Shown: piece by piece, positions 1 through 32,000 of the stretch
How the letters are laid out: each line of letters begins with the position of its first letter
How positions within the stretch are numbered: position 1 is the stretch's first letter
NCBI GenBank assembly: GCA_963675515.1
Contig: OY776328.1
Location: 660,001-692,000 of the forward strand
Direction: 5' to 3'
Length of the DNA stretch: 32,000 nt
DNA from: Coprobacillaceae bacterium
Lineage (GTDB): Bacteria; Bacillota_I; Bacilli_A; Erysipelotrichales; Coprobacillaceae
The notes under the pieces: generated by a model
What the model saw: only the letters and a program-made list of their open reading frames with translations
The model's database searches: none
What the model was told of the DNA's origin: nothing
Made by a program: the position numbers and the translations under genes

Positions 1-558
1 GAATCGGTATTGAGCACTGCCATCATCAACATGGGGTTCAATATGTCGTTGTTTTCGATCGGTAAGATGGTTATGCAGGGGAGAAACAATTGCAAAAACG
101 GATTGACATTTGATCTTAGAAGTTTGCTGTCTCCTGGAATAATCGCTTCGGTGTTGGCAATAACAATTTATGCTTTGAACATTCAAATAGGCGAGACTAT
201 TGCCAAACCCATTGCGTCAGTTGGTTCCATGACCACACCGTTGGCTATGATCATTATCGGGTTAACTCTGTCACAATACAGCTGGAAAAGCATATTCTCT
301 GATTTTAGAGTATACCGGTTTACCATATTAGGCAATGTCATCGTACCGGTCATATTTTACCCTGTGCTAAACTATTTTATTAAGGATCCGATGATTTTGG
401 GGATATCTTTGATAATCTTGGCAATGCCAGTTGCGAATAATGCGGCCCTGTTTGCGAAGAATTACGGAGCAGATGAGTTTCTTGCAGCCAAAACAGTTTT
501 CATAACTACCATTTTATCGATTATCACGATTCCTATCGTGATATACTTGTTTTTATAA
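1..558 (+). CDS. AEC (auxin efflux carrier/Mem_trans) family permease, C-terminal part; 5' end lies outside the window
   Basis: Frame 1 is open from nt 1, so the listed TTG at 10 is probably internal. The sequence is very hydrophobic and multi-TM, with the C-terminal segment LAMPVANNAALFAKNYGAD...ITIPIVIYLFL typical of AEC permeases. Confidence 0.7.
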   Translation, partial: ESVLSTAIINMGFNMSLFSIGKMVMQGRNNCKNGLTFDLRSLLSPGIIASVLAITIYALNIQIGETIAKPIASVGSMTTPLAMIIIGLTLSQYSWKSIFSDFRVYRFTILGNVIVPVIFYPVLNYFIKDPMILGISLIILAMPVANNAALFAKNYGADEFLAAKTVFITTILSIITIPIVIYLFL

Positions 559-1080
559 CTCCAGATAATGGTGATGGATGATTATTCAATAATAATATTT
601 TAAAAATAACCTGTAGTGTTGCTGGATTGGCAAAATGTCATAGTCTATATTGGTGTGAGGTTTGAATTGCCTTAGCTGAGTTCGGGTTACCAATTAAATT
701 TAATTTAAAGTATGGTAGAAGAGTTTGTGGAGAAAATCTATGAACTCTTTTTACATTGTGAATGTGCTGCCTGCAATATTAAATGCTTCTGGTTGGTTTA
801 TATGTCTCCCCCCAAAAACAAAATATGTTAATGTCTCATGCGGTTTTTCTAATAATAACTTCTAGGTTTGAGATATACATCCCTGAATCTTATGGCAAAT
901 TGAGACAAATATTCCGTGGGGATTCAAGAATTTTGAGACGACACCGATACATCTATTCCGGTTGCTTAAAATGGCTTCAAATTCCATGAAAGTACTGTTA
1001 TTATAAGCATGTCGGAGAGCTTTAAATGACAAAACCAAAATCATCCGGCAATCAAAATCGAATCGGAAAGGGCAATGATT

Positions 1081-1389
1081 ATGAGAATTTTATTAGCGTG
1101 TGCGGCAGGAATGTCGACCAGTTTGTTGGTTACAAGAATGGACAAAACAGCAGTTGCCAGAGGGATGGATGTTGAAATAGAAGCAATGCCAGTGGCCAAA
1201 GCATCAGACATCCTGACAGAATGGGACATAGTATTGTTAGGTCCGCAAGTAAGGTTTCAGCTAAAGTCATTTGAAGAAAAAGTGGCAGGGAAAATTCCGG
1301 TTACAGTCATCAATATGAGAGACTACGGGACGATGAATGCGGATGCGATTTTGGATGCCGCAATCAAAACGCTTGAGGAATTCAGATAA
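1081..1389 (+). CDS. PTS lactose/cellobiose-family EIIB component (orphan: no IIA or IIC in the window)
   Basis: MRILLACAAGMSTSLLV carries the phospho-Cys motif of cellobiose-type EIIB, and the size is about 100 aa. The SD GGAAAGGG (1065-1072) fits the ATG at 1081 better than the listed ATG at 1075. Confidence 0.85.
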   Translation: MRILLACAAGMSTSLLVTRMDKTAVARGMDVEIEAMPVAKASDILTEWDIVLLGPQVRFQLKSFEEKVAGKIPVTVINMRDYGTMNADAILDAAIKTLEEFR

Positions 1390-1780
1390 ACTATTAGCTA
1401 TCCAATAATTTACTCAGTAAAATCATAATTGATCTATCTATCCTATAAAAGTGCAAAATACGGATAAAGATTTATCCGGATATTGTTGGAAATAATCGGT
1501 TGCATTGTGGAATTTGTTTATTGTATACATGAAAACTCTTGTTTAACAATCGCCAATGAAGCCTAGTTAAACGAACTCCCAATTTGTTTATTCCCTCCAT
1601 ATGTGCACAACTTTTATTTTCCGTATCTTCCTTTGCGTTCCGGGACTATGATGGCTGGGTTATGATTTTAGTGGCTAAATTATTTCTTTGATTTACCACG
1701 AAACTTAAAAAATTTAAACTATGATATGGCTATTTTATAAATGCCTATATTTATGTGACAACTAATATACAGGAGATTAT

Positions 1781-2563
1781 ATGAGCAAAGTACTATTTTT
1801 CGATATTGATGGAACGCTGATAAGCAACCATGAAGGTTACAGCGAGATTGACAGTAAGGTTTTGGAGAAGTTCGAAGAAATGAAGAATGACGGACATCAT
1901 CTTTTCATAGCTACCGGCCGACCTTTCGCTTTTGTCAATGAGTATATCGCTTCAGTTGGATTCGATGGTTACGTCATGGCGAACGGTTCGCATGTCATGA
2001 TTGATGGAAAAACGATATTTGAAAACTGCCTGGGCGAGAATAAGGTCAGAAGAATTGTTGAATTTCTAGATTCACGTGGAGTTGAATATATCCTTCAGGA
2101 TAACAGGTACGGTTACCTTGATCCGAAATTCGAGAGAATGCTGGAATTCTATCGGACCTGCACCATAAAGGAAGATCACCTGGTTTTCGATTTTGATGAT
2201 TCAATTTATTCTAAAATCATCAAGATGGAAATCAACATGGAACCCGAGATGGAAGCGGAAATGATTGAATTTCTAGGTGACGAGTACAATTATGATTTCA
2301 ATGGAACCGTGAATCTTTTCGAGGTATATTCAAAAGGGATAACAAAGGCTGAAGGCATCGCAAAGGCTTTGGACCATTACCGGTTGGCAATCGAGGACAG
2401 CTATGCATTTGGTGATGGACATAACGATATCGCCATGATCAAAGCTGCCGGATGTGGCGTGGTCATGGGTAATGGAGTTGACGAACTTAAACAAGTCGGG
2501 GACTACATCACCGACGATTTCAAGGATGACGGGTTGATAAATGCCTTGAATCGCTTTTTTTAA
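1781..2563 (+). CDS. Cof-type HAD-IIB family hydrolase (sugar-phosphate phosphatase-like)
   Basis: N-terminal FFDIDGTL (HAD motif I), C-terminal FGDGHNDIAM (motif IV), 260 aa, AGGAG SD upstream. Confidence 0.85.
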   Translation: MSKVLFFDIDGTLISNHEGYSEIDSKVLEKFEEMKNDGHHLFIATGRPFAFVNEYIASVGFDGYVMANGSHVMIDGKTIFENCLGENKVRRIVEFLDSRGVEYILQDNRYGYLDPKFERMLEFYRTCTIKEDHLVFDFDDSIYSKIIKMEINMEPEMEAEMIEFLGDEYNYDFNGTVNLFEVYSKGITKAEGIAKALDHYRLAIEDSYAFGDGHNDIAMIKAAGCGVVMGNGVDELKQVGDYITDDFKDDGLINALNRFF

Positions 2564-2575
2564 ATGATTTAACTT

Positions 2576-2607
2576 GGTTGATGATGATTCTTCATCAGCC
2601 ATTTTTT
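2576..2607 (+). terminator. Intrinsic terminator after the HAD gene
   Basis: GGTTGATGA / TCATCAGCC stem (one G-U pair) followed by ATTTTTT. Confidence 0.5.
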
Positions 2608-2807
2608 GTTCCGTTAACACAATTGTTTTCAGTTGCTGCAATTAAGTGTACAAATCAGGATTTCTTGATATATTATACTTAAGGGATTGAATATGGGAGA
2701 AGAATTGACAACCAAACATTGGATTTGTTCAACCTGGATCAATATTATAAGAAAGGATGCTATAGACTTCGAATGTTGTTTGTTCGGGGCTATGGAAGTG
2801 ACCAATT

Positions 2808-3659
2808 ATGAACATATTTGAATTGCTGAAAAACAAGAAATTGCCACCTAATGAAAGAACTGTTGCGGAGTTTATAATCGATCAACCAATCAAGTTCCTC
2901 GATATGAATATCCAGCAGCTTGCCAAAGCCTGTTTCGTGTCGCGCTCGACAATATATCGTTTGTGCGACCGGTTGGAACTCAATGGCTTGGCGGATTTGA
3001 AAGTGAAAGTATCCGGTTCCCTGGATGCGTTTTTGAGCACTGGTGATTTCAATTATGACTTTCCTGTAGCACACAATACCAACCCTGTCCAGGTGGCTCA
3101 CAAGATCAAAGAGGATTACCAGCGGACAATGGAGGCGACTTTTGGTTATTTCTCTGAACAGCGACTAAAGAGCGCTGTCAATGCGATGAGCCGGGCCAAG
3201 GTGGTGGACATCTATACCTCAGCCGGACATACATCATTTGCCCAGAATTTCCAGTTCCAGATGCAGGAAATCGGCAAGGTCGTCAATGTGCCTGTCGAGG
3301 AATATCGCCAACGGTTGACTGCAGCCTCAAGCGACCAGAGCCATCTTGCGATAATAATTTCCTTTGCGGGACGGGGATTGCTTGTCGATATCATCGCCAA
3401 GATACTGGCTGAAAGAAAAGTGCCGATATTGTTGATCACTGCCTATGAATCGGGGTTTGAAAGCATAAAGGCGGATTATCATCTGTACATGTGCCCTTAT
3501 GAAGACTCGTACAACAAGATATCATCATTTTCCACCAGGTTCTCGCTTCTTTACATCCTAGATGTACTTTACACTTGCTATTTCGATCTTGACTACCAGG
3601 GAACCTTGCAAAAGAAACTGGACTATTTCTACAAGATAAACAAGTATCGCTACGAGTGA
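2808..3659 (+). CDS. MurR/RpiR family transcriptional regulator (HTH_6 + SIS domain)
   Basis: N-terminal HTH (ERTVAEFIIDQP...IQQLAKACFVSRSTIYRLCDRLELNG). The C-terminal part has a SIS-like organisation, and the size is 283 aa. Confidence 0.85.
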   Translation: MNIFELLKNKKLPPNERTVAEFIIDQPIKFLDMNIQQLAKACFVSRSTIYRLCDRLELNGLADLKVKVSGSLDAFLSTGDFNYDFPVAHNTNPVQVAHKIKEDYQRTMEATFGYFSEQRLKSAVNAMSRAKVVDIYTSAGHTSFAQNFQFQMQEIGKVVNVPVEEYRQRLTAASSDQSHLAIIISFAGRGLLVDIIAKILAERKVPILLITAYESGFESIKADYHLYMCPYEDSYNKISSFSTRFSLLYILDVLYTCYFDLDYQGTLQKKLDYFYKINKYRYE

Positions 3660-3755
3660 TTTGGATTTTTAGCGTAGGCTACTGCGATTCAATAGCTTCA
3701 TATATTTGATAAAGGAAATTGACTGATATCTCGAAATTTTCAAAATGGTGAAACT

Positions 3756-3785
3756 TTTACACATATTCAAGTTTTATGTTATAAT
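3756..3785 (+). promoter_or_regulatory. Sigma-A type promoter candidate for the histidine phosphatase gene
   Basis: TTTACA (3756-3761), 18-nt spacer, then extended -10 TGtTATAAT (3777-3785), about 50 nt upstream of the ATG at 3837. Confidence 0.4.
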
Positions 3786-3836
3786 CAGTTCGAAATGGAA
3801 AGTAAGAAGTGAATTTTTTAGAGATAGGAGGGTTCT

Positions 3837-4412
3837 ATGAAGAAATATTTATATTTAATGAGACATGGTGAAACGTTGTTTAACGTGAAAAGAAGAATTC
3901 AGGGATCGTGCGATTCACCGCTGACTGAAAACGGCATCAACCAAGCCAATAAGGCGTCGCGTTATTTTGAGGCAATTGAGCTTGATTATGCATACAGTTC
4001 CACTGCGGAAAGAAGCGCGGACACTTTGGAAATAGTTACTAAAAACTCAATGCCTTATGACAGGATGAAGGGTTTAAAAGAAAGAAACTTCGGTATTTTC
4101 GAAGGCGAAAGTGAAGATATTCATTTAAGAAAGCATTTTGAAACCATCTACGCGGAATATGGCGGAGAAACAGTTTATGAGGTCAGAGAAAGAATGGTGA
4201 ATACTTTGACTGATATAATGGAACGGGATAACCACAACAATGTCCTTGCTGTTTCCCATGCCGGGGCGTGCATGAGCTTTTTGACCAACTGGGAAAATCC
4301 ACAAGATCACCTTAAATCCGGAGTTCCAAATTGTTGCATTTTCAAATACGAATATAGTGACAGAACTTTCAAATTGGTCGATTTGATCGATCCGAACGCT
4401 GACAATTATTGA
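3837..4412 (+). CDS. Histidine phosphatase superfamily protein (phosphoglycerate mutase-like)
   Basis: LMRHGETLFN catalytic RHG motif, downstream SHAG, 191 aa, GGAGGG SD. Confidence 0.85.
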   Translation: MKKYLYLMRHGETLFNVKRRIQGSCDSPLTENGINQANKASRYFEAIELDYAYSSTAERSADTLEIVTKNSMPYDRMKGLKERNFGIFEGESEDIHLRKHFETIYAEYGGETVYEVRERMVNTLTDIMERDNHNNVLAVSHAGACMSFLTNWENPQDHLKSGVPNCCIFKYEYSDRTFKLVDLIDPNADNY

Positions 4413-4510
4413 TTCAAACTTCATCCCCTATGAAAATAGATAGAAAAACATGCTTGAAAATTTAAAATAGTTATGATATTGTTTTTCCTAGAAAATTCAA
4501 TAAAACACTT

Positions 4511-4570
4511 AAGACAATAAATGTCGCTTTTCCAATGTCGGACGGAGAGGCGCTTTGTTGTCTTTTTTTT
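4511..4570 (+). terminator. Compound hairpin plus T8 run (terminator or leader attenuator) directly upstream of the next gene's SD
   Basis: Outer stem AAGACAATAAA/TTTGTTGTCTT, inner stem CGCTTTTCC/GGAGAGGCG (with G-U pairs), then TCTTTTTTTT. Confidence 0.4.
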
Positions 4571-4600
4571 GTTGAATTTTATGAAAGGGAGGTTAATGAT

Positions 4601-5086
4601 ATGCCTAAAAACAAATTTGAAGAAGTGATATTTACATTGATGGTTTCTGGTTCGATGATATTTTTTATGGGAGTTTACAACATATGGATCAATAAGGGTG
4701 GAACCTTGACTACAATAGTTGCCCATGAGATTGCAGCGTTTCCGTTGGAATGGCTAATTGGATTTATCCTGGCATTTTTTGGTGCATCAAAGATTTCAAA
4801 ACATCTGACTTTTAAAATTATCAATCCTGACAGCAAGCCTTTGTCGAAAATCCTATTGATCCAGACATTCACGGTTTGCACAATGGTGCCGCTAATGAGT
4901 GCGGTAGGAATATTCGAGGCAATGGGTCTCACGGAAGAAATGCCAAAATTGTGGATAAAAGCAATGATGATCAACTTTGTCGTGGCTTATCCGCTGCAAC
5001 TGTTGATTGTAGGTCCTGCGTGCCGATATTTGTTCAGATGGATATTCGGAAAACGTGGTTCGATGAAAATCGGACTGGATAACTAG
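4601..5086 (+). CDS. DUF2798-like small integral membrane protein
   Basis: Start moved to the ATG at 4601, behind AAAGGGAGG. The N-terminus MPKNKFEEVIFTLMVSGSMIFFMGVYN and the two-fold repeated 2-TM organisation resemble DUF2798 proteins as I recall them. Confidence 0.5.
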   Translation: MPKNKFEEVIFTLMVSGSMIFFMGVYNIWINKGGTLTTIVAHEIAAFPLEWLIGFILAFFGASKISKHLTFKIINPDSKPLSKILLIQTFTVCTMVPLMSAVGIFEAMGLTEEMPKLWIKAMMINFVVAYPLQLLIVGPACRYLFRWIFGKRGSMKIGLDN

Positions 5087-5225
5087 TCTAGGAATAAGGC
5101 GTGCATGTGAGATTTCATCATGAATGATCGGGTATCATGGTCGGCCATGCAGTTGACTGTATGTCGGTTTTTTAAATGAATTAAAAATCGTTTGATAGAC
5201 AGTTATTGTCGATTGTCCGTAATTC

Positions 5226-5267
5226 AATGGCTGTAGTTGCCCTAAGGAGACTACAGCCATTTTATTT
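5226..5267 (+). terminator. Intrinsic terminator
   Basis: 12-bp perfect stem AATGGCTGTAGT / ACTACAGCCATT followed by TTTATTT. Confidence 0.6.
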
Positions 5268-5375
5268 GAGCAACTTTTGTGGTCTTGACAATATTTGCAT
5301 ATGGATAATTGCGTCCGTTGAAGTATCTAACTACCACTTCCTGGCATTGACAAATATATTGATGACAATGGAACA

Positions 5376-5389
5376 AAAAAGCGCTTTCA
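5376..5389 (+). promoter_or_regulatory. Possible cre (CcpA) site upstream of the GPH transporter operon
   Basis: AAAAAGCGCTTTCA compared with the palindromic cre core TGAAAGCGCTTTCA. The right half is perfect; the left half lacks the TG. Confidence 0.25.
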
Positions 5390-5457
5390 GGTAGCTTGCG
5401 TGTTTTGTTAGAATTTAAACAGTTGATATATCACTAATACAAATAGGAGAAGAAGTT

Positions 5458-6852
5458 ATGGAACAAAAATTAGATTCAAAGTTTGTCAATAAACCGAGTT
5501 TGAAACTGGCGAAAAAGAGCGCTGTCATTCTATACGGTTTGGGAGATCTTGCTTCACAGTTTGTCTGGACGTTTGTCGGATCGTATCTGACAATTTTTTA
5601 CACTGACATTGTCGGTATGACTCCGGCAGCTGTTTCTATCATCATGTTGTTGGCGCGGATTTGGGATGGGATTAATGATCCGATGATGGGTGCTCTGGCA
5701 GAGCGGACAAGATCAAAGTTTGGAAGATTCAGACCATGGATTGCCTTTGGGTGCCCGTTTCTAGCTGTTTTTGGGGTACTTACATTTGTCAATATGGGAA
5801 ATGGAACAGGTGGAGTGATTTTCTCAGCGGTGATTTACATATTAGCGGGTATGCTTTATACAGTTGTTAATATTCCGTATTCATCTTTGGCTGCCGTAAT
5901 GACGGAGGATGCCAATCAAAGAAACCTGATTGGGACATCAAGGTCAATCGGCATGAACTTAGGCATGATTATTGTAAACTCATGTTCTGCGGGACTTGCA
6001 TTGTTCTTTTCGGGTGAAGGGGCTTTGGTGGCAAATAGTCGTGGTTATATGATGGTTGCTGCAATTTATGGGCTGATCTCAATTCCTCTGTTTTTGGCGG
6101 TGTTCTTCTCTTCTAAGGAACTTGTTATGCCTGTTCATGATATGCGCAAGGTTACATTCAAAGAGACGATCTACAATGTGGTAAGTAATCGGTATTTAAT
6201 GGTTGTATTCTTTGCCTGTCTATTACAAATGACTGCTTTCATGGGAAGAATCGCAATCACCACATATTATGTAATTTACTGTCTTGGAGCGTTTACGCTT
6301 ATTGCTTTGATTATGACAATTCCTTCGATCGGCGGGGTGATCGGATCGTGTTTTGTGGCCAAATTCGCCAAGAAGTTTGGGAAAAGAAATGTGTTGATGG
6401 CTACCTTTGTCGGTCAGGGGATCGGGCTGTTGATCGTGTATTTTGCATCATTCGAGAATATGAATCAGATTCTTGTAGGGCACTGGATTTATGGTATCTT
6501 CAACTGTGGATTCCCGTTGACACTGGCAATGGTGGCTGATTCTGTTGATTATCAAGAAAAGAAATCAGGTATCAGAACTGATGGTACAGCTTATGCCACA
6601 TACGGCTTGTCAACAAAGGTGGGTAATGCCATCGGTGCGGCTGTGGGTGTGCTGATGTTGGCTGGATTTGGCTATGTCGCCAACCACGAACAAACCATGG
6701 TGGTTAAGCAGGGGATAAATCTAACGGTCAATCTTATCCCGGCTATCCTGCTATTTGTAGCTGCGGCTTTGCTGTTGCTGTGGAATAAGAAGGATTCTGA
6801 ATTCGATGAGATACGTTCTGAATTAAGGGAAATAAAAGATACTAGGGAATAG
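5458..6852 (+). CDS. GPH family (glycoside-pentoside-hexuronide):cation symporter, MFS superfamily
   Basis: YGLGDLASQFVWTFVGSYLTIFYTDIVG...ARIWDGINDPMMG...SKFGRFRPWI are classic MelB/YicJ/XynP family motifs. The protein has 12 TM segments and 464 aa. Confidence 0.85.
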   Translation: MEQKLDSKFVNKPSLKLAKKSAVILYGLGDLASQFVWTFVGSYLTIFYTDIVGMTPAAVSIIMLLARIWDGINDPMMGALAERTRSKFGRFRPWIAFGCPFLAVFGVLTFVNMGNGTGGVIFSAVIYILAGMLYTVVNIPYSSLAAVMTEDANQRNLIGTSRSIGMNLGMIIVNSCSAGLALFFSGEGALVANSRGYMMVAAIYGLISIPLFLAVFFSSKELVMPVHDMRKVTFKETIYNVVSNRYLMVVFFACLLQMTAFMGRIAITTYYVIYCLGAFTLIALIMTIPSIGGVIGSCFVAKFAKKFGKRNVLMATFVGQGIGLLIVYFASFENMNQILVGHWIYGIFNCGFPLTLAMVADSVDYQEKKSGIRTDGTAYATYGLSTKVGNAIGAAVGVLMLAGFGYVANHEQTMVVKQGINLTVNLIPAILLFVAAALLLLWNKKDSEFDEIRSELREIKDTRE

Positions 6853-6865
6853 ATACTTAAGTAAG

Positions 6866-6899
6866 ATACGTCAGAAGATATACTCTGGCGTATTTTCTT
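6866..6899 (+). terminator. Weak terminator or attenuator between the transporter and the enzyme genes
   Basis: ATACGTCAGA / TCTGGCGTAT stem (one G-U pair), 8-nt loop, then TTTCTT. Confidence 0.35.
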
Positions 6900-7065
6900 A
6901 AAAGCATAAGCAAAAATCAATGCGCAATATTTGACTTAGTTTTTGTTCTATGTGGTTCGAAGCAAATTGAAAGCAAAATATTTGTGGCGTTGTGGACAAA
7001 TATGCGCAAGCTGAAATTGCGTTTAAGTAATACAATTTTATTACATCAATTAAGGAGAAAATAAT

Positions 7066-8178
7066 ATGAACAAAAAGAAATTACAGGTGGCAATCATCGG
7101 GTGTGGTGGAATTGCCAATCAAAAGCATTTCCCAGCACTGAAAACGCAATCTGATAAATGCGAGATGGTTGCGTTCTGCGATATCGTTCGCGAAAGAGCT
7201 GAGGAAGCTGCAAAGAAATACGGCGGCGAAAACGCAAGGGTATATGAAGATTATCGGGAATTGTTGAATGACAAAACTATTGATGTTGTTCACGTGTGTA
7301 CTCCAAATGTTTCACACAGTCCAATTACCGTCGCTGCTTTTGAGGCAGGAAAGAACGTTCTTTGCGAAAAACCAATGGCTGCGACTACAGAGGATGCTGA
7401 AAAAATGATGGCGGCATGGAAGAAGTCAGGTAAGAAATTCACAATTGGTTACCAAAACAGATTCAGAAAAGATACCCAGACTTTACATGCATCTTGTGAA
7501 TCTGGTGATCTTGGGGAAATCTATTTCGCAAAAGCACATGCAATCAGAAGACGTGCTGTACCTACTTGGGGCGTGTTTCCTGATAAATCGAAACAGGGTG
7601 GTGGACCGTTGATAGATATTGGAACGCATGCATTGGATATAACGCTTTGGATGATGGACAACTATGATGTTGACAGTGTCACAGGTTCTGTTTTTGAGAA
7701 GCTGGGTCATATGGAAGAGGCGACTTTAGGAAACATGTTTGGGCCGTGGGATCCTGAAACTTACGAGGTTGAGGACTCGGCGTTTGGATATATCAAAATG
7801 AAAAACGGTGCGACAATATTCCTTGAATCTGCGTGGGCAATCAATATGAAGGATTCCAAAGAGGCCGCTACAACTTTATGCGGAACCAAAGCCGGAGCTG
7901 AGATTATCGGAGGAATGAGTAAAGACGGTGGATACGAGCTTATTTACAACCAGACAACTCACGGACAACTCACTGAAGAAAGATTATCTCCAGGTGGGAC
8001 AATTGCTTTCTTTGCAGGGAAATCCGACAAGGAAGAAGTACTTGAATGTGAACAATGGTTAAATGCAATTATTGAAGATAAAGAACCGTTGGTGAAACCG
8101 GAGCAGGCATTCGTGGTTACGAAAATACTTGACCATATATATAAATCGGCCAAAGAAGGTCGAGAAATTAAATTTTAG
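7066..8178 (+). CDS. Gfo/Idh/MocA family NAD(P)-dependent oxidoreductase (candidate glycoside 3-oxidase, DgpA-like role)
   Basis: N-terminal Rossmann motif VAIIGCGGIANQKHFPAL, EKP motif (LCEKPMA), 370 aa, AAGGAG SD. Confidence 0.85.
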   Translation: MNKKKLQVAIIGCGGIANQKHFPALKTQSDKCEMVAFCDIVRERAEEAAKKYGGENARVYEDYRELLNDKTIDVVHVCTPNVSHSPITVAAFEAGKNVLCEKPMAATTEDAEKMMAAWKKSGKKFTIGYQNRFRKDTQTLHASCESGDLGEIYFAKAHAIRRRAVPTWGVFPDKSKQGGGPLIDIGTHALDITLWMMDNYDVDSVTGSVFEKLGHMEEATLGNMFGPWDPETYEVEDSAFGYIKMKNGATIFLESAWAINMKDSKEAATTLCGTKAGAEIIGGMSKDGGYELIYNQTTHGQLTEERLSPGGTIAFFAGKSDKEEVLECEQWLNAIIEDKEPLVKPEQAFVVTKILDHIYKSAKEGREIKF

Positions 8179-8189
8179 GAGGAAAATAA

Positions 8190-9125
8190 ATGAAACTAGG
8201 ATTTGTATCAGCCATCCTTGATGGTTATACATATGAAGAAATGATTGACACGGCATCCAGATTGGGCTTCCAATGCGTTGAGGTGGCTTGTTGGCCTGCA
8301 GGCAAAGCTGAGCGCAGGTATGCTGGGGTTTCACATATCGATGCTCAAAAGGTGATCGATGACAGTCAGTATAGAAATCATATTATGGCATATGCAAAAG
8401 AAAAGAATATCGAGATATCATCGCTTGGGTATTATCCAAATCCGCTTGATTCGGATTTGGATAAAAGAGAGATGGCGATATCTCATTTGAAAAACCTAAT
8501 CAAAGCCAGTGCCCTTTTAGGTGTCAATATGGTGACGACTTTCATTGGTCGTGATCAGTATAAGACAGTCGAAGAAAATCTTGAAATTGTCAATCAGGTG
8601 TGGCCAGACATCATCAGATTGGCTGAGGACAACCAAGTGAAGATAGCCATCGAAAACTGCCCTATGTTATTTGGGAGCGATCAATGGCCTTCCGGGCAGA
8701 ATCTGATGACGACACCGTCCAATTGGAGAAAGGTGTTTGACATCTTGCCAAGCGAATATCTGGGGATAAATTATGATCCATCACATTTTGTCTGGCAGAT
8801 GATAGACTACATCAAGCCTATTTATGAATTCAAGGACAAAATCTTCCATGTGCACTACAAGGATATCAAACTTTACAAAGACAAATTGGACCAGGTAGGA
8901 ATAATGGGTTATCCCCTGGATTTCATGTCTCCAAAAATACCGGGATTAGGCGATGTCGATTGGGGAAAATATGTGAGCGCTCTGACTGATATCGGATACA
9001 AAGGCCATACGTGCATAGAAGTTGAGGATAAAGCGTTTGAAGAAAATGAACAAGAAATTCTAAAAAGCCTTGTTCTGAGCAAAAGATACATTCAACAGTT
9101 TGTCGCTTCGGAGGAATCGCTATGA
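8190..9125 (+). CDS. Sugar phosphate isomerase/epimerase family protein (xylose isomerase-like TIM barrel)
   Basis: AP_endonuc_2-like pattern (GFQCVEV..., IAIENCP, HVHYKD, CIEVED). AGGAGG SD lies 11 nt after the previous stop. Confidence 0.8.
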   Translation: MKLGFVSAILDGYTYEEMIDTASRLGFQCVEVACWPAGKAERRYAGVSHIDAQKVIDDSQYRNHIMAYAKEKNIEISSLGYYPNPLDSDLDKREMAISHLKNLIKASALLGVNMVTTFIGRDQYKTVEENLEIVNQVWPDIIRLAEDNQVKIAIENCPMLFGSDQWPSGQNLMTTPSNWRKVFDILPSEYLGINYDPSHFVWQMIDYIKPIYEFKDKIFHVHYKDIKLYKDKLDQVGIMGYPLDFMSPKIPGLGDVDWGKYVSALTDIGYKGHTCIEVEDKAFEENEQEILKSLVLSKRYIQQFVASEESL

Positions 9126-10183
9126 ACAATATAAAATTCGGGATTATCGGCCATGGGTTCATGGGCCGGGAGCATGAAAAGATGTTATCGGAGTTTGATG
9201 GAATCGAGATAACAGCCATTGCGGACTGTGACCCAAAACAGCTCGATGGGATTGATTATCCAGTTGAGATTTATTCATCAGCCGATGAATTGCTGAAAAA
9301 TGGGGATATTGATGTGGTTATCATCGCCGCCAATAACAACCAGCATCTTGATCTGGTTACCATGGCTGCCAATGCCGGCAAGGATATCATCTGTGAAAAA
9401 CCAGCAGCTTTGTCGGTTGAAGAACTGGATGAAATGATCGCGGTTGTAGCGCGCAACAATGTGAAATTCACAATCCATCACCAACGGAGATTCGATCAGG
9501 ACTATCGGATTGTCAAAAGAATCTATGATGAAAACATGCTTGGTGACATATATACAATCAAGAATCAGCTATATGGATTCAATGGTAATATGCATGATTG
9601 GCATGTGTATATCACAGAAGGTGGCGGGATGTTGTTTGACTGGGGTGTCCATTTGATCGACCAGGTTCTCTGGATGGTTGATTCGAAAGTCAAATCGGTA
9701 TTTGCGACAATGAAAAATGTGATCAATTTTGAAGTTGATGACTATTTCAACATCAATCTGGTCTTTGAAAACGGCATCACTGCAGTAATTGAATTGGGGA
9801 CTTATTATCTTAAAGACCAGGACAAATGGTTCGAAAGACATTGGTTCATCGGCGGTAATAAAGGCAGCGCGTACGTCGACGGGTTCAGGCCGGAAGGCAA
9901 GATTGTCAGAACCACGGAATTGTTGCATAACGTTTCAGGGTCAAGGACAATGACAGTGGCGGGACCGACACGATCATTTGGAAATCCCCGCGAAGGACTG
10001 ATTATAACCGAACCATTGCCGACTGTGAATACACAGCATCGCAATTATTTTGAAAACTATGTTAAAGCCTACAATGGTGAAGAAGAATTCCTTGTGAAAA
10101 TACCGGAAGTAAGAAGAGTGATGGCTCTTATGGAAGCAATCCGGGAATCTGCACTGACCGGCAGGTCGGTAGATTTTGAGTGA
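9122..10183 (+). CDS. Gfo/Idh/MocA family oxidoreductase (second copy)
   Basis: FGIIGHGFMGREH Rossmann motif and ICEKPAA motif. The start overlaps the previous stop (ATGA). Confidence 0.85.
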   Translation: MNNIKFGIIGHGFMGREHEKMLSEFDGIEITAIADCDPKQLDGIDYPVEIYSSADELLKNGDIDVVIIAANNNQHLDLVTMAANAGKDIICEKPAALSVEELDEMIAVVARNNVKFTIHHQRRFDQDYRIVKRIYDENMLGDIYTIKNQLYGFNGNMHDWHVYITEGGGMLFDWGVHLIDQVLWMVDSKVKSVFATMKNVINFEVDDYFNINLVFENGITAVIELGTYYLKDQDKWFERHWFIGGNKGSAYVDGFRPEGKIVRTTELLHNVSGSRTMTVAGPTRSFGNPREGLIITEPLPTVNTQHRNYFENYVKAYNGEEEFLVKIPEVRRVMALMEAIRESALTGRSVDFE

Positions 10184-10197
10184 AAATGGAGAAAAAT

Positions 10198-11202
10198 ATG
10201 AGTAAAATAAAAACTTGTGTAAGTTTGTACAGTCTGCAGAATGAATATATGAGCAAAAGTATGAGTCTTGAAGACATATTCCGATTTATGAAAGATAATT
10301 CGGTTGATGGTGTTGAATTTTTGCCTGATCAAATGATGCATGGAGCTCCACATCCTACCGAGGAAACGCTAAACGAATGGGACAGGCTTTGTTCGACATA
10401 TAAGATCAAACCAGTCATCGCAGATGTTTTCTTGAATACGAATCTATATAACAATCGTGAGCTCACAAAAAAAGAGTGCGTCGATTTGCTTGTCGACGAA
10501 ATCAAACTCGCCCATCGCCTTGGAATGAAACAGATTCGTCTTGTATCTATGACACCTTCTTTCGTGTTGGAGCCATTGATTCCTTATTGTGAGCAATATG
10601 ATGTGAAATTAGGCCTGGAAATTCATGCGGGGTTGAGTTTTGACAAGAAGAAAACCAGCGACTATATCGAAGAGATGAAAAGATTGAATTCACCTTATAT
10701 CGGCCTGGTCATCGATACTGGGATATTCTGCCGCCGGATGCCCCGGGTTATGGAAAACTACTGCAAGAATCTTGGAACAAACCAGGACGCAGTAAACTAC
10801 GTTAACGAATTATACCGTCAAGACAAGGATGGCCGTTCGTTGGTAACCAAAGATGGCGAGTTTGTCCCTGAATTCAAAGCACTACTGAAATCACGACCTG
10901 ACATCATGTACGGGCATTTTGCGGATGGATACGAAAATGAGCCATTTGAAATCCTGGATGATTTGATGCCTTACATTTTCCACATCCATTTCAAGCTGTT
11001 TGAAATGGTTGAAGATGGCGAGTACTCGATGGACTACAAAGGACTGTTGAAGTATTTGCACGATCATGATTATGACGGATATGTCGCAACCGAATATGAA
11101 GGAAACAGATGGACGCTTCCAGGGCAACCGATGGTCGAAAAAGAACAGGTGATTGCACATCAGAAGTATATACGCGAATGTTTAAAAGAAATTCAAGGTT
11201 AG
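10198..11202 (+). CDS. Xylose isomerase-like TIM-barrel protein; candidate C-glycoside deglycosidase alpha subunit (DgpC/CarB/DfgA-like)
   Basis: TIM-barrel sugar isomerase-like motifs (GVEFLPD, LGLEIHA, HIHFK, ATEYEG). The gene immediately precedes a small DUF6379-like gene. Start chosen at the ATG at 10198 behind GGAG; the listed GTG at 10180 is an alternative. Confidence 0.65.
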   Translation: MSKIKTCVSLYSLQNEYMSKSMSLEDIFRFMKDNSVDGVEFLPDQMMHGAPHPTEETLNEWDRLCSTYKIKPVIADVFLNTNLYNNRELTKKECVDLLVDEIKLAHRLGMKQIRLVSMTPSFVLEPLIPYCEQYDVKLGLEIHAGLSFDKKKTSDYIEEMKRLNSPYIGLVIDTGIFCRRMPRVMENYCKNLGTNQDAVNYVNELYRQDKDGRSLVTKDGEFVPEFKALLKSRPDIMYGHFADGYENEPFEILDDLMPYIFHIHFKLFEMVEDGEYSMDYKGLLKYLHDHDYDGYVATEYEGNRWTLPGQPMVEKEQVIAHQKYIRECLKEIQG

Positions 11203-11211
11203 GAGAATAAC

Positions 11212-11604
11212 ATGTTTGACAATAACGTCTTTATTGAAGGAAGCTGCAAAAACACCGTGGAAAACGGTGATATCATCGGGTATGAGCTTAAAACAAATAT
11301 AACATATTACAGAGGGATTCCATTATCGATGGTAAACGACATTCGGGTCAAATTGGATGGGGCAAATGCGGACCGGGAAACTATTCGATGCAGTGTCGAT
11401 AACGGAGAATATTGGTTCACGTTGGATGAGATGACAACAGTAGTAGGCCATAAGTGGGAATACGGGGAACCGATGACAGTAAGGGTTCTTAACGGGGGTG
11501 GACTGGCATCGGGGACACATGATGTTGAGTTGACCGTTAACGTTAGAACGGCCTACATCCCTGTTCCATTGATTGGTTCAAAAAGCAGAATTGTAGCAAT
11601 ATAA
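11212..11604 (+). CDS. Small beta-rich protein resembling the C-glycoside deglycosidase beta subunit (DUF6379; DgpB/CarC-like)
   Basis: 130 aa with AGGAGA SD, translationally adjacent to the TIM-barrel gene. The motifs ...ITYYRGIPLSMVNDIRVKLDG... and WEYGEP match my recollection of the family. Confidence 0.55.
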   Translation: MFDNNVFIEGSCKNTVENGDIIGYELKTNITYYRGIPLSMVNDIRVKLDGANADRETIRCSVDNGEYWFTLDEMTTVVGHKWEYGEPMTVRVLNGGGLASGTHDVELTVNVRTAYIPVPLIGSKSRIVAI

Positions 11605-11695
11605 GTATCTGAACTGGACTGAAAAGGCGCAATTACTATGTCCTGCAAAGAAATTGCTATATAATGATTACAATAGCATTTGGAGGTGCGTAGCG

Positions 11696-12883
11696 ATGGA
11701 TGGTATGAGATTTAGCCAGATAAATGACAAGATAATGGACTTTGATTTTGAAGAGAATGTGATTCTGCAGGAAAGTCGACATCAGAATATCGAAATCATA
11801 TACGTTCTAGAAGGTAGCATATCGTTGAGGGTCAACGATATCACCTATGAGATGGGCAAGGATGACATGATTGTTGTAGATTCCCTGCAGAAACATTCAT
11901 ATGTGGGCTCGGGGAGTGTATTGGTTGGGATTGTTCATATCAATTACTTTCAATTGATAAAATATATGAATGTGGACAAGTACTATTTCAATTGTAATTC
12001 GGTAATTGATAAAAACGACAGTTATCGGGAAATGCAAAAAACTTTGAATAAAATTTTCAGGCTATACTTTGACAAAAAGCAGGAGAGCGTCTATCTGACA
12101 AGCCTCTACTTTTCATTGCTGCATACATTGATATCTAATTTTTCTTTCAGAATCGATGAATATGTGAGGGATTCAAGCAAAAACGAAGATGAAAAAAGAA
12201 TCGAATACATAATCAATTATGTCAATTACAATTATCAACAGCCGATTAGTTTGAATGATCTTGCTGAACAACTGTATTTGTCGACGGCTTACTTGTCGAA
12301 ATATATTAAACGACATGTAGGAATGAATTTTGTGGATTATGTGAACGGGATAAGACTGCAAAGGGCTATGGAGGATATTAAATTTTCCGACAAATCGCTG
12401 ACCAGGATTGCTTTGGATAACGGGTTTCCCAATCCAGCTTCGTTTGGTTCCGTATTTAAAAGAGAATATGAAATGACTCCATCTGCCTGGATTAAAAACT
12501 ATCAAAATGAATTTGAAAAAATCCAGGGTGAAAGAAATGCTCGGCTATTGGAAAAGGAACAGCATATTCAAGAATTTCTGGAACAGAATCCGCGAATTGA
12601 AGATGGTGACGATAAAGATCCGATAAGTATGCTTCAAGTCAACTCCAATATTGGCGTGGAATTTGTCCACAACTGGAACAAGATGATCAACGTTGGATCG
12701 ATAGCGGCTTTGCTGCAATCGGACATTCAAGAACATATTAAGATTCTTCAAACGGAACTTGGTTTTAAATATGTGCGATTCTGGGATATATTCTCCAAGG
12801 AAATGCTTCTCGATCTAAGGAAAACTGATGGGAAATTCAATTTCAAGAAAATCGACAAAGTGTTTGATTTTTTGATTTTTTGA
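11696..12883 (+). CDS. AraC family regulator (cupin sensor + HTH_18) whose C-terminus runs into a GH39-like domain; truncated by a frameshift in a T run
   Basis: Cupin-like IEIIYVLEGSISLRVND, then the AraC HTH LSTAYLSKYIKRHVGMNF...GFPNPASFGSVFKREYEMTPSAW. After residue about 330 the sequence (VGSIAALLQSDIQEHIKILQTELGFKYVRFWDIF) looks like the start of a glycosidase barrel. GGAGGTG SD precedes the ATG at 11696. Confidence 0.8.
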   Translation: MDGMRFSQINDKIMDFDFEENVILQESRHQNIEIIYVLEGSISLRVNDITYEMGKDDMIVVDSLQKHSYVGSGSVLVGIVHINYFQLIKYMNVDKYYFNCNSVIDKNDSYREMQKTLNKIFRLYFDKKQESVYLTSLYFSLLHTLISNFSFRIDEYVRDSSKNEDEKRIEYIINYVNYNYQQPISLNDLAEQLYLSTAYLSKYIKRHVGMNFVDYVNGIRLQRAMEDIKFSDKSLTRIALDNGFPNPASFGSVFKREYEMTPSAWIKNYQNEFEKIQGERNARLLEKEQHIQEFLEQNPRIEDGDDKDPISMLQVNSNIGVEFVHNWNKMINVGSIAALLQSDIQEHIKILQTELGFKYVRFWDIFSKEMLLDLRKTDGKFNFKKIDKVFDFLIF

Positions 12884-14127
12884 TTAACAACGGCATGCAC
12901 CCATTTATCGAACTTGGTTTCAAGCCGGTTAATCTGCTTAGAACCACCGACAACATGCATGTGCTCCAGGAACGGGAAATAATTTTCGATGACAGCAGCG
13001 AATTCGCAGCGACAATGCACGCTTTCATGATCCACTGTGTGAATAGGTATGGTATTGAAGAATTGGAAAAATGGTATTTTGAACAATGGGGTGATCCTAG
13101 AATCACGCTTGGTGAAAAATATGGCAAGTTCTTCAAAGTTTTTGAAACCGCATACGAAACAATTAAAAGAGTTTCCCCTAACACTTCAGTTGGTGGTGCA
13201 GGATTTGGTCGTCTTTACAGTACCTTGGATTTCAGGGAAATCATAGAACTGTGGAAACAAAATTGTCAGCGACCGGACTTCATTTCACTTTATGGATATC
13301 CTTATATGGCAAGAAGCAGTGTGGATTCCCAAAACAGTGACCGGATTCAGGATCCCAAGTTTATAAACAATCACGTATTGATGATGAAAGAGGTTTTGGG
13401 CAAAGCTGATTTTCCTGTCAAGGAATTGTTAGTCACTGAATGGAGTTCCAGTGTTTCTGACTGGAACAGCCTAAATGACAGTGTCTATAAAGGGGCGTTC
13501 ATGTTGAAGACCATAGTTGACAACATCGGCGCTTTGGATTCGATGGGTTATTGGCTTGCGACTGATGCGTTGACCGAGTATTTCGATACAGGTATGCTTT
13601 TGCATGGCGGGAACGGACTGTTAAGCGTAGACGGCATCAAAAAACCGGCGTTTTATGCAATGCAGTTTGCAAGCAAGCTAGGAAACCTGATGCTTGGACG
13701 GAGTGACAATGCGGTTGTCACGGCAAGCGAACGAGGTAATTACTCAATTGTCTGCCACAACTTCAACAGTCCTAATTTCAGATACTATTTGAAGAAAGAA
13801 GATGAGGTGGAAGTCCAAAAACAGTTTCTGCTTTTTGACGAGGCTGAAAACCTGATATTGAATTTCCGTATCGACAATGTCAGAAACGGGAAATATATCG
13901 TCAAATTGAGAGCGCTAAATGAAGACCATGGAAGCGTTCAGGATGAGTGGAGGGAAATGGATTACAGTGAAAATCTCACGCAACAGGATATCCAGTATTT
14001 AAGACAGACAAGTATCCCCAAAATTAGGATATTCGAGAAAAAAGTTGATAACAATACTTTAACTATTGAGACAAAGTTGCGTCCCCACGAAATTCAGTCG
14101 ATACATTTGATCTATCAAATGGAGTAG
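12880..14127 (+). CDS. GH39-like (COG3664, beta-xylosidase-like) domain; probably the continuation of the AraC ORF rather than an independent gene
   Basis: PFIELGFKP, YFEQWGDP (at the position of the GH-A WNEP motif) and LLVTEWSS (TE nucleophile motif). There is no SD or credible start. This frame opens only at 12868, inside the T run. Confidence 0.6.
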   Translation: MINNGMHPFIELGFKPVNLLRTTDNMHVLQEREIIFDDSSEFAATMHAFMIHCVNRYGIEELEKWYFEQWGDPRITLGEKYGKFFKVFETAYETIKRVSPNTSVGGAGFGRLYSTLDFREIIELWKQNCQRPDFISLYGYPYMARSSVDSQNSDRIQDPKFINNHVLMMKEVLGKADFPVKELLVTEWSSSVSDWNSLNDSVYKGAFMLKTIVDNIGALDSMGYWLATDALTEYFDTGMLLHGGNGLLSVDGIKKPAFYAMQFASKLGNLMLGRSDNAVVTASERGNYSIVCHNFNSPNFRYYLKKEDEVEVQKQFLLFDEAENLILNFRIDNVRNGKYIVKLRALNEDHGSVQDEWREMDYSENLTQQDIQYLRQTSIPKIRIFEKKVDNNTLTIETKLRPHEIQSIHLIYQME

Positions 14128-14250
14128 GAAGTATAATGAACAATTGCGCGTTACAGGGTAAAAATATTTTGCGCTAATAGCGATGTTTAAATGATGCATC
14201 CAGACCTGAAATGTGTCATAGCTATGGTGCGGATTTTAAGGAGGAAGATT

Positions 14251-15192
14251 ATGGGTACATATGTTTTTGGTGTTGATGTAGGCGGTACCACTGTTAAACT
14301 TGGACTATTTGATCCATGTGGAGATATGTTGGAAAAATGGGAGATCAACACAAACACCAATAATAACGGGAAATTTATATTGAATGACATTTCCGAGTCA
14401 ATATTCAGTAAGATTGACGAAAGGAAATTGAGGCTTATCGATATTGAAGGAATCGGCATCGGCGTTCCGGGCCCGGTATTAAGCAGCGGGGTTGTCCAAA
14501 AGTGTGTGAATCTCGGCTGGGAGGTTGTTGACGTAAAGGTTGAGATGGAAAATCTTACAGGTTTAAGAGTAGAGGTTGGAAATGATGCCAATGTTGCGGC
14601 ACTAGGGGAGATGTGGCAAGGTGGCGGCAAGGGGTATAAAAACCTGGTCATGGTTACACTTGGAACCGGTGTTGGAGGCGGTGTTGTCGTTGCTGAAAAT
14701 ATAATTGGCGGATCAGATGGTGCGGCAGGAGAAATAGGTCATCTTCTCGCAAATGAGGAAGAAGAGGAATTCTGCACTTGCGGAAATCGCGGGTGTTTGG
14801 AACAATATGCATCGGCTACCGGGATCGTAAGAGTGGCAAATAATCTGCTAGGATGCGAATCCGGGCGTTCAAGCATTTTGGCGAATGACAAAAATATGGA
14901 TGCCAAGTCGATTTTCGAAGCGGCTCGTAAAAATGACAAAGTTGCCAAAGAAGCTGTGGAGACACTGTATCATACATTGGGTAAATCATTGGCCCAGATC
15001 GCATGTGTCTGCAATCCGCAGGTCTTCGTAATAGGTGGGGGCATGTCCAAAGAAGGGGATGTCCTGATCGAAGGGGTAAAAAAATATTATCAACGCTACA
15101 GTTTTCATGCCTCGAGGAACACCTATTTCAAAATAGCGAAATTGGGAAATGATGCGGGAGTCTTTGGAGCGGCGAAGATGATTCTGCAGTAG
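14251..15192 (+). CDS. glcK: ROK family glucokinase
   Basis: FGVDVGGTTVKLG ATP-binding motif and CTCGNRGCLEQYAS ROK zinc motif. Start moved to the ATG at 14251 behind AAGGAGG. Confidence 0.85.
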   Translation: MGTYVFGVDVGGTTVKLGLFDPCGDMLEKWEINTNTNNNGKFILNDISESIFSKIDERKLRLIDIEGIGIGVPGPVLSSGVVQKCVNLGWEVVDVKVEMENLTGLRVEVGNDANVAALGEMWQGGGKGYKNLVMVTLGTGVGGGVVVAENIIGGSDGAAGEIGHLLANEEEEEFCTCGNRGCLEQYASATGIVRVANNLLGCESGRSSILANDKNMDAKSIFEAARKNDKVAKEAVETLYHTLGKSLAQIACVCNPQVFVIGGGMSKEGDVLIEGVKKYYQRYSFHASRNTYFKIAKLGNDAGVFGAAKMILQ

Positions 15193-15819
15193 GAAATATC
15201 AACCGTAGAGATACATATAAATATATTGCCTTCTTAAATCAATTACGTTTTTGACTTTGCGATGCAAATGTGTATTTCGCTAACCTTTAATCAACTGGGA
15301 CATGCCAGCATAAATAACCGTAATTGGCTTTGCAATAGGGAAATTGAATGTCCTTGGAAATACAATTAATTCCAAAAAATTCAAGTAATTCTTACACTCC
15401 ATTTCAAAACTTGACGTTTATATTTATTTCAATGACGTCGATTTTCCTGTGGTAAGCCAATAGTGGTTAAATATTCGCTGATATAACTCTAGGATTTATG
15501 GCGGATGCAAAATATATAATTTTTGAATGATTCGATCAATATTTGCTTCTTCACTTCAAAATAATATTGAAATAGCGGTTGAAAAATATGTGATGCGGGG
15601 ATTGGTGGAAATTGATGTATTGAACGGTAATTATAAGAGGGTTTGTGATGAATACAATAATGGAGTTTTGGAAGAAGGGATTCGCTATCGTTTGTCAGGC
15701 TGAACACAAAAAAGCCAGGGTAATAATTTGCGAACTAAACAAAAAATCAAAATAATCATGTGCCAAATTATGGAATTGGCAGTGTGGAAAAGAGGAGTTT
15801 TTTGGGAGGGTTAAGCTAG

Positions 15820-16596
15820 GTGAAGAAGTATATATTTTTTGATATAGACGGTACGTTGACTGTCAATAAGTATGGTGATGGCGACATCACCGAGGAGACC
15901 AAAAAAACAATCAGTTCACTCCAAAAAAATGGACATTTCGTGGCGATCGCTACTGGAAGGTCTTATTCGATGGCAAAAAAATACGGTGACATGATAGGTG
16001 TCAGTAATTATGTCATAAACGGAGGCTACGGAGTGGTTATTGATGGTGAAATTGTAGATAATGAGCCATTGGACAAAATGTGTTGTATAAAAATTTGCGA
16101 AGAGGCGAAAGACAAGAGACTTGGTGTGGCGGTTGTTGTTGACGATTCGTTGAACTACCATTGCGATGACGATGTTTTCGTTATAAAATCAAAAAACAGT
16201 CTTTGTGCAATGAGTTTGAACAGACATGAAGATGTGGGTTTTTCGGATCTGGAAGAGTATCACAAAATTTACGTTTCTGTCAGCGAAGATGAAGAGCACA
16301 TGTTGGAAACACGCCACTTGATACCTTATATGAGATACACCGACTCGACAATTGTTTTCGAGGGTGCTGACAAATATTACGGTGTTGAAAAAATGATGAA
16401 GATTATTGACGGACCGATTGATCAGATAGTTGTATTTGGCGATGGAAAGAATGATTTGACCATGTTTGAGAAATCGCAGTTATCAATCGCCATGGGCGAT
16501 TCGGTTCCTGAACTTCTGGATGTCGCTGATTTCATTACAAAGAGCAGCAAGGAAGATGGAATCACGTATGCATGTAGCCTTTTCGGGTGGATTTAA
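15820..16596 (+). CDS. Cof-type HAD-IIB family hydrolase (second copy)
   Basis: FFDIDGTLT and FGDGKNDLTMF motifs, GTG start behind GGGAGGG. Confidence 0.85.
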   Translation: MKKYIFFDIDGTLTVNKYGDGDITEETKKTISSLQKNGHFVAIATGRSYSMAKKYGDMIGVSNYVINGGYGVVIDGEIVDNEPLDKMCCIKICEEAKDKRLGVAVVVDDSLNYHCDDDVFVIKSKNSLCAMSLNRHEDVGFSDLEEYHKIYVSVSEDEEHMLETRHLIPYMRYTDSTIVFEGADKYYGVEKMMKIIDGPIDQIVVFGDGKNDLTMFEKSQLSIAMGDSVPELLDVADFITKSSKEDGITYACSLFGWI

Positions 16597-16736
16597 AATA
16601 ATTGAAAACAGCAGCGAGCAATAATTATCATATTAAAACCAATCAGAATATCTTTTATAACAAATTATGTTTTTCAAGTTATTGTTTGATATGCTGTGGA
16701 ATTGTTTTATATTATAGCCAAATAATTTGAAACAAT

Positions 16737-16786
16737 AAAAACTCTTTGTGACTTACCATGAAATCGGTTAATCACAAAGAGTTTTT
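16737..16786. terminator. Bidirectional hairpin (15-bp stem, 20-nt loop)
   Basis: AAAAACTCTTTGTGA (16737-16751) pairs with TCACAAAGAGTTTTT (16772-16786). Confidence 0.4.
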
Positions 16787-17088
16787 CAATGTATGCGAAA
16801 CTTGGTCTTGTTTCATGATGGCTGATCGTTAATGATAATCAAATGTTTTGTAACTCCTATTATAAAGGGGATCTTTTCTCATTTTGGTGCTTTCAATAGT
16901 AGCTTCAAGACAGATATCCCTCTTGTGAAGTGGTGATACCTCCTTTGTCGTGGAGCTAGAACAATTTCTGATGATTTGCTCCAGCACCAAATGGGGAAAT
17001 GTGGAGCCAATCATTATAACGTTTATTCTAAGTAGGTGTTTACATGCGAGTTTGTTATTGGATTAACTCGGTAAAAAATATACAAAAA

Positions 17089-17113
17089 AACGGCTATAAT
17101 AGCCGTTGTTTTC
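17089..17113. terminator. Hairpin terminator, stronger in the minus orientation
   Basis: AACGGCT-ATAAT-AGCCGTT is flanked by A7 on the left (which reads as T7 on the minus strand) and by GTTTTC on the right. Confidence 0.5.
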
Positions 17114-17476
17114 AATATGGGGCGATATCGGTTATCGTTGGCGAACTATTTTCAATTTTCTAATCGTAATTAATGATGTGTTGATTATGAAAATCAATAT
17201 TATTTGCGTTTAGATTTTTGAAAAGTTTATAGATTATTGGATACCAGTTGGAGTAGCTAAATGGGTTCGCAACATTCAAAAGATGGCGATAAAACCAACG
17301 TTTAAAACTATCGTGGCAAGATAGTAGGGCTGAAACTTCTAAGATACACACGTTGCGACTTAGTCAGAGCAGTTATAGAAATGTCGCAGGCAAGTCAACG
17401 TATTAGCTGAAATGCAATTGCTTTGAAAAAAGTAGTGGAGAGTGCTTCTCTCGTTCAATAATCATCTTTTGTACAT

Positions 17477-17506
17477 GAATGATAATATCAAATCTTATTA
17501 TCATTC
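17477..17506. repeat. Perfect 11-bp inverted repeat separated by 8 nt
   Basis: GAATGATAATA (17477-17487) and TATTATCATTC (17496-17506). Confidence 0.6.
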
Positions 17507-17805
17507 CGTTAAAGATTAGAATGGTTTCGAATATAAAGCAATAAACATAAGATTATGTTGTATATTGGCTTTCTAATATTATTAGTCTTATATCACAGTG
17601 AATATTTCTGTGTCGCGGAGCCACCCTGTCCATTCGTTTAGAGCCACCTCTGTCGCTCTATAGAGCATGGGCACGGTGGATCTCAGCTCCTGATAAGTGG
17701 CTCTGAACTGCCGGAATGCTCATCAATATTTGTGACTAAATATTTATTGCAAAAAAACATGTGTGCGTAGTCAATTCTCTAAAAGCAACTTTATTTAAAT
17801 AAATG

Positions 17806-17834
17806 TTGCATAAGTATTTTTGGCAGAGTATAAT
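17806..17834 (+). promoter_or_regulatory. Near-consensus sigma-A promoter for the precursor-peptide gene
   Basis: TTGCAT (17806-17811), exactly 17 nt of spacer, then TATAAT (17829-17834), 26 nt upstream of the ATG. Confidence 0.6.
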
Positions 17835-17859
17835 TGTTACTTAAGGGGGAGGTGATAAC

Positions 17860-17982
17860 ATGAGTGTGAAACTATCAGTTGAAGAAATCGCTGAAATGAA
17901 TAAAGTTGATCAGCTTGATTTTTCTAAAAACGACAAAAATCTTGATGATAGTGGAATGGCAATTTCGCCAAGACTATACTAA
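17860..17982 (+). CDS. 40-aa candidate RiPP precursor peptide (not in the supplied ORF track)
   Basis: The ORF, ATG to TAA, encodes MSVKLSVEEIAEMNKVDQLDFSKNDKNLDDSGMAISPRLY. A GGAGG SD (17848-17852) sits 7 nt before the ATG. A consensus promoter lies upstream, a terminator lies just downstream, and the next gene is a radical SAM/SPASM enzyme. Confidence 0.6.
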   Translation: MSVKLSVEEIAEMNKVDQLDFSKNDKNLDDSGMAISPRLY

Positions 17983-17988
17983 AGAAAA

Positions 17989-18015
17989 AGCTCAACAATC
18001 ATGTTGAGCTTTTTT
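17989..18015 (+). terminator. Intrinsic terminator or attenuator between the precursor and maturase genes
   Basis: AGCTCAACA-ATCA-TGTTGAGCT perfect 9-bp stem followed by TTTTT. Confidence 0.65.
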
Positions 18016-18090
18016 GAATGGAATTTACTATGTTAATAGATTGAAAGGGGAGTATGCTGAGAAATATGTTTTTTCAGTTATGAATTATAT

Positions 18091-19488
18091 ATGAATTATA
18101 GATTAGATAAAAACAAATTGGATAAATTGCAACTCGGAGATAAACTACTTAGTGTCAATTTGGAAAAACTTTATATAACAGAGTATGACATTAATAGATA
18201 TTTGGTAATCAATTCTTTTAAGGATGAATGTCTCATTTTACAAAAAGATATTATAGACGATAATAAGATTCCAGCTGAAATTTGTGGTTTATTATCTACA
18301 CCAAATAAGATGAATAAAGATAGTTGGAACAGTTTTAAAAATGAGTTGGAAAATGATGCTTATGTTGAAAAAGGTAAGAAAGTAATAAATATAATTATAG
18401 CATTGACGTATGCATGTAATTTGAAATGCTCATATTGCTATCAACAATATAATCCTAAATTGAAGAAAGAAACTATATCGGTCGAAAATTTATATAAAAT
18501 TTTTGACGTCATTCGGGAATATAAAACTACCCATCCGGATAAAACAGTTGAAATTGGACTGTTCGGAGGAGAACCCCTTCTAAAAGCAAATGAAGAAATA
18601 ATTGATATGATTTTGAAATTTTGCAAAACAGAATTGATAAAGTTAAACATTGTGACAAATGGTGTGAATTTAGATTATTTTTTAAAGAAAATTATTATTA
18701 ATAGAAATGTCATTCGTTCGATAGCGACTACGATTGATAGTTCAGTTGCAAACGAGACTACAAGAAAATATATAGATGATAGAAAAAATGAAAAAAATAG
18801 TGCATCTTATATCCTTGATTGTTTAAATGTTTTATTAAGTTATAATGTTCCAGTGTCAATTTCTTCAAATATAGACGAGCTTAATATTTGTGATTTGCCA
18901 AAAATGCATAAATTATTACAGGACAACGGATTTATTGATAATGAGAAATTCTCTTGGTATATAGGCAGAGTTGATGATAGGATGTATGAAACTAAGTACC
19001 CTTTTATCATAAGTGATACAGATATCTTATTAGAGTTGGATAAACTTGAAAAGTTCGAAAACAATTGTCATGCAGCTTTTATAAAGACTGTAAAAAATTT
19101 GGTTGATAAATTGGATATGGGTTTTAATCAACAAGAGCGTAAAGGAAAATACAATTATTGTTGGACATCGTCGCCTCTTACTGATGTATTTTACATAGAT
19201 AATGACTTAGATGTATTTAGATGCACATATACCGTTGGTCGTAAAGAATTTGCAATGTATAATCTCAATGAACAAAGCATAAATGATTACAATCCAATAA
19301 ATAGAACATATTTGAATTATGAAAAGTGTCAATCTTGCAACATTGGAGGATATTGTTCAGGTGGTTGCCAATTATCTTTCAAAATGGATAGTGACAAACA
19401 ATGTGAATTTGAAATTAATGCTTTCAATGATTTTTTACATAAAATTTTGATGCCCAAATTGAGAAGTAGAGAAAACGATGTTGTCTAA
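18091..19488 (+). CDS. Radical SAM enzyme with C-terminal SPASM domain (candidate peptide maturase)
   Basis: The radical SAM cluster motif is CNLKCSYC (CX3CX2C). The SPASM motif is CQSCNIGGYCSGGC (CX2CX5CX3C), with additional Cys residues upstream (YCW...FRC) and downstream (KQCEF). About 95 aa of N-terminal extension precede the SAM motif. Confidence 0.9.
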   Translation: MNYRLDKNKLDKLQLGDKLLSVNLEKLYITEYDINRYLVINSFKDECLILQKDIIDDNKIPAEICGLLSTPNKMNKDSWNSFKNELENDAYVEKGKKVINIIIALTYACNLKCSYCYQQYNPKLKKETISVENLYKIFDVIREYKTTHPDKTVEIGLFGGEPLLKANEEIIDMILKFCKTELIKLNIVTNGVNLDYFLKKIIINRNVIRSIATTIDSSVANETTRKYIDDRKNEKNSASYILDCLNVLLSYNVPVSISSNIDELNICDLPKMHKLLQDNGFIDNEKFSWYIGRVDDRMYETKYPFIISDTDILLELDKLEKFENNCHAAFIKTVKNLVDKLDMGFNQQERKGKYNYCWTSSPLTDVFYIDNDLDVFRCTYTVGRKEFAMYNLNEQSINDYNPINRTYLNYEKCQSCNIGGYCSGGCQLSFKMDSDKQCEFEINAFNDFLHKILMPKLRSRENDVV

Positions 19489-20605
19489 AACTTTAAATAA
19501 TACAAGGATTTTATCATTAATAAGTTTATCAAATGGGTTGGTATTCTATGCACCTGTAGCACTTCTATTAAGAACATCTAAAGGAATTACACCTGCTGAA
19601 TTTTTTGCTTTACAAATTATTTTGTATGGTTCGATTTGTATTTTTGAAATACCTTGCGGAGTGATCACAGATTTGATAGGTTACAGGAAAACCATAATAT
19701 TATCAGCTTTCTTTCTATTAATCGCTAGAATAAATTTTCTTTACGCATCTACGTTTATGCTGTTTGCAATTGAGGCAATATTTGAATCCGTTTCTATCAG
19801 CTTTATTTCGGGAACAATGAGTGCTTATCTATATGAAATGTATTCTGGAGATGATTTTGACGTACACATTTCGAAAATTGACAATTTTGGTACTGCTGGT
19901 TTTGTATTTAGTACTATTGCATTCTATTTTTTGTATGCTTACTTTGGCATGTTTGGTTTAGTCTTGCCGACTGTGCTTTCGAGTTTAGGTGCTCTTATAT
20001 TTTCCGTGATGTTATCTGATGTCACTAGAAAGAGAGAATTAGATAAAAAAATATATTTTAAATTTTTTAGGAATTTCAAATTTTGGATTCTTTCATTGTA
20101 CTCAAGTGTTTTTTCACTAGGTTTTGTCGCAATTAATTATTTTTACGTGATTAAACTAAGTTCTTTTAATATTTCAACTAATAATATTACGTTCCTTATT
20201 ATCTCGTATTCCGTAATTCAAATGTTTGTACCTAAATTATTGAGTAGGATAAATAAATATAACTATTCACCTGTTATTCTTTTTGTAATTAGCTTGGCTT
20301 TCTTACTATTGTATTTTAACGAAAATATTTACTTGTCGCTCTTATTTATGGTCACATTGCCATCGCTAATCTATTTGGTCTACTACAAATTTAGTTTGGC
20401 TCAAAATAATTTTATTGATGACATGATGTGGCAAAACAATAGAGCCACACTTTTATCAATCTTTAATATGGGTAGTAACTTCTTATCGATATTCTCGTTG
20501 CTGATCCTGAGCATTTACAATAGTGCCTCAGGACTAATTACATTCGTAGTGGTTGGAATTATATATATGGTGCTTTTTTTAATTTCAATTATATATAAAA
20601 TTTAA
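19478..20605 (+). CDS. Polytopic membrane protein, MFS-like (candidate exporter or immunity protein)
   Basis: About 10-12 hydrophobic segments. GVITDLIGYRKT resembles MFS motif A between TM2 and TM3. The gene overlaps the rSAM gene by 11 nt. Confidence 0.65.
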   Translation: MLSKTLNNTRILSLISLSNGLVFYAPVALLLRTSKGITPAEFFALQIILYGSICIFEIPCGVITDLIGYRKTIILSAFFLLIARINFLYASTFMLFAIEAIFESVSISFISGTMSAYLYEMYSGDDFDVHISKIDNFGTAGFVFSTIAFYFLYAYFGMFGLVLPTVLSSLGALIFSVMLSDVTRKRELDKKIYFKFFRNFKFWILSLYSSVFSLGFVAINYFYVIKLSSFNISTNNITFLIISYSVIQMFVPKLLSRINKYNYSPVILFVISLAFLLLYFNENIYLSLLFMVTLPSLIYLVYYKFSLAQNNFIDDMMWQNNRATLLSIFNMGSNFLSIFSLLILSIYNSASGLITFVVVGIIYMVLFLISIIYKI

Positions 20606-20933
20606 AAACGAATTCATGAATCAACAAGTAATAATAAAATATACTCTTAAGGGGGTATATTAGTTCGTCAAAGATACTTAGCACAAAGATTTGTGTTATG
20701 TACAAAATATTCTTGAATGACCCTATTGTACAAGAAAATCTCTTTTGGTTGCACAAAGACGGTGCTTGATCTGAAATGTAGGAATTGTGATGAATTTTGA
20801 GCGCCTAAATTTAGACATTCACTTCCCTAAATATATTAACCTGAGATATATGAACATTGAAAAAGTGTTTAACATAGCATATATTTTAGAAATTCGATAA
20901 ATAGACAAATCGGGCTATTTATTGAATTAAAAA

Positions 20934-20960
20934 AACGGCCATCATAAGCCGTTATTTTTA
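20934..20960 (-). terminator. Terminator downstream of the tRNA-His pair (also usable from the + strand)
   Basis: AACGGC-N8-GCCGTT stem, flanked by A7 on the left (T7 on the minus strand) and by ATTTTT on the right. Confidence 0.55.
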
Positions 20961-20963
20961 ATT

Positions 20964-21040
20964 TGGGGCGACCGATGGGAATCGAACCCACGAATGCCAG
21001 AGCCACAATCTGGTGTGTTAACCACTTCACCACGATCGCC
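20964..21040 (-). tRNA. tRNA-His (anticodon GUG), copy 1
   Basis: The reverse complement folds as a cloverleaf. The acceptor stem is GCGAUCG/CGGUCGC. The anticodon stem is CCAGA/UCUGG with loop UUGUGGC. The T arm is GUGGG-UUCGAUU-CCCAU. There is an encoded G(-1) opposite C73 (a His identity element) and an encoded CCA. Confidence 0.9.
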
Positions 21041-21067
21041 ATATTAGACTTCATACAATTAATAAAA

Positions 21068-21144
21068 TGGGGCGACCGATGGGAATCGAACCCACGAATG
21101 CCAGAGCCACAATCTGGTGTGTTAACCACTTCACCACGATCGCC
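21068..21144 (-). tRNA. tRNA-His (anticodon GUG), copy 2, identical to copy 1
   Basis: The 77-nt sequence is identical to 20964-21040, with a 27-nt spacer between the copies. Confidence 0.9.
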
Positions 21145-21164
21145 ATTTCTTAACTGCAATGAAT

Positions 21165-21193
21165 AGTATACAAGAAGTCCGGGGTCTTGTAAA
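21165..21193 (-). promoter_or_regulatory. Candidate promoter for the tRNA-His pair
   Basis: On the minus strand: TTTACA (21193-21188), 17-nt spacer, TATACT (21170-21165), about 20 nt upstream of the tRNA 5' end. Confidence 0.35.
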
Positions 21194-21413
21194 GTGTAAA
21201 TTTGATTTTTTGAACTCTTTTTTCCGTGCTCTTATTCCCCGATATGATTGATGTAAATGGTCATTTATGGTTTAAAAACAAATATCGGTTATTTGTATAG
21301 TGAAAAAATTTAAATTGTTGGCTAAAAGTGTAATAAGATGATATATTTAAGTAAATGTCAAGATTGTAAGAAACACTAAAGAGTTAAAAGGGTTGTCAGT
21401 GGAGGTTACCTTA

Positions 21414-23081
21414 ATGAAAACTAAAGTCTATCTTAAACGCGAAAAAAAATCGGTTGCTATTGCGATTTCCGACAAAAACAAGCCGGATTTGACTGGAGAA
21501 ATAATAGCCAATTGGCAAAACCAGTTGAACCTCATTGCCAGGATGTTAAAAGTCCGCTCGGTGCTGATCATGAAGGTGAAATCCGGAGTCATGGAAGTGG
21601 CCGTCAAATCGTCGAATCCCGACAACCCTTACCAGGTTAATGGCAAAAGTTACCTTGGCCATGGCCTGTATTGCGAAACGGTAATGGGCAATGACGAGCT
21701 GCTGCTGATCCGTGACTTGCGGGACGATGATGTCTGGGCCAATGACAAGTCCGGTTTGTTTGAAGCGCGTTCCTATCTTGGGATTCCCATAAAATGGCCC
21801 GATGAGAGTTTCTATGGGACTGTGTGCGTCATCGATGACAAACCGATAGTATTAGATGATAACCATATCGAGGTTTTCAATCAGCTGGCCCGGCTTTTCA
21901 GCCAGGATCTCAAAATCCTGATGCAACAGAAGCAAATTGCCATACTTAATGCGATTCCGGCCGAACAGGTATACACTCGTTCGGAATTCCTGCGGGACAT
22001 TTCTCTGGAGTTCAAAGCACCATTGACGACAATCATCGGCTTGTCCCAGATGGGGGCCAACCTGTCAAAGAAGGATACGATCAAGGACTATTTCAACCAG
22101 ATTGCCAGCGCAGGAAGTTACCTGCTGGAAATCGTCGACGAAGTCAAGGATATTGCCCGGATCGAGACCAATCTGGTCGCACCGGTTGAACAAAGTGTCA
22201 ATATCGAAGACTTTGCCCGGGAAATAGAGGCGCTGTTTGCTTTGAGATTCAAGGAGAAACACCAGGAGTTCAATGTCTCCATCAACAACATCAATCCCAA
22301 GACATACAATTTCGACCGGACGGCCATGAAGCGGATAATTGTCAATATCCTGGAAAATGCCAATATTTATACCAAAGAATACGGAGTCATCAACTGGCGG
22401 ATTTCCAAAAGCACCCAGGAAGGTCAGGAATTCCTGGTCCACCAGATTACCGACAATGGAGCGGGTATCGCACCGGAGCTTATGGAAAAGATATTCCGGC
22501 CGTTTCCCAAGAAAACAAGCGCCGCCTACGATCAGCGCAATTCATTGGGACTTGGCCTTTCGATAACCTATTCGCTGACGAAGTTTCTCGATGGTGAAAT
22601 CCAGGTGTCGTCCCAACAGGGAGAGGGATCATCGTTTGTGATCAGGATACCGGTAAAGCAGGGACTCAAGACCGTCAACCAAAAAAGCGAAGTGGTTGTC
22701 AATCCGAAGTACGCAAACAAAACAGTGCTACTGGTAGAAGACAACAATATCAATGCGATGACCATCAGGCTGATGCTAAACAAGCACAAAATCAAGGTGG
22801 ACTGGGTCGTCAATGGCGCCCGCGCCTTGGAAAACCTGAAAAACAAGCGATACGACCTGGTCCTGATGGATCTGGACATGCCGGTTGTCAACGGTTATGA
22901 GGCAACCCGCCTGATCCGTTCCAATACCGATATCAAGACCAACACGACACCGATAGTGGCAATCGCCTCCAGCGCCTATGTCGAAGAGGTTGAGAAATCG
23001 CTGGCCGCGGGGATGGATGACCATCTGGTCAAACCGTTTGACCAGAAGCAATTGGAATATGTGTTGAATCGCTACCTCTAG
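21414..23081 (+). CDS. Cytoplasmic hybrid sensor kinase-like protein: GAF + degenerate HisKA + HATPase_c + REC
   Basis: GAF-like N-terminus. The DHp H-box reads SEFLRDISLEFKAPLTTIIG, with Leu where the phospho-His should be. N box IVNILENANIYT, G1 DNGAGI, G2 GLGLGLSI. The REC domain has LLVEDNNIN...DLVLMDLDMP...LVKP. Start at the ATG at 21414 behind GGAGG. No TM segments. Confidence 0.85.
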   Translation: MKTKVYLKREKKSVAIAISDKNKPDLTGEIIANWQNQLNLIARMLKVRSVLIMKVKSGVMEVAVKSSNPDNPYQVNGKSYLGHGLYCETVMGNDELLLIRDLRDDDVWANDKSGLFEARSYLGIPIKWPDESFYGTVCVIDDKPIVLDDNHIEVFNQLARLFSQDLKILMQQKQIAILNAIPAEQVYTRSEFLRDISLEFKAPLTTIIGLSQMGANLSKKDTIKDYFNQIASAGSYLLEIVDEVKDIARIETNLVAPVEQSVNIEDFAREIEALFALRFKEKHQEFNVSINNINPKTYNFDRTAMKRIIVNILENANIYTKEYGVINWRISKSTQEGQEFLVHQITDNGAGIAPELMEKIFRPFPKKTSAAYDQRNSLGLGLSITYSLTKFLDGEIQVSSQQGEGSSFVIRIPVKQGLKTVNQKSEVVVNPKYANKTVLLVEDNNINAMTIRLMLNKHKIKVDWVVNGARALENLKNKRYDLVLMDLDMPVVNGYEATRLIRSNTDIKTNTTPIVAIASSAYVEEVEKSLAAGMDDHLVKPFDQKQLEYVLNRYL

Positions 23082-23107
23082 AACGCCTTCGGGCGTTTTT
23101 GTTTTTT
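23082..23107 (+). terminator. Intrinsic terminator
   Basis: AACGCC-TTCG-GGCGTT followed by TTTTGTTTTTT. Confidence 0.7.
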
Positions 23108-23122
23108 AGGTGGTCATATTAT

Positions 23123-23150
23123 TTGTCTTTAGAATTGAGCTTGTTATAAT
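23123..23150 (+). promoter_or_regulatory. Promoter candidate for gshF
   Basis: TTGTCT (23123-23128), 16-nt spacer, then extended -10 TGtTATAAT (23142-23150). Confidence 0.5.
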
Positions 23151-23170
23151 GGTTCCATGAGGTGAATAAA

Positions 23171-25402
23171 ATGGATTATGGAAAATTGATCAAAGAGAAA
23201 ATAACGGGCGAATTGTACCAGGGTTTGTTTGGATTGGAGAAGGAAAACGTGCGCGTCGATGGCTTGGGACATCTGGCGTCAACGCCCCATCCCCAGGAGC
23301 TGGGTGACAAGACGACCCATCCTTATATAACCGTCGATTTTGGTGAAAGCCAGATCGAGATGATAACCCCGGTTCAGGAGTCGATCAGGGAGGCCTATGA
23401 TTTCCTATTGAATATTCATGATATTGTGGCTGTCAGTCTCAAGGATGAATATCTGTGGCCCCAATCCCTGCCGCCGCGGTTTGCAAGCGAGGACAATATC
23501 GCGCTGGCTGATTTTCCTGAAGGCAGCGACGGAAAGAACTACCGGGAGCATCTGGAAAAGAATTACGGCAAGAAGAGGCAATTGCTTTCGGGTATCCACT
23601 TCAATTTCAGTTTCGCACGGGATTTTGTGGAAAAACTGTATGATGAATCGTTTGGCGATTTCCAAGACTTCCAGAATGATATCTATCTCCATGTGGTCCG
23701 CAACTTCCACCGCTACAGCTTCCTGCTGCCCTGCCTTTTTGGGGCGGGCAACGCGTATCTGTCGGAGTTCAGGGATCCTGGGGCGAATGACCAGATTATA
23801 AACGGGGATGAGGTTGTGGTTCCTGAAATGATGAGTTTTCGCAACAGCGAATCGGGCTACCAGAATAAGGATAAGTTCTTTGTCGACTACAGTTCACTGG
23901 AAAACTATCATAAGTCGCTCGACGATGCAATTGAAAAAAAGGCGATATCCTATCATCGGGAATTCTATTCCCCGATCCGGCTCAAGGCGACGGTCGGAAA
24001 TGATCTGGCCAGCCAGGTCGATTATCTCGAAGTGAGGGTCATCGACCTCAATCCGTTTGTGCGCAACAATGTGGATATCGATGATCTTTACTATCTACAT
24101 ATGTTCTTGATTTACTGTCTGATAAAGCCTGACATCGAGCTTGACCGGGACAAATACTTCGAATATCAGAATCGTTTCAACAAGGCGGCAAGCAGCCATG
24201 ACTACCATGAAAAGACATTCGGTTTGCACCAGTCAATAAAAAAGGAGCTCTCAAATCTCCAGAGTCTACCTCCGGTATATCACAGGGCCATCGAAAACAT
24301 CGAACGGCGCTGCTCGGGCAATCGCCGCCATATCGACCGCTACAAGGAAGCGGTCAAAGCAAACGGTTATATCGGATTCAACCTGGGCCAGGCAAAATCA
24401 TTCCTCCAGGAATCATTGTCCAGCTACGGTCTGGTTGGCGGGGAACAACTGGAACTATCGACCCAGATCCTGATCAAAGGGGCTTTCAAGTTGGGACTGA
24501 AAGTCGAATATGTCGACAGGACCGACAACTTCATCAAGATTTCCAAGGGCAGTCAATATCAGTACGTCAAGCAGGCGACCAAGACCGCTCTTGACAGCTA
24601 CATGACTTTTTTGATTATGGAAAACAAGATTGTCTCCAAACATGTGCTAAGCCAGGCTGGCTTGAATACCCCGGCTTCGTTGAACTTATCTGACATCTCG
24701 ATGGCCAAATCGAGCTATGACCGGGTAAAAGACAAGAAGATCGTCATCAAGCCCCGATCGACCAACTTCGGTCTGGGCATATCGATATTCGATCAGGGCT
24801 TTGGCCGGGCTGAATTCGAAGAGGCTCTCGATCATGCCTTTGGCGAGGATGACGAGGTATTGATCGAAGACTATGTCGCAGGAAAGGAATACCGTTTCCT
24901 GGTCATCGGCGACCAGGTGGTCGGGGTGTTGCATCGCAAAAACGCCCACGTGACCGGTAACGGCAAGTCAAGCGTCCAGGAGCTTATCGCCCGTGAAAAT
25001 GAGAACCCGTTGCGCGGGGAGAACTACCGGAAACCATTGCAAAAAATCAAGGTCGGACCGATTGAGGAACAGGTTCTCTCATCGCAAGGACTGACAACAA
25101 TAAGCATCCCAATGGAGGGGGTGGAGGTCGTCCTGCGCGAGAATTCGAACATCTCGACTGGAGGTGTCTCCATCGATTTTACCGATGATGTCCTCGACTT
25201 CCATAAGGAAGTCGCAATCAAGGCGGCCAAGGCGGCGGGAGCCAGGATATGCGGGGTGGACATGATCATACCGGATCTTGAAAGTGATGATTACAGCATC
25301 ATCGAGATCAATTTCAATCCGGCCATCCATATCCACAACTACCCATACCGGGGTGAAAACCGGAAAGTTGAAGAACATCTGCTTGAAGTGCTTGGTTTTT
25401 GA
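23171..25402 (+). CDS. gshF: Bifunctional glutamate--cysteine ligase / glutathione synthetase (GshF/GshAB type)
   Basis: About 745 aa. The N-terminal gamma-GCS domain (GLEKENVRVD..., QIEMITP, LLSGIHFNFS) is fused to a C-terminal ATP-grasp domain (KIVIKPRSTNFGLGI..., EINFNP). The ATG at 23171 sits behind GAGGTG; the listed GTG at 23162 is an alternative start. Confidence 0.85.
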   Translation: MDYGKLIKEKITGELYQGLFGLEKENVRVDGLGHLASTPHPQELGDKTTHPYITVDFGESQIEMITPVQESIREAYDFLLNIHDIVAVSLKDEYLWPQSLPPRFASEDNIALADFPEGSDGKNYREHLEKNYGKKRQLLSGIHFNFSFARDFVEKLYDESFGDFQDFQNDIYLHVVRNFHRYSFLLPCLFGAGNAYLSEFRDPGANDQIINGDEVVVPEMMSFRNSESGYQNKDKFFVDYSSLENYHKSLDDAIEKKAISYHREFYSPIRLKATVGNDLASQVDYLEVRVIDLNPFVRNNVDIDDLYYLHMFLIYCLIKPDIELDRDKYFEYQNRFNKAASSHDYHEKTFGLHQSIKKELSNLQSLPPVYHRAIENIERRCSGNRRHIDRYKEAVKANGYIGFNLGQAKSFLQESLSSYGLVGGEQLELSTQILIKGAFKLGLKVEYVDRTDNFIKISKGSQYQYVKQATKTALDSYMTFLIMENKIVSKHVLSQAGLNTPASLNLSDISMAKSSYDRVKDKKIVIKPRSTNFGLGISIFDQGFGRAEFEEALDHAFGEDDEVLIEDYVAGKEYRFLVIGDQVVGVLHRKNAHVTGNGKSSVQELIARENENPLRGENYRKPLQKIKVGPIEEQVLSSQGLTTISIPMEGVEVVLRENSNISTGGVSIDFTDDVLDFHKEVAIKAAKAAGARICGVDMIIPDLESDDYSIIEINFNPAIHIHNYPYRGENRKVEEHLLEVLGF

Positions 25403-25438
25403 CGAAAAGTCTTAAAAAAGGCGATAAACAGTGGTAAA

Positions 25439-26455
25439 ATGGAGTCGAAGGTGGTGAACGCCATGGAAGACATATTGTCATTGAATCAGTTTGAACAGGA
25501 AATCGGGATCAATACCCAGGACCTGGGGATTATCAGGGATCATTTCATCGTTGCTTTGGCTGACAAGGGATTGGTTGATATGTATCTCAGGGCCAAGCTG
25601 CGCCATGACCTGCGACCTTATTTCCTGGAACCGGACCGGTTTTTGACGATTGTGGATTCAATGGTGGATATTGACGGATCAAAGGTGGCGGGAGCTCCTT
25701 GCGATATCCATTTTGAAAATCTGGTCACGTATCGGCTCAATGGTTATCTGGTTGAACGGCTAAAAGAGACTTTGGTCCTGATTGAAGGTGGGCTGTCCGT
25801 TGACGGAGTTCATGACCTGCGGGTGGCGATCAAGAAGATCCGGGTTGTCGCCAAATACTACCATCCATACCTCAGCCCCAAGATGACAAAGACGGTGGAA
25901 AGGCTGGCGGTGCTGTTCAAACAACTTGGAAATATCCGCGATCTTGATGTTGTCAAAGAACTGTCGGGTGATTTAAGCATGGCAAAAAGCCGAAAGAAAG
26001 AAGCAACCAGGTGTGAAAAGCTCATTTCAAAGGGCAAGTACATTCCACGGCTTGAAAAGTTGCTTAATCAAAAAGTCCTGGTAGAGCGGATTGACAATGC
26101 CAAGGGTGATTTTGTAAGCTATGATTTTGCGAAGGTCAACAGGGTGAAAATCATGGAAGTCCAGACCAATCTTCAAGGATATTCCAGCCTGTTTGAAAGC
26201 GGGAAGTTCGACCTGACAAGCTACCACCGATTGCGTTTGGTATTCAAGGAATACAAGTACCTTCTCGAATTGGCTGGTCTTGATGTTTTGGACCACTTTG
26301 CCCTGGTCAGGGAACTGACCACGATGCTTGGGGATATCCATGACTGCCACAATCTGATGATATTCGCTTCCAAAAGCAAAGAGGAATGCGGTATTGATCT
26401 GGCGATCGGGAAGTTTGACGAAAAATTCAAAGATTTCAGTTTAGATCTAGGATAA
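25439..26455 (+). CDS. CHAD domain-containing protein
   Basis: VHDLRVAIKKIRVVAKYY...LFKQLGNIRDLDV matches the CHAD signature (vHdlRvaiRrlR...lG..RDlDV). An alternative start is the ATG at 25463 behind AAGGTGG. Confidence 0.55.
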   Translation: MESKVVNAMEDILSLNQFEQEIGINTQDLGIIRDHFIVALADKGLVDMYLRAKLRHDLRPYFLEPDRFLTIVDSMVDIDGSKVAGAPCDIHFENLVTYRLNGYLVERLKETLVLIEGGLSVDGVHDLRVAIKKIRVVAKYYHPYLSPKMTKTVERLAVLFKQLGNIRDLDVVKELSGDLSMAKSRKKEATRCEKLISKGKYIPRLEKLLNQKVLVERIDNAKGDFVSYDFAKVNRVKIMEVQTNLQGYSSLFESGKFDLTSYHRLRLVFKEYKYLLELAGLDVLDHFALVRELTTMLGDIHDCHNLMIFASKSKEECGIDLAIGKFDEKFKDFSLDLG

Positions 26456-26546
26456 TGGGTAACCATTGTCCTTTTGTTTTCGCATATGATCAATTACGTA
26501 TTAATTTTTGGGACGGATTGTGGTACAATATTCTGGGGTGATGACA

Positions 26547-27080
26547 ATGAAATTATACGTAGCACGTCATGGTCAAACGACGGCAAATACAGAAGAAATT
26601 ATTTGTGGAGTTACTGATGCATCTTTAAATCCACTGGGGATTGACCAAGCAAAAAAATTGGGAGAGGAATTACGGAGGATTCAATTTGACCTGATTTTCT
26701 CTTCGCCTTTGAAAAGAGCTTATCTGACTGGGGATATTGTCTGCTCCAAACAGGCATGTCCAAACATCAAGGATGAAAGGCTCAAAGAAATCAACTTCGG
26801 CAAGTTCGAAGGGATGCCAAAAAGCACCGCTGAATTCTACGATTACAAAAGAAATCACGGAGTCCGTTATCCAGGGGGCGAGACTTATTTTGAAGTTGTG
26901 ACGAGAGTATACAATTTCATCAACGAATTGAAAGAGAAGTATCCGGACAAGACGATCCTGCTGGTATGCCACAACGGCATAATCCGCACGATTAATTCCT
27001 ACTTCCGTGATTGTGACAACGATGAGATTTTCAATTATGCCGCAGGCAACTGTGAATTGATTGAGTATCCGGAGCTCTAG
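26547..27080 (+). CDS. Histidine phosphatase superfamily protein (second copy)
   Basis: LYVARHGQTTAN RHG motif and a later CHNG motif. Start moved to the ATG at 26547, after GGGGTG. Confidence 0.85.
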   Translation: MKLYVARHGQTTANTEEIICGVTDASLNPLGIDQAKKLGEELRRIQFDLIFSSPLKRAYLTGDIVCSKQACPNIKDERLKEINFGKFEGMPKSTAEFYDYKRNHGVRYPGGETYFEVVTRVYNFINELKEKYPDKTILLVCHNGIIRTINSYFRDCDNDEIFNYAAGNCELIEYPEL

Positions 27081-28448
27081 ATGAGAGTCGGCTTGAAGAC
27101 CGATTCCCGTCAGGTCAAGCCAGGGGATACTTTTATCGCCCTGAAAGGGCCGGTCACAGATGGTCACGATTATGTCGATGTTGCCATAAAAAACGGGGCA
27201 GTCAAGGTCATTGTCGAACGGGGCCAATACCCGGTGGAGGTTGAGTTGGTCGAAGACACCCGGGAATATTTCAGGAAATACCTGGTGGAAAACTACTATC
27301 CTTATATCAAGAAGATGAAACTGGTTGGGATTACGGGTACCAACGGGAAGACCAGCATCGGATTCATGGCTTTCGAAATGCTTAAAAACCAGGGTATCAA
27401 AGCCGGCTATATCGGAACCATCGGTTTCCACCTTGGGGATGATAGTCGACCATTGAACAATACGACTCCCGATCTCGATGTCCTTTACAACCTGCTTCTT
27501 GAATGCGCCGATGCCTCTTGTGAGGCGGTGATTATGGAAGTGTCTTCACATGCGCTGGCATATGGACGGGTTTTTGGCTTGGAGTTCGATATCGTGGCCT
27601 TCACCAATCTGACCCAGGACCATCTTGATTTCCATGGCACCATGGAAAACTACCTGGCAACAAAACAGCAGCTGTTCAAGAAGACCCGGGGGGGAAAGGT
27701 CGCCATCATCAACGGTGACGATCCTTACGGGAAGGAGTTCGTTTTCCCGGAAAACCGCAACATAATGATCAAAAGAGAAGGCGGGGATGTTTCAATCGAC
27801 GCTTACACCATCGAGCATACCCATACCAACCTGGAATTCTCGTATCTGGACAAATCGTATCATACGACAATCAACCTGATTGGCAAGTACAACATCTACA
27901 ACTATCTTACAAGTCTGATGATAGTGGTTTATCTGGGCTGTGGCATCGATGATGTCCTGGCAAAAAGCGATCTTGTCCAGGCTCCGACCGGACGGATGTC
28001 TTATCTTAAAAAGGGGACAAATTCGATTTTCATCGACTATGCCCATACGCCTGACGCCATTGAAAATGTCGCCAAGACGATCAAGGAAACGACAGCGCGC
28101 AAGATAGTGACAATCATTGGATGCGGGGGCAACCGTGACAAGTCCAAACGTTCGTTGATGGCGGCGAGTGCCTGCAGATACTCGGACCTGGCCATCTTCA
28201 CCAACGACAACCCTCGAAATGAGGACCCTGATGAGATCATCAACGATATGACCAGGGATCTTGAATATGGCAATTACATCGTGATCAAGGATCGCGCAAC
28301 GGCCATCCGCCATGGCATCGACCAGCTCGAGGACAATGATGTACTGCTCGTTCTAGGCAAGGGACACGAGAACTACCAGCTCATCAACGGCGAGAAATTC
28401 CATTTCAGTGATTTCGAGGAAGTGGAAAACTACCTCAAGGACAATTGA
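27081..28448 (+). CDS. murE: UDP-N-acetylmuramoyl-L-alanyl-D-glutamate--2,6-diaminopimelate ligase (MurE)
   Basis: DSRQVKPGDTFIALKG, the P-loop GITGTNGKTS, and the Mur ligase C-terminal domain with a DNPR motif (FTNDNPRNEDP), which is associated with meso-DAP specificity. The ATG directly abuts the previous TAG. Confidence 0.85.
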   Translation: MRVGLKTDSRQVKPGDTFIALKGPVTDGHDYVDVAIKNGAVKVIVERGQYPVEVELVEDTREYFRKYLVENYYPYIKKMKLVGITGTNGKTSIGFMAFEMLKNQGIKAGYIGTIGFHLGDDSRPLNNTTPDLDVLYNLLLECADASCEAVIMEVSSHALAYGRVFGLEFDIVAFTNLTQDHLDFHGTMENYLATKQQLFKKTRGGKVAIINGDDPYGKEFVFPENRNIMIKREGGDVSIDAYTIEHTHTNLEFSYLDKSYHTTINLIGKYNIYNYLTSLMIVVYLGCGIDDVLAKSDLVQAPTGRMSYLKKGTNSIFIDYAHTPDAIENVAKTIKETTARKIVTIIGCGGNRDKSKRSLMAASACRYSDLAIFTNDNPRNEDPDEIINDMTRDLEYGNYIVIKDRATAIRHGIDQLEDNDVLLVLGKGHENYQLINGEKFHFSDFEEVENYLKDN

Positions 28449-28449
28449 T

Positions 28450-28710
28450 ATGCGGATAATAAATGTGGCTGTAAAAGACATCAAATACCAGGAAAAACAA
28501 TTCAGTCAAGCCTTGAAGGAATCGATTGAACGGATCGGTCTTTCATTCATGGTCAAAGTCAATGAAAATGAGGGCGGCTATGAGTGTGTCGACGGCCACA
28601 AGAGGCTGACTGTCTTGAATGCGCTGCACATCGACCGGGTCAATGTGGTCGTGCTAAACGACGGGTCGACCAGGTCGAATGACTGTGGCAAAGGAAGGAA
28701 TTCCCATTAG
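28450..28710 (+). CDS. Small ParB/Srx N-terminal-domain-like protein (86 aa)
   Basis: The ATG at 28450 lies 1 nt after the murE stop. SIERIGLSFMVKVNENEGGYECVDGHKRLTVL resembles the ParB N-domain pattern SI...G...P..V...y.lvdGhhR. The rest is unassignable. Confidence 0.4.
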   Translation: MRIINVAVKDIKYQEKQFSQALKESIERIGLSFMVKVNENEGGYECVDGHKRLTVLNALHIDRVNVVVLNDGSTRSNDCGKGRNSH

Positions 28711-28725
28711 AAAGGTGCGAAGAAA

Positions 28726-31329
28726 ATGATTTATAATGAGGAAACGGCCAAACTGGCCAAGGATTATAATTCGAATTTGCATGACGGTTTGACCAGTCAA
28801 CAGGTGCTTGTCAATCGGGAAAAATACGGCAAAAACGAATTGGAGAAGAAAAAGAAGGTGCCGATGTGGCAACGCTTCTTGCTCCAGTTCAAGGATGCCC
28901 TGACGATAATCCTGATTGTCGCCGCCCTGGTTTCAATCGCAATCGAACCTGAGGAATGGATCGAGTCAATGATCATCTTCTTTGTGGTCGTGGTCAATGC
29001 GATTCTGGGACTGGTTCAGGAAAACAATGCGGAAAAGGCGCTGGAAGCCCTGGAAAAGATGGCGGCTCCAAAAGCCAAGGTCATCCGTGACGGGACTTTG
29101 CAGACCATCGACTCCAATGAAGTCGTGGTCGGCGATATCCTGATCCTCGATGCGGGCGACCGGATTGCCAGCGACGGACGGATTGTCGAAAGCGCCAATC
29201 TCAAGGTTGACGAGTCGGCCCTGACCGGCGAATCGGTTCCCGTGGACAAACACATGGACCTGATCGCCAAAGATGAGGTGCCTTTGGGTGACCGGCTGAA
29301 CATGGTGTTTTCATCATGTAACGTTACTTACGGCCGTGGGGTGGTCCTGGTCAGTGCGACCGGGAAGGACAATGAGGTCGGCAAGATTGCCGCAATGATC
29401 GCCCAGACCGAAAAACAGAAAACCCCGCTGCAGGTGCAACTTGACAATATCGGAAAGTTCATCGGAATCGTCTGTCTGGCGATCGTCATTGTTGTGTTTG
29501 GGATCCAGCTCTATTCGGGCATGGGCATCCTTGAAGCCTTCAAGACCTCGATCGCTCTGGCTGTTGCGGCGATACCAGAAGGGCTGGCGACGGTAGTCAC
29601 TGTCGTGCTGGCGCTTTCGGTTTCCAAGATGGCCCAGCATAACGCCATCGTCAAGTCGCTGCCGGCAGTTGAGACTCTCGGGGCAACCTCGATTGTCTGC
29701 TCTGACAAGACGGGAACGCTGACCCAGAACAAGATGACCGTCGTCAAGACTTATCTTGACGGTGACGAGATCGAGAAGATTGAAACTGCGAGAACTGCGA
29801 CCATCAAAATGCTTAACTATTTCACGCTGTGCTCCGACGGCCAGATATCGATTGTCGATCAGCACGAAGTGGAAATCGGAGATCCGACCGAAACCGCCCT
29901 GGTAAAGGCCAGTCTTATCAACGGCTATCCAAAAAGTGAGCTGGACAAGCTTCATCCAAGGGTTAAGGAATTGGCGTTTGACAGCGATCGCAAAATGATG
30001 ACGGTCATCGTCAAGGACGGGGACGGATACCTGCAGATAACCAAAGGGGGACCGGATGTCATCTTCTCAAGATGCCTTTCTCAGGAAAATGGACATCGGA
30101 TCGATGCAAACAAATCGATGGCTCAGGAAGCCTTGCGGGTCCTGGCAGTGGCAATCCGCCATCACGACCGGCTGCCCGATACCATCGACAGCGAGACTCT
30201 TGAAAAAGATCTGACCTTCGTCGGTCTTGTCGGGATGATCGACCCGCCAAGGGAAGAGGCTAAAAAAGCGATTCTCGAAGCGAAAAAGGCGGGGGTCCGC
30301 ACGGTCATGATCACGGGTGACCATGTGGAAACGGCGGCGGCCATTGCCAAAACACTTGGAATCCTCGAACCGGGCCAACAGGCACTCACCGGGGATCAGC
30401 TCAATGCCATGTCCGATGAGGAGTTGGCGCAAAACGTCGACAAATATGCCGTCTACGCCCGGGTCGCACCTGAACACAAGGTTCGTATTGTGAGGGCTTG
30501 GCAGGCACAAAACAAAGTCGTTGCGATGACGGGTGACGGGGTCAATGATGCCCCTGCATTGAAACAGGCGGATATCGGCTGTGCCATGGGGATCACCGGT
30601 ACCGATGTTGCCAAAGGTGCGGCATCCATGATCCTGACGGATGACAACTTTGCCACGATCATCCATTCGATCAAAGAAGGCCGGGGAATCTATGATAATA
30701 TCAAAAAAGATGTGCAGTTCCTGCTTAGCAGCAATATCGGTGAAGTCCTGACGATTTTCGGGGCATCGGTGATCACGCTGTTCACCGACGCCAACTTCGG
30801 CGTGCCGCTGCTTCCGATTCATCTGCTTTGGGTCAATCTGATCACCGATTCCCTTCCGGCTTTTGCCTTGGGTATGGAGCCGGTGGAGGAAGACATAATG
30901 GAACGCAAACCGCGAAAGAAAAGCGAAGGATTCTTCGCCAATGGATTGGGCTTCACCATCGCCTGGCAGGGGCTGATGATCGGGGCTTTCACCCTGATTG
31001 CCTATGCGATCGGAAATCCGATCTCGCATGAGACAGGGATGACCATGGCGTTCATCACTTTGTGCGGTTCGCAGCTGGTTCACAGCTTCAATGTCAAGAC
31101 ACATCATTCGATCCTGTCGCGCCGTCTGTTTACGAACATCTATCTGTGGGGGGCGCTGGGATGTGGCATGCTTTTGCAGATCGTGCTTCTTGCCGTACCT
31201 GAGTTAAGCGAGATATTCAAACTGGAACCGCTGCATATCGAACAGTGGTACATCTGTCTGGCTTTCTGCTTTGGGACTGTTGTGATATCCGAGATTGTGA
31301 AACTTGCAACGCGTAAAAACCGTAGATAA
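28726..31329 (+). CDS. P-type (P2) calcium-translocating ATPase
   Basis: Cation_ATPase_N start, TGES, PEGL, the phosphorylation motif CSDKTGTLTQN, MITGDH and TGDGVNDAPAL; 867 aa with 10 TM segments. Confidence 0.9.
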   Translation: MIYNEETAKLAKDYNSNLHDGLTSQQVLVNREKYGKNELEKKKKVPMWQRFLLQFKDALTIILIVAALVSIAIEPEEWIESMIIFFVVVVNAILGLVQENNAEKALEALEKMAAPKAKVIRDGTLQTIDSNEVVVGDILILDAGDRIASDGRIVESANLKVDESALTGESVPVDKHMDLIAKDEVPLGDRLNMVFSSCNVTYGRGVVLVSATGKDNEVGKIAAMIAQTEKQKTPLQVQLDNIGKFIGIVCLAIVIVVFGIQLYSGMGILEAFKTSIALAVAAIPEGLATVVTVVLALSVSKMAQHNAIVKSLPAVETLGATSIVCSDKTGTLTQNKMTVVKTYLDGDEIEKIETARTATIKMLNYFTLCSDGQISIVDQHEVEIGDPTETALVKASLINGYPKSELDKLHPRVKELAFDSDRKMMTVIVKDGDGYLQITKGGPDVIFSRCLSQENGHRIDANKSMAQEALRVLAVAIRHHDRLPDTIDSETLEKDLTFVGLVGMIDPPREEAKKAILEAKKAGVRTVMITGDHVETAAAIAKTLGILEPGQQALTGDQLNAMSDEELAQNVDKYAVYARVAPEHKVRIVRAWQAQNKVVAMTGDGVNDAPALKQADIGCAMGITGTDVAKGAASMILTDDNFATIIHSIKEGRGIYDNIKKDVQFLLSSNIGEVLTIFGASVITLFTDANFGVPLLPIHLLWVNLITDSLPAFALGMEPVEEDIMERKPRKKSEGFFANGLGFTIAWQGLMIGAFTLIAYAIGNPISHETGMTMAFITLCGSQLVHSFNVKTHHSILSRRLFTNIYLWGALGCGMLLQIVLLAVPELSEIFKLEPLHIEQWYICLAFCFGTVVISEIVKLATRKNRR

Positions 31330-31347
31330 TTCTATGGTTTTTTTGTG
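31316..31347 (+). terminator. Terminator overlapping the ATPase stop codon
   Basis: AAAACCGTAGA-TAAT-TCTATGGTTTT (one G-U pair) followed by TTTTT. Confidence 0.5.
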
Positions 31348-31432
31348 CTCCGGCGAAATTGGGATTATGGCATAGTAAGACTTTACTATCAATTTGAAAT
31401 ATGGTTTAATAATATGGATAAGGATGGTAAAG

Positions 31433-31903
31433 ATGAAAAAGAATATAAATAATGTGATTTTATATATAGTTACAATGCTTGTCGTCCTGGTTGGCGACCA
31501 GCTCACAAAAATCGTAGTTGCCATAAATATGACATTGGGAGCGTCGGTGGAAATAGTCGACAACTTCTTTTATTTCACCTATGCGCAAAACAAAGGTGCG
31601 GCCTGGTCGATGTTCGAGGGCCATGTGGAATTCTTCATCATGTTTGCCGCAGTGGCCTTGGCGGGTCTGATATTTTATTTCATCAAAACCGATTCCAAAG
31701 AACATCTGACCCGGTTCGGTATCATTCTGATCATTTCCGGTTTGCTTGGAAATGTGTTTGACCGGATAGTGCTTGGTTATGTCCGTGACTTTATTGATTT
31801 TATTATATTCGGATATGATTTTCCGATTTTCAATATTGCCGATATCGCCATTGTGATCGGGGTAGGTTTGATGATGATTGAATTGTTTATGGAGGATGAA
31901 TAG
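31433..31903 (+). CDS. lspA: Lipoprotein signal peptidase (signal peptidase II)
   Basis: DQLTK, NKGAAWSMF, GNVFDR, VRDFIDF and FNIADIAI are the conserved LspA motifs. Start at the ATG at 31433 behind AAGGATGG. Confidence 0.9.
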   Translation: MKKNINNVILYIVTMLVVLVGDQLTKIVVAINMTLGASVEIVDNFFYFTYAQNKGAAWSMFEGHVEFFIMFAAVALAGLIFYFIKTDSKEHLTRFGIILIISGLLGNVFDRIVLGYVRDFIDFIIFGYDFPIFNIADIAIVIGVGLMMIELFMEDE

Positions 31904-32000
31904 TGGAAACAATCGAATTTGAAATATATGAAAAAAAAGGGCGGCTCGACAAGTATCTTAGCGAGCAGATGGAAGACATTTCCCGCAGCCAGATCCAGGA
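31903..32000 (+). CDS. rluD: RluA/RluD-family 23S rRNA pseudouridine synthase, N-terminal S4-like fragment (runs off the window)
   Basis: The GTG start overlaps the lspA stop by 1 nt and sits behind GGAGGA. The translation ...GRLDKYLSEQMEDISRSQIQ is the typical RluD N-terminus. The lspA-rluD adjacency is common in Firmicutes. Confidence 0.55.
   Translation, partial: METIEFEIYEKKGRLDKYLSEQMEDISRSQIQ

Follow-up and report, generated by a model that had tools for sequence, protein, structure and literature searches.

To our knowledge, ryptides are known only from the in vitro and heterologous reaction of a single streptococcal enzyme. The reference system is the ryptide (RRR) cluster of Streptococcus suis, which consists of rrrA, rrrB, and a transporter gene (Caruso et al., 2019, summarised in PMC9389541 and PMC7670169). 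RrrB acts on a 41-mer, in which it joins Arg and Tyr at the C-terminal end through a C–C crosslink; neither the replacement of Arg by Lys nor that of Tyr by Phe is tolerated (PMC9389541; PMC7670169). The crosslinked Arg carbon is described as the gamma-carbon in one account (PMC9389541) and as the delta-carbon in another (PMC7670169), with the former giving a 16-membered ring formed through the gamma-carbon. So far, no native producer has yielded a detectable mature ryptide (PMC12445099).

Several other rSAM/SPASM systems invite comparison with the locus described here. In the streptide system (StrA/StrB/StrC and SuiB), a short precursor and a transporter likewise accompany an rSAM/SPASM enzyme whose N-terminus carries an RRE-type domain, and the product is a cyclophane in which an aliphatic side chain is joined to an aromatic ring through a C–C bond, as proposed below; however, the residues joined by SuiB are Lys and Trp, and SuiB is 13-14% identical to the present enzyme in structural alignment. 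PqqE (Glu-Tyr in PqqA) and MftC (C-terminal Val-Tyr in MftA) are also rSAM/SPASM enzymes acting on a Tyr of a short precursor, and MftA ends in Tyr; neither is among the best family matches of the present enzyme, and their products are cofactors rather than exported peptides. In both systems, the RRE is a separate protein (PqqD and MftB, respectively). Triceptides (XyeB, GrrB, and FxsB; Omega1-X2-X3) carry three-residue cyclophanes in which the aromatic residue comes first and residue 3 contributes its beta-carbon to the bond (PMC10114670; PMC10373908). If Arg38 pairs with Tyr40 in the peptide described here, a three-residue cyclophane would likewise result, but with the aliphatic residue first.

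Analysis of a 32,000-nucleotide stretch of DNA (hereafter, the window) revealed a cassette with the same order as the S. suis cluster, namely a precursor gene, an rSAM/SPASM enzyme gene, and an overlapping MFS gene (Table 1). A sequence-only reading of this DNA had proposed a radical-SAM RiPP architecture, which is borne out by the small ORF found beside homologous enzymes at ~30 loci. The same reading had called the cluster unclassified; this no longer holds, as the enzyme, the leader, the C-terminal Arg-x-Tyr, and the operon layout all match the ryptide family (PMC9389541; PMC7670169). By comparative analysis, the cluster falls within the ryptide (RRR) RaS-RiPP family as a divergent branch: homology of the enzyme, precursor, and operon to this family is established at the sequence level, along with conservation of the catalytic cysteines and co-conservation of R-x-Y. 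The locus is probably a compact ryptide-type RaS-RiPP cassette of a wider R-x-Y family, with crosslinking, the atoms joined, expression, export, and any biological activity all presumptive. It refines a known class and opens no new one.

Table 1. Features of the cassette and its flanks, with positions in the window.
Feature	Position	Strand	Remarks
Left 42-nt imperfect direct repeat	17084..17125	+	Terminator-like hairpin and, from the tRNA-His 3' end, its first bases (TGGGGCGA); putative att-like left boundary of the island
Promoter-like site	17806..17834	+	TTGCAT (17806-17811), 17 nt, TATAAT (17829-17834); read from sequence, function putative
Shine-Dalgarno GGGGGAGGTG	17845..17854	+	Core GGAGG 17848-17852, ATG 7 nt further on
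Precursor peptide gene	17860..17982	+	40 aa, MSVKLSVEEIAEMNKVDQLDFSKNDKNLDDSGMAISPRLY; homologous precursors adjoin homologous enzymes at ~30 loci
Intrinsic terminator/attenuator hairpin and U-tract	17984..18015	+	GC core 17990-17997/18002-18009
Atypical enzyme-gene initiation region	18044..18101	+	SD-like AAAGGGGAG 38 nt 5' of start
Radical-SAM/SPASM peptide maturase, ryptide-maturase-like	18091..19488	+	465 aa; RRE-like beta3-alpha3 domain, residues 1-95
MFS transporter, presumed exporter	19478..20605	+	375 aa; PF07690 at 52.6 bits; 11-nt overlap with maturase gene, as the sequence-only reading had it
Right direct-repeat copy	20929..20971	+	Overlaps terminator and tRNA-His 3' end; 3846 nt from left copy
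Two tRNA-His (GTG) genes	20964..21143	-	20964-21039 and 21068-21143; chromosomal site beside island

Within the enzyme, the CX3CX2C motif and the full set of SPASM cysteines proposed earlier are both present. The former (C109/C113/C116) is invariant in an alignment of 82 homologues, the seven SPASM cysteines (C357, C378, C413-x2-C416-x5-C422-x3-C426, and C438), a motif for two auxiliary clusters, are likewise invariant or conserved to at least 90% in that set, and all ten cluster-binding cysteines of the enzyme are conserved. HMM searches, which had been suggested as a check, returned Radical_SAM (PF04055, 48.5 bits) and Fer4_12 from Pfam, whereas the Pfam SPASM, PqqD, and other RRE models gave no match at E <= 1. 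The top NCBIfam family is NF040899 (ryptide-class maturase), with 391.7 bits and alignment over the full length (enzyme 1-461 to model 1-459 of 464); the second-ranked family scores 84 bits, more than 300 lower. Because 391.7 bits falls under the curated equivalog cut-off of 600 bits, functional equivalence to the ryptide maturase is not assured. By the same model, S. suis RrrB scores 958 bits, the S. pseudintermedius enzyme 868, the L. lactis enzyme 490, and the PRLY relatives 391-412. With the present enzyme, the FxsB and YhhB models give 42-45 bits. The S. suis RrrB-type and S. pseudintermedius named ryptide maturases are 38-40% identical to it over the full length, and the cysteine patterns are identical to those of the S. 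suis enzyme.

The AF2 model of the enzyme (pLDDT 93.7) has the RiPP maturases CteB, SuiB, and TigE, plus anSME, as its top PDB matches. At the N-terminus, modelled with high pLDDT, it contains strands 28-31, 36-41, and 46-51 and helices 52-56, 62-68, and 76-87. The suggestion that the N-terminal ~95 residues house an RRE is consistent with this beta3-alpha3 fold, but RRE and PqqD HMMs from Pfam and NCBIfam found no match in the enzyme.

No Pfam or NCBIfam family matched the 40-aa precursor, which carries the leader motif L-S-V-E-E-I-A-E-M and the C-terminal core P-R-L-Y (ISPRLY), with R38 and Y40 as its sole Arg and sole Tyr. The ORF had been described as hidden, and its product had not been recognised as a member of any family. 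However, the identical 40-aa product is already recorded from an NCBI/ENA assembly, and the leader aligns with those of the S. suis, S. pseudintermedius, and other precursors; of the RRRY core, it has only Arg(-2) and Tyr in common. When homologues of the enzyme were searched for a similar small ORF, one was found to adjoin the enzyme gene, nearly always directly upstream, at ~30 loci. These small ORFs have in common a leader, F/L-S/T-x-E-E-L/I-x-x-M, and a terminal or near-terminal R-[R/L/K]-Y. Precursor and enzyme pairs occur in streptococci, staphylococci, Lactococcus, Lachnospiraceae, Faecalibacterium, Fusobacterium, and Erysipelotrichaceae, with further pairs in Bdellovibrionales, Nitrospirae, Elusimicrobia, and one archaeal MAG. 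The family thus extends well past the Rgg-controlled streptococcal clusters, into gut Clostridia, Erysipelotrichales, Lactococcus, and non-Firmicute and archaeal MAGs.

The cores vary from RRRY in streptococci to HRRY, HRLY, and VRLY elsewhere, PRLY in the present peptide and its closest relatives, and IRKY; across the ~30 precursors, RRRY included, nothing in the core is invariant apart from Arg(-2) and Tyr. The closest relatives (60-63% identity) have precursors ending in HPRLY and keep the order peptide-rSAM-MFS. Relative to the S. suis ryptide precursor (41-42 aa), the 40-aa peptide shares the leader x-F/L-S/T-x-E-E-L/I-x-x-M and a C-terminal Tyr with Arg two residues ahead. It differs in its core, in which the RRR motif that gave the subfamily its name is missing: Leu replaces Arg within the predicted ring, and Pro occupies position -3.

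The MFS protein is 49% identical to those of two homologous loci (L001 and L002) and 35-37% identical to those of the Lachnospiraceae and Faecalibacterium loci, and its lineage is that of the Lachnospiraceae, Faecalibacterium, and Erysipelotrichaceae loci. BLASTP found no significant similarity between this protein and the S. suis-type MFS, which belongs to another lineage.

An explanation that competes with an active cassette, and that we hold to be unlikely, is that the island carrying it was gained horizontally without a regulator and is silent or decaying, that is, not (or never) productively expressed in its host. Against this, all three ORFs are complete and uninterrupted, the catalytic cysteines and R-x-Y core are kept, and the expression signals of the precursor gene are preserved relative to L001 and L002. 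The Shine-Dalgarno sequence is kept there as GGGGGGTG / GGAGGTG, the -10 element aligns at the same position with AGTATTAT, and hairpins of other sequence occupy the equivalent position (dG -19.0 and -15.9). The hairpin of the present precursor gene has a dG of -18.2 kcal/mol and a z of -5.9, with equally good folds in none of 200 shuffles; it lies in a gap of 108 nt between the precursor end and the enzyme start, whereas the gap in S. suis is merely 15 nt. The 40-codon ORF, the well-spaced GGAGG, and the terminator were all found where the sequence-only reading had placed them.

The promoter, also counted there as a hallmark of expression, fares less well. The motif is present and its -10 is aligned in the two relatives, but in a promoter scan the TTGCAT-17-TATAAT site fell under threshold and was not enriched over chance, with 23 promoter-like sites found in the AT-rich DNA versus 25.5 expected from shuffles. 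The scan did not list the site because its -35 agrees at only three of six bases; the site is genuine as text and carries no statistical weight as a promoter. Initiation of the enzyme gene, in turn, speaks for a silent cassette: the gene lacks a well-spaced Shine-Dalgarno sequence, whereas its L001 counterpart has a normal one 7 nt from the ATG, and its start follows an 11-nt tandem duplication (ATGAATTATAT followed by ATGAATTATAG). Mini-ORFs at 18054-18083 and 18080-18094 are linked by ATGA overlaps to the enzyme ATG at 18091, a start that is confirmed by the N-terminus of P0003 (MNYVLEKNKL).

The cassette lies in a 3.85-kb low-GC island with 42-nt direct repeats at both ends and tRNA-His beside it; close relatives are without the island, and the tRNA-His pair is conserved in them. 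An Rgg/RNPP regulator stands directly upstream in L001, L002, S. suis, and S. pseudintermedius, and S. suis has an adjacent Rgg/SHP quorum-sensing regulator. In contrast, a tblastn search of the whole window with four regulators taken from homologous loci found no remnant (best E = 0.57), in line with the earlier statement that no regulator is present. The missing regulator, the ~730 nt of non-coding island DNA 5' of the precursor, and the loss of any integrase (tblastn with the L001 integrase found nothing in the whole window) favour silence, as does the case of S. thermophilus, in which 264 of 265 strains retain only the transporter and the sole complete operon gives no detectable product (PMC12445099). 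Six-frame reading of 16597-17860 gave stop-riddled frames and no long ORF, and the two tRNAs were the only RNAs that Rfam detected in 15000-22000 at E <= 0.1. As the sequence-only reading had also stated, no protease gene is present alongside the cassette. The missing protease counts against the ryptide reading, as do the missing Rgg/SHP regulator and the poorly placed Shine-Dalgarno sequence of the enzyme gene.

A second assembly might have suggested decay, as it yields a 49-aa peptide variant and enzyme fragments of 56 and 171 aa. Its differences from the window, however, amount to 24 indels and no substitutions over 5.5 kb; because they are indel-only, they are attributed to long-read sequencing errors, and a decayed copy in a sister strain was rejected. 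Transfer of a Firmicute cassette into a Planctomycete was likewise rejected, as the closest named relatives of the window's MurE are from Erysipelotrichales (54-55% identity); the host is Erysipelotrichales-like, whereas that of the S. suis ryptide is a Streptococcus. Carriage by phage was also rejected: when IMG/VR was scanned using the alignment of the family, only generic rSAM-core matches and zero family members came up. The locus also offers an example whose expression may not depend on a quorum-sensing switch.

A ryptide-type Arg38-Tyr40 C–C crosslink, with a mass change of -2 Da, is the likely product chemistry, given that R-x-Y is invariant in ~30 precursors and that RrrB is intolerant of R-to-K and Y-to-F. 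In the proposed pathway, a sigma-70-like promoter would transcribe the precursor gene, and the strong hairpin after it would curb read-through to the maturase and exporter genes, so that precursor is favoured over enzyme; the anatomy of the hairpin and the equivalent hairpins in relatives point to this limit. The maturase would bind the leader L/F-S/T-x-E-E-I/L-x-x-M, probably via its N-terminal RRE-like domain, cleave SAM at the CX3CX2C cluster, and take a side-chain hydrogen off Arg38. The Arg38 carbon would then be bonded to a ring carbon of Tyr40, presumably the one ortho to the hydroxyl, with an auxiliary SPASM cluster accepting the electron to give an Arg-Leu-Tyr macrocycle. Finally, the MFS protein would export the product, and a protease encoded elsewhere would cut the leader.

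By atom count, a 16-membered ring through the gamma-carbon is compatible only with Arg(-3); if the characterised crosslink uses the first Arg of RRRY, a PRLY peptide would be unable to form the same ring. Because the sole Arg lies two residues before Tyr and Pro is at -3, a ring here would have 13 or 14 members. Tentatively, and with less than even expectation, the R-L-Y branch may represent an undescribed, contracted three-residue Arg-Leu-Tyr cyclophane carried on a regulator-free 3.85-kb mobile unit inserted at tRNA-His. If the contracted ring is real, the minimal substrate of the family would be redefined as R-x-Y instead of RRR; if the mobile unit is real, RaS-RiPP cassettes would travel among gut Firmicutes as bare three-gene modules. 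Arg-x-Tyr as the sole conserved core also yields a testable prediction of the joined residues, and RRRY, HRRY, HRLY, VRLY, PRLY, and IRKY provide a natural panel of core variants for substrate scope.

It is rather improbable, in our estimation, that the R-L-Y branch belongs to the same family but modifies its C-terminal Tyr or Arg in a way other than the ryptide Arg-Tyr C–C bond, for example by oxidatively decarboxylating and crosslinking the terminal Tyr in the manner of MftC (-46 Da), by forming an ether or other crosslink, or by epimerisation. In mycofactocin biosynthesis, too, the C-terminal Tyr is the substrate, which counts in favour of such chemistry. So do the modest identity of the enzyme to RrrB-type enzymes, its score below the equivalog cut-off, and the very different reactions run by similarly folded RaS enzymes of the streptococcal network (PMC9389541). 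However, a shared Arg-Tyr reaction predicts exactly the two residues that are invariant family-wide, and single clades of the enzyme tree contain both R and L at the middle position (e.g., Faecalibacterium HRLY among HRRY loci), which opposes a change of chemistry tied to Leu. Moreover, no mycofactocin-type (MftC) model appears among the best 25 NCBIfam families for the enzyme, and its neighbours are the precursor and MFS genes only, with no mftB or mftA found.

That the enzyme is instead an anSME or another non-RiPP SPASM protein beside a fortuitous small ORF is highly improbable: anSME does appear among the structural matches (TM ~0.55-0.70) and in weak NCBIfam and PDB sequence matches, but the enzyme does not group with anSMEs (TIGR03942 gives 52.6 bits where its cut-off is 349, versus the ryptide-model score of 391.7), no sulfatase gene was found within the window, the co-conservation of the small ORF with the enzyme across phyla effectively refutes the idea, and the N-terminal 95-residue domain is missing from anSME. 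With CteB and SuiB, both of which bear an RRE, the structural alignments extend over the full enzyme (~470 columns), and with anSME over ~400 columns.

The RiPP cassette at this locus is genuine and intact and belongs, judging by sequence, to a divergent ryptide-family branch rather than to a new class. The features listed in the sequence-only reading were all found in place (see table), although its description of the cluster as unclassified gives way to membership of a ryptide family branch, on account of a full-length best match to the NCBIfam ryptide-class maturase model NF040899 together with a shared leader and a shared Arg-x-Tyr.

Coordinates of the cassette, its signals and the flanking repeats in the window
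Feature	Position	Strand	Remarks
42-nt imperfect direct repeat	17084-17125 and 20929-20971		spacing 3846 nt
Promoter-like TTGCAT-17 nt-TATAAT	17806-17834	+	read from sequence
Ribosome-binding site GGAGG	17848-17852	+	7 nt 5' of ATG
Precursor ORF, 40 codons	17860-17982	+	product MSVKLSVEEIAEMNKVDQLDFSKNDKNLDDSGMAISPRLY
Hairpin and U-tract, 3' of precursor ORF	17984-18015	+	fold energy compared with shuffles
Start region of maturase gene	18044-18101	+	read from sequence; comparison with related locus L001
Radical-SAM/SPASM enzyme, 465 aa	18091-19488	+	CX3CX2C and SPASM cysteines
MFS_1 transporter gene	19478-20605	+	11-nt overlap with enzyme gene

The CX3CX2C motif of the enzyme corresponds to C109/C113/C116, and a SPASM-type arrangement of seven cysteines follows (C357, C378, C413-x2-C416-x5-C422-x3-C426 and C438); across 82 homologues, every cluster cysteine is either invariant or conserved at 90% or more. 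The top NCBIfam match is NF040899, "radical SAM/SPASM ryptide class RiPP maturase" (391.7 bits; enzyme residues 1-461 against model positions 1-459 of 464), with the runner-up family at 84 bits. Grouping with the anaerobic sulfatase maturases, the alternative raised in the sequence-only reading, is contradicted by a score of 52.6 bits against that model. The curated equivalog cut-off of NF040899 is 600 bits; the enzymes of Streptococcus suis and S. pseudintermedius score 958 and 868 bits, a Lactococcus lactis relative 490, the enzymes most closely related to that of the window 391-412, and other relatives, including those of Lachnospiraceae, 230-390. Falling below the cut-off, the window enzyme therefore belongs to the wider family around the ryptide maturases and, by this score, lies outside the narrowly defined streptococcal/staphylococcal equivalog. 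This family is small and sharply bounded, with approximately 96 clusters at 90% identity reaching E < 1e-50 before a steep fall, and just 56 representatives (50% identity), out of 1.84 billion proteins, reaching E <= 1e-30. A confident AlphaFold2 model (pLDDT 93.7, pTM 0.90), based on 82 homologues, found its best PDB matches in the RiPP maturases CteB, SuiB and TigE, as well as anSME, the CteB and SuiB matches covering the whole length. Residues 1-95 are modeled as a beta-sheet followed by helices, which is consistent with a candidate RiPP recognition element; no RRE HMM matched the enzyme.

Loci carrying enzyme homologues were gathered from public assemblies, and their adjoining small ORFs were read. 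The proposed architecture of precursor, maturase and MFS protein was borne out, and the refuting case of homologues that lack a neighboring small ORF is contradicted: an ORF of 34-70 aa adjoins the enzyme gene in most loci with readable flanks, nearly always immediately upstream (downstream in locus L037), and no small ORF was found in a few loci that are distant or have short flanks. The aligned precursors share the leader motif x-[F/L]-[S/T]-x-[E/D]-E-[L/I]-x-x-M and an Arg-x-Tyr at or near the C-terminus, in which Arg(-2) and Tyr are the only invariant core residues. Cores end in T/I-RRRY in Streptococcus, Staphylococcus and Amygdalobacter; in HRRY, NRRY, ARRY, PRRY or GRRY in Lachnospiraceae, Butyrivibrio, Fusobacterium, Oscillospiraceae, Bdellovibrionales and Nitrospirae; in HRLY in Faecalibacterium; in VRLY in L. 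lactis; in GRLY in a Methanomethylophilaceae MAG; and in IRKY in an Elusimicrobia MAG. The window core is ISPRLY, and the three loci with enzymes 60-63% identical to that of the window (L001, L002 and L031) have HPRLY. In a neighbor-joining enzyme tree, the PRLY loci group together in a clade apart from that of the RRRY loci, and R-L-Y cores arise independently within R-R-Y clades. The main value of the locus is comparative; the collected loci narrow the conserved core of the family to Arg-x-Tyr. Sequence comparison establishes that the enzymes are homologous, that the cysteines are conserved and that R-x-Y is co-conserved.

A Clostridia sub-clade of the family (L011, L021, L027, L030 and L036) carries a 4-6-residue follower after R-R-Y (HRRYSVTALS and similar) and encodes a 540-590-aa protein downstream where others have the MFS gene; a different export or processing route is suggested for its products. 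In L. lactis (L151/L152, the locus of protein P0024), the precursor ends in SPVRLY and an MFS gene lies downstream, with a Lon/PDZ protease gene directly upstream and an Rgg_C gene on the other side, approximately 2.3 kb downstream; NCBI names this enzyme merely "radical SAM/SPASM domain-containing protein."

[quoted passage not shown] RrrB, the S. suis enzyme of the RRR subfamily, acts on a 41-mer to install a C-terminal Arg-Tyr carbon-carbon crosslink (PMC9389541); it accepts an N-terminally truncated substrate, whereas Arg-to-Lys and Tyr-to-Phe changes are not tolerated (PMC7670169). No function is known for ryptides (PMC13361665), and attempted product detection in S. thermophilus CIRM30 was unsuccessful (PMC12445099). 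In the window peptide, R38 is the sole Arg and Y40 the sole Tyr, both at family-invariant positions; an R38-Y40 crosslink is therefore predicted. We infer expression of the cassette, formation of this bond between particular atoms, and export of the product, as follows. The enzyme would bind the precursor leader and generate a 5'-deoxyadenosyl radical that abstracts hydrogen from the R38 side chain, whereupon the R38 carbon would be joined to the Y40 ring carbon ortho to the hydroxyl, giving an Arg-Leu-Tyr macrocycle lighter by 2 Da. The MFS protein would export the macrocycle, and the leader would be removed by a protease encoded outside the island. As to the Arg carbon involved, one review gives the gamma-C and a 16-membered ring (PMC9389541), at odds with the delta-C "adjacent to a heteroatom" of another (PMC7670169). 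By atom count, a 16-membered ring fits solely a link from the Arg(-3) gamma-C to Tyr C3, and an Arg(-2)-Tyr link gives 13 (gamma) or 14 (delta) atoms. Because Pro occupies the position of the first Arg of RRRY, a smaller ring would be needed in the window if the published ring uses that Arg, and the product would then be a structural variant rather than a copy.

The organization of the cassette also differs from that of canonical ryptide clusters. The core is PRLY instead of RRRY, and the Rgg gene located directly upstream in S. suis and S. pseudintermedius has no counterpart in the window, where tblastn with the regulators of related loci found nothing. By contrast, a regulator-like gene (308-316 aa) immediately precedes the cluster in the PRLY relatives L001 and L002, and the L002 protein has a weak RNPP_C match. 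The window MFS protein shares 49% identity with its L001 and L002 counterparts and 35-37% with the MFS proteins from Lachnospiraceae and Faecalibacterium loci; BLASTP detected no similarity to the S. suis-type MFS. Furthermore, in the window, L001 and L002 a terminator-type hairpin stands between the precursor gene and the enzyme gene, whereas the S. suis gap is only 15 nt. As the cassette departs from the strict definition in NF040899 cut-off, RRR motif, Rgg/SHP linkage and transporter orthology, it was filed as "works like a ryptide system."

The precursor ORF had been regarded as hidden; its exact 40-aa product is, however, already on record from a public assembly. Its claimed expression signals (GGAGG, hairpin and promoter text) are all present, but the promoter falls below the scan threshold. 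The hairpin folds at -18.2 kcal/mol (z = -5.9), a value equaled by none of 200 shuffles, and the block of -10 element and Shine-Dalgarno (SD) sequence aligns with the equivalent region in two related loci. The -35 element matches three of six consensus positions, hence its absence from the promoter scan listing, and promoter-like sites in this DNA are not enriched (23 observed, 25.5 expected from shuffled sequence); taken by itself, the promoter is weak evidence. The maturase start region contains no properly spaced SD. An SD-like AAAGGGGAG sits 38 nt 5' of the ATG, and between them lie the mini-ORFs MLRNMFFQL* and MNYI*, joined to the real start through ATGA overlaps; 11 nt of the start region are also duplicated in tandem, ATGAATTATAT|ATGAATTATAG. 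The start as MNY... was confirmed by protein P0003. In L001, unlike in the window, a normal SD lies 7 nt 5' of the maturase ATG, and the odd start could reflect coupled, attenuated translation or else incipient decay.

A second assembly, L007 (CAXXSL010000001.1), differs from window positions 14111-19576 by 24 indels and no substitutions. These indels account for its frameshifted 49-aa peptide and split maturase, which are sequencing artefacts; a reading of the fragments as pseudogenes was rejected. Its label, "Anaerohalosphaeraceae bacterium" (Planctomycetota), is probably wrong, given that the closest named proteins to the window MurE (27081-28448) are from Faecalibacillus, Thomasclavelia and "Bacilli bacterium" (Erysipelotrichales), at 54-55% identity. 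The closest taxon-labeled PRLY-type cluster, L031, is from an Erysipelotrichaceae MAG. We regard the host as Erysipelotrichales-like, within the Bacillota.

GC content is low where the cassette lies, at 27-30% compared with 40-49% on either side. The bounding direct repeats are approximately 84% identical with one indel, and each comprises a terminator hairpin and the first bases of the tRNA-His 3' end; two minus-strand tRNA-His genes adjoin the right copy. The repeats look like att sites from integration at tRNA-His. The 3.85-kb island holds the three genes and approximately 730 nt of non-coding DNA, nothing else, and contains no integrase; L001 has a phage-type integrase fragment a few kb upstream of its cluster, and viral contigs yielded no member of the family. 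The 1.26 kb or so from the HAD hydrolase gene to the precursor (16597-17860) has no ORF above 63 aa, gave no Rfam match and shows no similarity to the regulators and integrases found in related loci. In two related genomes (MurE identity 73% and 82%), both tRNA-His genes are retained, as is the gene order downstream of them (hybrid kinase, GshF, CHAD, phosphatase, MurE and P-type ATPase), but the cassette is missing and the sequence beside the tRNA is different. This makes the cassette an accessory island at a hot spot next to tRNA-His, and it provides a regulator-free, mobile example of the family. Because island-free relatives retain them, the hybrid histidine kinase-receiver gene just past the tRNA-His pair (21393-23081) and the GshF-type bifunctional glutamate-cysteine ligase/ATP-grasp gene beyond it (23162-25402) do not belong to the cassette. 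Related genomes vary in the segment from the HAD hydrolase/oxidoreductase genes to the tRNA-His pair, with cold-shock and MIF-like genes in locus L084 (1591-4276), almost nothing in L085 (2430-4332) and the ryptide-like island in the window (15820-21393).

Follow-up and report, generated by a model that had tools for sequence, protein, structure and literature searches.

A putative ryptide-related radical SAM/SPASM peptide cassette with a PRLY precursor core in an Erysipelotrichaceae genome

Ryptides are, to our knowledge, known from one enzymatic study, carried out in Streptococcus suis. The rrr cluster of this organism consists of RrrA, RrrB and an MFS transporter (Caruso et al. 2019, as related in passages of PMC9389541, PMC7670169 and PMC11851443), and the three-gene composition of the ryptide operon is described likewise in PMC12445099. 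According to the passages on RrrB in PMC7670169, PMC11851443 and PMC9389541, the enzyme forms a link near the C-terminus of a 41-mer through the ortho carbon of a tyrosine, and it accepts N-terminal truncation of the substrate but not the exchange of Arg for Lys or of Tyr for Phe. The bond is given as Arg C-delta to Tyr C3 in the parts of PMC7670169 and PMC11851443 that deal with it, and as Arg C-gamma instead in the corresponding part of PMC9389541, a review from the discovering laboratory in which the RrrA ring is stated to be 16-membered. The mature ryptide products and their functions are listed as uncharacterised (PMC13361665).

The cassette and its precursor gene

The window (the whole stretch of DNA that was analysed, 32,000 nucleotides) contains a three-gene cassette on the plus strand, consisting of a precursor peptide gene (17860-17982), a gene for a radical SAM/SPASM peptide maturase (18091-19488) and a gene for an MFS transporter (19478-20605), all three ORFs being of full length. 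This order, with an overlap of the enzyme and transporter genes, is also found in the rrr loci of S. suis and Staphylococcus pseudintermedius, and in the window this overlap, at the maturase stop, amounts to 11 nt. From the HAD hydrolase gene, which ends at 16596, to the tRNA-His pair beyond the cassette, no protease, second tailoring enzyme or regulator is encoded. The transporter (375 aa, Pfam MFS_1) is presumed to export the product. BLASTP and four profile iterations did not connect it with the transporter of the S. suis rrr cluster, the two having only the MFS_1 assignment in common, and it belongs to a subfamily that is shared by the Faecalibacterium and Lachnospiraceae loci described below, where it also lies directly downstream of the enzyme.

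The initial annotation, made from the sequence of the window, had read 17860-17982 as a leader-plus-core precursor for the adjacent radical SAM/SPASM enzyme, with an acidic leader, no Cys, Trp or His and F21 and Y40 as the only aromatic residues. Translation of the window returned exactly this ORF, 40 aa and a stop, with the sequence MSVKLSVEEIAEMNKVDQLDFSKNDKNLDDSGMAISPRLY, from which the stated composition and both aromatic positions can be read directly; residues 1-32 hold eight Asp/Glu against four Lys, and chemistries that depend on Cys or Trp are, as had been proposed, ruled out by composition. The leader takes up approximately residues 1-21 and carries the motif LSVEEIAEMNKVD, and the core, S-P-R-L-Y, ends in P37-R38-L39-Y40, with R38 as the sole Arg of the peptide.

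The gene is already called on a public contig of 2.88 Mb and is equipped with recognisable expression signals. A candidate sigma-70-type promoter (17806-17834), identified by eye, combines TTGCAT (17806-17811), a 17-nt spacer and a perfect TATAAT -10 box (17829-17834), and we infer that it serves the peptide gene; its -35 hexamer matches at only three of six positions, and it was not listed by the program scan. It is followed by a Shine-Dalgarno sequence, AAGGGGGAGGTG (17843-17854), whose GGAGG core stands 7 nt upstream of the ATG. Directly after the stop codon, and so ahead of the enzyme gene, lies an intrinsic-terminator-like hairpin (17985-18015, with the GC stem and T6 at 17990-18015) that has the stem GCTCAACA/TGTTGAGC, the loop ATCA and a subsequent TTTTTT. 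An equivalent hairpin occupies the same position in two orthologous loci (L081 and L083), in a Faecalibacterium locus (L017) and in a Lachnobacterium locus (L003), whereas the Streptococcus and Staphylococcus loci have no hairpin and a peptide-enzyme gap of only 15-19 nt. The hairpin is probably an attenuator that sets a high ratio of peptide to enzyme. Rfam scans of the upstream and intergenic region returned nothing but a ylbH-leader match at the terminator, which with 24.5 bits falls short of the gathering score of 50 and was taken as chance.

The ATG of the maturase gene (18091) has no Shine-Dalgarno sequence within 15 nt. Ahead of it, an SD-like sequence, AAAGGGGAG (18044-18052), is followed by a mini-ORF of 9 codons (18054-18083, MLRNMFFQL*) with its stop codon 7 nt from the start of the maturase gene, an arrangement which suggests translational coupling or re-initiation. 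The maturase genes of the orthologous loci L081 and L083 have ordinary Shine-Dalgarno sequences.

In a search of the 446 small ORFs of the window with a profile built solely from RRY-type precursors of other genera, 17860-17982 ranked first with E=0.001, its residues 1-21 being covered by the match, and with the runner-up at E=1.5 it was the only significant match. The peptide has no match in NCBIfam or Pfam, even at E<=10. Together with the expression signals, the public gene call and the synonymous codon changes described below, the profile match indicates that 17860-17982 is more than a chance ORF, and the peptide is very probably the substrate of the adjoining radical SAM enzyme, as the initial annotation had it.

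The maturase and the family of precursors

The maturase (465 aa) has the radical SAM motif C109-x3-C113-x2-C116 and seven SPASM cysteines (C357, C378, C413-x2-C416-x5-C422-x3-C426 and C438). Across 26 homologues the radical SAM and seven-Cys SPASM motifs are invariant or nearly so, and every residue that is invariant in these homologues is present in the window enzyme. Its Pfam matches are Radical_SAM and Fer4_12, and its top NCBIfam family is NF040899, "radical SAM/SPASM ryptide class RiPP maturase" (E=4e-117, 391.7 bits), to which it aligns from end to end (enzyme residues 1-461, model 1-459), while the second-best family scores 84 bits. The equivalog cut-off of NF040899 is 600 bits, so that the enzyme is homologous to the ryptide maturases but, by the NCBI threshold, no equivalog of them. 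On the same model, S. suis RrrB (P0054) scores 958 bits and the S. pseudintermedius enzyme 946 bits, whereas relatives approximately 60% identical to the window enzyme (P0002, 412 bits) stay under 600 bits like it, as does a Lachnospiraceae homologue (P0008, 388 bits). Identity between the window enzyme and S. suis RrrB is 39% over 99% of the length.

An AlphaFold2 model of the enzyme, computed from the 26-sequence alignment, reached a pLDDT of 87 and a pTM of 0.85. Its fold matches are full-length RRE-rSAM-SPASM RiPP maturases, headed by CteB (E 8e-15) and peptide-bound SuiB (E 5e-11), and on this model the approximately 95 N-terminal residues are predicted to form a leader-binding, RRE-like domain. 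There is no solved structure of a close relative in the PDB, where the best sequence match is CteB (E=7e-16).

Small ORFs were read beside approximately 30 homologous enzymes, in loci from genomes, metagenomes and exact-match contigs, and nearly all of these loci encode a precursor of 34-45 residues with a shared leader motif, roughly M-x-x-x-[F/L]-[S/T]-x-E-E-[L/I]-x-x-M-x-x-x-D, and a C-terminal R-[R/L]-Y. The leader of the window peptide is homologous to those of RrrA and the other RRY-type precursors. The precursors end in TRRRY or IRRRY in Streptococcus, Staphylococcus and Amygdalobacter, in NHRRY in Lachnobacterium, in THRRY in Butyrivibrio, in TNRRY in Fusobacterium, in ARRY, PRRY or GHRRY in other Clostridia, and in GHRLY in Faecalibacterium. 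In the nearest relatives of the window locus, with enzymes approximately 60% identical and one genome labelled Erysipelotrichaceae, the ending is EHPRLY or DHPRLY; these closest orthologues ending in HPRLY comprise four distinct sequences, and a profile search of a large protein collection added one further HPRLY sequence and many variants.

In an alignment of 14 precursors that spans Streptococcus, Staphylococcus, Amygdalobacter, Lachnospiraceae, Faecalibacterium and Fusobacterium, only the columns of M1, E9, D17, R38 and Y40 are invariant. Among 97 distinct precursor sequences, R-[R/L]-Y stands at or near the C-terminus in 72, and in these, counted back from the Tyr, R, H, P, N, A or S is found at -3, while -1 is occupied by R in 51 sequences and by L in 21. 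In the other 25 the similarity to relatives breaks off abruptly, which suggests contig ends, chimeras or frameshifts, and none of them has a point substitution at the Arg or the Tyr alone. The initial annotation had named variable or absent C-termini in orthologues as the observation that would count against a modified SPRLY end, and the outcome, with R-x-Y retained, is in its favour. The codons for P-R-L-Y vary synonymously among the PRLY and HRLY sequences (CCA/CCG, AGA/AGG/CGC, CTA/CTT/CTC), which indicates that selection acts on the protein sequence of the core. Six distinct family members carry 3-6 follower residues after the Tyr, with the cores HRRYSTVR, HRRYSVAQ, SRRYVTTL, HRRYGIVM, NRRYSVTALS and HRRYSVTALS.

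In a neighbour-joining tree of the enzymes, the PRLY clade lies beside ARRY and PRRY enzymes and the Faecalibacterium HRLY enzyme lies among HRRY enzymes. With the two groups separately nested among RRY lineages, Leu at -1 arose on two or more occasions, which makes a spectator role of -1 likely. In the enzymes, the column of A444 (about 19420-19422) holds Ala or Val in both independent RLY lineages and Glu, Asp, Ser, Asn, Gln or Tyr in 16 of 17 RRY-type enzymes, the remaining one having a gap; A444, in one of two such columns out of approximately 465, could be a contact for the -1 side chain.

Several individual loci deserve mention. The Faecalibacterium precursor, MYTVTFSNEELEEMKANDAVVIVSCDDDNGHRLY (34 aa), is identical in L017, L019 and 59 metagenome loci (e.g., L102-L164), that is, in 61 fetched loci from Faecalibacterium genomes and many human-gut metagenome contigs, and the maturase beside it is 37% identical to the window enzyme. 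In L082 (1-1064), an orthologue at approximately 60% identity, the precursor (ending GLADHPRLY*) stops approximately 1 kb upstream of the maturase gene, compared with the usual 80-110 nt or so, and AT-rich, ORF-free DNA separates the two. L001 (CAXXSL010000001.1, 1-7491) was considered as an exception to R-x-Y and rejected: its 410 aligned bases around the peptide gene equal those of the window except in homopolymer lengths, a change of AAG to AAGG shifts the frame so that the peptide ends in SPRTILKEKAQQSC, and the orthologues back the window reading. The enzyme gene of L001 is called in fragments, as in an error-prone long-read assembly, and the title of this public MAG contig, "Anaerohalosphaeraceae bacterium", looks doubtful, as the window proteins otherwise cluster with those of Erysipelotrichaceae. 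More distant are L030-L033 (Collinsella, Treponemataceae and Faecalibacterium), with enzymes 24-30% identical and 45-residue precursors that have a different leader and end in EQDLIPIRY, the Arg standing directly beside the terminal Tyr; these may be a separate Arg/Tyr-directed family.

Predicted chemistry and rival explanations

On the comparisons above, the cassette, with its peptide, radical SAM/SPASM and MFS genes, probably belongs to a divergent lineage that is sister to the RrrA/RrrB ryptides within their RiPP family. In the core of the precursors, one Arg and one Tyr are held constant while the rest is free to vary, which is the pattern that an Arg-Tyr link predicts, and an RrrB-type carbon-carbon crosslink between Arg38 and Tyr40 is the likely outcome of the maturase reaction. 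The initial annotation had offered an RrrB-type, an MftC-type and a YydG-type reaction and had held that sequence could not choose among them. Comparison across homologous loci, however, allows a choice: the precursor role and the Arg-Tyr option of the annotation are both favoured, the latter by a ryptide maturase model as top family, an RrrA-like leader and invariant R38 and Y40, while the other two options fared poorly, as set out at the end of this section.

By homology and published RrrB work, from which all of the following steps are drawn, the peptide gene would be transcribed from its own promoter, with most transcripts stopping at the hairpin and read-through supplying the enzyme and exporter. 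Leader residues 5-17 or so (L-S-x-E-E-I-x-E-M-x-x-x-D) would dock on the N-terminal RRE-like domain of the maturase, and the [4Fe-4S] cluster held by C109, C113 and C116 would cleave SAM to give a 5'-deoxyadenosyl radical that takes a hydrogen from the Arg38 side chain (from C-delta in RrrB). The resulting carbon radical would attack Tyr40 at C3, its ortho carbon, an electron would pass to the auxiliary clusters of the SPASM domain, and rearomatisation would yield an Arg-Leu-Tyr cyclophane with a mass change of -2 Da. The leader would then be cut off by a protease encoded outside the cassette, and the MFS transporter would release the product.

The size of the ring can be considered by counting atoms. 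A link between Arg(i) and Tyr(i+2) gives a 14-membered ring through C-delta and a 13-membered ring through C-gamma, and a 16-membered ring needs Arg(i) and Tyr(i+3) joined through C-gamma. Three residues before its Tyr the window peptide has Pro and no Arg, and in most of the relatives outside the streptococci this place is taken by His, Asn, Ala, Ser or Pro. Either RrrA, too, reacts through the Arg at -2, in which case the ring size quoted for it does not hold, or the ring of the window branch is smaller. A smaller, three-residue Arg-x-Tyr cyclophane in the PRLY, HRLY and xRRY branch, differing from the four-residue, 16-membered ring given for S. suis RrrA, is a possibility that we put forward tentatively and hold somewhat less probable than its opposite. 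If it is true, the minimal ryptide motif is R-x-Y and not RRR-Y, and the unannotated branch, including very common human-gut Faecalibacterium strains, makes up a distinct product class.

Of the alternatives, the one that survives best keeps the enzyme-substrate pair and lets the enzyme carry out a reaction other than that of RrrB on the R-L-Y end. It might attack another carbon of the Arg, form an ether (C-O) bond with the oxygen of the Tyr, join Tyr40 to Leu39 or to Pro37, or epimerise a residue. The distance from RrrB, at 39% identity and under the equivalog cut-off, leaves room for this, since RaS-RiPP subfamilies at similar distances have repeatedly proved to carry out different reactions (PMC9389541), and the residue at -1 has changed from Arg to Leu with co-variation of the A444 column of the enzyme. 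On the other side, conservation of the core across the family is confined to Arg(-2) and Tyr(0) while -1 and -3 vary freely, a pattern that a Leu- or Pro-based link or an epimerisation would not yield, and the occurrence of RLY in two separate enzyme lineages nested among RRY points to -1 as a spectator. We regard a different reaction as unlikely on balance.

The genomic setting bears on a further alternative, that of a cassette which is no longer functional. The cassette is a low-GC island (28.7% GC, against 43.3% in the rest of the window) that adjoins the 3' side of two tandem tRNA-His(gtg) genes (20964-21143, minus strand), and in L081 the orthologous cassette lies beside integrase-like and Arm-DNA-binding genes, which are upstream of it; horizontal acquisition is likely. 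Two similar terminator hairpins contain an imperfect 18-nt repeat, AAAAAAACGGCTATAATA (17084-17101) and AAAAAAACGGCCATCATA (20929-20946), and these repeats may be the boundaries of an insertion.

L081 (3769-4719) and L083 (3798-4724) encode, immediately ahead of the precursor gene, a TPR/RNPP_C regulator of 308-316 aa (RNPP_C 27.8 bits), a quorum-sensing-type arrangement that is parallel to, and not homologous with, streptococcal Rgg. When the window was searched by tblastn for these regulators, with the L081 protein and the Rgg proteins of S. suis and S. pseudintermedius as queries, there was no Rgg/RRNPP regulator at E<=1 apart from one chance-level match of the L081 query (E 0.57). The 1.26 kb from the HAD hydrolase gene to the peptide gene (16597-17859) contain no ORF of more than 77 codons and no remnant of an RRNPP regulator that tblastn could detect.

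Decay of a horizontally acquired island into an inactive remnant, with loss of the regulator and of product formation, would account for this missing regulator, for the ORF-free upstream DNA, for the lack of a Shine-Dalgarno sequence near the maturase start and for the low GC content. Against decay, the three ORFs are full length, the enzyme has all of the residues that are invariant in 26 homologues, and the peptide gene retains its perfect -10 box, strong Shine-Dalgarno sequence and terminator, and we consider an inactive cassette distinctly improbable.

Within the AT-rich, ORF-free DNA upstream of the peptide promoter lies a GC-rich stretch of approximately 130 nt (17590-17720), for which the predicted folding is, on either strand, a little more stable than that of shuffled controls (z -2.3 and -2.6) and for which Rfam has no matching family.

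The MftC-type option of the initial annotation, oxidative decarboxylation of the C-terminal Tyr and its crosslinking to the penultimate residue as in mycofactocin, has in its favour that Tyr is the last residue of the window peptide and that the enzyme is of the rSAM/SPASM type, two features that the locus shares with MftA/MftC. There is, however, no specific sequence relationship: neither MftC nor PqqE is found in the top 25 NCBIfam families of the enzyme, where all models but that of the ryptide maturases score 84 bits or less, and MftB, MftD, MftE and MftF genes are absent from the cassette and its vicinity. The penultimate residue is Leu or Arg in the family, with Leu-Tyr in the window peptide, and not the Val of MftA, and the six members in which the Tyr is internal, followed by further residues, argue that a free Tyr carboxylate is no requirement of the family, which makes this reading very improbable. 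The YydF/YydG-type epimerase finds no support, as YydG is not among the 25 best NCBIfam families, EpeE is only at rank 50 of the fold matches, and epimerisation would leave the invariant Arg...Tyr pair unexplained.

Comparison with known systems

Outside the ryptides, the nearest reactions are those of the triceptide maturases (XyeB, YhhB, FxsB), which form cyclophanes on three-residue motifs, and of StrB/SuiB (streptide, Lys-Trp), rSAM/SPASM enzymes that form C-C links from an aliphatic side-chain carbon to an aromatic ring at a distance of a few residues (PMC10114670). The RRE-rSAM-SPASM architecture is common to all of these and the window enzyme. The triceptide maturases are only weakly related to it (YhhB 42 bits, FxsB 45 bits), and in triceptides the aromatic residue comes first (aromatic-X-X), whereas in the window peptide the aliphatic donor would precede the aromatic residue.

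More similar to the window are the HRLY and HRRY clusters of Faecalibacterium, Lachnobacterium, Butyrivibrio and other Clostridia, with the same MFS subfamily, the hairpin and a C-terminal R-[R/L]-Y. They differ from it in having enzymes 37-45% identical to that of the window, precursors of 34-36 aa and His instead of Pro at -3. We found no source that names these clostridial clusters, and a literature search returned no paper that connects the PRLY/HRLY cluster type with Faecalibacterium or Erysipelotrichaceae. The enzyme family reaches well beyond the Rgg/SHP-controlled streptococci, to Erysipelotrichaceae, Lachnospiraceae, Fusobacterium and, abundantly, gut Faecalibacterium. Comparison across these loci narrows the substrate requirement to the leader motif and R-x-Y, the latter giving a concrete prediction of which Arg reacts, and it offers natural core variants (PRLY, HRLY, HRRY, RRRY and the follower-bearing cores) for work on substrate scope and ring size.

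With the S. suis ryptides, the window locus shares a maturase with homology from end to end (39% identity; NF040899 score of 392 bits), a homologous leader motif in a precursor of approximately 40 aa with Arg-x-Tyr as its last residues, the order of genes and the overlap between those for the enzyme and the transporter, and the lack of an encoded protease. An Arg and a Tyr for the R-Y crosslink are available in R38 and Y40. The differences begin with the NCBI equivalog cut-offs, under which both the enzyme and the peptide fall. The model NF041055 (ryptide_RrrA, cut-off 45 bits) gave no match at E<=10 for the window, HPRLY or HRLY peptides and 83.6 bits for a Streptococcus RRRY peptide in the same search, and it took a wider profile to detect the leader homology of the window peptide; in the protein collection, the name "ryptide family R-Y-crosslinked RiPP peptide" is likewise borne by RRRY-type peptides only. 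The "RRR" before the C-terminal Tyr, on which the name of the ryptide subfamily is based, is absent, as the core is SPRLY and not TRRRY, with one Arg instead of three, Pro at -3 and Leu at -1, and the ring may span the three residues R-L-Y instead of being the reported 16-membered one.

In organisation, a hairpin separates the A and B genes that stand 15-19 nt apart in streptococci, the MFS transporter is of a different subfamily, and there is no shp/rgg at the window, adjacent shp/rgg being what defines the RaS-RiPP network of streptococci. The locus also lies in an Erysipelotrichaceae genome and not in Streptococcus or Staphylococcus. The locus thus is a divergent, unannotated branch, ending in PRLY and not in RRRY, of a known RiPP class, and it would extend known chemistry without introducing a new principle.
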